DNA of 64,000 nucleotides, from NCBI GenBank assembly GCA_964016885.1, contig OZ024758.1, forward strand, positions 2,914,001 through 2,978,000. Reading direction: 5' to 3'. The notes beneath the pieces are model-generated. The model saw nothing but the letters and a program-made list of their open reading frames with translations, was not told the DNA's origin and made no database searches. How positions within the stretch are numbered: position 1 is the stretch's first letter; each line of letters starts with the position of its first letter. Position numbers and translations under genes: made by a program. Source of the DNA: Eledone cirrhosa. Lineage: Eukaryota. Below, one piece after another: positions 1 through 64,000 of this stretch.

Positions 1-430
1 TAATGCAGAGAGAGAGAGAAATGTAGCGAGAGAGACATAGAGAAATATAGCCGGAGAGAGAGGGAGATGGAGAGAGACGGGGTGGGGGTGATAGATAGAG
101 ATATAGAGTGGAGATGACAGAGAAAACATTAAAGAAACACAAAAACTAAATATCCAACAAGTTATTTTATTTAATTCTTTCTCTATAAACCTACAATGAT
201 TAACATTAATTAAATTTAATTCAAGAGTAATATCTCTTTTTAACCTACTCACAACGGCTCTTGTTAAATAAGTATTTCTTTATGTTACACATTTGATTGA
301 CTTCTATAATAAACAATGTAAATAAAGACTAACTTTACAGGAAATCTTTAGTAAATAATTATTTCAGGTATTGCCTAAATCTATGGAATTTTTTTATTCG
401 TTGATGCGTTATTCACGTCATTATCATTTC

Positions 431-670
431 GGATTGGTGAATTGGCAGTATCAGTAGAGGGTCGGACGCCATGCTTTGTTGCATCGAGTTACGTCCTTTT
501 ACAGTCTGAGTTCAAATCCCGCCGAGGTTATGTTTGCCTTTCATCCTTACGGGGTCGATAAAATAAAGTACCAGTCACGCACTGGTCGATTTAATCAATT
601 TCCCATCCCCTTGAAAAAAAAAAAAAAAAAAAAAAAGATTGCTGGCCTTGTGCCTATATAAGAACTCATT
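431..670 (+). mobile_element. tRNA-derived SINE, family A (long-tail form) with internal poly(A)
   Basis: A-box-like TGGCAGTATCAG, B box GAGTTCAAATCC, central GCCTTTCATCCTTACGGGGTCGATAAAATAAAGTACCAG and tail GCTGGCCTTGTGCC. The same layout recurs about 40 times in the window. Confidence 0.9.
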
Positions 671-672
671 TA

Positions 673-772
673 AGGGTGGTACATTGGCAGTATCGATAGA
701 GGGTCGAACACCCTGCTGTGCAGCATAGAGTTACGGCCCTTTACGGATAACAAATAAACACAAAGAAAAATA
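673..772 (+). mobile_element. SINE A head only plus A-rich tail, flanked by a 13-bp duplication
   Basis: Head similarity at 673-746; AAGAACTCATTTA at 660-672 and 773-785. Confidence 0.7.
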
Positions 773-997
773 AAGAACTCATTTACTTTTCTTCTCTTCA
801 CTACGAAATTTCTGTTATTGCCATTTGAGAAGACAAAGTGAGTCTTGATCTACTGTAAATAGCAGTAGGTTGTCTACCAAATCATAAGCTACAGTTTCAT
901 ATATAGGAAAGATAGATTAAACATTACAGTTCTTAAATCTAAAAGTAAAAGAGTCATGTTTGAAATGAATCATGAGTTTCCTGACTTAACAACATTA

Positions 998-1740
998 ACT
1001 ACTACTACCACCACCATCATCAATACAACTACCACTAAAACCAGCACAACTACTACTAACATCACCATCAATAATACTACTAACACCACCACCACCACCA
1101 CTACTACTAACATTTCTACTACCGCTACTTCCTCTACTACTACTACTACTACCACCACCATCATCAATACAACTACCACTAAAACCAGCACAACTACTAC
1201 TAACATCACCATCAATAATACTACTAACACCACCACCACCACCACTACTACTAACATTTCTACTACCGCTACTTCCTCTACTACTACTACTACCATCACC
1301 ACCATCAATACAACTACCACAAACGCTACTCCTACTACTACCACCACCACCAGCACTACGACTAATAATACCAGTACTAATACTACTACCACCACTATTG
1401 CTACTACAGCAACCATAACCACTACTCCACCTACTAATACTCCTTCCACCACTACCACTACTACTATTCCTTCTACTAATGCTACTACTTCCACCACGAC
1501 TTCTATTTCTTCTACTAATCCTACTACTATCACCACCACTACCACTACTACCAAAAACGCTACCACTACTCCTACTGTTGCTTCTACTAATACTTCCACC
1601 ACTACTGTTACTCCTACTCCAGCTCCTACTAATATAATACTATCACCACTAGTACCACAAACATTAACACTACTCCTACTAATACTACTTCCAACACCAC
1701 CACTATGACAACTCCTACTACCACCATAACTACTACTACA
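998..1740. repeat. Degenerate (ACT/ACC)n trinucleotide array with a 144-bp tandem duplication
   Basis: 1001-1144 is repeated from 1145; this produces the Thr-rich ORF 956-1708. Confidence 0.85.
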
Positions 1741-2470
1741 ATTCTATAATGTTTTAAGCAACTTTTATGTTCCAATATAAGGCTCCTGGACGGAGTTACG
1801 AGTTTGAACTGAGCCGACACTGAATTGGACGCAAGCCAAATAAATGGTAACGAATTTCGTGGAAGGTTTAGTTGTTCGTAGATATTTCGTCAGAGCAGCA
1901 AAATGGACGGCAGTTAATCAAAACTTTTAACATTCTAAAACTTTAGAATTGAATAGATTCGATCGTTTCTCTTGAATAAAAACGCTGGCCCGCCTATCAA
2001 TTATTGACCTTTGGCAAAGTAACAAGCAGCAAAATGATCATCCCACTTACCGCAACATTACCTTCCACTACTATGAACAGTACGATTACCAGGAAACAAA
2101 GCCACTATCACCACCAACAACATCCACCAATACACTATTTTGTAATGTTCAAACTATTTACAGAAACACCAATAATACTTTCAACACTAACAACCAAAGA
2201 AGTATTGACAATAATAGCGTTTTTATTTAACTACATATAAATAGCTTGTATTGTAGGTGATTATTGAAAGTAAGGATGTATTGATGTTCATGCTGGTCTT
2301 AAAAGAACTTAAAGTGGAATTAAATGAAAGCAACTTCACGCAGTAACTGAAAATGGGCAAATTTCAAACAAATGTTTCTCCTGTTTTACAGTAACCGGGC
2401 CATTATCAGTCAAAATCTCAGTTAATAGAATTGATCTTATATGCATACGAATTTTTTGGGAAAATAAAAT

Positions 2471-2516
<46 letters not shown>

Positions 2517-2729
2517 ATATTAGTCTAACGACTCCTTTTATACCATAAATGTGTTTTTATCTTTGCAAGAAATTGTTCTTCTCGCTCCACATAAGGACGT
2601 AACTATTCTCGCTTTTTTCCGTTTATTGCCGGGGAACGTCTTCACAAACCAAAGTATCGTCCCCCTGTTTTCTTTCGGTTGTAAAGTTTTTCGAAATATT
2701 TACTTCTGCGTTCACAGATTGATTTTTTT

Positions 2730-2782
2730 AAGTTTCAGAAGATCCCGTTAAGGGTGAAATCAGCGATTATTTGCTTAAACTT
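2730..2782 (+). ncRNA. Hammerhead-like motif, CAGAAGA-core family
   Basis: AAGTTT-CAGAAGA-TCCC-gttaa-GGGT-GAAA-tca..TGC-TT-AAACTT. Stems I, II and III are present; the core has U4A. Confidence 0.55.
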
Positions 2783-2792
2783 TAATCTGTTT

Positions 2793-2823
<31 letters not shown>

Positions 2824-2824
<1 letters not shown>

Positions 2825-2981
2825 ATAATAATAAATGTGAAGACTAAAATCCAAAGAGTACTCGATAAGGATAAATATATATAAAATATATAAGAACCCT
2901 AGAGCAAATATTTATTAAAATAACAGATTAAAGTTTAAGCAAAGAATCGCTGCTTCCACCCTTAACGGGATCTTCTGAAAC
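2824..2981 (-). mobile_element. Penelope-like pLTR remnant with CAGAAGA hammerhead-like motif (2931-2981) and 3' tail
   Basis: Inverted copy of 2730-2800. The tail ATCGAGTACTCTTTGGATTTTAGTCTTC is shared with 8828-8860, 8951-8975 and 14411-14460, and the element is flanked by (TA)n. Confidence 0.6.
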
Positions 2982-3080
2982 AGAATATTAATACATATAT
3001 ATATATATATGAAGAGGACATGTTTTGCTTTATGTTATACAAAAACCTGTACAGCTTCGAAATATATATAACAAAATAAA

Positions 3081-3221
3081 TAGAGTTACGTCCCTTTATG
3101 ATCCGAGTTCAAATCCAGCCGAGGTTAACTTTACCTTTCATCCTTACGGGATTGATAAAATAAAGTACCAGTAATGTAAAGGGTAATTGCTCTCCTTGTG
3201 CCAAAATTAGAAACAATTATT
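3081..3221 (+). mobile_element. SINE A, 5'-truncated
   Basis: B box, central domain and tail present. Confidence 0.85.
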
Positions 3222-3766
3222 TGTATAACTCTTCATCGTGTCTTCAACGTAAACAATACGTTATTGAACACATCATCAAACTTCTTCAGTGTCCGGGATG
3301 AGGTTTTCAGGCCAAATTTTTCCGTTAATATATAAACACGTTTTATCAGTTTAGAGAGTAAAATATTTCTGTTAGACCGCAAAATATATAGGTGTGCTGA
3401 TAGATAACGATTCGAACTAAATTAATTAGGTTTAGTGTATCGTAATGTTGCAGCTATATATATCCCACCACCAACTTCTTTCTGTAAATTACTTTCTGTC
3501 AGGTGAAACTACCCATATTTCTACGCAAATGAGAATAGGGATTAATCTTTAAAATTTTTGTAAACAGGTGTGCTACAGCCTATGACTATATAATCCCTTA
3601 AACCAAAGCCTCTACCACCACCATCAGAACCAGCACCACCATCGACAAAACTGCATTCACACATCAAACGACTTGAACCATATCTTTGTGCTACATTGCT
3701 ATCTAAGATATTTCTCGTGAGGATAGTTGGTATCAGCGGCCGTGTCAAGAATATTATCGACAACGT

Positions 3767-4195
3767 TATCATCATCACCATCATTAATAATATCATCATC
3801 ATCATCACCATCACCATCATTACTACTATCATCATCATCATCACCATCACTATTAATACCATAAACATCACCATCATCATTATCACCCATCAATACCACC
3901 ATCATCATCACCATCACTATTAATTCCACAATCATTATCACCATTAATACCATAATCCTCACCATCACCACCATCATCATCATCATCATCATCACCACCA
4001 TCAACAGCATCACCATCATCACCATTACCACCATCTTCATCCCTGTTAATATCATCCTCATTGCCACCATCGTTACCACAATCGTCATCACCACCATCAC
4101 TATTAATACCATAATCATCATCGTCATCATCATCACCATCATTATCAGCATCATCATCACCACCATCATCGTCACCACCACTATCATCATTATTA
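3767..4195. repeat. (ATC/ACC)n degenerate microsatellite
   Basis: Direct inspection. Confidence 0.9.
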
Positions 4196-4206
4196 ATAGC
4201 ATGATA

Positions 4207-4398
4207 GGGCAGTGGATTGGCAGTATCGGTAGAAGGTCGGACGCCATGCTTTCCAGCATAGTTACGTCCCTTTACGATCTGAGTTCAAATCCCGCCGAGG
4301 TTGACTTTGCCTTTCATCCTTACGGGGTCGATAAAATAAAGTACCAGTAATGCACTGGGTAATTTGCTGGCCTTGTGCCTAAAGTAGAAACAATTATT
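4207..4398 (+). mobile_element. SINE A, full length, short-tail form, 17-bp TSD
   Basis: ATTATTAATAGCATGAT at 4189-4205 and 4393-4409. Confidence 0.95.
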
Positions 4399-4557
4399 AA
4401 TAGCATGATCATCATAAACATCAACTTTAGCAACAATAGTATTAGCAACAGGACTAGCAACGCTGTGTTGTGTCCTTCAGCATACATTTTATTTCACGAA
4501 CCCAAACACCTAACACATTCATCGTTGCAACCGCCGGAGGTCCAACAACAAACACAC

Positions 4558-4602
<45 letters not shown>

Positions 4603-4614
4603 ATAACAAATGAC

Positions 4615-4802
4615 GTGTGGTAAGGAACCAGGTGGACCATAACGCACCAGAGTACTCGATATTTACGGTAGTAGAGTGGGTAATAGGAAAAGAGTCAGGA
4701 CCCCGACGGCTGAGCTCCGGCCGTTTCGACAGCTAGATCCGAAGTGTTCGGATCTAGCTGTCGAAATGGCCGGAGCTCAGCCGTTAGGGTCCTGAATCTT
4801 TT

Positions 4803-4807
<5 letters not shown>
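4615..4807. mobile_element. Fold-back element family B (half-hammerhead palindrome)
   Basis: Inverted repeat 4683-4807 centred at about 4745. The arm consensus reads GCTGTC-GAAAC-GGC..GCC-GTC-GGGGTC. The element lies between (TA)n tracts. Confidence 0.8.
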
Positions 4808-4853
<46 letters not shown>

Positions 4854-4863
4854 CAAAGGAATT

Positions 4864-5060
4864 GTGGTAAGGAACCAGATGTACTATAACGCACCAGAGT
4901 ACTCAATAGTTAGGGTAGTAGAGTGGGAAATAAGAGCAAGTATGACCCCGACGGCAGAGCTCAAGCCATTTCGACGGCTATTTCTGGACTAAATTATAAT
5001 TTAGTCCAGAAATAGCTGTCGAAACGCCTTGAGCTCTGCCGTCGGGGTCATACTTTTTCC
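4864..5060. mobile_element. Fold-back element family B, second subfamily
   Basis: Inverted repeat 4938-5055 centred at 4996/4997, with the same tail as 4615-4690. Confidence 0.8.
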
Positions 5061-5175
5061 TATATATATATATATATAATGTCGGCCACACTCTACTATC
5101 CTATATATCGAGGACTTTTGAATAATGGCCTTATTAGTCTCAAACTGGTTTTATCTGGTATATATATATATATAT

Positions 5176-5265
5176 ATGGCAGCGATAATGAGGGACAGAG
5201 ACCGCTGGAGAGAACTCGTCCATGGATCTCGGGAATTTTACCCGCCTTAGATAGATAGATAGATA
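5176..5265 (+). mobile_element. RTE-clade LINE extreme 3' end
   Basis: Translates MAAIMRDRDRWRELVHGSREFYPP* followed by (ATAG)n; near-identical to the reverse complement of 14221-14291. Confidence 0.8.
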
Positions 5266-5494
5266 TATATACAGGCAGAAGATAGATAGAATGATAGATT
5301 GAGTGAATGATGGATAGATAGATTGAGAGAGTGAGAAGGAGATCAAATATATATATATATATATATATGCATATTATACACAATATGATGAAAGAAAGAG
5401 CGAGTGGATGTTATCGTGAGAGCGTTTGTGAAAGAGAAGTATGTATGTGCGTTGGTGAAAGGGACGGCGAGAGATAAAAAAAAGAGAGCGATGT

Positions 5495-5845
5495 AGAGAA
5501 AGAGAGCAAGAGAGAGAGAGAGAAAGAGAACGAGAGAGTGAGAGAGAAAGAGAACGAGAGTGTGAGAGAGATAGAAAGAGAACGAGAGAGTGAGAGCGAG
5601 AGAAAGAGAACGAGAGAGAGAGAGAGAGAGAGAAAGAGAACGAGAGAGAGAGAGAGAGAGAACGAGAGAGTGAGAGCGAGAGAAAGAGAACGAGAGAGTG
5701 ATAGAGAGAGAGAAAGAGAAATAGAGAGAAACACACACAGAGAAAGAGAGCGAGAGAGAGACAGAGATAAAGAGAGGCGAGAGGTGAGAGAGAGAGAAAG
5801 AAAGAAGGAGCGAGAGATAGAACGGAAAAGAGAGAAAGAGAGTAA
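5495..5845. repeat. (GA)n-rich compound microsatellite with recurring GAAAGAGAACGAGAGAG units
   Basis: Direct inspection. Confidence 0.9.
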
Positions 5846-6497
5846 AATGCAAAGGGATCTTCATATATAGTTAAAGGAAAGATGAAAGAACGAAGAAGTG
5901 AGTGATGGTGGTAAGGAGCAAGATGGCGCGAAGGGAGTAGAACACTGAAGAGAAATAGAGGTGACTAATCGATATGCAGAACATGTAGAATCCTTACTGA
6001 TCAATTTTCCTGTTGGTAAGGGATGAAAACCAATAAAGCCCGAAGGAAACCATCCGTTGAAATTTAGATGATTTTAATGAGATTACTGAAAGCGGAAACT
6101 TTATATCTTTCTCCTTTGAAAACCATGTGATATCAACTAACACCCGAGAGTAGCAATAGAGTTCGTTTGGAGGTAGTGCTATAGATATCACAGGCTATAC
6201 ACTTGATGGGTGATTTAAATCCAGATTATAACCCTCATGTATTTTCCACTAACGCACCATTTTATAGATTTTTTGATGGAGATAAACACACTACGTTCAA
6301 CAGAGCAACGCTTTGCTCCGATTTTCGTTAATTTTCAAAAGGTCTATCCATTATATTCACTCTCTCACAACACTACATAATACACACGAGGGATGAGGTC
6401 ATTAGAAGACGCCATGGAGAGAAGCTAGCCATATTTGTTGAGATGTTAGCTGGAAGTATGTCTCAGAGCATATTTTAACCAAGATCGATGATATAAT

Positions 6498-6856
6498 AAT
6501 AATTGTTTCTACTTTTAGCACAAGGCCAGTAATTTTGGCGGAGGGTCAGGGTAAAGTCGATTGAATTGACCCCAGTACATTACTGTTTTTTTATTTTACC
6601 GACCCCGTAAGGATGAAAGGCTAAGCTAGCCTTAGTGGGATTTGAACTCAGAACGTAAAGGGCCATAACTATATGCCACAAAGCATGTGTCCGTCGCTCT
6701 ACCGATACTGCCAGTCCACTACCCATGCTAATAATAAAAATTGTTTCTACAATTGCCAGAAGGCCAGCGATTTAAATGGAAGGGGATAGTCGATTGAATC
6801 GAACTCAGTGCATTACTGGTACTTTTTTTATCGAATATGTAAGGATGAAAGGCAAA
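6498..6856 (-). mobile_element. Two tandem SINE A copies (full 6498-6724; 3' part 6739-6856)
   Basis: Reverse-complement family motifs. Confidence 0.9.
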
Positions 6857-7085
6857 TAATAATAATAATACAAACTAGAATTTACAGGGATCGATTCTTG
6901 AAGATATAGTAATATCGCACCGTCATTGGGTCGTTACTACACACACACACACGCGCGCACACGCACGTGAAGAAGAACAGCCGATTGAACAGGGCTTTCG
7001 AGACTAGAAATAAGTAGTAACTTAGCCATTACCATGCTAGTCGACACAGCATCTCTATCGATCAGTCGACCCGCTGAAACGATCG

Positions 7086-7202
7086 TCATAAAATGCAGCG
7101 GTGTTGAGGCTGCGCCCGCCCCGTGGACAAGATCACGAAAGCATTCCCGTGGGCGATGGCCAGCGACACCCGCTGCACCTGCCACACCACTTCACGGGAC
7201 TC
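7086..7202 (-). mobile_element. CRE-like non-LTR retrotransposon, C-terminal RLE-domain remnant
   Basis: Minus strand translates ESREVVWQVQRVSLAIAHGNAFVILSTGRAQPQHRCIL*, matching the QRxSxAIxxGNA motif of CRE-type elements. Confidence 0.75.
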
Positions 7203-7896
7203 CTTTCTGAAAGAACATCACATAAAAGACTATTATATCTATCAACTAAAATGTAGACTGAAAGGAAACTGGTGATAGACTGCGTCAGCTACAATTATTT
7301 GACGAATTGATACATGGAAGTCGTGTGCAGAAACTAGCGATTCGGGCATTTGGCTTTCATCTTTATGTTCAGAATATTTAAAAGCTGACAGCGCTACTTC
7401 CTCCCTTTCTTTCCACCACAGATGAAGGGCAAACCTAGAGAGATTAGATTCCAGACATTCTATGGTAATTTGAATGATCAACCTCTCCAAATATCATCAC
7501 ATCTAAATCTTGAGGTGTAATGAAATTAATCAATTAAAATTGTGCATTTGATGTCACTTTAAACACTGGCCAATATTTAATGTTTTATTACTAAACTACG
7601 CTTCAGCTACATCATAATATCTACAGGTATGTTGTACAATTTTTATAGCAGCGCAGTTAACAATTTTCACACACACATTAATGAAGTGGGAATTGATTAA
7701 ATATTTAAATATGTCTAGTATTGCTTCTCTCTTATCCTTAATGACCGCAAATGTAATCTTAATACAATATATACTATTAACTGATTATTATCGACTCCAC
7801 TAATTTAGCGTCCATTACGCAACTTTATAAATATCGCATTGAACCATATGGGAAACACTCTACACATATCTTCAACATCCGCAGTAACGCTCAAGT

Positions 7897-8512
7897 TGGA
7901 CGCCATGCTTTGCAGCATAGAATCACGACCCTTCACGTCCAAGCGTTCAAACCCCACTGAGGTTAACTTTGCCTTTCATCCTTACGGGGTCGATACAATA
8001 AAGTACCAGTAATGCACTGACGTCTATTTAATCGACGTCGCCTCTTCTCCCCAAAATTGCAAGCCTTGTGCCTATATAAGACAGTATTATTATCCGCAAT
8101 AACGGTAGAGAGCCGGACGCCATCTTTGCAGCGTAAAATCACGACCCTTTACGGTCTGCGTTCAAAGCCCACTGAGGTTAACTTTGCCTTTCATCCTTAC
8201 AGGGTTGATACAATAAAGCACCAGTAATGCACTGGGGTCGATTTAATCGACTTTCCCCTCACCCCAAATTGCTGGCCTTGTTCCTAAAGTAGAAACAATG
8301 ATCATTATTAGTCACTATGGGCGGTTGATTGGCAGTATCGGTAGAGGGTCGGATGCCATGCTTTGACGTATAGAGTTACGGCCCTTGCCATTCTGAGTTC
8401 AAATCCCGCCGAGGTTAACTTTGCCTTTCATCCTTACGGGGTCGATAAAATAAAGTACCAGTAATGCACTGGGTAATTGCTGGCCTTGTGCCAAAAGTAG
8501 AAACAATTATTA
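7897..8512 (+). mobile_element. Head-to-tail cluster of three SINE A copies (7897-8090, 8103-8300, 8319-8512)
   Basis: The third copy has the 17-bp TSD ATTATTAGTCACTATGG at 8304-8320 and 8506-8522. Confidence 0.95.
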
Positions 8513-8672
8513 GTCACTATGGTGTTTCAGCATAGTTTAGTTATTTCTATTTTCAGATCTCCAATTTTGGGGTTCTTTCCCATTCACTGCATTTATGCGA
8601 GTGCGCGTGCGCACACACGTGCGTATGTATGTGTGCATGTATCGGTGTGTAATAATGTATGTGTATATATAT

Positions 8673-8862
8673 ATTAAAATAACAGTTTAAGCAAAGAATC
8701 GCTGCTTTCACCCTTCACGGGATCTTCTGAAGAACCCGTCAAGGGTGAAAGCAGCGATTCTTTGCTTAAACTTTAATCTGTTATTTTAATAAATATTTGC
8801 TCTAGGGTTCTTATATATTTGATATATATCGAGCCCTCTTTGGATTTTGGTCTTGAAATTTA
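8673..8862. mobile_element. Palindromic copy of the CAGAAGA-family element with canonical hammerhead core at 8727-8770
   Basis: Inverted repeat centred on T8728. The plus strand reads CTGAAGA-ACCC-gtcaa-GGGT-GAAA-GCA..TGC-TT. Confidence 0.7.
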
Positions 8863-8877
8863 TATATATATATATAT

Positions 8878-8987
8878 TTATTAAAATAACAGATTAAAGT
8901 TTAAGCAAAGAATCGCTGCTTTTACCCTTAACGGGATCTTCTGAAACTAACTTTTTGGATTTTAGTCTTCAATTTTATTATTATTAC

Positions 8988-8990
<3 letters not shown>
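8878..8990 (-). mobile_element. CAGAAGA-family element plus oppositely oriented tail
   Basis: Near-identical to 2911-2981; flanked by (TA)n. Confidence 0.7.
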
Positions 8991-9025
<35 letters not shown>

Positions 9026-9059
9026 TAGTTGTATATCGGAGACGATCTCATATACTAAG

Positions 9060-9152
9060 CATATCTGACGACCTTTCGATTACAGAGTCAGGCAGGTTCG
9101 ATCTATAATAGTCTTTCCTCGAGCTGATCGATAGTGAAACATATGTAATATG
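9060..9152 (+). ncRNA. Type I hammerhead ribozyme motif with long stem II
   Basis: CATAT-CTGACGA-[64 nt, cctttcgatta/tgatcgatagt partial pairing]-GAAAC-atat-GTA-ATATG. Confidence 0.65.
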
Positions 9153-9339
9153 GTATTTAATATGTTATGATGCGACACTGAATCCTTGTTCCTTATAGTA
9201 TATATACACACACACACATACATACACACATTAAGATTTAATATAGAAATATCTTCTACAGGACTAGAACTGTTTTATTCAAAGGATGATGATTCCCTTC
9301 GAACGGAACAGTTCACGTCCTGTAGAAGCCATCTCTATC

Positions 9340-9356
9340 TCTCTGAGAAAGAGAGA

Positions 9357-9415
<59 letters not shown>
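9340..9415. repeat. (GA)n microsatellite
   Basis: Direct inspection. Confidence 0.95.
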
Positions 9416-9417
<2 letters not shown>

Positions 9418-11069
9418 GTGTATGTAAGTGATTGCTGCTAGCTGTAATTGGTACATTCATTAGCAGGAATTTATTTTCTCAGGCTGTGGATTGGGGATTG
9501 ACATGCTTAATTCGCCGTGTTGCCTTAACCGACTTCACTTAGAAAATCGGCATGTCTTACAACATGATCACTGGGGAAGTTGTATTGCTTTAATTTCAAT
9601 GAAGCTGTAATAATATTGGTATAATTTCTATTGTATGAAAACTAAAGCTGTCATATATTTCTGTGTATCCTATTATTATTAGATGTTATATTAATTCAAC
9701 CATACATATTAAACTATTTGATGTATATACCAAGTCATATCATTTGTATGCCTTCTGGTAATATCAAAAATACACACTTCAAAATATTCTACCTGTAATA
9801 TAATGTTTGATATTAGTTATCCATACACAACACACTATTCGAAACACAATCCTACAGATTGTCCTTTGCAGGTCGTTTTCAATTCATCTATTATTAAAAA
9901 TCCAACTATATGATAAACAAAATATTGTAGGCTTCGAAAAAAATTTAGGTTTTATGCTAATGCAATAAATTTTCATATGGCGTTTGAAAAGAAGACAGAG
10001 ATAAGTTTACAAACTTATTTACTGTGGTGATAAATCCCACACATTCGAATAATAACCGATACACATTTTTTATGTAATTCTAATCCCAAAGCAAATAGAC
10101 TAGGAACTACTTCACTGTCGGCAATAATTTACAGTTACATAGGCGCCAAACATAGTAGTGAAGGGGATAGAAAAACTATACACGGCTCTTTGATGTTTGT
10201 TTGATAACGAAGAGGAAACGACTTAGTAATATTGCTAGATATTGTTAGCAAATAATTGTAATGGATATATTTAACAACTACAAAAAGCAAACAAAACCAC
10301 CACCACCACTAATAATAATAATATTAATAATAATAGAAAAATATTTGCTTGTTGCTAGGATAGCAACTCTGGCGTCAGTTAGATTACACTTTCAATCAAA
10401 ATTGAAAAATAGAGGAAAACTAAGTCTTATGCATCGGTTGTATTCGATTCAACATTCACGAATCTATCCATACTGAAGGAAATCTGAATAAAGAAGCAAA
10501 CGGATAAATGTGATAGGGAAAAAATGTATTCTTATGCAATTTTAGTGTATAACGTTCATGTTATGATTCGATTTATACTGACTCGAAACAACTGAAGACA
10601 GCAGATAATTGTGAACCAATTTTCACAAGAGCACACACTCATATTCATGTATTTGTCTAGATATTCTTAGGTACGTTTCTATATATGTGAGAGCCTATCT
10701 ATCTCTCTCTAAATATTTGTATTTGGCAATTGCGATGAAATATACGGACATATTACAAATCTATCACTCGGTTCAGTTATTAATCTATATATTGATTTTT
10801 GTTGTGGCTATAGCACTTCAATCGATACGTCAGGATAATCTAAATATATTGGCAATTATGGAAGCATATATTCCCATTCATACACATATCTAAATGTGAT
10901 TCTTTATATACAATTCACACACAAACTCAGATGCCCACGCCTGCACATAACACGCACATGAATAGTCATTAACCCCCCCCCCCTCTCCGTATATAGACCC
11001 CCCCACATACATACACACAACGCACACACAACCACAACCACACACATACTTACATACATATTGTGAGTG

Positions 11070-11104
<35 letters not shown>

Positions 11105-13235
11105 CTATGTACGCACGCACAAACACAGACCAGGCACCACATTTACATATTTATAAGAAAAGTATCCTCTGTACCCATTATCAACAAAGTTGAAAAGGAT
11201 TTTATCCATCGGTAGTAGCTTTCATCGGTCGGAGAATCTGAAATTATATATAATATCTATAGAAAGTGCATTGATAAACGGTTCTCGATTCTGGCGAAAT
11301 TCAATGCGATTTAGTAGATCCTGGTCCTTCAGTAAATGCGAAACATGGTTTTAAAAGTACATTAGAAGGCATGTCATTTATCATAGCAACTATTCCTTTA
11401 AACGTCCACAGAGAACTAAGAGGCTGTACGCTGCTAGAGAATGTGCCACAAACAATATAAAGTCACATTCTGGACTAAAAATATGCACTCAAACAATAAA
11501 AGTTGACCTTGAAAGAAACTGAAAATGTAGTTTAATGCGTTTCCTAGTCTGTTTATGTTAGGTAACCATGCTGTTCATTGCATTAAAACACAGAGTCTAT
11601 AGGACTATAAATTGGCTAATAACCTTCTCTTATATATTTGTAAAAGCTCTGATTTTCATGCCAAAACAAGAACGTAACCATATCGTTCACCAACAAACAT
11701 TATTAATAGAATTGGAACAAAAGATATGAATTATATTACATCTTTATCTACGTGGCATGATAGATTTATAGATACTGTTATTTCATACATTACGTTTTTG
11801 CTATATTCAGGGATTTGTAAGTGCATGTTTCAAAAACGTTTATATATTACATAAATATATATTTCCTATATTCAATAAGCATGTCATTTAAAATAAAACC
11901 AATAATGTATCCCATTATTTCTCCATCCAGTCGCTATTGCTTTTGAGTGAGGAGGCGATTACTATGGAGCCTTGAGTGTCCTCGAGTGTTCAGTGGAACT
12001 AACTTTGAATTGAAACCTGTCCATGTATAGATACTTTAGTGTTATTGAATTCTTCATAAACTATCGTCGGTTGAGACTCAATAGGAATGACGAGAGAAAG
12101 AAACACAGTTTTATCGTGTCACATGGGGCAAGAAGTTCACAGAAAGAGAGACATAGTTGAGAGAGACAGAAACGGAAAACATCATATCGGCAGGCATGAG
12201 CCTAGTGTGTGATGGTTTATAGTCTTACCATGAATCAGAAATTGTATTTCCAAGACCTGATCACAAGCGTGTGTATAAAATTCTTGCAATGGCTACGATA
12301 TATAACCAACATAGTTTATTTGATGTTTCAAGAGGAAACTCAGCATTTTAGAGGTATGATGTGTTATTTATCGCTATTTATCCTCACTTTCATGATGTAA
12401 ATATGTAATGCGTAGGCTTCATGTTCTATCACGTTACATAATGTGTTGTAAACGGTTTGGCGTATACTATTATGTACTGAAAAACTCTACTGTATTGTGT
12501 GGCTAATTGGTGTCTTGTGACAGTGTCTACGTTGATGGCCTCAGGACAGACACTGGTCTTTAGGACATGCAGGGCATATATATATGTATATATAAGTGGG
12601 AAGTTAGTGACAGATTATATTTAGTTGTTCTGATTACTTATTGTAAATTGGCGAGTCGTCTGTATCGATTTCGGACCTGTTACAACCATTACCCAAGGAC
12701 GTGGTTGAATAGTGAGAATGAAAGGCACATGGATTTGTGATATATTATTTTGTAGATTGTGGTATAAGAAACACTTGTACATTCTAGTCAAACATTTTTA
12801 TTTAATAAAAGGAAACTATACCAACAGAAAAACATATAAATCGCAAAACAAAACACTTAAATATGAATTTGATGTGGCCAGCAAAAGGTTCGAGTGTTCT
12901 AGAAAAGGGTTTTAATTTCCTATTGAATACATTTATTTATCCTCATCATATTCCCATTTGAATCCTCTTTTGCTAATATTCACGAGAGAATCGTACGTAT
13001 TAAGTTATGTGACTTGGCTCCCTTTATTTCATTATAAATCAGTTGAAACTCAATCTTAAATATATTTTGATATTTATAGGAAGATAAGAGATGTATTATT
13101 TCGTAGTTTAGTGTACACCAGATAACATACAGCATGTGTTATAAATCTGTTATATTAACCATATTATTTTGATATCACAGTTATAATTGTTTTTTTGCAT
13201 TAGGTAGAATCTTATAGATACATCTTTAATAAAAT

Positions 13236-13683
13236 AATTGTTTTTACTCTAGACACAAGGTTCGTAATTTGAAAGAGAGGGGAAAGTCGTTTAAATCGAC
13301 TCCAGCAAATTACTGGTGATTTATTTTATCGACCTTGTAAGGATGAAAGGAAAAGCTAACCACGGCGGGATTTGAACCCAGAACGTAAAGGGCCATAACA
13401 TTATGCAAACTAAGCATGTTGTCCGACTCTTTACCGACTCTGCTTATACACCGCCCTTTTATAAAGTAATGGGTTCTACTATAGGCACAATGCCAGCAAT
13501 TTTGGGGATTGGGAAAATCGATTAAATCGACCCAGTACGTAACTGGTGCTTTATTTTATCGACCCCGTAAGGATGAAAGGCAAAGTTAACCTCAGCGGGA
13601 TTTGAACTCAGACCGTGAGGAAACGTAACTATGCTGGAAAGCATGGCGTCCGACTCTCTACCAATACTGCCAATTCACCGCCA
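13236..13683 (-). mobile_element. Two tandem SINE A copies (13236-13456, 13468-13683), long-tail form
   Basis: Reverse-complement family motifs. Confidence 0.95.
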
Positions 13684-14157
13684 ATGACGGTTATAAAATA
13701 ATAGGGATATTTTATATTTTGATTCACGGTGCCCCATGTTTTACTATATTTTCACAGCATTGGTGTATTACAATAATCAACAGTAGTGTGTTGTCAGATT
13801 TCACAGGGAAAGCCGTCAAAACAATATCATAGACATACCTTCACACGAATATAATTTTTAAGGAAAAGAAAAATTACATTGGATTTAAAAATGATGACGT
13901 GTGTAATTAAATAATAAATGCTACACAAATGAACAATATTCTTGCATTAATATCGTGCAGTGAATCATAAAAATTTATATTAGAGAAAATCATATTTCCT
14001 CTATAAAGCGTGTTAGAATATATCAAGAGAAATATATGTCATAACTATGGTTTCTACGTAGACTGCATATTGTTTTAGTGGTGACGGTCTAAACAGCCTC
14101 TTTCCATTCATCACACTGCAATATGGATACACATAAATGAATACAAAGACACACAAA

Positions 14158-14209
<52 letters not shown>

Positions 14210-14220
14210 CATGCATATAG

Positions 14221-14387
14221 GGCGGGTAAATTTCCCGAGATCCATAGACGAGTTCTCTCCAGCGATCTCTGTCCCTCATTATCGCTGCCATGCCCTGCAC
14301 CTCCAAGAGACCAGTGTCTGTCCTTAGGGCATCAACATATGTTAACCTCGGTCTTTCTCCTCCAGTGTGTCCATGCAGGGGCTCCCA
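14221..14387 (-). mobile_element. RTE-clade LINE 3' remnant
   Basis: WEPLHGHTGGERPRLTYVDALRTDTGLLEVQGMAAIMRDRDRWRELV matches the GRP..Y.D.L..D...M.DR..WR C-terminus of RTE ORFs. Confidence 0.85.
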
Positions 14388-14410
14388 TTTATCATTACTA
14401 CTATATATAT

Positions 14411-14525
14411 AGTAATAATGATAAATGTGAATACTAAAATCCGAAGAGGGCTCGATAAGTATAACAAAAGTTTCAGAAGATCCCATTAAGAGTGAAAGCA
14501 GCGATTCTTTGCTTAAAATTTAATA
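14411..14525. mobile_element. CAGAAGA-family element: inverted tail (14411-14460) plus hammerhead-like motif (14467-14521)
   Basis: AAAGTTTCAGAAGATCCCATTAAGAGTGAAAGCAGCGATTCTTTGCTT. Confidence 0.65.
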
Positions 14526-14534
14526 AATAAATAA

Positions 14535-14572
<38 letters not shown>

Positions 14573-15214
14573 GTGTGCGTGTGCGTGTGTGCGTGTGGAG
14601 AATAGGATGGCTGTAGATTGCTATTTAAATTAGGCTTAAAAATGGAATGAGAATAAGAAGAAAACAAGAACGGAGGTCTCGGATATTTAAGCGTTGAAAT
14701 ATCCGAGACTCTCAGTAGACAACAAAGTATTATACACAAATATATACATATAAACACGTCTTCCTATACATAAATATATATATAAGCACATACACACAGC
14801 GATTATTACAAACTCCAACGGATCCTATTTGAAGTGCGTTCTCATAGCATGTAAATATAATTACCATACACACACATATACAGATTGAAGAGCGACTATG
14901 CAAGGGAGTTTATTCCTATTAACAAACATAAAATAATTCAATTTTTTATTAAAAACCTTAACATGAAATTATGTTTTGAAATATTATATAAAAACAGAAT
15001 TATGCACTGATATATTAGCGAACAGTCATAAATAAGAATCCCAATAAAGCCGTCCTCTGGTCATAAACAAAGAACTATTCACATATTACCATACCTAGTG
15101 ATATATGTAAACGACCACAACCAGCGCGCGTGCGTGCGTGCGTGCGTATGTATGTATGTACGCACGCACGCACATACCTATTTGTCTGTCTGTATGCATG
15201 TATGTATGTATGTA

Positions 15215-15747
15215 TAATAATATATATATATATTTTACGTGTATATACATATTTACGTGTATATGTATATATATTTACGTGTATATATATATATATATAT
15301 TTATGTATATATATATATTTATATGTGTGTATATATATATCAATTTATGTCTGTATATATATATATATATATATTTATGTGTATATATATACATTTATGT
15401 GTGTATATATATATATACATTTATGTGAATATATATATATATATTTATTTATGAGTGTAAATACATATATATATATATATATATTTATTTTTGTGTATAT
15501 ATATATATATATTTGTATTTGTATATATATATTTGTGTATATATATATATATATATATATATTTGTATTTGTATATATTTATTTGTTTGTATATATATAT
15601 ATTTATTTGTATATATATATATATATTTATTTGTATATATATATATTTATTTGTATATATATATATATATTTATTTGTATATATATATATATATATTTGT
15701 ATATATATATATATATATATTTGTATATATATATATATATATATTTG

Positions 15748-15806
<59 letters not shown>

Positions 15807-15959
15807 CATACATAAATGTATATATATGTGAGTATATATTTATATATATATATATATTTATGTGAGTATATATATATATATATATATTTATGTGAGTATA
15901 TATATATATATATATATATTTATGTGAGTATATATATATATATATATATATTTATGTGA

Positions 15960-16015
<56 letters not shown>

Positions 16016-16081
16016 GTGAGTATATATATATATATATATATATATTTATGTGAGTATATATATATATATATATTTATGTGA

Positions 16082-16146
<65 letters not shown>

Positions 16147-16180
16147 GTGAGTATATATATATATATATATATTTATGTGA

Positions 16181-16224
<44 letters not shown>

Positions 16225-16258
16225 GTGAGTATATATATATATATATATATTTATGTGA

Positions 16259-16290
<32 letters not shown>
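15215..16290. repeat. About 1.1-kb compound (TA)n array with spacers TTTACGTG, TTTATTTG/TTTG and TTTATGTGAG
   Basis: Direct inspection. Confidence 0.95.
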
Positions 16291-16293
<3 letters not shown>

Positions 16294-17446
16294 TTGTATC
16301 GGTATGTGTGTGTCTTTGAAGTTTAAAATATTGCAGTTGTTGTGAGGGGAGAATTTTCCGCTAAAGTGGCTTCGCTGATCGATGAAAGATAACTGAGAAA
16401 ATAATAATTTTCAATGATGGGAAATTTTTATGATCAATCGAATAGAAATCGATAGAGAAATAAGTGTTATATGAAAGCAATATACGTGCGGCGTTGCAAG
16501 CATATATGCTGCAGATTGTTGCACATTTCTCTATTACGAATGCAGTAGTCGTAACCTTTTCCTCCATCTAAAATTACCCTTTATAAATTACAATTTAGCA
16601 TTTGTAGCTTTTATGAAATAGAATTCATATTAAGCAGATATGAAGAATCTTTTATGAGCCACATCTGGCCAAATATAAACACCTACAGATCTCTTGATAG
16701 TACCTGTGTAATAAACCTTTTACTATTACATATGTTTTTTATATTTTCTATTAAATTATGCGTCTTTTTACCTCTTCACCTGCGTTGCAGTATATTTATT
16801 AGTAAGCTAATATAACAAATAATTAGATGTATATAATTGAATTCAGATATTCATATCGAGGAGTTTGATTCCTTTTGAATCCGGACAACATAATTGCCCA
16901 TAAACTATATATGAAAAAAAACAAAAAAACGTTAATTTTATTTCCATATTTCTTTAAATGTTTTTTTATATATTTAATATATACCTTGTCATCCTCTTTT
17001 ACTGCATATAATTAATTTAGAAATTCACTTTCGCGTCTAATTAAATATTAACCAAGTAACCTATATTCTTGAATATTCCACGTCCCTCTCGCTGGCTACA
17101 ATGCTGGTGACGTAGTTTGCCTTATATTCATTATATATGAATGCTCTCCCATTAGATACTAACCTCCTCTATTACTGAACACAATTTAATTATGCTTTCG
17201 CTTACATTACTGTGGGTGCTAATGCGTTACATTGTATGTCATCATCATAAATATTCTTCAGTGAATATCATCTTTAGTTATATTGTTTAAATGTCTTTAA
17301 TATTTACTAAATCGCACAATGGTTGAAATATTCTATATTGTTTTAGCTTAGTCAGTAAAGGAAGAGTGAAATCATATTCTTCAAAGGTTTCCGAAATTGG
17401 TAGAAACATAGCAACTAAAACTTACGATTCCTGCATCATTCTAAAC

Positions 17447-17753
17447 CAGGAACGTGCAACAGGAGGCCCAGGGGCCACAATCGGGCCTGCCAGACAAGGC
17501 CGAGTGGCCCCCACTGACCGTTTTTAAGTTTTACCTTGTAGGCTTATTTAGAATATTTTTAGTAACCGTAATATTTCTGTTAGTTGACCTATACTAAAGG
17601 GCTTCACTGATAGGGTTATGTGTGTCATAATTTTCCAATTCGATGTTTTGGAAAGAAGTTGAGGTGGAATAGTGCTTAATAAATATCAATGGCCCTAATA
17701 GTTGTTCCAATGTGCAAAACTAGCCCGCCAATGGAATATGTTGCACATCCCTG
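17447..17753. mobile_element. Non-autonomous hAT (Charlie-type) DNA transposon / MITE
   Basis: TIRs CAGGAACGTGCAAC and GTTGCACATCCCTG, subterminal GGCCC motifs, imperfect 8-bp TSD TTCTAAAC/CTGTAAAC. Confidence 0.8.
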
Positions 17754-18973
17754 CTGTAAACCATGCATTCTAATAAAGGAAGTCCAGATCCAGGGAGCCG
17801 ATGGGGGTTTCTGACACAATGATGGTAAATCTTTGTATTATTAAATCATAAGCATAGCTAAGTCCTTTATATATTGATCAGCTTTTTTTTATTTTTCAAT
17901 TTTGGGCTTGGTTTGAAGAATAGGTTTTGGCCGTCATCTCCATAATTTGGATTTTTTTGTCTAGGAGTAATTTCCGTGGGTTAATTCATGGACAGTAAGA
18001 TGATGGATATTACCTTGTGAAAAGACTGGTGTAGGATGCTGCAAAAAATACGTTCCCCATTAGATAAAGAGACGTACGCTATTGAAATGGCTGCGAGATT
18101 GCGGTACGAGACAAATGTGAGCAGCAAAGGTTAACTTAGTAGAGGTACAAAAGGCAGAGTGTGGAATGACTACGTATATGGACCAAAGCTGGAGTGTGGG
18201 TAGAGGTAAGACTCAGTGTTTGGTTTGAAGGTGTATTAGCCATCGCTGTATTACCCGGATCCATAAGAACATATCTACATGTAGCACATTCTCGTAGGTT
18301 TGATCATAGATCGATTATTATATAACAATAAAATTATGTTCTATTTACGACACAAACTTATTCAAGTTTACTACTCTCATAAATTGAAGTTATTTCCAAT
18401 TTATATAACGCGCTTACAAGTTTCCATGGATTCTAACTTGATGTTCCTTAGTTCATTTGTGAGAATAATGTTTTTATTCTCTGCAAATTTACATAAATTA
18501 TTATATTCATGTTAAAATTATTTCCATAAAATATACTGATGAATATCAAATGAAAATAGAATTAAATTTTAATCTCACCCAAAAGCAAATTTAAGCCATT
18601 AGTACTTACATTAATGTTTGTAAAAAAAAAATACTAAAATAAAATTTTAAATAGAAATCATATGCTAGAAAGTGCCAGGATATTATAATATTTGCGGTAT
18701 GTATATAACATTTATTTCCATTTAATTTTGTTTTCATAATTAGTTTACGTAATAAAGTGGTTTTCAATATATTTTAATGATTCCCATGTATGATTTCATA
18801 AATATTCTCACTTCACTGTCCAGCCTATGAAGACAAATTCATATATATCATAATATTAAATTGAGTGATGTTGACAGTTGGTTATGAATGTAAAATATTC
18901 TGTAATTAATATTGGATAAATGGAATTCAATCTTCCAGCATAACGATAGTTATATATAGTTTTATAATCTTAA

Positions 18974-19251
18974 TAATTGTTTCTACTTTTGGCGCAAGGC
19001 CAGCAATTAACCAGTGCATTACTGGTACTTTATTTTATCGACCTTGTAAAGTTAACCTCGGCGGGATTTGAACTCAGAATGGCAAGGGCCATAATTCTAT
19101 GCGTGGCGTCCGACCCTCTACCGATTCTGCCAATCCACCATTACATTCTTAATAATTGTTTCTACTTTTGGCACAAGGCCAGCAATTGTCCAGTGTATTA
19201 CTGGTACTTTATTTCATCGACCCCGTAAGGTTGAAAGGCAAAGTTAACCTC
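18974..19251 (-). mobile_element. Two tandem SINE A copies (18974-19139; partial 19154-19251)
   Basis: Reverse-complement family motifs. Confidence 0.9.
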
Positions 19252-19661
19252 AATAATGAATACCAATTATAGCTTACGAATGAAATATGAGATCGAACAT
19301 TTTTGCAAATACTGCATGCGATGTCTTTCAAACATACGCTCGGATAATACCTAATGTCTAGATGTCTAAAGTCTGTGCTAAGCTATTTAATGTTCGTTAG
19401 GTCGGTGTTGAATCCGGTTTCATAGCGAGAAGTTAGAGATTACATACAGAACATAAAAATTAAAATAATATTTAAACTTAGAAATGACCCAGCAGATAGG
19501 CAAATCAGTGAGGCAAGTGAAATAGAACTTAGAAGGCCAAAGCTAAACAGAAAAAATGAATGGAATAACAACAACACCCCAAAAAACAATACTGACCTAA
19601 GAGAAATATAAATAAATAAATAAATAAATAAACAGATTAACTAAATAAAGATGGCGTAGAT

Positions 19662-19930
19662 ATAAAATACAACAGGAGGAACATAATAGTACCATTGACG
19701 ATGTTGCAGATGTGCAACAAAGGAACTTTGTTAGACTATATATATGTGTTTGTGTCTATATTATATCTGTATTTTTGACCGTTTGTCAGTCAATGGCAAA
19801 CATTGAGGAGTGAATAAATTAACTGATATAAAAGATACAGAAGCGAAAATTAACCAAACAGTGAGTGTGTTCTGTTTTAATTCTGGCAATATTATTACAA
19901 CAATAAGACCCTCCCCAAGTATAACAATAT
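19662..19930 (+). mobile_element. Penelope-like pLTR family C with degenerate hammerhead (19687-19738)
   Basis: Homologous over about 270 bp to the reverse complement of 32551-32815. Motif TTGACGA-T-GTTGCA-gatg-TGCAAC-AAAG; ends GACCCTCCCCAAGTATAACA. Confidence 0.65.
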
Positions 19931-20157
19931 TTTGTGTGTATATATATATACAAAATGATACCGCTAAGGGTAAAAGCAGCTTAAACTTAATCTGTTATTT
20001 TAATAAGTATTTGGTCTACGGTTTTATATCTATCTATCTATATATATATAATATATAAGAACATATATTATGTATACTCCAGTCCTACAAACTGTAGAGT
20101 GCTTCTTATCTGATATCTGCATTGCTTTATTGTACTACAATAAAACTCACCTCCTAC

Positions 20158-20194
<37 letters not shown>

Positions 20195-20273
20195 TTTCTG
20201 AATTTGTTTAGCAAGATTCTTTATCTGAAATCGTGTGTTGAAACCGATATCAACATGACCCCCCCAAAAGTAT

Positions 20274-20308
<35 letters not shown>

Positions 20309-20488
20309 AAAGACAAGGCTGGTTATTATGATAGAATGATTTTTTGTGTGGCAGAACTGCGTTTAAATAACATAAATAAGAAAAAAATAGGAGTTTAAAT
20401 CAACAATTGCAAAGAAAGAAGACAGTCGGTTTCAAGAGTGTATATATACATTGATCGCCAGATCTCTGGTCAATTTATGATAGACTTT

Positions 20489-20535
<47 letters not shown>

Positions 20536-20999
20536 GTATGGACATAGGCATACATACATCAATACACCGGCGTACACCAACCCTTTTCACTATCATTTGC
20601 TTTGGAGTAAGTTTTAGACATCATTACAAATAAAATCATTATTTTAAAGCCCCCGTTGCGGAGGATGCTATTTACTTTGGACATTCAAACAAACGAGTAT
20701 GCCTAACAAATCAATCAGAAGTGAAACAATAAATTATATACTGAATATAAACAACTGGTAGTTCAGTCTAGCGGTTGGGTAAATTCCTTATTTCAATTGG
20801 CAAACTTTAGTTGTATAAATGCAACATTGTATGCATTCATTATAAGGGAGTTGTTGATGCATGTTTTTATTTCATGATGAAAGACCTAGCAATCACTAAA
20901 ATGTTAATGCACTGCATTGATCTCCCGCAAGGTTCAAGGAATTACTTTCCTCTTCTCGAATTGTGTAAATATAAATACTCAAGTACATTATGTTACTAG

Positions 21000-21410
21000 C
21001 TTTCTCTTACTCTCCCTTTCTGTCTCTTTCTCCTATTTCTCTCTCTCATTCATTCACTCTTTGTCTCATTCTCGTACTATTTCTCTCTCTCTCACTCTTT
21101 CTGTCTTTCTTTCTCGTTCTATTTCTCTCTTTCTCTCACATTCTCGTTCTCTCTTTCTCTCTTCTATTTCTATCTCTATCTCTCTGTGCCGAATTGAATG
21201 CACTAGCCTCTTGCTCTTAACCCCCCTCTCCAACATTTATTCTCCATCTCTCTTATCCCTCTCATGCCTCTTCTCCCTCTTCTTCATCTACCTCTTCCTC
21301 CCTCTAATTCTCCATCTCCGTGTCTCCATCCCCGTCACCATCGCCCCGTCTCCATCGCCTTCCTCATCATCTGCTCCCTCGTCTTCGTCTCCTCCCTCAT
21401 CTCCCTCGTA
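21000..21410. repeat. Pyrimidine-rich (TC)n / (TCC)n low-complexity tract
   Basis: Direct inspection. Confidence 0.85.
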
Positions 21411-21546
21411 TTTCTTTAATTTGTTTCAGCTACCATGGATAAGGCTATGCTGGAGCAATGCCTCTTTTCATCGTGGATATTTGTGACTGTACAATTGACC
21501 AGTAATACACCATGCACAGACAGCTCTCTCTCTACTTTTATTTTTA

Positions 21547-21736
21547 GGGCGGTGGATTGGCAGTATTGGTAGAGAGTCGGGCGCCATGCTTTGCAGCATA
21601 GAGTTACGGCCCTTGACATTCTGAGTTCAAATCCCCGGGTTAACTTTGCCTTACATCCTTACGGGGTCGATAAAATAAAGTACCAGTAATGCACTGGTTA
21701 ATTGCTGGCCTTGTGCCAAAAGTAAAAACAATTATT
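21547..21736 (+). mobile_element. SINE A, full length
   Basis: All family motifs present. Confidence 0.95.
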
Positions 21737-22102
21737 AGTGTGTTAAAATGTGAAGCAACATATCTATAGTTTACATTATTCACATACTAGTTAGTACAGA
21801 ACTATGACTTGCTTGGGTCTATGTGCACGCTAACGCATGCATGTATGTATATATACTCATGCGAAATGTATGTATATATACTCATGTGACAGTAGATCAC
21901 TTGTGTGAGATACACAAAACTGTCTATATGTACCTGTACCATGTCATATAAGTCTGGAAGTACGTTAGGTTTTTAAGCGACTACGAGTATATAATTGTAT
22001 ACGTGAGTACATAGAATAAATATATATATTTTTCTATACGGATAAATGGTGGCTTGTAAATAGGTTCATATAGATATATACACACATACCCTCATTATAC
22101 AA

Positions 22103-22147
<45 letters not shown>

Positions 22148-22178
22148 CAGATAATTTGCAAATATACATTATACATCT

Positions 22179-22224
<46 letters not shown>

Positions 22225-22629
22225 TTGTGTGTAATATATGCACGTGTGCACTTCATGTACTGATATAAATTGTTTTATATGAAGCTGTAAAACACTATGG
22301 AAGAGCATGTGAGAGAGAGAAAGAGAGAGAGAGAAAGAGAGAGAGAAAGAGAGAGGAAGAGAGAGAGAAAGAAAGAGAGAGAGAGCGAGAGAGTCAGGGG
22401 TACAAATAGCAACAATGCTTAAATGACACAGCTCTCCAACGTATAATAAGAGAAAGAAAAAATCTCATTCCCATCAATTAGTAACAATGCTTAATGTATC
22501 CGAGTACGAAACCAGATTCCAGCAGTGACAATTATATTTACATAAAAATCAGGCATGCGACTAAATTACTTACTGCACATATAATTTTATATGTATGTAC
22601 ATATAAATGCATAAAATAGAAAAACAAAC

Positions 22630-22832
22630 ATCTATATAGATATATACATATATACATCGACAGAAGGATATATAATAATATATAATATATATAGATATAT
22701 ACATACACATATAAATTGACAGAAGATATATAATAATATATAATATATATAGATATATACATACACATATAAATCGACAGAAGATATATAATAATATATA
22801 ATATATATACATACACATATAAATCGACAGAA

Positions 22833-22868
<36 letters not shown>
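22630..22868. repeat. Minisatellite, 4 units of 50-59 bp (core ATAAATCGACAGAAG in TA-rich units)
   Basis: GACAGAA at 22659, 22718, 22776 and 22826. Confidence 0.85.
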
Positions 22869-22870
<2 letters not shown>

Positions 22871-23725
22871 ATACACACATATATTAGAATATTTCTGATA
22901 CTAAACATATATATATATATATACACACACACACATACCTTTACAAGTACACTATCAGCGTTATTGTATACATGTTGCTGTTACCTGTAAGAATCTATAC
23001 ATGTACACACACGCACATACCTACATACATACATACATACATACATACGCGTGTGTACATCTATATATATATATATATATATATATATAGGTATGTATAT
23101 ATTTGTGCAATTGTATTATCTCCTACATTCACATACTTATTTTTGTCTGTATGTACACCGATATACATATACATACATACACACAAAGATATATATATAT
23201 ATATATATATATATTCGCACTTATATATGTATAAGTGTGTGTATGTGCGCGTGTGTCATCAAGTAATTACTATAATTTCATCAAAGCACCAAAATGAATT
23301 ATAAATATTAATTTAGTGAAACAATCTCACATGCATATATCTCATAATGGTTTTTTTCCTCATCTTTAAACTACTTTTGTTAATGCACCCTTTTAAGTAA
23401 TTGGATTCCTTCGATGCCACTAACGTATAGAGACCCTCCATTTTGCTTCTCTTTACACATTTTCTTTTATTTCTATATATGTATTGTAGTGAAAATATAG
23501 AGTAAGTGTCATAAAAAAATGTGACACGAAGACCGATTTGGCAAACGTATAAGTTCCAGAATACACATTATTAAGTTGTTTGTTGTTGCTGTTGTTATTT
23601 AACTTAGGTTAGGCACTCAACGAGGAGACCTGTAATCAAAGGTGCTTTAGAAGCACATGTATTCAACTGTAGTGCTTCGCTTATTGACATGCTTCATACA
23701 CAGACACATTACATATGTATATATA

Positions 23726-23910
23726 GGGCGGTGATTTGGCAGTATCGGTAGAGCGTCGGACATGCTTTCCAGCATAGTTACGTCCCTTTACGATCTGAGT
23801 TCAAATCCGGTCGAGGTTAACTTTGCCTTTCATCCTTACGGGGTCGATAAAATAAAGTACCAGTAATGTACTGGGTAATTGCTGGCCTTGTGCCTAAAAT
23901 AGAACAATTA
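23726..23910 (+). mobile_element. SINE A, full length
   Basis: All family motifs present. Confidence 0.95.
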
Positions 23911-23916
23911 TATATG

Positions 23917-23954
<38 letters not shown>

Positions 23955-23956
<2 letters not shown>

Positions 23957-24175
23957 GGAGTATACATAGAGTTTAGTTTATATATATTACGATGGTGTAA
24001 GAAAGAACAAAGTAGGGACACAACATATATCAGCACTGACGAGGTCTCAATGTGTGACAAAAGATCTGACAACATATAAACAATCAATCGGAAATTTATA
24101 ATAAATTGAAGTGAAAAACCAACAGGTGTGTCCGTTTTTATTGGTAGCATGACCCTCCCAAAGTATAACAATATA
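23955..24175 (+). mobile_element. Penelope-like pLTR remnant with degenerate hammerhead (24034-24070)
   Basis: CA-CTGACGA-G-GTC..GAC-AAAA-GATC-TG. It ends in CATGACCCTCCCAAAGTATAACA like family C and is TA-flanked. Confidence 0.5.
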
Positions 24176-24313
24176 TATATATGTGTATAAATAGACCTAC
24201 ATACACACGCTTTCACAAACCCATACATACATATATACACATACACAAACACACATATACATAAATATATATATGTGTGCATGTCTATGGTTGACCACAT
24301 GAACCACAGGTAA

Positions 24314-24534
24314 CCCTGTAGCATTTAAACCGGCCATATCCGGCCATAATTCTCGAACCTCTTTCTGTTCAAACCGGCCATAGCCAGCTGCTCATACTTT
24401 TGTTAAGTTATTGTTCTCAAAATAAATAATATCAAAATCTTGTAGATTTGATATTGTGTGAGGTAATTATGTGAAATGAAGTGTTTACCATAACAATACA
24501 GTAGTAAATATCGAATAATGTAAATGCTAAAGGG
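24314..24534. mobile_element. piggyBac-type MITE
   Basis: TIRs CCCTGTAGCATTTA and TAAATGCTAAAGGG, flanked by GTAA/TTAA. A homologous copy lies at 29071-29287. Confidence 0.8.
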
Positions 24535-25514
24535 TTAAACACTAAAGATTACCAATCTAAACATATAGAGTATTTCCACTATAAAATATAGCAGATATCA
24601 GATCACTACAAATTGTAATTTAGTTTTGGTGACCCTATGGATAATTTTGAGCATGAGGTTAGAATGCTAGAGAAATATTGTTTATAAAATGATTATTATT
24701 TTATGATTTAATTTTATTTTCAACGACAAATATCAATTTCAAAGCACATGATTACATTTCAATATCATGAAGTAGAGCTTAATTTGATTTTAAAATAGTT
24801 CAGTTTGCTGAGTGGAAAAGCGCCATGATACAATAGCCATTCATTACCCATTGGAATTTATTGAATGATTTAATAAATTTTCTTTCGATGTCAATTTTAT
24901 TTTTCATAACAGATCCTGAAATACAATTACATTCATAAGTTACAGACTAAAATCAATATGCCCTAGGTATGATAGTTGCTCAATCTCTATTATAGATTTT
25001 AGTTTTTAAAGATATCATATCATATCAGCTCTATGTTAAATGATATTTATTCTCCAGATGATTTAATAAACATAAAATTATCAATAGCAATATAACCAAC
25101 ACTTGAAGTTTAACAGAGCTTTGACAATGCGACAAAAAATAAGCAACAGCATACTCAATTATGGAGAATAGAGCTATATTGGATAAACTGAAATTCAATT
25201 GAAACACTCATACTATTCTTTTAAAGTTATATGCCTCTCTAGAAAACGTAAAAAATGTGTATACTTCTGTATAGGCAGAAATATTTCGAGATTGTCTTGA
25301 ATAATTTCATACTTGTTTCGAGGTTCCTCGCGAACTGCTCTCCATGACAAACATGGCTCAGATACAGTTCTTAAAGCTATTCATAACATTCAGTGAGACT
25401 CTCCTCTCCGCCCCTATTCTCCTTTCTATTTCCAAACTTCTTATAATTCTATTCAAAAGATCAAGTTACTCTGCGTAGAGAAAGAGAGAGAGAGATAGAG
25501 AGAGAGAGATAGAT

Positions 25515-25547
<33 letters not shown>

Positions 25548-25769
25548 TAGATAGATAGATAGAAAGAGAGAGAGAGAGAGAGTATTATCCCAGGTGCGAC
25601 ACCAAACGGTTTCGGCTTGTATCGCGATCGGATGTATACCTATATCTATACCCACTGTTCATCTCTCCATGTATTGAGTACTAGCATGATTTGTGGTCTC
25701 CTCAGTCTCAGCACCGCAGACTCTCACTAACTTATTGGCCAACTTACTAACCATACCGTGGCTCACACA

Positions 25770-25838
25770 GACCCCGGTGGACAGAATAGAGAAGCTGTTT
25801 CCTCGGATGATGGTGAGGGAGACGCGTTGCTGACAGAA
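25770..25838 (-). mobile_element. CRE-like retrotransposon RLE C-terminus remnant
   Basis: Translates FCQQRVSLTIIRGNSFSILSTGV. Confidence 0.7.
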
Positions 25839-26780
25839 GCATATTTCTCGAAATACCTATTGTATGTCATATTGAATTTTAAAATACATTATAAACTAAC
25901 TATAGCGAACAGACGTCTCAAAGAATTGTCTTTGTGTTTAGATTATCGTTTTCTATTCTTGTAGTAATACTTGTCAAGAGACTGTTACAAACAAAGAAAA
26001 ATGCTATATGAATTAGAAAATGAATAGATCTACATAAAGAACAGATACATAAAGAACAGATTTAAAATGTGACATATCAAATTATGAAGATCAAGAAATA
26101 TATTATCCTGAAAAGTCATCTAAAACTTTTGAAATAACAATTCTGTCTGTTTTTTTTAAATTATTTCTAGAATAGATATTAAAGTATGTGGTTAATCCAT
26201 AGGGAATTAATAGAATAGAATAGAATAGAAAAACTATATTTGTTAAAATGGCCTCTCTTTCAAAAATTATATAAATCGTAAAAGAAATGATACGTTATAA
26301 ATAAATACATCATATATATATGTGTGTCTGAGTGAAGTTGCGTTTGTTGATAATTAGATTTTTGACGCTGTCAGATATGAAAACTAGACAGGATGTAGGA
26401 ATATTGAAATTTATGAAAATTGTTAAGAGAATATACAAAATACAATAAACAGAGCGGGATAAATTGATGAATCTTTAAGACACGATAAATATCTTAGATT
26501 TGATTTGTTTTAACGTGCCGAAATACAGATAATCAATGTTACACAAACTTCAGTGACGAGTTTAGCTTCCTTAATATAGATACGGAGGAAAATCATATTA
26601 AAAAAATTGGCATGAGAAGATCTTTCTAATATTTAGTTTTTCTCTATCAAATATGGGGTCAAAAGTCTGCTTGATGCATTCACTAGGATAAAATAATAAT
26701 TATATATAGGAAGAAACCTTCATAAACAGATATGATATTCTCCTATCTCTGTCACATATTAACGAAATGTAATCAAAATG

Positions 26781-26861
<81 letters not shown>

Positions 26862-26873
26862 TAAATATGTGAA

Positions 26874-27030
26874 GTGAAGGCGCATAGCATAGTGGTTAGA
26901 GCATTGGACTTGACATCGAAAAAGGTTGTGAGTTAAATGCTTGGACCGGGTGATATGTTGTTTCCTTGAGCAAGACTCTTTCACGTTGCTCCAGTTTACT
27001 CAGCTGTAGAAATGAGATGATAGGACTGGG
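26874..27030 (+). mobile_element. tRNA-derived CORE-type SINE (family D)
   Basis: A-box-like TAGCATAGTGG, then CCTTGAGCAAG..CACGTTGCTCCAGTTTACTCAGCTGTAGAAATGAG, which resembles the CORE domain. Confidence 0.85.
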
Positions 27031-27125
27031 ATCCCTATGATTAAATCACCCAAGACACCTCCAACGAGATATACCTTGGAGGCCAGGTAAACTCGCACAG
27101 GAGTGAGCTGTAACAACAACATTAT

Positions 27126-27183
27126 GGGAAAAAGTATGACCCCGAAGGCAGAGCTCAAGCCGTTTCGACGGCTATTTCTGGAC
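27126..27183 (-). mobile_element. Family B single arm (3' half of hammerhead)
   Basis: Matches 4938-4990. Confidence 0.75.
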
Positions 27184-28438
27184 GTATCAACAAAGTAACA
27201 ATATAATTATATATATATATAATTATATTAACATAAGAAAGAGATATCTAGTATAGAGTTCATTGTTACTTTGCTGACAGGTCCAAAAGAGATGAGATAT
27301 AAGTTGATCGTGGTAGTAATTGAACTTAGAGCTAAAATTATCAAACCACAGGGTCTTCCTATACTCGAGAATTCTGCCAATTCTCAGTATATAAGATGTG
27401 CATCACTAGATGATAGAAGGTGTAGTCGGAATTATATAATATTTCATGTATCATAAAAAGGTCGACACGACTCCATAGACAACGATATAATGTATGACAG
27501 CATAATAGACATCGTATTTTTAGATAGATATTTAATCTAAATGTCGATTCGGAAATTGGATAATTGCAAGATGTAAATATAATAATAGCAAATCATTTTA
27601 ACAACTTCAGAATATAGATATTTACCTATGAACTTTTTCATTTTATTGGTTCATGGTTTACAAGTTTCGTTCACGCTTACTGCATAACTACCTGCATGAC
27701 GGTGTTGATACAACATGGACTGGAATTTTATATTTAATGCATTAGTAAATATTAATGGTTTGAACTAGTATGAAATCGAGAGTGGAATAGTGTAATAAAT
27801 ATAATGTTACACTTTATAAATCAACTGCCAGAAAACAATGAGAGCCATATAGAAATGCTACGTAAAATTAGAACATTTATACCAGTGAGACGACCTTACG
27901 ATATATAATTAACACTTGGTTTAATTAATGCTTCAGGTAAGAACAGAAACGTGAATATGATTAAACAAGATGAGTGACTATAGCAGTAAATTGAGATTCT
28001 AATCAGTGCTGAAGCTGGAAAATTAAAGCTATAATAAAATGATATAGAAATGAGAAGAAGTATTTATGAATCAGATGAAATAGAGATTTGTATTAAATTT
28101 GCTTTCTAGATGTATTACATACGAAAGACGGGATTTCAACAAGGAATCAAAGTAGGAGTTTTAACTCGGTTCAACGAGAACGCATTACATCACTGCACAT
28201 AATCTTAGATACTGATAAAGCTTTAGAATTGAGATAATTTTAGTAGAGTCTAAAATGATAAAATGAGGATTGAATGTTCTGTTACTACAAAAGTATTAGC
28301 TGCGTAAATTAATCGGATAATCTTTATGTAGCCACCACGCAGATCATAAAATCTTGTAAGTCTGCAATTAAAATGCTACTTCAGATAATAGAATAATTAT
28401 CTTTGAAATAATTTGGAAGAATATATATATATATATAA

Positions 28439-28656
28439 GTGAAGGCATGTGGCTGAGTAGTTAGAGAATTGGATTCGCAATCGGGAGGTTGTGAGTTCGA
28501 TTCCCGGACCGGGCGATGAGATATGTCCTTGAGCAAGGCACTTTATTTTACATTACTCCTACGTGAAGTTGCGACCGATGGATAGTATTAGCAATCGGAA
28601 AGACAAAAAAAAATATTGTTTCCTCGGTCCGATTTGACGAAAGTCGATCGACAAAT
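28439..28656 (+). mobile_element. CORE-type SINE family D with tRNA-like head
   Basis: A box TGGCTGAGTAGT, B box GAGTTCGATTCC, anticodon-loop-like TTCGCA (Arg-like), CCTTGAGCAAGGCACTT. Confidence 0.85.
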
Positions 28657-28712
28657 TTATATATATATATATCGGCTTGTATCTGCCGATATTACTTCTT
28701 GTTGTTTTAATT

Positions 28713-28750
28713 GCCCTGATGAGTCCTTAATAGGACGAAACATTGTCGGC
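28713..28750 (+). ncRNA. Intact minimal type I hammerhead ribozyme
   Basis: GCC-CTGATGA-GTCC-ttaata-GGAC-GAAAC-att-GTC-GGC. All conserved core nucleotides and three stems are present, the cleavage triplet is GUC, and AATAAA follows. Confidence 0.9.
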
Positions 28751-28795
28751 TAATAAAGACTTTTGATGTATTGAAGGCTTCTTTGTTTTACTCTC

Positions 28796-28837
<42 letters not shown>

Positions 28838-29070
28838 CATGTACATATGATATATTTCAAATGAACAAATATTTTCTTGTTAAGATTTGAATAACATTTA
28901 CCTACCATTAAACGTTTCATGAAAGTATTATGTAGAGGAACGCTAAGTTGGCAGGGATTATATTCAGTTATATCTATTCTATCGATGCTAATACTGCACT
29001 GGTACCACATTATCGTTCCGAAAAATTAATCATAATATCGCCTCTCTCCGGATTTAATCTTGGAGGTTAA

Positions 29071-29287
29071 CCCTTTAGCATTTACATTACTCTATATATA
29101 CTATTGTATTTTCATAGAAACGGCTTTATCTTTTATAAGTATCTCACATAATATCGAATGAGATTTCGATAGTATTTATTTTGACAACAATATCTTACTA
29201 TCAATATGAGTGACCAGTTACTGCCGGTTTGAACAGAAAGAGGTGACACACTTCTGGTCGGATACAGCCGGTTTAAATGCTAAAGCG
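29071..29287. mobile_element. piggyBac-type MITE, opposite orientation to 24314-24534
   Basis: TTAA-CCCTTTAGCATTTA ... TAAATGCTAAAGCG. Confidence 0.8.
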
Positions 29288-29552
29288 TTGTCACTAAAAA
29301 CCAGAAACGGTTTATTCAGCTTCGTTACAAAATTAACAGTACAGTATCTTTCCAATCTGATAGTACTTACAGCCATTTAAATGGGGGTAGGCAGTGTCAT
29401 ATTATATTAGTTCTATTTCACTCCATATAAAAAACCATTTTGAGATTTCAGCCTGGCAGACCCCATCACTCTCCAGGTATGAGTGCAGCAGATTTTTTTC
29501 AGAGAAAGATGAGAGAGAGGAAAAGAGAAAGAGATATAGATGAAGAATCGAA

Positions 29553-29696
29553 CCCAGTACTAGACTGGTACTTTTTTTATCGACCTCGAAAGGATGAAAG
29601 GCAAAGTTGTCCTCGGCGGGATTTGAACTCCGAGAGTAGAGAGTTGGAAAAATACAATAAAGCTTTCCATCCGACCTTCTAACGACTGACAATTCA

Positions 29697-29698
<2 letters not shown>
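29553..29698 (-). mobile_element. Diverged SINE A copy
   Basis: Central domain and B box are recognisable. Confidence 0.8.
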
Positions 29699-29728
<30 letters not shown>

Positions 29729-29730
<2 letters not shown>

Positions 29731-29977
29731 ACCTTGACCGACCAGTTTGTCGGGCGCCAATCGGCGCCGCTGGTCACAGCACGTCGTGCTGTTTTAGCCA
29801 TATGATAACGCCATCCTACTGGCTGGCCGGTTCTCATTTCTACAGCTGACTAAACTGGAGCAACGTGAAATAAAGTGTCTTGTTCAAGGAAACAACACAT
29901 CACCCGGTCCGAGAATTGAACTCACAACCTTTCGATTGCAAGCCCAATGCTTTAACCACTAAGCCATGCGCCTTCAC
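29729..29977 (-). mobile_element. CORE-type SINE family D
   Basis: Reverse complement of the head and CORE-like body, with a GC-rich tail. Confidence 0.85.
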
Positions 29978-30042
29978 ATATATATACACATACATATATA
30001 CACACATACACATATTTTATTTGTGTACATATTTCGGCGAGT

Positions 30043-30097
<55 letters not shown>

Positions 30098-30511
30098 GTC
30101 TGCTTACCTCTCTACACATTTATTTTAGAATGTAAACAAATGATTCATTAATGAATTAGATTTTAATAAAATACTTCAATTGTTAAATACCACGCTGGTT
30201 CTTGTAGACAAGAATATGTAACTGTCTTTTTTTTTCTTTCTCATAAGATTATTATATTGTTTAATTCACTTAATTATATTTTGAAATATTTTCGGAAATA
30301 TATAATTATTGCAACAACAATGTAGAAAAACATCATTATATGTGATATTTATTAGAATATTTGTGTTCATAGGAAATAATGAACAGTAACTACAATATAG
30401 GTGGCTCAGCAAGTTACCTATAACGAAATTAATATAGTTTATTTCATAAAATATTACAAATGTTTTGATATTTATCATCTTTTATCAAAGTAGTCAGTTT
30501 TTATAGAATAT

Positions 30512-30679
30512 AATTGTTCCTACTATTGGCACAAGGCCAGGAATTACTCATTACATTACTGGTACTTTATTTTATCGACCCCGTAAGGATGAAAGGCAAA
30601 GTCAACCTCGGCGGGATTTGAACTCAGATCATAAAGGAACGTAACTATGCTGGAAAGCATGGCGTCCCACCCTCTACCG
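30512..30679 (-). mobile_element. SINE A
   Basis: Family motifs. Confidence 0.9.
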
Positions 30680-30905
30680 AAATAATGATGTTAATGTTGC
30701 AGTTTAACTTCAATAACCATCTCTATCGAGAGGAAATCAGATGAAACAGCTTTATATTCAAAACAGTTTCAACCGGGAACTTTATCTAGGTTCGTGATAT
30801 GCTTCCATTTCTAGTAGGTTGTTGCTTTATCTACAGGGTGGTCCGAAGGTCTTGTTACCCCTTGTCACAGACTGTTTTAACTTTCATTAGTTTTTGTTTT
30901 AATGA

Positions 30906-31092
30906 TTGTTTCTACTTTAGGCACAAGGCCAGCAATTACCCAGTACATTACTGGTACTTTATTTTATCGACCCCGTAAGGATGAAAGGCAAAGTTATCCT
31001 CGGCGGGATTTGAACTCAGACTGTAAAGGGACATAACTATGTTAGAAAGCATGGCGTCTAACACTCTACCGATACTGCCAATTCACCGCCCC
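30906..31092 (-). mobile_element. SINE A, full length, 13-bp TSD
   Basis: TTTTTGTTTTAAT at 30891-30903 and 31093-31105. Confidence 0.95.
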
Positions 31093-31264
31093 TTTTTGTT
31101 TTAATAATATATAATATCCTTAATTACAATATATAATAATACTTTTTTCCACTTTTGGCACAAGGCCATATATATATATATATACATTTTTTTTTTTTAA
31201 TTTTTAACAGAGCATATATTGTTTATATTTTTATTTTACTCTTTTAACTGTTCCAGTCACCATC

Positions 31265-31501
31265 TTTGTTGCTACATCTCCAGCCTATGTTGGCTGGCCA
31301 TTAGTGTAAGAGGGAGTTCGCTGCTGCTGCCCTTGAGTTATCTTCGTACCGTGCTGTGGGCTCATCTGGGACCCTGGAGAGCAGGTTGTCAAGATGTTTC
31401 TTGAAAACACCCACGCCCCCACAATGCAGGTCTCTCAAATATCTTAGCAACTTGTTGAAAAGTCGAGGTCCTTTGAACCCCAGGCTATTGCAATATCTGC
31501 T
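31265..31501 (-). mobile_element. CR1-group LINE 3' remnant
   Basis: Minus strand translates SRYCNSLGFKGPRLFNKLLRYLRDLHCGGVGVFKKHLDNLLSRVPDEPTARYEDNSRAAAANSLLH*, matching GPRLFN..FK..LD..PDEP..RAA.NSL. Confidence 0.85.
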
Positions 31502-32416
31502 TATTCTATTTTATTTTCTAAAATGTTTATCTGATCTTCTCCAAATAGTTACTTACAAATCGTATGTTCTTAATTCTGGAGTGTTTGCTATTTTCATGAG
31601 TTTTGTGGACTAAGAACAAAGTCAACTACAATTGAATTCGAAATTCGAGCTAATGTATTGGCATGCCTTACCTATCCACATCAGAGTCATAGGTGTTAGT
31701 ATATTTACTGTTGTTTAGTGAATATTTCAAAATAGAAATAGGCAATCCATTAAATAACATTTATGATGTATATTTCATTTGAAGACATAAGTCTATCCTG
31801 TGACTAGGTTTACAAACTGATTTACATAAACTAGATTCTGGTATCTTGACTCAGAGAATAAATTTAATTTTTTGCTACATTTCCATATATGATTTTGCAA
31901 ATCATGGCATTTGCAATCTATTTATTTTCGTTCTCTTCAGTTTAACTTTGAATGCTATTCGATAAACTAAAAAGTTAAGTGAATGTAAATAAAACATTTC
32001 GATTTCTGCGAACAATTTAGTGTCTGACTAAATTTAGCTAATGAAATGTCAGGTCATAATAATGCTTGACCTCTTCCTCGAGGTCGAAATTTGGCGAATC
32101 TGACAACGACGTGAAAAGAGAATCAATAATATTGAAATTATTAATTCAACGAAAATGAAATAATTAGAATATTTCATAACGCAATACATACAAACCCTGG
32201 TTAGATATTATGGTTCTGTACGATACAAGCAATACTAAACTACGTACAGTAACATGTCAAGTTTAAAGTGGAAGTACTGCTTCATCATGGCATTGTCGCG
32301 CGCGCGCGCACACGCACACGCACGCACGCACGCACGCACACGCACACATATATATAAGTTTTTCTCGGGTTCAATAGGGGGTAACCACAGTAAGTAATGT
32401 ACTCATATTATATATA

Positions 32417-32518
32417 TCCCGCCGAGGTTAACTTTGTCTTTTATCCTTACGGGGTCGATACAATTAAGTACCAGTAATACACTCGGTAATTTGCTGGCCT
32501 TGTGCCAAAAGTAGAAAC

Positions 32519-32522
<4 letters not shown>
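32417..32522 (+). mobile_element. SINE A 3' half
   Basis: Central domain and tail. Confidence 0.9.
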
Positions 32523-32550
<28 letters not shown>

Positions 32551-32552
<2 letters not shown>

Positions 32553-32815
32553 TGTTATACTTGGGGAGGGTCATATTGTTGTAATAATATTGCCAGAAAT
32601 GATAGCAGAACACACTCACTGTTTGGTTTGTTTTCGCTTTTGTATCTTTTATATCTCCATAGTTAATTTAGGTGGCAATCAATGTTTATCATCGATTGAC
32701 CAACGGTTAAAAATACAGATATAAATACATATATATAGTTTATCAAAGTTCTTTCGTTGCACATCTGCAAAATCCTCAGTGGTACTATTATTATGTTCCC
32801 TCCTATTGTATTGTA
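32551..32815 (-). mobile_element. Penelope-like pLTR family C with hammerhead motif (32737-32787)
   Basis: Minus strand CA-CTGAGGA-T-TTTGCA-gatg-TGCAAC-GAAAG-aa-CTT-TG; lies between (TA)n tracts. Confidence 0.7.
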
Positions 32816-32944
32816 GTGTATATATATATATATATATATATATATGCATTTATGTATGTAAAAGGTAAACATAAATAACAACACAATCGGTACAGTATAT
32901 GGAAGGAATATATTAGGTTAACGCTTGAAATAGCAGCAATAGGG

Positions 32945-32980
32945 TCTTAACGTTTCGGACGCTAGTCCTTTATCAGAAGA
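32945..32980 (-). ncRNA. Minimal hammerhead ribozyme motif with one core substitution
   Basis: Minus strand TCTT-CTGATAA-A-GGAC-tagc-GTCC-GAAAC-GTT-AAGA (G8A, palindromic ACGT stem III). Confidence 0.75.
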
Positions 32981-33855
32981 AAGAATGAACAACAAGATAC
33001 ATAGAGGGGACGTGCGGGGTGGAATTGGAAAAAATGTCTTTAGATAAAAATAACAGGTCCATTCATGTTGACATCTCTTGCAAAACTGTTGGTGGTGGCG
33101 TTTTCTGTATAATACAATGGTCATGTCGAATCGCTGCAATGAGCGAGATGCAGAGAGAGGAATATATTGAATCAAATCATAATTAACTGATCCTTTAATC
33201 TTTGTTATTACCTAAAGCCAGAACCTTTTCACCACACCCTCGTATATTAAGTATATTGGCATATATAGGGTTGACTATTAGTCCTTATCTACAAAACAAC
33301 AATAAATTACACTCGTGCTACCTATACACTACGGACCTATCAACTCTTCTCGTCTAACGTGGAAATCTCCTATCCAATTTGGGCTGAGTGAGAGATATCA
33401 TCTCTTGTGAAAATGGGTATAGCTTTCATTATGTAAAATCTCCCCATTTTGTCTCATTTCTCACCGTTTTGTGGTACACTTTCTATAGTATTCCTCGTTT
33501 GAGATTTTAGAGATTGGCATGGTTAAACTTCCAAAATTATCTTTCTTGTGAATTAACATCGATGATAATTATCTACTTTTACAAATCCTTATTAAAAGGC
33601 TTAACAGCTACATCAGAGATTCTCTTTTGGGTCATCGCCCCACCTCACGACCACGTAATCCCCTCAGAGCCCCCAACCCTATTTCCAGAGAGACCTACTT
33701 ACACGGAAAGTATAAATATTATACTATAAATAATATCGTTAATTTATATATAATAAATAATATAATATATATATATATATATATATACAATGTATAAATA
33801 AATATTATATAGTTTTCATTTTACTATATTCATATCTAATATGTACTAAGAAAAT

Positions 33856-34027
33856 GTGGTAGGAAACCAGGTGGACCATACTCGATACTTAGTTTAGTAG
33901 AGTGGGTAATAGGAAAAGAGTCAGGACCCCGACGGCTGAGCTCCGGCCGTTTCGACATCTAGATCCGAACTGTTCGGATCTAGCTGACGAAATGGCCCGA
34001 GCTCAGCCGTCGGGGTCCTGACTTTTC
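33856..34027. mobile_element. Fold-back element family B
   Basis: Inverted repeat 33913-34027 centred on 33971; same subfamily as 4615-4807. Confidence 0.85.
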
Positions 34028-34233
34028 GTATGTAATATGTATCTAGATCCTTTATACTTCACACAAATGCAATGGCTTGATAAATAAAAATGGAATCCCC
34101 ATGGACGTAGCTTTCTTCCCACCCCATTGCTTCTCATTGTGGCATTTACACATTTATAAAGCTGAAAACTTACTATAGTTACAATTTTAATAACAAATGA
34201 GAAGACCGCACATAATCTATAATACGTTAAAGA

Positions 34234-34284
<51 letters not shown>

Positions 34285-36144
34285 ATATATTACGATACTG
34301 GTGACAGGTAAATATTTAAAAGTTTTACCATCGATAGGGAAACCTATAAAGAGACAGTATAGGCCGATACGGAGACCATGACATTAAGTAATTACTAGTA
34401 GTGTAAGTCCAGAAATATCTTGAAATAGATTAAACTGATAAATAGATAGCATTCCAGAATAAATCAGAAAATTACATGAGGATAACATTCGACGCATTAG
34501 TAATGTACTCAGGATATAACATGAATTCTAAAAAAGTAACAGCCATTACTGCATCGAAGAAGATTAACGTTTATATTTAGAATATATAACTGAAATATAG
34601 ACATTAGCACATTTTATTGGACATTGTCGGAGGCGAAATAAGTCTGGTGCAATTAGAAAACCACTACAAATCAGCTAGTGTTGTTTATAGTAATATAAAG
34701 AAAACTTGACATCAAAATAGATAATTTAAAAAGACGAAGGCACAAGAAAATATATTATCTACGTTCAGGAGTTTAGAATTGTATTAAAAAACACACAGAA
34801 AGGCAGGAATATTAACAGTTTAAGAGTCACAAAAAAATCCCTACAAGAGAAAAACCACATTAAACATAAAATATATAAAAGAAACATTGTTGCAATTACG
34901 GTAAGTATCTACCGGAAAATATCCACAATCAATCTGGAAACACATTTGAAAAAAGCCAATATAAATAATAAATAATTACAAATTCTGCACTAGGTTACTG
35001 GCGCCATGTTTATAATCCTCCCGTGAGAGGCATCTGATAACAGCACAGACTCGGTATTTGTCTATTAAACATCACATGATAATATTATAAGGAGTTAGCA
35101 GAAAAACCATCCTTCGGGTGATGTTCTGCTAACATGTGTAGTGTGCATATTGATATTATACGCAAATATACATGCATTTAGATATGACACGTCAAATAAA
35201 ATCGTAATTGAGGATATGCACAGAAATTGAAGAAGGACTGTGTTATACTCTCTTCTGTAAGTAAAGTAGTCCACGATACATTTATAAAAGACGATATTAT
35301 ATTTCATTATGCGTTGACTTTTACCAAACTGAAATGTTCATGAAGTGGTCAATTACTAAATTATATTTCAATAACATATTTATTTATATTTCTCAACTTT
35401 ACTCTTAAAGACACATTCGTTTTAGTGTTAAATTATATCATTATTATTGCCAGCAATTTATAACGAAGTTCCTGAAGTATTCTAATATGTGAGAAAACAT
35501 CAACACCCTCTATATAATAATATATAGGAACCAATCAAATGTAATATCAAACCTATTTATTAGCATCACTTGGTGTAAAAGGGACGTTTTTATATCTAAA
35601 TATTTAATGTTTAAACATTACAGTAAACTGAGCCTCTGACACCTATCGCATGTCACAAGCCATCACAATTTATATAATTCTACATATCGCTTCGCATTAC
35701 AACATACATATTTCACATTGGTACAAAACATATTAGAGGAATATAAAATGAGGAATTGTCACTATGAAATATAATTAATAGTTTAGAGTACTTAGCTTAA
35801 ATTGTTAAAACATTTCAACAATTTACCGTCTCATATTCTGCCAAATTTCATACCTTTTATTTCTGACATTACATAAATTCATTCGTTCCACTTGTTTTAA
35901 CACTATCTACACATATCATTCCAACTATAAATATATTTTCTCGAAGTGTATCACCAACATTCTATTTCCAAACGTACTATATTGCTGAGGGTAAATAAAT
36001 AATTTTCTATATAGATAATAAACACAACCACAAGGATATGGTCCGAACGTGAAAGAGCTGAACTCCTGCTGTCATCGCCTCCATCTCTCTCGCCCTTCCC
36101 ATATGTCTGTATGGTGACAAATGGTGTCCCACGTCCTGGCCTCC

Positions 36145-36381
36145 CCACAGCCCCGGCTGACAGAATGGAGAAGGCGTTTTCATGGAGAATAGTAAGGGAG
36201 ATGCGGCAGAAGAGACATTCCATCTCGCCAGGCTCACGCCAGCGGCTGGCCAGCTCGGCGCATATGGTGGTTAAGTACGGAGGTATCCCTAGGGCCAAGG
36301 AGACCAGAAGTCTCCACTGCTATGGGTAGCCAGCTCAGCGCCTATGGTGGTACGGAGGTAGCCCTGTGGCCAAGGAGACCC
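36145..36381 (-). mobile_element. CRE-like retrotransposon RLE-domain remnant, frameshifted, with internal duplication
   Basis: PIAVETSGLLGPR / YLTTICAELASRWREPGEMECLFCRISLTILHENAFSILS. Segment 36249-36305 is duplicated at 36329-36381. Confidence 0.8.
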
Positions 36382-37415
36382 ATCTGCAAGGGAGATCTAT
36401 TTTGTATCATTGTATCACAACATTAATTGTTAGTTCATATACATCTGAATGAAACAAAAGACACTGCAGTGTTGATGTCACACAATACATAACTGTGAAC
36501 CAGTGTCGTCATGAATAAGTAACATAAGTTGAGGGCTTGTTTTATATTGCCATGTTGTAAGTGAAAACATTGTTGTAATTCTTTGCTTCGGTGAGTACAG
36601 AAAACAATTCCAACACTTCTTAAATACCAGAGGCGAAAAATCATAAATAGTACCTCATGTGAAGCCCACGATTTAATACAGTCCCCATATCACTGACAGG
36701 TGATGCTAGTATATATACATATAACTTAGAGTCAAATTCCGGAAAGGATTTCCAACTGAATATTAGGAAGTTGCTCATTATAAACACTTGTTAAATGACA
36801 CGCTGACAAGCTATTCCCAGCGATTCTACTGTTAATAGCAGTTGACTCTCTTCAAAGCACCCTCTAGCTTGCACCCCATTTCTTTACACCAAAGTTGTTG
36901 TGTTATCCACTTCATAAAGAAAATACGCAGCAATGACATCCAGGAAATGCAGATCTTGTTCGATGATCCATTCAAAGAAATGGTCAATCAGCATGGGTAC
37001 AGTCCAACCAGATACCCGAACATACCGTTCTTAGCCTAAGAGTGAAACACTGAATATATAGAGATAGAGAAATCTAATATACGCTTAGGAAATTCAACAG
37101 ATTCACATTCTCTCAAATACACACATACAAACACTTACAGATACACAATTTCACCCATCCCACATAAATACCACTTCACAGGTATATCCCTAGGATATGT
37201 GCATTCTGCATATATTAGGGGAGTTAAATATGAATATTTTTGCATAAATGCATATATTTATCTGCACCTAATATCTGGAGAGATTATATGTGTCATCAGT
37301 AAATCAACGTACATTGATTTAACTAGATTCTCTCGTGTTAGCATGAATATGTTTATAGCTGGATATTCATATGAATAGGTGTCGATATTTGGTTAGAATA
37401 TATAATGCACACATA

Positions 37416-37453
<38 letters not shown>

Positions 37454-37647
37454 ACACGCACATACATACATGTCTTTTTTTTTTCACTCTCCCCTTAACT
37501 GTCTATATACATATACACACATATACATTCATATTTATGCATATGCATATTTATAAACACACGTGCATATGCATGCACATCTGCATATACATATAGATGT
37601 ATGCATATATATACATTTATGCATATATATATATATATATATAGTCA

Positions 37648-37684
<37 letters not shown>

Positions 37685-37701
37685 GCATATGTATATAGTC
37701 A

Positions 37702-37742
<41 letters not shown>

Positions 37743-38245
37743 GCATATATACTTATACCTATGCATATACACACATATATATATATACACACACCTCGAG
37801 ATGGTCACAGATAGCAAACTCAGAATTTAGATATTGTAATTTACGTCTACGTATGTGAGCAGAACTTTTGAATGAAACCTTAATTGAATGGTATAATATC
37901 GATCTCTTCCTGTCCTAGCAATGGTTAATAATTAACCTACTGGTTTCAAACAGCATGATGTAATTATATAATATCGAAGAAATGTAGCCTTAAAATCGAG
38001 GATATCATAGATATTCTTCTCCAGGAAAGTTAGACATTTCTCCATTGCTATGTTATTACATAATGTTGCTTTATGCAGAGACAAAATGTATAATATTAAA
38101 GATATTTACTAAAAGAATATCGCATAAACAATATGAAAATGTACTCTGTTATACATGTCACGAGAAAATAGTTCCACGATTTATCTCAATATTGTGTGTC
38201 TTGGTGCGGTATAAACCCAGCATTATCATAGTAGCAATACTATAT

Positions 38246-38426
38246 GGATTGGCTGTATCGGTAAAGCGTCTATATGCTTTCTAGCATATAGTTACATATA
38301 TTTACGGTGTGAGTTCAAATCCCGCCGAGATTAACTTTGCCTTTCATCCCTACGGGGTCGATAAATTAAAGTACCAGTAATGCACTGGTATAATTGCTGG
38401 ACTTGTGCCAAAAGTAGAAACAATTA
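38246..38426 (+). mobile_element. SINE A with 10-bp TSD
   Basis: GTAGCAATAC at 38231-38240 and 38432-38441. Confidence 0.9.
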
Positions 38427-38550
38427 CCAAGGTAGCAATACACATGACACGAGAAAACAATTCCACAATTTATTTTAATCTGTCAGTTTCTTGGTGCCCC
38501 ACAAACCCAACATTATCATGGCAGCAATACACATGGCGCGAGAAAATAGT

Positions 38551-38763
38551 GGTTTCTTATATTGGCACAAGGCTAGCAATGTGGGGAGAGGGAGAAGTCG
38601 ATTAAATCGACACTAGTGCGTGACTGGTACTTTATTTTATCGACCCCTTAAGGATGTAAGGCAAAGTTAACCTCGGCGGGATTTGAACTCAGATCATAAA
38701 GGGCCGTAACTATGCTGCAAGCATGGCGTCCGACCCTCTACCGATACTGCCAATCCACCGCCC
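38551..38763 (-). mobile_element. SINE A, long tail, about 18-bp TSD
   Basis: ATGGCRCGAGAAAATAGT at 38533 and 38767. Confidence 0.95.
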
Positions 38764-39061
38764 TGTATGGCACGAGAAAATAGTTCCACAATTTCTTTCA
38801 ATCTGACTTTCTTGGTGCGGTACAAACCCGACATTGTCATGGTGGCTATAGAGACTTGGTGTGGTGAAGATAACATTGCCTAATATACATTAACTAGAAT
38901 TTATATGTGTGTGTATATAGATTGTATATACAGGTTTAGTGAATGTTTGTTTTCTGTAGTTTGTCAACACCTCTTCCTTCCTCAGTCATCGCTAGTGCCT
39001 GATATGACCACTTCCTTCCTCAGTTATTTCTACTGCGTGACTGAGGATGGAAATGTGCCAT

Positions 39062-39170
39062 TTATCCTTACGGGGTCGATAAAATAAATCACAAGTCATG
39101 AACTGGAGGTCGATTTAAGTGACTTTCCACTCACCAAAATTGCTTGAGTTGTGCCTAAAGTATAAATTAT
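39062..39170 (+). mobile_element. SINE A 3' fragment
   Basis: TCCTTACGGGGTCGATAAAATAAA plus tail. Confidence 0.8.
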
Positions 39171-39411
39171 TAATGAAAAGCGTTTTTGAATTCCGAAATA
39201 ATATCACCTTTGAATATTAGCAGAATCGACAAGTTAACAAATACACATTTCTCTTGTTGCCCACCCGCTGATCAGTCCTGAATGACCAGTTCACTGAAGA
39301 AAAGCGCAGCGGTTATGTTGATTTAACTATACATTTAAAATCTACTTCGCTGTGAAAATGTAAACAGCTCTGAAAACATTTTCCAGTATGTATACAAAAC
39401 ATAGTGGCAGT

Positions 39412-39454
39412 TCCCTGCCAGGTTTCACGACTAGTTAACTGTTCATCAGAAGAA
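39412..39454 (-). ncRNA. Degenerate hammerhead-like motif
   Basis: Minus strand TTCTT-CTGATGA-AC..GT-GAAAC-ct-GGC-AGGGA. The cleavage triplet is mutated and stem II is weak. Confidence 0.4.
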
Positions 39455-40450
39455 GAGTGTCCTTATTATTCCGCGTACAAAGAGATGTAATAGGTTTTCT
39501 CAATTCATGCCAAATACAAGTGACAACTACTTCGAAATAGCCAGTCTAATTTGCATATTGTATATTCCATAAGGAAATAATTTCTTTGTGTTGCATAAAT
39601 ATTTATTGGTTAATTAAGTGTAATGAATAAAGTATGATATTTCATCACGTCGATATGATTTCATACAGAAATCATCAATCACAAGCGAAGAAAGTATGTG
39701 GACTTATATATATTGAGAAGACAATGCACTAATTCATTTACAGATTATTAGGACTCATCAATTGGCACTTAAATATCTTGTGTATTGTTCATACACGACA
39801 CATTTATTTGATCAATCAGCAAGATATCGAAGTTCCCATGCTGTTCTTGTTTTAACTAAGACTACTTCGAAATATGGCCGATATGGTTGCAACATGTGAT
39901 TCTAATATATAAACACAATTAGTGTATTTCTGAAATTACACACAGCAGTTAATTTGCACCATGGGATTATGAATGATATGTAACATTGTGTATAACAATA
40001 TATATTTGCATCTGTCTTCTTTAATTACAGAAAAATGACGATAAATACGCGACTTCCATCTGCTCAACTTATATAAATGTTATTCAAATTCCCAAGCTTA
40101 GTAATAAGATTGTTATCATACGCTTCTAAAATTACTTACAAATTCTTTTATTGAATTAGTACAAATTATATACAATATACTGGAACATCTGTCCAGCAGA
40201 GTTTTTGACAATGTATCCGATTTCGATTGAAGCCATTTCAAGTCTCTGGAAAGTTTATAATTTTGTTTATAATATTTCCATTATTTTGACAACTTGTATC
40301 TAAGAGAAAAACTTTAACTTAAACGAATTTTTCTACACTTGCATGGATCTCTCCAGAGAGAGAGAGGGGGAGAGATAGAGAGGGAGGGGTAGAGAGAGAG
40401 AGAGAGAGAGATAGAGAGATGGGGAGAGAGGGGAGAGAGAGAGAGAGAGG

Positions 40451-40522
40451 GACCCGGTGGACAGAATGCAGAAGGCGATTCCCCGGAGGATGGGGAGGAA
40501 GTTGAGCTGGAAGAGCCATTCC
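40451..40522 (-). mobile_element. CRE-like RLE C-terminus remnant abutting a (GA)n tract
   Basis: EWLFQLNFLPILRGIAFCILSTG; nucleotide similarity to 25772-25820. Confidence 0.65.
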
Positions 40523-40715
40523 ATTAAAATATACACATGTCGACCAAAGAAAGGAAACGATAATATCGTGTTCGATTGTTTTTCTATCAAAACACTGGTT
40601 GAGAATTTTACAAAAGGCATTTATCTAAAATGTCCATATGGTACCAAAGATATACAAGGTTCTTGGAGATTTTCAGCGATAGTTTTATGATATAATCTTT
40701 TAAATTCCTGTTAAG

Positions 40716-41041
40716 CCGTAAGGACGAAGGAAAGGTTAACTTCGGTGGGATTTGAACTCAGAACGTAAAAGACCGTTGCTATATACCACAAAGCATGCTG
40801 TCGGATGCTCTACCGGTATTGCCAATGTGCTGCCCTTACTTATACAAATAATTAATTGTTTCTACTTTAGGTACAAGGCCAGCAATTACCCAGTGCATTA
40901 CTGGTACTTTATTTTATCGACCCCGTAAGGATGAAAGGCAAAGTCAACCTCGGCGGGATTTGAACTCAGATCGTAAAGGGACGTAACTATGCTGGAAAGC
41001 ATGGCGTCAGACCCTCTACTGATACTGCCAATCCACCGCCC
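40716..41041 (-). mobile_element. SINE A partial (40716-40835) and full copy (40854-41041) with 19-bp TSD
   Basis: ACTTATACAAATAATTAAT at 40838-40856 and 41042-41060. Confidence 0.95.
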
Positions 41042-42339
41042 ACTTATACAAATAATTAATACAGAGTGTTTTTTATTGTAATTCAATGCTTTCTTGAATT
41101 TGCTCATTAGTCGTTAATATCTACCAGCTAATTAAAATTAGTAAATATGTTTTCTCAAAAGTTTAAGGAAATAACATATGTAAAACTATAACGTGTGTGA
41201 GAGTGTGAGCGCGCGCGCGTGTGCGTGTGTTTCATTTACCTATATTGGAAAACAATTCATTTACTTTCGCTCTACCCTGTATATATTTTGAAAGGAGTTC
41301 CAAACGATACCACATAATTGAGGGGCCACATGTTTACTCACCAAATTATTTTGAATGCTTGTACAAAAAAATGTGATGTTTAATATTAGGGAGAGTTGTT
41401 GGGAACAAGAAGTGAGAATAACCGACAAATGCTTTTCAAATGATGCATTATTGTTTTAAACTCTCGGGTAACAATAACAAAATACATTATATTCCTATGG
41501 TGAATTAGAATTTGTTCGCAACCACTTCACTCTAATTAGATCCATTGGAGAACTCTTGGACTTATGATATCAGATAATGCATATTTAAACTGCTTGATGT
41601 AAAAATTAAAGAGATATATAATGTATAAAGGACACTTAAGTTTCTGTGTTGTTTGTTAGATCTAACTAACATAATTGTACAATTTGGAGATTTTCGAAGT
41701 GACGATGGTATTAAATAACAATGACCACAACATGATTTAACGATTAGGTTTTGCCGGGTACTTTGACCCCTAATCCACCTAAGTGGTGTGCATAGACATT
41801 TTGGAAAGCAGGAGGAAACTTCAATGAGAAGGTAGAGGATATTGTGAAAACTCTAAATGCATTTTGGTGTAAGGGACTTAAAGTTATTTAACTGGAAATG
41901 AAAATAAATTCTGTACATTCACATACACTGGATATAATATTTCTACTAATTAAATACAAATGGTTTGTAAGGTTATTTAAAACGCCATAATATCAATAAA
42001 ACTTACCTTGCCAAGGGATTTGAATGACATTTATATAAGCTGGTAAGTTTGATTCATAGTATTTATTATTGGTAGTCTGTAAATTGAGAAGAAAATCGCA
42101 AATAAAGTTATGGATAAAAAATATAATACATACATTGAAATCCCACGTCGCAATATAACTATTGTATATGATTTCAGACATATGTTAATTATATTTATAC
42201 ATTAGAGTTTTATGTGGTTACTATGTATACTATATTTAACAAGGGGGTTCTTTAAATATAAGACGTAACAGAATTATTGAGAGCAATCTGCCAGTCAATA
42301 AACCATTTATTAGTAATATGACTTTTTCTTGGATAGAAT

Positions 42340-42400
<61 letters not shown>

Positions 42401-42890
42401 AAAACAAAGGACGTGGTTGACAAAATATTGGCAACGAATGGAAATGAAGAAGAGATGAGGATTGTAGAAAGGAAAAGTTTATCAACGATTAAGAAACAAA
42501 AACAAAGCAAATAAGACGTGTAGGCACGATCTCAACATTTGAAGTTGGAAAATATGAGGCGTATTAGGGACTAAATACTGTTTATAAGAGTTGGAGATCA
42601 GGTTTGTTAAACCCACGATAAAACAAAACTAATCAAAGAAATCAAAGACGATTCCGAATGTTCGGATTTCCTACAGGTCTCCCCTCACCACCACCTTTCA
42701 GTGTGTGTGTGTATGTGTGGTGGTGGTGTGGGGGGTGTCGATCGCGATTAAGTTGGGGGTTAGATTAGTTGAAAGCACGAAATAAAAAAAAGAGCAAAAA
42801 CGAGGAAATCAGGTTTACATCTGAACCACAGCGCGTGCTTTTCTATAAACTCAAAATCTATATACACACACATTATATACATATATATTA

Positions 42891-42937
<47 letters not shown>

Positions 42938-43536
42938 TATATACATATATATATATATATATATTATCTATATCTCTATATAAATACATATACATGGATA
43001 TACATACACATTGTATATATATATATATATAAACACATATCTATCTATCTATATATATATATTAAGTATAAAGTATGCCATGCAATTGAGGGTGTGTGTG
43101 TGCTTATCTGTTTACCTCCATCACTATGATTATATATGTTAGTATATATATATATATACACATCCATATACACAGTCATAAATATACCTATCTATAAGAC
43201 AAGAACTTAACCGTAAGGCAGAAAATCCTTATTTGCGAACTGCTGTTCGTTTGTAGAGGGTTCTAAGTTGAATTCTCGACTAACTAATCTAAGAAAAAAA
43301 ACATCACACACACATACACATGTGAGGAGGAACAAAGGGTTTTCCTTTCAATACATGTTAATACTCTGTGATGCTGCTTATTTTCCATTCTTTCGGATCT
43401 TACCACATGGAACTTACCTCGGATTTGTTTGATCTGTACGATTAATAATCGTAACAACACATTGTGTTTCCCATCATCTTGTTTACTCAAAACTAAGTGG
43501 ATATCTACAATTTATCAATATCGTGTGTATGTGAGT

Positions 43537-43541
43537 ATATA

Positions 43542-43572
<31 letters not shown>

Positions 43573-43697
43573 TATATATATATATATACACACACACATA
43601 TATATACACACACACATATATATACACACACACACATATATATATATACACACACACATATATATATACACACACACATATATATTTACACACACAC

Positions 43698-43728
<31 letters not shown>

Positions 43729-43735
43729 CATATAT
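43537..43735. repeat. Alternating (TA)n(CA)n compound microsatellite
   Basis: Direct inspection. Confidence 0.9.
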
Positions 43736-44113
43736 CTATCTATCTGTTGCATTTCAGTGGTATAACATCGATGTACATATACTTCTGCTATTCAAACGAA
43801 ATGTATGCCGTCTTGTGTAGTTATATCATCTATAGTTTACGAACGTTTTGGAGTGAAAACAAAAATTATCGATATGTTGAATAAGGCCACACCAGACTAT
43901 AATCTCCTGATGATTGGGATCGAATGAATGTGCAATTTCCAATCTAATATTATGGCTTTGCATAACCACCCGATTAATCAACTCGTTGCTGAAATGTTTA
44001 TTTTTGTGAGAGTGCCGTGTCTCTGGCCGGGGCTTTCAGTGGTTGTGTGTGATTGTCGTGTTATCAGCCCTTCCCAAACCAGGTTGACTTCGATATATAT
44101 ATATAACGAAGAA

Positions 44114-44283
44114 GTGTGGTAAGGAACCAGGTGGACCATAACGCACCATAGTACTCGATACAATGGGTAATGGGAAACAGTCAGGACCCCAACGGCTGAG
44201 CTCCGGCCGTTTCGACAGCTATTTCTGAACTGGCTGTCGAAACTGCCGGAGCTGAGCCGTCGGGGTCCTGAGACTTTTTCCTA
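44114..44283. mobile_element. Fold-back element family B with non-palindromic central loop
   Basis: Arms 44180-44219 and 44233-44271; the centre is GACAGC-tatttctgaactg-GCTGTC. Confidence 0.85.
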
Positions 44284-44904
44284 ATATATATATATATAGA
44301 TATATATATATATATATACACACACAAAATGCGTGTATATAAGCTAGCCAACTTGCTTAGAATGGAAGAGATAGACGTACCAGGCTGGATGTCTTGTGTA
44401 ATGTTGTTTTTTACCGTCTGGGTTCACGTCAAATATTCACATCACCGACTGTCTTTAATCACTACTACCAACTTCCTACAAAACCACCGGTTTAAATTGT
44501 CAACCTCCAGTAAAACGCACAAACATTCCATGCATCATGCTTCAAATTAGTCACGTGATCCACTGTTGGTTTTTCTCCGCTATATTTTGTAGATCTGAGG
44601 AGCAGTGTTTCGAATTCGAGTGATGACATTTGCAGCTGATGATTGACATTAAAATCTCCTTAGTAACACTATACTTATATATATATATCTTAATGCCCTT
44701 GTATTTCGGCCAAATAAGACCCCCCTCCCAAGGCCGCGGCCATGCCGGTAATAAACTATATACATGACATCCCAGATCACTCGCCGTGAAGTACAACAAG
44801 AACAACAAACTTTTGAGATTTTTTGCTTTGACTGCATTCCCATATATGGATACTACCTCTTGAGAAGCTCAACTAGATTCCTGCTGTTCTAATACTGGTG
44901 GCAT

Positions 44905-44960
44905 AGTTCGGATTTAGCTGTCGAAACGGCGGGAGCTCAGCCGTCGGCGTCCTGAATCTG

Positions 44961-44963
<3 letters not shown>
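44905..44963 (+). mobile_element. Family B single arm
   Basis: AGTTCGGATTTAGCTGTCGAAACGGCGGGAGCTCAGCCGTCGGCGTCCTGA, followed by (TA)n. Confidence 0.75.
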
Positions 44964-45027
<64 letters not shown>

Positions 45028-46333
45028 AGTTCAAAATGACAAACAAACAAATGGTGTTATTAGCTTCACACTTGGTGAGAGTCTGGGGAGGGTGTTGTTT
45101 ACGATGTTTCTCACATAATCCCACATTGATATCAACTTTTTTTCCATTAACAATAATTCTATTGAAATTTAACTCAGCATAAAGAAAAGTTTTATACTAA
45201 GCAAATGCATAAACTTTGGAATCGAATCTATAATTACGCACTTCGAAAATATACGAGTACAATATACTTTATTCTATAGGCAATGTACTTATTTACCTGG
45301 TTGAGAGTCATATATTCAACTCTAATTCTATTTGTTGAAGAATAGCCATTATATAATAGAATATTCAGTTAGGAATGGACTACACGATAGTTAATACAAA
45401 CTAAAAGAACACCATCGTTGTAATCATGTACATTTTACAATATTATGCCATTAGTAGTAAATAGTGAACAGAATAGTTTGCCGTAGCGTACAATTTATTT
45501 TCTACAAAATGGCTGATATATTCCCTTAATGAAAACGTGTCCTCTCCTAATATTCATTTCTGTGGATAATTTCTTTGATCTTTCCTTATCATAATATTGA
45601 GGTGACTTGCAGGTATACACATACAAACATATACATTCTGACAATCAGAAACGGACCACACACATACGGACAAAAACAGTGATAGTTTATAGTATGGTGT
45701 GTGTATGGGAGGGATAAGATCTCTGGTATAATGGGAGGCAGGTTGATTACCAATTCCGTTATTTCGCAATTTGTTATTCTCGTTTGTGTAATCTCTGGCT
45801 CTGGCAATTTTCATGGTAATTGCGGAGGTAAGGCGTCGCCAATCTAACTTAATTTCATCTCACTAATACACACAATAGTTCACTTAAACACTAGCATAGA
45901 AAACTAAATAAACACTTTGAATCTCACTAATTGATGTACATTCATATTTGATAAGAAGCACATGTCACTAAATGATATACACACCTAGAAGCATTAATAG
46001 TGAAAGCGGTTCTGAATTGGTTGAAATTTGAAGTATGTCCAAAGATAATATTCACAGGGTTAATAACATTTAAGGTAATGTATTTATTCATCATGTTGAT
46101 ACAATCATATCACGTTCACTACGTGCAATATTGTACATAGTTGCTAGAAATATTTGGATCGACAAAATCATTAGCACGCCAGGTAAAGTGCTTTTCTGTG
46201 TTAGATACCACCTTTTAATTTCTACATTTAAATTTCAGCCACGCCAGATTCGCTTCTAATCCCATTAACATCGTTAAAATACGCTACCAGTAATTTACTG
46301 GGGACAAAATAATTGACAATGACCATTCCCTAA

Positions 46334-46482
46334 TTGGCAGAGTTCAAATCCCGCCGAGGTCAACTTTGCCTTTCATCCATTCGAGGTCGATTAAAAAAAG
46401 TACCAGTAAGCACTGGGGTCGATCTAATCGACCTCCCCTCCTCCCAAATTGTTGGCCTTGTGCCTAAATCTGAAACCATTAT
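46334..46482 (+). mobile_element. SINE A variant with deleted head interior
   Basis: TGGCAG is fused to AGTTCAAATCC; central domain variant CCATTCGAGGTCG. Confidence 0.85.
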
Positions 46483-47629
46483 CGACATTGTTATTTTTTA
46501 CCCAGACTAAGACAGATCGACTAAACCTATGTTAGATTCCTTCAGGCCGTGGCTATGTCGTCTTACAATGGATATCTACGACTAGATTATGTCAAACGGC
46601 AACCTTTATTTACGAGGAAAAGTTCATCGGGAAATATAGTTGCTATCATAGTCTGAAAGATACGGTTAGTCAAATTATATTTCAAGTAACGTGCATAATA
46701 TTGTATACATAATTAATTGTTATCATTATATGTAGTACTTTACACTTTGAAATGACATTCTAAGAGAGTTCCATAGACGCTCTGTAAGGGCGATATTATC
46801 ATATATTTAGATTCTTATATTAGTTCATAGAATGGAAATAAATCAGCAATCATATAGAAATATCCTGGCTTGCTTTCATCAAGACTATTCAGTTGGCGGA
46901 CGGATATTAATCAAAGGATCTCAATTATTCCATAATTAATATTTTTCAATGAATGTTTCTAGTCTTGAAGTCACATAAGGCTATCTCAAACATCACTTAA
47001 CTTCTCCAACCTTTCAACACATGTCAGCGCTCTCCAATTACTGATATGAACCTGATAATCTAATATCGAGAAACTGATAGTAAAACTTCATTAAATATAC
47101 CGACATAACTCTAAGGTTTCGTAAATATTTTCCTCAGTGTATATGTTAACATTATCAAATAAAATTAAAAATATAAACCAAATCGATAAGCGTTCATAAA
47201 TGCACTTTCGAAATGATGATATACACAATAACCCTACTAGATAGTGACTAGATATATTATCATGTTTTTATTTTGTTTCAATCTCCCAGGATTTTGACAA
47301 CGTTTCGCATATGCTCTACGTTAGATATCTATCAAAGTATATGGCCCTTCGTTCCTGTGTTTAATACAAATATAACTACCATTCTGCATGCAGAATATCA
47401 AAATGTATATTTGTTAATAGTGGTGTGTAGGCAGAATAGTTAGAGTGTCAGGCAATACGGTTTACTGTATTTTCACAGGCTGTCTAAGGCTTGTGTTCAA
47501 AGACGAACCGAGGTCTAATTTGTCTTTCATAATTCAGGTAGGAAGTTACCACGTAAGAGTGAGGTAATATCATCGACCTAATAAACGCTCACCTCCACCA
47601 GAATGTATTAATAATAATAATAATAATAA

Positions 47630-47733
47630 TTTCTTATATAGGCACAAGGCCAGCACTTTTAGGAGAGGGGAAAGTTGATTAAATCAACCCCCAGTACGTT
47701 CCTATGCGTCAGAACATGGCATCCGACCCTCTA
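47630..47733 (-). mobile_element. Internally deleted SINE A between two local direct repeats
   Basis: Tail plus head fragment. GAGGTAATATCATCGAC..AACGCTCAC.TCCACCAGAAT occurs at 47561 and 47754. Confidence 0.7.
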
Positions 47734-48967
47734 CGAAGTTACCTAGCTCTAGCGAGGTAATATCATCGACTCAATGAACGCTCACATCCACCAGAATAGT
47801 AATAATAATAATAATAAAAATAATAATGGGTATGGACGAGGTGCCAGATTTTCATTACATTTATTAAAGAATATTCTGTCTATCTTGAATGAATATCCTG
47901 TCTATATTGATTTAGAATTCATGTCTGTTTTAATTTCTTTCAGCATTCCACTTTTTTCTCCTATTTTTATTTATTTTCACATTCATATTCCTGTATACTA
48001 TGTGTGCTTTAATTACACGATTCAAGTCTCTGGTATAGGTTTCTTAGTTTAGTTTGTACATGTAGATTAAATTTACAATATTTCTATCGACGTACTACTC
48101 TGACGCTAATCTCCGCAGGTTGCATTCTGCTCATCAACATGAGATATTTCCCCCCTCAAAGTTCGATTACCAACAGCAGAGTTTAAAGAACAAAGACCAA
48201 ATTTAGTCCATAAGTTGACATTACTCATTTGACATTTTGGCTGCTGACCTCTGCTTGTCTTACCAGTCAACCTTCTTTCCCGAGCAAAACCTACTCACAC
48301 CACGAGTTGATCTGTTTATATGACCGTATAGTTTGACTACTCTTGGCTTGACAATTGATGTAATTGGTCTAAGTCTGACAATGTTGAGCAGCTCACTAAT
48401 ACAGATACGGTCGCTGAGCCGCTTGACAGTCATAAGTCTCATTTATGAGTAAATCAAATTATAATTGGTCTATGTTTGGTAATGTTGACCAGCTCACTGT
48501 AATTTCAAAAGTACATACGCTATAATGCTGTACTGAATGTCATAAGATAACAATCCTAAATTAATGGACACTTGCATGTATTTTTGTTTAATACGTTTGT
48601 TTAAGATGTTGCAGACATAGATCAGAAGAGAGAGAGGGCACTCTTAATAAACGAAACCGGTACCACTACAGTGCATCAATGTGATCCATCTGAAAACGGG
48701 ACAGCAACTAGTCACTCTATGGACAGCTGGTAAGTATTGATGGTCACCCCTATTAAAACTTTCGGTTAATTCAAGTTAATCAAAGCAACATCGAAGACAG
48801 GTTTACTCGTTACCTTATCCATTGTATATCACATGAGGTGGATGTTTTATGTAAATATCTTTTCTAGATCACAGATATTTGCATTTCCCCAAACAAATCT
48901 CGACATGAGCCAACATCCTTGTCTAAAATGTTACCACTACTACTACCACTACTACTACTGCTATAAC

Positions 48968-49121
48968 AATTTCTACTATAGGCACAAGGCCATGAATTTG
49001 GGGAGAGGGGAAAGTCGATTAAATCGTCCCAGTACATTACTGGTGCTTTATTTTATCGACGCCGTAAGGATGAAATCCCATCGGCGGGATTTGAACTCAG
49101 ATCATAAAGGGCCGTAACTCT
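48968..49121 (-). mobile_element. SINE A partial
   Basis: Family motifs. Confidence 0.85.
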
Positions 49122-49731
49122 AAACTGCCTATCAGCCGACCTAATGATAATGATAACAACATCAACAATAATAAAAATGCGAGCACACATATGATGAGTA
49201 AAACAAATCAATCTGCTTATAAAGATCACATTTTTATAGCCAGTATGTGTATTTAAATAGTAACATTCTATCTCATCACATATTTCAATCTTGCACAGCT
49301 TGTGGAAACATTCGATACGAAGACACATGTCATGGGATGATAATCAAGTATGTTTTCTACATGAATAACAACAACATTTAAAATTTAGATGATGAAAGAC
49401 TATAGACTAGAAATACCGATTCAGACAGATTAATGAAGAATGACAGTATTGAGATTTGGAAATATCACCAATACAACTATAAAAACGTAATTAATCTGAA
49501 TAATGTTATTGTATGGAATGAAACAGAAATATGAGAATTACGTCAGGTATAGTCATACAACTAATTGGGGATTAACGAGTTAACATAGAACTCTTTCCAA
49601 TAAAAGAAGGCTTCAAAAATAATATGGTCGATGCATTATATTACCATTTAAATAGATGTTGCAATAAATAACCAACGGTATAAGTGTTTTGTTTTGAAGA
49701 CGGTGATCCAAGTTTGAAATTCAGTGAGGAA

Positions 49732-49885
49732 TAGAAGCTTCGCTGTATTTTGACTAAAGGAAATTAACTTAATAGAGGGGTTTAAAACCCTCTAAATGGA
49801 AAAGGATGGGTATTGACACATCCGTTTCCATTTAGAGGGTTTTGTCCCACACTATCAGGCTAATTTTCTTTAGCGAAAGCTTCTA
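49732..49885. repeat. Nested inverted repeat / MITE-like fold-back
   Basis: Inner 25-bp arms 49784-49808 and 49819-49843 (1 mismatch); outer TAGAAGCTT..AAGCTTCTA arms. Confidence 0.75.
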
Positions 49886-49928
49886 ATTTTGATTCAAACA
49901 AAGGTATCTTACAGATTTAACACAATAA

Positions 49929-50317
49929 TAATTGTTTCTACTTTTTGGCACAAGGCTAGCCATTAATCCAGTGCATTACTGGTACTTTATTTTATCGAAC
50001 CCGTAAGGATTAAAGGCAAAGTTAACCTTGGCAGGATTTGAACTCAATCCGCAATGAGCCGTAACTCTTTGCTGCAAAGCAGGGTGTCCGATCCTCTACC
50101 GATACTGCCAATCCACAAAAGTAGAAATAATAATTGTTTCTACTTTTGGCACAAGGCCAGCAATTATCCTATTGTATTACTGGTACTTTATTTTATCGAC
50201 CCGGTACGGATGATAGGCAAAGTTAACCTCGGCGGGATTTGAACTCAGATTGTAATGGCCTGTAACTCTTTGCTGCAAAGCAAGGCGTACAACCCTCTAC
50301 TGATACTGCCAGCCCAC
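49929..50317 (-). mobile_element. Two tandem SINE A copies (49929-50116, 50132-50317)
   Basis: Family motifs. Confidence 0.95.
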
Positions 50318-50576
50318 GTTTATTTAGTCACCAAGGCAACAGTCTCTATAATAACTGAGGCTCCAAGAATGATAAAAAGACACACACGTGCATACATTTC
50401 TACAATCACATGACTGACAGATATGTACAACGTTCAGAAAAGTGGCTCCATTAGGGAACTGCACACATATTACGAAAACTGTTTTCAATAGAAACAATAA
50501 CATCAAAACTAGCATGAGACAATCCCAAAGAGCTCGAAAATATCGTTAATGAGAATGATGATGATGATGATAATAA

Positions 50577-50793
50577 TGGTTTCTTATCTAGGCATAAGGC
50601 CAGCAATTTGTGGGGAGGGGGAAGTCGATTAAATCGACCCCAGTGCATTATTGGTATTTTATTTCATCGACCCAATAAGAATGAAAGGTAAAGTTACTCT
50701 CGGCGGAATTTGAACTCAGATCATAAAGGGCCGTAACTCTATGCTGTAAAGCATGGCATCCGACCCTCTGCCGATACTGCCAATCCACCGCCC
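50577..50793 (-). mobile_element. SINE A, full length, long tail
   Basis: Family motifs. Confidence 0.95.
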
Positions 50794-51700
50794 TCTCCAT
50801 ATAATAATAATAATAATAATGATAATAATAATAATAGTAATAATATATAGCTTTTCTGAACGTTATAGTAGAAACTGTATTTAAGTAATTTTACTCAATT
50901 TATTACACAAAGGCGCGTGCATCCAAAATTCATTTCATCTTCCATGTCAATGTAAAGATGAACGTAGAAATGATGATTACTAACACAAACCACTGCCAAG
51001 CTTTTCGATATCAAACGATCTGCTATTACTTCAAGCATGCTTCAGATAAATATGTCATGTAAATGCAATAGAAAATGAGAGTATTTTGTTTATTTTGTTT
51101 CTTTTTGTTCATTCCTCAAATTATTCAAATATAAAAATATGTTGACTCCATTTCTCTTTTAGTTCTCCATTTTCCTGTTTCTACTTCAATACATTTCTGA
51201 AAATAATATATTTAATTGTACATTTTAAAATAATTTATACTATATAATGAAAAGAATTTACCAAAGAATCATGAAACATGTCTAAAAGAATCACGTCAAA
51301 TCAAATTTCTTTTATCAACTGAACCAACGTAATGGCACTTGTATACCTTTCCCTTTCATCTATGTTTCCATTAGAGATAATTTAGGCGATATCAATCTTG
51401 AAATTGGTTCAGTCATTAGAAGTCACATTGCGCTGCAAAATGTGCCGTCGTTTTCTTATGTTTGAATTACATACGTACTAGGTAAACAAACATTGAATCT
51501 ATTTAGTGTAGTGTTTCATGTGAAGGTTGGAATCAGTTAGCATCTCTCACATCAAGCATTACGCCTGGTTATCTATATTATTTCTAAAAATTCTCGGATA
51601 GCATACTGATACTACTTATCATAATCTCATTTTAGTTTTCTGTGTGATGTCACAGAAAATAAACGCCACAGAGGAGATATAGCTGAATTTAATAATATTT

Positions 51701-51883
51701 GAATTGGCAGGATCGGTAGAGGGCTGGACGCCCTGCTTTCTAGCATAGTTACGTCCCTTTACGCTCTGAGTTCAAATCCCGTCGAGGTTAACTTTGCCTT
51801 TTGATCCTTATGAGGTAGATAAAATAAAGTACCAGTAATGTACTGGGTAATTGCTGGCCTTGTGCCAAAAGTACAAACAATTA
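51701..51883 (+). mobile_element. SINE A
   Basis: Family motifs. Confidence 0.95.
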
Positions 51884-52069
51884 TCAACTTAAATATATAT
51901 CTTAAACTACAGCCATATAGACAAACATGATGTCTTACTAAATATTCTTCTCTGACCCTAACCACAAAAGTCACTTGAATTCTTTACAATTAAATAGTCT
52001 TTGATAGAGAATTAAAGAATATATGGACAAAACAAACTGAAAGTCGGAAAGCAGAGCAATAAATAATAT

Positions 52070-52253
52070 AATTCTTTCTACTATTGGCACAAGGCCAGCA
52101 ATTACCCAGTACGTTACTGATACTTTATTTTATCGACCCCGTAAGGATGAAAGGCAAAGTTAACCTTGGCGGTATTCGAACTCAGAATGGCAAGGGCCGT
52201 AACTCTATGCATCAAAGCATGACGTCCAACCCTCTACCGATACTGCCAATCCA
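52070..52253 (-). mobile_element. SINE A
   Basis: Family motifs. Confidence 0.95.
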
Positions 52254-52415
52254 AATGACAATAATTATGTATTTATATATGAATATAGTTCCAAATGTAA
52301 CTCGGCAATGATTTAATAATTATATAGAAAGATATGGAATATGGATTCCTACTTAAATCTATGAAGTAACATCAACCATATTGAATTCATATTGTTCTAG
52401 CGTGAAGGTTGATAA

Positions 52416-52621
52416 TAGGCACAAGGCCAGCAATTGTTTAGGGAAGGTGAAAGTCGTTTAAATCGACACCACTTCGTTACTGGTACTTTATTTTCTCGAT
52501 TCCCTAAGTATGAAAGGCAAAGTTAACATCGCCGGGATTTGAACTCAAAACGTAAAGGGCCGTAATTCTAAGCTGGAAAGCAGGTTGTCCGACGCTCTAC
52601 CCATACTGCCAATCCACCACC
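52416..52621 (-). mobile_element. SINE A, long tail
   Basis: Family motifs. Confidence 0.9.
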
Positions 52622-53406
52622 TATAATCTATAGTAGAACACAATAAATAACATAGGGGACATGCTTGTTTGATATTCTTAAGGGACAAATACGTCTTTTT
52701 GCTCTTTGTTTCAAATTTGTTGATACATTTATTTCTAATGTCCATAGTTTATTTTCTTCACTTTACCACTCTGAATTTATGCTCTTATAAATTAGAAATA
52801 CAGACTTTTTAAATTATTCAAATTGCTTCAATAAATCATTACACAAAAGAGATGAATTTGATAAATTTACACAATATTGAGATAACGAAATACTGTTTAT
52901 TAAATATTGAACTTTAAATCCGAGACAATTTTTGTTTTTTTATTTTCCTGAATGTTGATTTATTGTATTTGTTGCTATGTTCTGTTGTGTTAGAAATGTG
53001 TGTTAGAAATGTTTGTCACGAGCCATATTAGATATATCACTTCGCTGTACTAGGCCAAACAGAGAATTTTCTACGGAAACGAAACTACCGATTAAGAAAA
53101 TATTTTGAAATCGTATTTGGTAGTTTAGAATTATATAGAAATTAAAAGTAGCCGAGTGAGAAAATAACCTTAAATTAAGCCGTTTATATTGTCATTTTCC
53201 CTAGATTGAAATGGTTAGGGTTAGAGAGAGTTTTAGGGTTAAGGTTTAGGTTTAAGTTTAAAGTTAGAGTTAAATTTTCTCTCAAGTGCCTTATTGATAT
53301 TTCAGAATATAGTCGTTTGAAATCAATATGTAACCACAACCCATGGGAAAGTATTTATGGTCTCACCTTTTTTAACACAAATATAGCTCTTTATCTAGAT
53401 GAAATA

Positions 53407-53517
53407 ATTGTTTCTCATTTATGCACAAGGCCAACATATTTTGGGGGAGGTGAAAGTCGATTAAATCGACCCCATTACGTTACTCGTGCTTCAATTTATC
53501 AACCCCGTAAGGAAGAA
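53407..53517 (-). mobile_element. SINE A 3' fragment
   Basis: Tail and part of the central domain. Confidence 0.8.
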
Positions 53518-54606
53518 GGAAAAATTGCTTCCTTTGTCCCAGTTCACGAGATCCCCACACCCACGTGGCAAACGAATGAGGTCTGGGATCTTGTCGACCG
53601 ATCAGTGCGAGCGATAAGACCCTTAACGCAGAACACATTCCTATATGTGTGAGAAGGTCATTCTGTCTTTAGGCCGAGCTATAACCCATCTAGAGCCCTT
53701 GATATGTGAATCCAATCGTGCTCTGTTCATTCCCTACCAACAACGGTTTACTCAATTATGCATAACCAACTAAACCATTACAAACTGTTGGAATATTTTC
53801 ATAACTGAAATATCAGAGAGTATCAAAAGGTCAGAGTTAGAATGATAGAATAAAAGCAATTTCTTTGATGGTCGATAACATATAAATGACTACGTGTCGA
53901 AGTTTTCTGCACAACTAAGCTTAAACAGTACACTTGACTCTAATGGGTTAACTAAGAATATCACAAATACAAATACAAATGGTTACAACTTTTATCCATA
54001 AATGTATAAATATAAGGAAAGAACAAACAATATGGTAAATAGCTTCTATAAGTTTTAGAATATCAAAATAAACCTTGCCGAGAATCATGACATGATGGGA
54101 TATTTGAATATGTTTTTATTCAAATGCATCCTTTTGTGGAGTCCAGTCTGTGGTATAGACAAGAATTAATACATTGATTTTTTGACAAGACAAATCTATA
54201 TATTATTAAAAAGAGACAAAGCTCTGTAAGTATATACACAGACATATCTACTGGAAGCAGATATACATAAACACGGCTGTAAAAATGGACATATGAATAA
54301 TTAGACGAGCGCTATATTGTAGAATTATTTAGAAGTTACTATAATCTAGAAAATGACGACGCAAATCATGAAAGATGCATTCATAAATATATCATTCTGG
54401 CATTTCTTTAAAGTGTATTTTTAGAATTATTCATGCTTCCATCTGTTTAATATGATTACATTTTCTGCGTATTATAAATATTCACAAACGGATTTTTATA
54501 GTTTTATAGTCAAAAGTTTACATTTTCTCTATGAAGTAACTACATTCTATCACAGATGAGTTTGGGGATCACATCCACCTGTGGACTAGTTGGTCATATA
54601 CGTTCC

Positions 54607-54668
54607 AGAATGTAGATGGAGGGTTTGTGGTTTTTCTCGAAAAACCACAAAACCGCCATCTATATTCT
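54607..54668. repeat. 62-nt near-perfect hairpin
   Basis: AGAATGTAGATGGAGGGTTTGTGGTTTTTC-tc-GAAAAACCACAAAACCGCCATCTATATTCT. Confidence 0.85.
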
Positions 54669-54861
54669 ACTTTTGAAAAGCATAAGAACTGTGAAACCGG
54701 TAAAGGAAACAAATAAATATTCTTAAAAAGACTCCAGTTGCATTTTCGATTCCATCTTTTTTCCTTATATATATATATATATATATACATACATACATAC
54801 ATACATATACACACACATATATATATAGCATGTATTTCATTTTCTTATAGCATTTTAAGAG

Positions 54862-54946
54862 GGTCCGTCGAGCTGCTGATTATTGAGTCGGGTAGGATCG
54901 ATATAGCTCGAACCTTGAGATGATCAGTGGCGAAACGCGCGTCACC
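54862..54946 (+). ncRNA. Hammerhead motif with long stem II and degenerate core
   Basis: GGT-CCGTCGA-GCTGCTGATTA..TGATCAGTGGC-GAAAC-gcgc-GTC-ACC, then AATAAA at 54951. Related to 9060-9152. Confidence 0.7.
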
Positions 54947-55098
54947 TATCAATAAATGCAATGAAGGAATAATCAATCGTCCTTTTTATCCTTTCTATAT
55001 GTTACACTCTGTATAGCTCTACACATCATCACAGAAGTGAATCTAAACATCGAGTGCTCACCCGGGTGAACCTGCAGTAACTCCGAGTTATACCCACT

Positions 55099-55133
<35 letters not shown>

Positions 55134-55582
55134 TGCTAACGGTGTGAAAATATAGTTCATATAGAGTTTATAAGACATTCGAGAAAGCATCACTATGACC
55201 GTCATATTTTCAGTAACTCAGCACTAATTTTACAATAAATAAGGTAAGCATATTTTCGCAATTGTTACTGATTGCAAGATTTTATCTCATTTATTTTCTC
55301 TAGCTCACATTTAAATCCACTTTAACAAATTGCATTTTCTTTGAAAACGTTTTTATATATGTATATATAAACATTGAAGATGCTGTATACTTGAGATTTA
55401 CGTAAATGAGAGAAGATTCTCAAACATTCTAGGGCATTTAAGAAAATACATTCATTAATGTAAAATTCCTGCAGCATATCAGATAAAATGATCTGCGGTA
55501 AGTGATTTCCTTTTCCACTTAATATTTCTAGTGTTCAATAAATAACCATATACATAAATCATGTATAATAATAATGATAATA

Positions 55583-55712
55583 AGGGTTCCTACTATAGAC
55601 ACAAGGCCAGCAAATTTGAAGTGAGAGGAAAGTCGATTAAATCGACCCCAGTGCATTACTGGTACTTTATTTTATCAATCCTGTTAGGATGAAAGGAAAA
55701 GCTAACTTTGGC
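55583..55712 (-). mobile_element. SINE A 3' half
   Basis: Family motifs. Confidence 0.85.
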
Positions 55713-55929
55713 AGTTTGTTGTTGAGACACATGATTCTATCATGGCATTTTGTGGAAGGTAGGGGTAGCTGAACTTGCCAGTAGAAGAAAGAGGGAGAGG
55801 GAGTGGAGGAAAACCAGTCGAGCGTTGAAAGTGACGACTACAGCAGATTCTAAGGAAGAGGTCGAAAAAAGTATACTAGAGAGGGGAGGGAGTCGAACCG
55901 TTTCGACTTCCACCCCGTCCCCCTCTCTA

Positions 55930-55970
<41 letters not shown>

Positions 55971-56351
55971 GGCCAGTTAAGAAAGAAAAATATCGATCTT
56001 TCGTTTTGTTTTGTACATTTGAAAAGAGGGTTAGAGGGTTAGAACACAGACATATCATGTTGAAATATACTGGAGAAAACAGGATTCGTTTTGGTTTACT
56101 TGTCATCATTTGCTCTTTGTATTTATCTACCGCAGAATACTTACTTTTTGAAACTGATCTACGTACATATTTATATATAAATACATATATGATTATCTTT
56201 TTTATTACATTTCGTCATAAAATATTGTCCCTTTAGCACTGTGTCTCATCTACACACACCAACTGACTCACACAAATTATCTATTTATTTCCTCCATGCA
56301 AGAGCTTGTTATTATTTCTGTATACATATATACATTTATATGAATTTATAC

Positions 56352-56454
<103 letters not shown>

Positions 56455-57152
56455 TATAGTGATTGGGTATGTATCATGAAATATCTATTACACTTCATCA
56501 GACAGTAATTATCGGGTAGCACAAGATAGTTCTCGTAGGAAACGGAAGATATTTGTTCTTTAATGTAGCGCTTAGGTTGATACAGCATTTATAAGGTGTG
56601 ATTTTACATGAAATTCATATGTTTAGTTCAAGTTTTATCGGTTTAGGTTTATTTAACGCCATGATTTACTAAAACAGGAAACGGCTTCGTGTTCTATTTT
56701 CAGCTTATTTTCTGAAAATCTATATCATATCTGTAAAATATATAAATATTAAAACCTATCAATAACTATTGTGTAAATTCCTGCGTACACACACATACAA
56801 TTATATACACACTCACGCAAAAAACACACTCTCTCACGCAGACACACACAAAAACACACTCTCTCACATACACGTTCACTCACACACACACAGTTGCATA
56901 CAAACACACACAACCTCTCTATCTCACACATACACGTAGTTGCATACACACACATAAAAGCACTCACATACACACGATCTCCCTTTCCCACACGTACAAA
57001 CACACAAACACCAGATATAAATATAGTTATGATACAAATAACTATAATAAATTCACAAATACCTTTTCAACATCTAGTTCCAGAGCCTGGAACCTTACTT
57101 ATATAACCATACTATACTACCCCGAGTATCGAGTACTCTGGTGTGTAATCGA

Positions 57153-57185
57153 CTGACTAGTTTCTGACTGTGTCCATCTTCGGAG
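57153..57185 (-). ncRNA. Degenerate minimal hammerhead motif
   Basis: Minus strand CT-CCGAAGA-T-GGAC-aca-GTCA-GAAAC-ta-GTC-AG, adjacent to a family B-type tail (57107-57146). Confidence 0.5.
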
Positions 57186-57549
57186 GGCGGAGGAAATCAG
57201 CAGAGTCAACGGCCATCCAAATGGTACTTTTTAACATTTTTTTTACCTGGGAGTGAAAGGTCTCCAGTTGTTGTCACAACACCTATCTAGGAGAGGGAAA
57301 CACTGAAACAAACTTGAAGCTTCGGAAGTATCCGATGATGTTGACCAGTTCTCCTTTTCGGGTAGTGTTTTCGATACTCAGAGAGTGCGATTGGTCGAGT
57401 GCATGGCCTTTCTCCACTTAAAAAACGTTCAAAGCATAGGCATTGCTTGTTAAGGATGTGTTACAGGTTCGTGTGGCTGGCCGTAGCCTAAAAGTGCACC
57501 GAACTCTATAATCTGACAAGCGATTGCAATACTCTTAGCAGAGTGTGCA

Positions 57550-57599
<50 letters not shown>

Positions 57600-58186
57600 G
57601 CATGTGTCTCTGTATGTGTTTGTAGACATGCACATGTCTCCAAAAACAAATAGCATAAAATTGTGTCGTCTTCCAAATGTGAAAAACCAATAAAAGTTTA
57701 AATGTTATCAAGCATTGTGTAGCCTAAAGTTTGTTTTTACTTGTTTCTGGCAGAGCTGGTTAGGCTTCCCTGAAATGTCAATTTTTCGAGGCAACTAGAT
57801 GCCTTAAATTGACTGTATATTTTACTTCTGTAGTTGTTAAGAAAGTAATGACTGAATGATATTGAATTAAGTGCCAGAAGAAATACGACATAGACACGTA
57901 AGACAGAAACGATAAGACAAGCCAAGTAAACATTGTTGTTTTGACAGCTATAAATTCCCAATAAAAATAGATAATTGAAGTTCATTGAACAAAAGAAATT
58001 GCTTTCCATATTATTGATGGCTTGGGGAATTATTTCTATTACCAAATTAGTCTGTGAAGGGACTTGTCAATTGAATAATAAAGACCGAATTGAATTTGTA
58101 CAAAGACGCAAAGATAATTAATATTCATAAATTTATATAAGAGCTTTAAGAGACATCTGTTTGGCTTTATAAATTAATTCCATACC

Positions 58187-58238
<52 letters not shown>

Positions 58239-58251
58239 ACAAAAACAAAAA

Positions 58252-58447
58252 TGTCGATCGACTTTCGTCATATCGGACCGAGGAAACAGTGTTTCCATTG
58301 GTCTTTCCAATTGCTAGTACTATCTATCGGTCGCAACTCCAGGTAGAAGGAGCAACGTGAAATAAAGTGTTTTGCTCAAAGGCATAACGCATCACCTAGT
58401 CCTGGATTCGAACTGACAACATCACGATTGCGAATCTCTAACCAATC
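58252..58447 (-). mobile_element. CORE-type SINE family D
   Basis: Homologous to 28439-28656. Confidence 0.85.
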
Positions 58448-58530
58448 AACGACACGAGTTTACAAAGATCTCTCTTTCTCATATATATATAACGAATGAA
58501 GTGTGAGCTCCAGCCGTTTCGACAGCTGGA

Positions 58531-58645
<115 letters not shown>

Positions 58646-59264
58646 GTACGTAAATGTATGTATAAAACATATCTGAAGAGTATATTAAAAGGAGGTATGC
58701 TTATCTTTATACATATACATATATACACACATGCAAACAGGTGGATAAAATAAAAGCGAATGCTTTGATTATATTAAGAATTTTACATATGCTTTCATCT
58801 ATCAATAAATTGTGTGAAGTGAAAAGACACCAATTATGTTTAAAGGAACAGGGCTGATGAAGAGAGCGGCTTCATTTATTCTGTATACAATAAAACTATA
58901 TTAGTTTCAATATTAGTATAGACGCCCATCATATGAAACGATGAAAATATTTACCAATTTCCTACCATAGCAATTATTTTCATGAATGTGAATATAATTA
59001 AGGAATATTTATATATTGTTCAGGTGGGGTAACATATTATTACTCAAAATTTAGTGGAAGAAATAGTCAGAGATAAGTCGATGTCATCTACCAATTTCGG
59101 AACTGAACAACACATATATATTTCAATAGATTTTCAAAGGTGGTCGTGAAATATTTTCCTATTTTGAAATAATTGTTTTCTTTATCTGACATGGAAACAA
59201 AATGGAAATATTAGTCCATCAAATTAAAGATTTTAAATGTCTGTATTCTTCCTAATAGTCGACA

Positions 59265-59476
59265 GTCGATCGACAAGATCCCAGCTCTCATTCGGTTAAA
59301 GAGTGGTGTTGCGCTCATCAAATTTGACCGAGGAAACAGTGCTTCCATTTGTCTTTCCAATTGCTAATACTATGTGCCTTGCTCAATGAAATAACGCATT
59401 CCCGGTCTAAGAATCGAATTCACAACCTCACGATTGCGAATCCAATTCTCTAATCAGTCAGCCATGCGACTTGACG
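59265..59476 (-). mobile_element. CORE-type SINE family D, internally deleted
   Basis: Head and tail homologous to 28439-28656. Confidence 0.8.
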
Positions 59477-59484
59477 TGTCGAAT

Positions 59485-59651
59485 AATTGTTTCTAGTTGT
59501 GGCCAGCAATTATCAGGGTATTACTGGTACTTTATTTTATCGATCACGTAAGGCTGAGAGGCAAAGTTAACCTCGGCGGGATTTGAAGTCAGTAACTCAT
59601 TGCTGCAAAGCATGGCGTCCGGCCCTCTACCGATACTGTCAATCAACCGCC
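59485..59651 (-). mobile_element. SINE A
   Basis: Family motifs. Confidence 0.9.
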
Positions 59652-60778
59652 TAATAATGACATGATAATATACCTGCGGATTTGAAGATAAATAACATAT
59701 AATGCTCTCCCTTGTGTATTTATGTAAGCATATCAACAAAACAATCCGCTTGAGATGTCGATGCTCTCCTGTAATGGGAGACGAGGAAAATGGCCTAACC
59801 AATAGTTCCCTTATGATTTACATATAGAAAGATTTCCACGACGTATCCACGTGATACGAGAGACAAAGCTCATAGCGAGAGGAGGAAATCGAAGACTCAA
59901 TCGAAACGAAATAGATTGGACACAATTAAATTCACTCAGAGTGCCAAATAATAAGCTACACATCAACAGTTAAATCATATGGTTTCCATCTACAACATCT
60001 CAATTGAGCCGACTGGAAACTTTAGTATATAATATTCGTCACAAGTATTATGTACTGAAATGGAGACCGGAACCACGCGTAATTTTAATAACAGCGACGA
60101 TATATATTATTTTGAATATATCTGATCGCCTTCTTAATTTCATTTTGCTTAGTCCGAACTTTTAAGTCTGCTAAATTTACTTTTATACAAACAATACTTC
60201 CTTCGAAAATATTGCATTAATTTGTAATCAAAATATGTCTTGTTTATTGTCGTATATTTTTGGCAAAGTTTCCATATTATTACCTAAAGTGTAATATGAC
60301 CAAATGAATATCAGGAAAATGCTGCTGGAAATATATTCATAGCTATATTTTCTTTCCAAGAGAATATATGTATTTATATATTTAACAACATATTTTAGTG
60401 AGCAGACATTATAGTGCTTATGAATATATCTTTGACAGAAAACACACAACCACTATGGTATATTGACAGATGGAACTTAAGAATTGCACTGTTTTTATAA
60501 ACGATTGGAGCTTTGCCAATATCGCCCCAACTGTGTTATTCTTCTAATATGAAAGAAGTTAGTAATATGTTTGTCCATATTTCATATTCCCACTTAGTAT
60601 CATTATTTATATTTATTCTAGTTTGTTATTAACATTTATAAAACAAGCTCAACCAATAACATCGGGAAACAAAGAACTATCTTGGCATTCTTTGTTATGG
60701 AAATAATTTTGTTAACAAGTTCCTAACTCCGTTTAAATAAAGATGACAACTACACATGATGCAGATGTTATTATTTAT

Positions 60779-60992
60779 ATTGGCAATATCGGTAGGACGC
60801 CGGACAACATGCTTTGTGCCAGAGAGTTACGACCCTTTACGTTATGTGTTCAAATCCGGCCGAAATTAACCTTGTCTTTCAACCTTACGAGGTCGATAAA
60901 ATAACGTACCAGTCAGGAACTGAGACCGATTTAATCGACCTTCCCCTTGCCTTCAAATTGCTGGCCTTGCGCCTAAAATAGAAACAATTATT
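60779..60992 (+). mobile_element. SINE A, long tail (an extra tail fragment lies at 61088-61155)
   Basis: Family motifs. Confidence 0.9.
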
Positions 60993-61351
60993 AGTATTGT
61001 TGTTATTGTTGCTGCTGTTGGTGGTGTTGTTATAATAAAGTAAACCCAAGCTAATGAATCATAGTATTATAATTCATATATAATCTCATAAGACACATTC
61101 CACCTTCATCCCCTCTTCCAATTGCTGGCCTTGTGCCTAAACTAGACACAATTATTTATTGGAACACAGTTTAAAATAGTAATATTTTAATTATTATTCC
61201 ATCTAAGAAAAATGAGGAACCTCAAATAATGGAAATCCTGCAATATGGAATGAATTGATGATGAATATTCTATACTCTAATGAAGCTGATTATTCTTGAA
61301 GTAAGATTTATGTACATATTACATACCTAAGTTGTCTCTCTCTCTCTCACA

Positions 61352-61393
<42 letters not shown>

Positions 61394-61683
61394 TTGTTCT
61401 GCTACACAATACCATATATAGGCATTACAGGCATTATTCTATATATGTTAATGGGTTCAATATATTTCCAAGTTTGGAATATTCTGGTCTGGGTATCTTA
61501 TGAATTTATCGTAGAATACGGAGGTAAAATTATAAGGAAGTTTCGCTATATTGGAGATATTCAATTTAAACTGCGTGAAGTATTAAATTGTACCTTCTCC
61601 ATTTAAACAATTCCACAAAAAGACACAGGTGTAAGCAAGAGTCATTATTATATATAAATAAAGTACAAGAGTCATTATTATAT

Positions 61684-61973
61684 AAAATAAAGTACCAGTA
61701 ATGCACTGGGTAATTGCTGGCCTTGTGCCTAAAGTAGAAACAATTATTATATATATATAATATATATAATATATATAATATATAGTAATAATAATAAATT
61801 TGAAGACACATATAATATATATATATAATGGACGGTGGATTGGCAGTATCGGTAGAGGGTCGGACGCCATGCTTTGACGCATATAGCTACGGCCCTTGCC
61901 ATTCTGAGTTCAAATCCCGCCGAGGTTAACTTGGCCTTTCATCCTTACGGGGACGATAAAATAAAGTAGAAAC

Positions 61974-61978
<5 letters not shown>
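61684..61978 (+). mobile_element. SINE A tail (61684-61748) and tail-deleted copy (61829-61978)
   Basis: Family motifs. The second copy joins AAAGTA directly to GAAACAATTA. Confidence 0.9.
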
Positions 61979-62032
<54 letters not shown>

Positions 62033-62229
62033 AATAAAGATCGCAGGGCATATTCAGTTTATTCAGGTTTATTTAAATCTCCGTTAAATATACCACACTG
62101 AGGACCATAAGTTATGGTAGCCTGTGCTCTTCAGACGGTAAAAACTAAAATAAATATTGAAAGTTCCGAAGACACCTTTAAACTTTGGAAACATCCAATA
62201 ATTTTCTAGAAAAAGATTTTCATTTCATG

Positions 62230-62265
<36 letters not shown>

Positions 62266-63575
62266 ATGTTCATGTAGGTATGTTTGTATGTATGAATGGA
62301 TGGATTGATGCATGCCTGTATGCGTGTACGTACGTATGCATGTATAGAATGATGCATGCACACCTATATGTGTGAATATATCTAAGTACGCTAGACGTCG
62401 TTACGTGTGTTTGTATGTAATAACATGATGTCGACTTTGAATCTGCCATTAGACTTGAGGAATCGAAAACTGTTTGTGTGGTGATTTGCGAAAGAAAACT
62501 ACGCATGCTTCTTTACAGATATAACGGGATCGTGTGAAAGAAAATACACAGCTAATATCGAAGAACTGTGTCTCAGTTATTCTATAATAAAACATCTACT
62601 GCACAATGATGGCTATCACAGTTGTAGCTGCTGCGGGCTTTGTGAGATGAATGAGTGATACACAGTCACGAAAAGAGGTTGAATTGAATATATCTAGAAA
62701 CCAGGTAGAACTAATGTTGTTTGGCACCGCAATAAACATGGATGTTGTTTATTGTTAAATACAGGGTTGTATAAATACAAGCCCGTGTTATCTCGGTATA
62801 GAATATAAGAATGAAATCAGGAAGTGTACCAATATAAACATGGACTTTATGTAAATGAAGCTCTAGAAGGTAGAAAGAAGATACATAGCTGATAGAATAT
62901 GGAGGAAAGAATGGAGCTCGAAGTCATCACTTCAATGCAAAAAAGCTGACAACCGATGAAATAATATTATCTGGAGTAAATTATAATAGGAATTTGGATT
63001 GATAAATAGAAATGTCCACTATTATTTCGATCTTGTCGTACAGAGAACTGCTCAATAATAACAGTTGTGAAAATCTACCATACATCAAAGACATAGTCCT
63101 GGAACAACGATACCCAAACAGAATATATTGAGTGGGAAAAAGAATTGAAAGAAATCTAAGAAGCTTAAACATTTAATCAACAAAATCTTTAAAAAGTTAC
63201 ATTTCAAGCACCTGCCCTACCTGTGTTTCGATCCTTTCCAAAATGTGCTAATTACAAGTATTGGGTATTGTTAATCATCAAATCAGGACTAAGGACCTCC
63301 TCAGCAGATTTTCCTCACTGAAAGAGGGAGAGTGGGTGGAGAGAAAGAAAGAGAAGATCAAGGGGATCTCGGAATTCACACATCATTAAGTATAATGCTG
63401 CAATCAAACTAAATGTTTTACTTTAAACAATGCCTATGTTGACGGGTACTCTGCTACCATATATATATATATATAACCCCCCCCCTCCTGCATATATCTC
63501 TATCTCTCTCTCTCTATATATATATTAATAATAATATTCATACACATGCATATATGTCTACACATACAGACACTC

Positions 63576-63609
<34 letters not shown>

Positions 63610-64000
63610 ACGTACAGACATAAATAGACACATTTACATTTATGTGTATTAATACAACTTTGAACACGCTTTCCTTTTCTACATCTCATGTAATATATTT
63701 ATGTAGTGCTGCACTATGCGTTTGGAAATATTAGTTTCCTAACGTTACATAGAGGAAACAAGTGAAACATTAGGTCAGCTATGTTAAAGGAAAAATGCTG
63801 TCAAAACTGACAATCAATGGCGCCATCTAGGAGTAAAAAAGTGTTATGAAGATAAAAAATAAATTTCTTGAAACTTGATTTGGTATGTTTTCCCGAAGTG
63901 CATTAGGTAACGTTCTGTCTTCAGTGATGCAATTGATATTATTAACTTTCAGTCTTCTTTTTTTCCTTTTCCTATGTTTTTTCCTTCTTTTCCGCTGGTG

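Follow-up and report, generated by a model that had tools for sequence, protein, structure and literature searches.

Penelope-like elements (PLEs) offer the closest precedents for the repeats described here. Published PLE traits include inverted pLTRs and tails, insertion into (TA)n, promoters in the pLTR and hammerhead ribozymes with a U3-A8 core, the last as a reported variant of the PLE hammerhead (PMC4209133). The protein of an Anolis PLE, a predicted dimer, nicks and extends both strands, and RT starts at two internal sites flanking the tail (PMC11167929). In Craig et al. 2021, the origin of PLE tandem and inverted structures is treated as open and the function of the hammerhead as unclear (PMC8557442). 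Outside the PLEs, reverse transcription of the cap is reported to leave an extra G on full-length copies of L1 and SVA (PMC11702581, PMC2912911).

The window, by which we mean the whole 64,000-nucleotide stretch of Eledone cirrhosa DNA analyzed, holds several copies of a palindrome-forming family of this kind. The genome likely records how such elements make inverted ends and where their ribozyme cuts. It contains thousands of fossil cDNA ends, which locate to the base what is likely a capped start and what is likely the site of ribozyme cutting.

Palindromic insertions and their parent element

Positions within the element are counted from +1, the A of a YYAGTYY site that matches the initiator consensus and lies in the 3' part of hammerhead loop II, where it precedes the G of GAAA by 18 nt. 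The four palindromes and the three single arms listed in an earlier note on this DNA were all recovered in place (Table 1). The palindromes had been positioned correctly but drawn too short, as the elements begin near 4604, 4851, 33849 and 44104 and a tail of about 75 nt had been missed. The window palindromes are the heads of longer units that carry the tail on one arm. The first 30 arm loci revealed an asymmetric unit, in which one arm stops at TTTTCC by (TA)n and the other runs approximately 75 nt further before it too reaches (TA)n. With both unit ends in (TA)n, the insertion context proposed earlier stands. The palindrome at 4683-4807 folds as one hairpin of -115.9 kcal/mol (z -20.9), which 0 of 200 shuffles equal. 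A 35-mer from the arm has 1,439 exact matches in the 3.0-Gb genome (reversed control, 0) and an 18-mer from the tail occurs 45,349 times genome-wide; the palindromes are stump insertions of a Penelope-like element with tens of thousands of copies.

Table 1. Copies and fragments of the family in the window
Feature	Position	Strand	Details
Tail-bearing arm, subfamily A	4604..4745	-	starts at +1 (4745), spans the half-hammerhead and includes the whole ~75-nt tail
Tail-less arm	4746..4804	+	from +2 to the second end site TTTTCC, then (TA)n
Tail-bearing arm, subfamily B	4851..5002	-	+1 at 4990
Tail-less arm, subfamily B	4991..5060	+	+1 at 5003; terminates in (TA)n
Single tail-less arm, subfamily B	27126..27183	-	extends to +2
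Tail-bearing arm, subfamily A	33849..33971	-	extends to +1
Tail-less arm	33972..34028	+	from +2
Tail-bearing arm (44180 copy)	44104..44231	-	extends to +1
Tail-less arm (right arm of 44180 copy)	44233..44281	+	begins at +13, in the stem II 3' strand
5'-truncated parent-type copy, tail-less	44714..44963	+	3' UTR end and complete decayed hammerhead; nhmmer E 9.7e-43
Type I hammerhead	44855..44950	+	stem I 5' strand 44855-59; core TTGAGAA (U3-A8) 44860-66; stem II; +1 at 44905; GAAA 44923-26; stem III; GTC cut after 44945; stem I 3' strand 44946-50
Isolated 3' UTR fragment, same element	55733..55852	-	nhmmer E 3.9e-5
Degenerate tail fragment	57087..57169	+	nhmmer E 0.0011
Internally deleted tailed arm	58490..58534	-	begins near +7; abuts (TA)n

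Elsewhere in the window, an imperfect inverted repeat of about 115 bp at 49756-49871 is unrelated to the arm, and tRNA-like SINE-type repeats occur at 28440-28560 and 26910-27010. A long low-complexity TA/CA region at 15193-16143 is the source of most inverted-repeat hits and of spurious miRNA matches.

Longer copies lead into an ORF that encodes RT and, at its C terminus, GIY-YIG, in keeping with the Penelope-like origin suggested before. In one (L024), some 850 bp upstream of the arm lead into a GIY-YIG-like frame. The oldest long copies of subfamily A extend only into the RT, and full length was obtained from subfamily C; a younger subfamily yielded partial tandems and arrays. Among four 10-kb stretches, three (L461, L462 and L464) contain whole open ORFs of 717-719 aa from ATG, and one is without any ORF above 600 aa. 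The unit of approximately 3.5 kb (about 3.53-3.55 kb) is made up of the ORF, a long 3' UTR, the full hammerhead and the tail, followed by the next ATG at +232. The three stretches with open ORFs (L461 is G000:C1:91474000-91483999) are head-to-tail arrays of near-identical units, in which the frame is also open for about 67 codons upstream of the ATG. A selenoprotein reading of TGA stops was dropped, as the intact ORFs require no recoding.

Pfam and PDB sequence searches with the ORF returned zero hits, and its neighbors in the Atlas carry GIY-YIG and RVT_1. Read by eye, the protein has the motifs RWR, DKT and YRDD, a CxCX5C linker and a C-terminal YIG, CxxC and CxH; in P0002 these appear as RLRWR, SDKTG, CNCPDRSIC, CNLC and CKH, with the RWK of the clade replaced by RWR. 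As in EN+ PLEs, a single ORF holds RT and GIY-YIG, and partial tandems forming pLTRs, an inverted 5' copy and an optional tail are present (L291, L461-L464). A C-terminal EN, the motif set and (TA)n insertion are shared with the Hydra clade, while its general length of less than 3 kb and canonical hammerhead core are not, both being descriptive of the clade rather than criteria for it. As judged by its protein motifs and the published clade description, the source is a Hydra-type Penelope-like retrotransposon. The Naiad clade is ruled out by the C-terminal position of the EN.

Hammerhead, probable start site and probable cut site

The earlier note had read the arm as the 3' half of a hammerhead, and this is correct. 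It had also predicted a parent with a complete ribozyme, of which the stem I 5' strand ACCCC was found, but the core is UUGANAA with a U3-A8 pair rather than CUGANGA; no fitting literal CTGANGA lies upstream of the arm among 24 long copies. The view that the 5' half is absent from every copy is true only of that literal motif, as 44714-44963 holds a full hammerhead. The arm at 44905, taken for a half-ribozyme, belongs to this truncated copy of about 250 bp.

In the long copies the motif runs through ACCCC, UUGANAA, a G-C pair and an 8-bp stem II with a long loop to GAAA, a 5-bp stem III, GUC and GGGGU. The 3-8 pair, GAAA, NUH and three stems that define a type I hammerhead are all there. At most stem positions, pairing is kept in 67-76 of the 76 distinct full copies, but at the seventh pair of the 8-bp stem II helix in just 35. 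One stem II pair covaries (G-C in 44, A-U in 29), core position 7 is variable, and seven copies have a C3-A8 mismatch. Constrained to the hammerhead fold, three copies lie 0.8-2.4 kcal/mol above the MFE and two others 8-10 kcal/mol above it. Rfam gave no hammerhead hit on L291, nor on the 44.9-kb copy among the rows listed. Self-cleavage by the full motif is predicted and likely, and an excess of copies starting at +42 gives it indirect support. Members of the subfamily with C3 and A8 (L165, L330 and others) may have a weakened ribozyme and offer a natural comparison for short:long ratios.

Other hammerheads were noted in passing. A canonical minimal type I motif at 28710-28754 (Rfam Hammerhead_1, 31.7 bits, E 0.0006, below the gathering score) sits in a TA-flanked fragment, probably of another PLE family, and the flanks of L008 and L026 contain, by eye, standard CTGATGA-core hammerheads of other families. 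The family was also considered as a non-LTR retrozyme, built of tandem non-coding units that each have a complete hammerhead. This was rejected, since the short copies are inverted and without the 5' core, and the tandem units carry an ORF or a half-ribozyme; a retrozyme preprint (10.64898/2026.07.22.740005) deals, in its available text, with tandem complete motifs.

Arm starts cluster at or near +1. A profile run over 400 kb of unselected sequence gave 21 hits, 12 of which share one model position as their start, no more than a few bases from +1; in the window this is true of 10 out of 13 hits. A set of 73 arms, picked solely by a tail 18-mer and drawn from 70 loci among the first 100 listed, divides into 33 with starts at -4..+10, 3 at -40..-5, 15 at +11..+40, 5 at +41..+44, 10 further 3' and 7 beyond -40; these counts retain four misplaced entries, namely L151 and L232 (both through indels), L212 (which is a long copy but was called at -19) and L171's partner. 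The partner arms behave alike, with 27 of the 40 parsed beginning at -4..+10. In subfamily C, 22,904 genome matches cover +1..+16 and 4,088 of them also have the C-type -8..-1, a figure with other parent variants outside it. In subfamily A, 3,249 matches cover +1..+18 versus 297 that cover the 5' core. Short copies outnumber long ones by approximately 9:1, the long ones making up about 10%. Contigs of two runs of unrecorded kind have a depth step near +1 on L291, which is set aside here because such depth is no measure of copy number.

The palindrome axis does lie in loop II, as had been proposed, but it is a strong peak rather than a fixed point. Starts also occur in stem III and at the cut site, some arms begin hundreds of bases upstream, and even within the peak most lie at -4..+10 instead of precisely at +1, with some extending to -5 to -13. 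The proposal that the junctions arose independently stands, because they vary between otherwise identical copies. The same +1 restart is found at tandem, non-inverted junctions (L313, L315, L318 and L339). Mini-tandems (L313-L318, L336 and L339) run from +1 to the 5' UTR or ORF start, which suggests further internal RT start sites and repeated template jumps.

What precedes +1 differs between copy classes. Long copies have T at -1 in 74 cases, C in 5 and G in none (n=79), while short arms have 45 T, 23 C, 15 G and 1 A (n=84). Where a purine stands at -1, hand counts on the first 100 matches of each list give a G:A ratio of 84:16 for subfamily C (out of 4,606 matches) and of 75:25 for subfamily A (out of 778). 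Of the inspected Gs, 20 of 22 in subfamily A and 15 of 24 in subfamily C are without a script match to the partner arm; the other 9 of the 24 can be read from it, and so, by eye, can a few more in tail-only partners. There are 614 palindromes joined at +1, and of the first 50 at least one extra G is present in 35 and one on both arms in 13. Where there is a single central C:G pair, its C may have been templated by a parent of the TCAGT type, to which 5 of 79 long copies belong. Taken together with the initiator match, the extra G makes +1 a likely capped Pol II start in the upstream pLTR, inside ribozyme loop II.

A second, smaller peak falls at the predicted ribozyme cut. Starts at +42, just after GUC and with two non-parental bases before, number 595 versus 65 at +39 and 152 at +46; per allowed dinucleotide this is 99, 11 and 17, an excess of about 6-9-fold. 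Of 215 palindromes joined at the cut site, the first 50 include 17 with A/T alone between the arms and 22 without a spacer, the latter equally compatible with CG microhomology at +41/+42. A jump onto a +42 start also occurs at a tandem junction (L329). The peak is a likely, if indirect, sign of ribozyme cutting in vivo followed by reverse transcription of the 3' product. For the Anolis PLE, zero RNA reads begin at the cut site and ribozyme activity is dispensable in vitro (PMC11167929).

A second family in the window allows comparison. At 54590-54765 lies another palindrome-headed, (TA)n-ending unit with two 3' end sites, and 20 of 30 loci, picked by a query starting near +9, begin at -1..+9 of CCAGATG, two with an extra G. 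This site is located about 40 nt upstream of a minimal hammerhead-like motif that by eye has a U3-A8-type core, and the family has a weak link to a PLE ORF (tblastn E 3e-4 and 6e-4). The displacement suggests that the axis follows the start site and not the ribozyme.

Formation of the inverted arms

The palindromes are probably explained by two primings, run-off and joining of cDNAs from a capped RNA. Two cDNAs would be primed separately, one per nicked strand of the (TA)n target; each would be extended to the 5' end of the element RNA, which is likely capped, and run off it, and the two would then be joined head to head. We infer that the message starts in the upstream pLTR at +1, so that it would contain just the 3' half of that ribozyme and retain its cap, while the downstream ribozyme copy would be complete and hence cut. 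Two fixed 3' end sites occur, at about +61 and about +135, and RT priming at these two cap-nearest sites would give arms of approximately 61 and 135 nt. Priming at the downstream sites on uncut read-through RNA would yield the long copies, and the cut 3' product would yield the +42 class. Joining would probably proceed by RT template jumping or end joining, adding 0-4 bases, often A.

The junctions bear on this directly. The tail is present in 0 of 40 partner arms, and the tail-less arm reaches at least 3 nt further 5' in 18 of 40 pairs, the tailed arm being further in 6; in L032, L033 and L045 the tail-less arm outreaches its tailed partner by about 1 kb. Of 100 palindromes with a G at both ends, the first 50 include 2 without a spacer and 32 with a single A or T. 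The greater reach of tail-less arms, the absence of tailed partners, the short spacers and the nicking of both strands by the Anolis protein favor two primings. Haplotypes agree between arms in 30 of 32 pairs, versus 62% expected at random, with L289 and L219 discordant, and both cDNAs thus usually stem from one RNA or one source, although self-copying predicts likewise. The intact young tandem copies make the two-priming model directly testable.

A variant compatible with separate priming, which we regard as possible but rather doubtful, is that the templates are mostly transcripts of earlier short copies, which would propagate themselves in a SINE-like manner. The short copies are the great majority and contain +1 and both priming sites, as this would require. 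The common arm haplotypes are also found in long ORF-bearing copies (L165, L180 and L222), however, and the mini-tandems L313-L318 include the 5' UTR and ORF start.

The earlier note attributed the palindromes to a single cDNA that snaps back at the stem-loop II hairpin or palindrome and copies itself. The agreement of arm haplotypes fits this as well, -4..+10 is nearly self-complementary in TCAGT-type parents, and self-priming at junction palindromes has been proposed for rotifer PLEs (PMC3846280). Some junctions do lie on local palindromes: 4991-5002 is a self-complementary 12-mer of loop II common to both subfamily B arms, an exception that fits annealing or fold-back, and with the recurrent junction of L220, L231 and L240 it may have involved either process. 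As a general cause, snap-back is largely refuted and now unlikely. It demands that the tail-less arm never be further 5', which the 18 of 40 pairs and the kilobase-long cases violate, and spacers of 0-1 base in 34 of the first 50 doubly G-ended palindromes also count against it. It leaves the extra G unexplained, and the arms of L289 belong to two recurrent haplotypes. Nor is it supported as what sets the axis, as the ends fall on a single initiator-like base and carry an extra G, the same starts recur at non-inverted junctions, and the axis of the second window family is displaced from its hammerhead-like motif.

It is very unlikely that +1 instead marks where the RT stalls or where a nuclease cuts loop II, with G added by terminal transferase activity. 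The site does sit in structured RNA, and untemplated A/T runs after +1 exist (L175 and L347). The extra G, however, is rare at the ribozyme-cut end, where it is found in 4 of the first 50 palindromes, and at the control start +4, where G:A is 25:75 (p 1.7e-17 versus subfamily C and 1.5e-12 versus subfamily A); furthermore, YYAGTYY is conserved across subfamilies that otherwise differ in loop II. Least credible of all is that the palindrome is itself mobile, as a MITE or from a few palindromic master copies, for despite its high copy number, inverted repeats and few recurrent junctions, the junctions vary among otherwise identical copies, the ends are asymmetric and the sequence is continuous with an RT-EN ORF, so that the TIR MITE with a transposase partner raised in the earlier note is not what was found.

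Implications and comparison with known systems

The junction data argue for two-strand priming on one RNA over self-priming. If the start does lie in loop II, this would explain how a strong ribozyme can be kept in a terminal repeat without decapping the message. A wider reading, tentative but tenable, is that, with the promoter start inside the ribozyme, one sequence would occur twice in the message, disarmed as a half-ribozyme under the 5' cap and active near the other end, and that the hammerhead would limit productive transposition. Cleavage would remove the downstream RT priming sites, and the remaining cap-proximal pair would give mostly abortive palindromes. As a by-product, dsRNA hairpins would arise by the tens of thousands, nearly perfect and perhaps self-transcribing, and these might enter A-to-I editing or small-RNA pathways. 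For octopus, hyper-editing and an unusually high dsRNA potential of the genome have been reported (PMC5625713), and the family is a candidate source of dsRNA potential and hyper-editing of this type. In a literature search of sources other than subscription papers and bioRxiv supplements, we did not find a start inside a PLE hammerhead, a cap-derived G at PLE inversion junctions or a cut-site insertion class.

With published PLE insertions that have inverted pLTRs (PMC3846280, PMC11167929), the family shares the head-to-head inverted, 5'-truncated copy, the tail at one end and two RT start sites. Its tail is longer, at about 75 nt versus 30-40, and its junction, unlike that of the published insertions, is tied to a likely start site that bears a cap-like G. 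The junction account in PMC3846280, namely self-priming, possibly on antisense RNA, does not fit the counts obtained here. L1 twin priming (PMC2912911, PMC11702581) is alike in priming on both strands and in the extra G at the capped end; as reported there, L1 mostly inverts non-overlapping segments, whereas here both cDNAs would copy one segment and so create an inverted duplication. D. virilis Penelope also has an internal promoter and start in the upstream pLTR, but its start is reported about 120 nt before the hammerhead (PMC2377424, PMC4209133) rather than inside loop II, a distance that the two sources combined resolve into 46 nt and a 75-nt intron ending at helix I.

The hammerheads of the Schistosoma Cercyon PLEs (PMC4209133) resemble this one in the U3-A8 pair, long stem II, 5-bp stem I and pLTR location. 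They are described as minimal, whereas stem III is complete here, the monomer is predicted to be functional and many copies are without the 5' half. The protein agrees with that of Hydra-clade PLEs as described (PMC8557442) in the C-terminal GIY-YIG, RW(R), DKT, CxCX5C linker, CxxC and CxH, and (TA)n targeting and a 3' hammerhead are likewise shared, although that clade is generally below 3 kb in the same source and the present family has 3.5-kb units with a 3' UTR of more than 1 kb. Hydra-1_Obim has N-terminal ORF motifs that are similar by eye, and the published listing gives its core as CTGAAGA and its loop II as 8 nt (PMC8557442); the present family has a U3-A8 core, a long stem-loop II and a 5-bp stem III, and because the hammerheads differ it is a different family.
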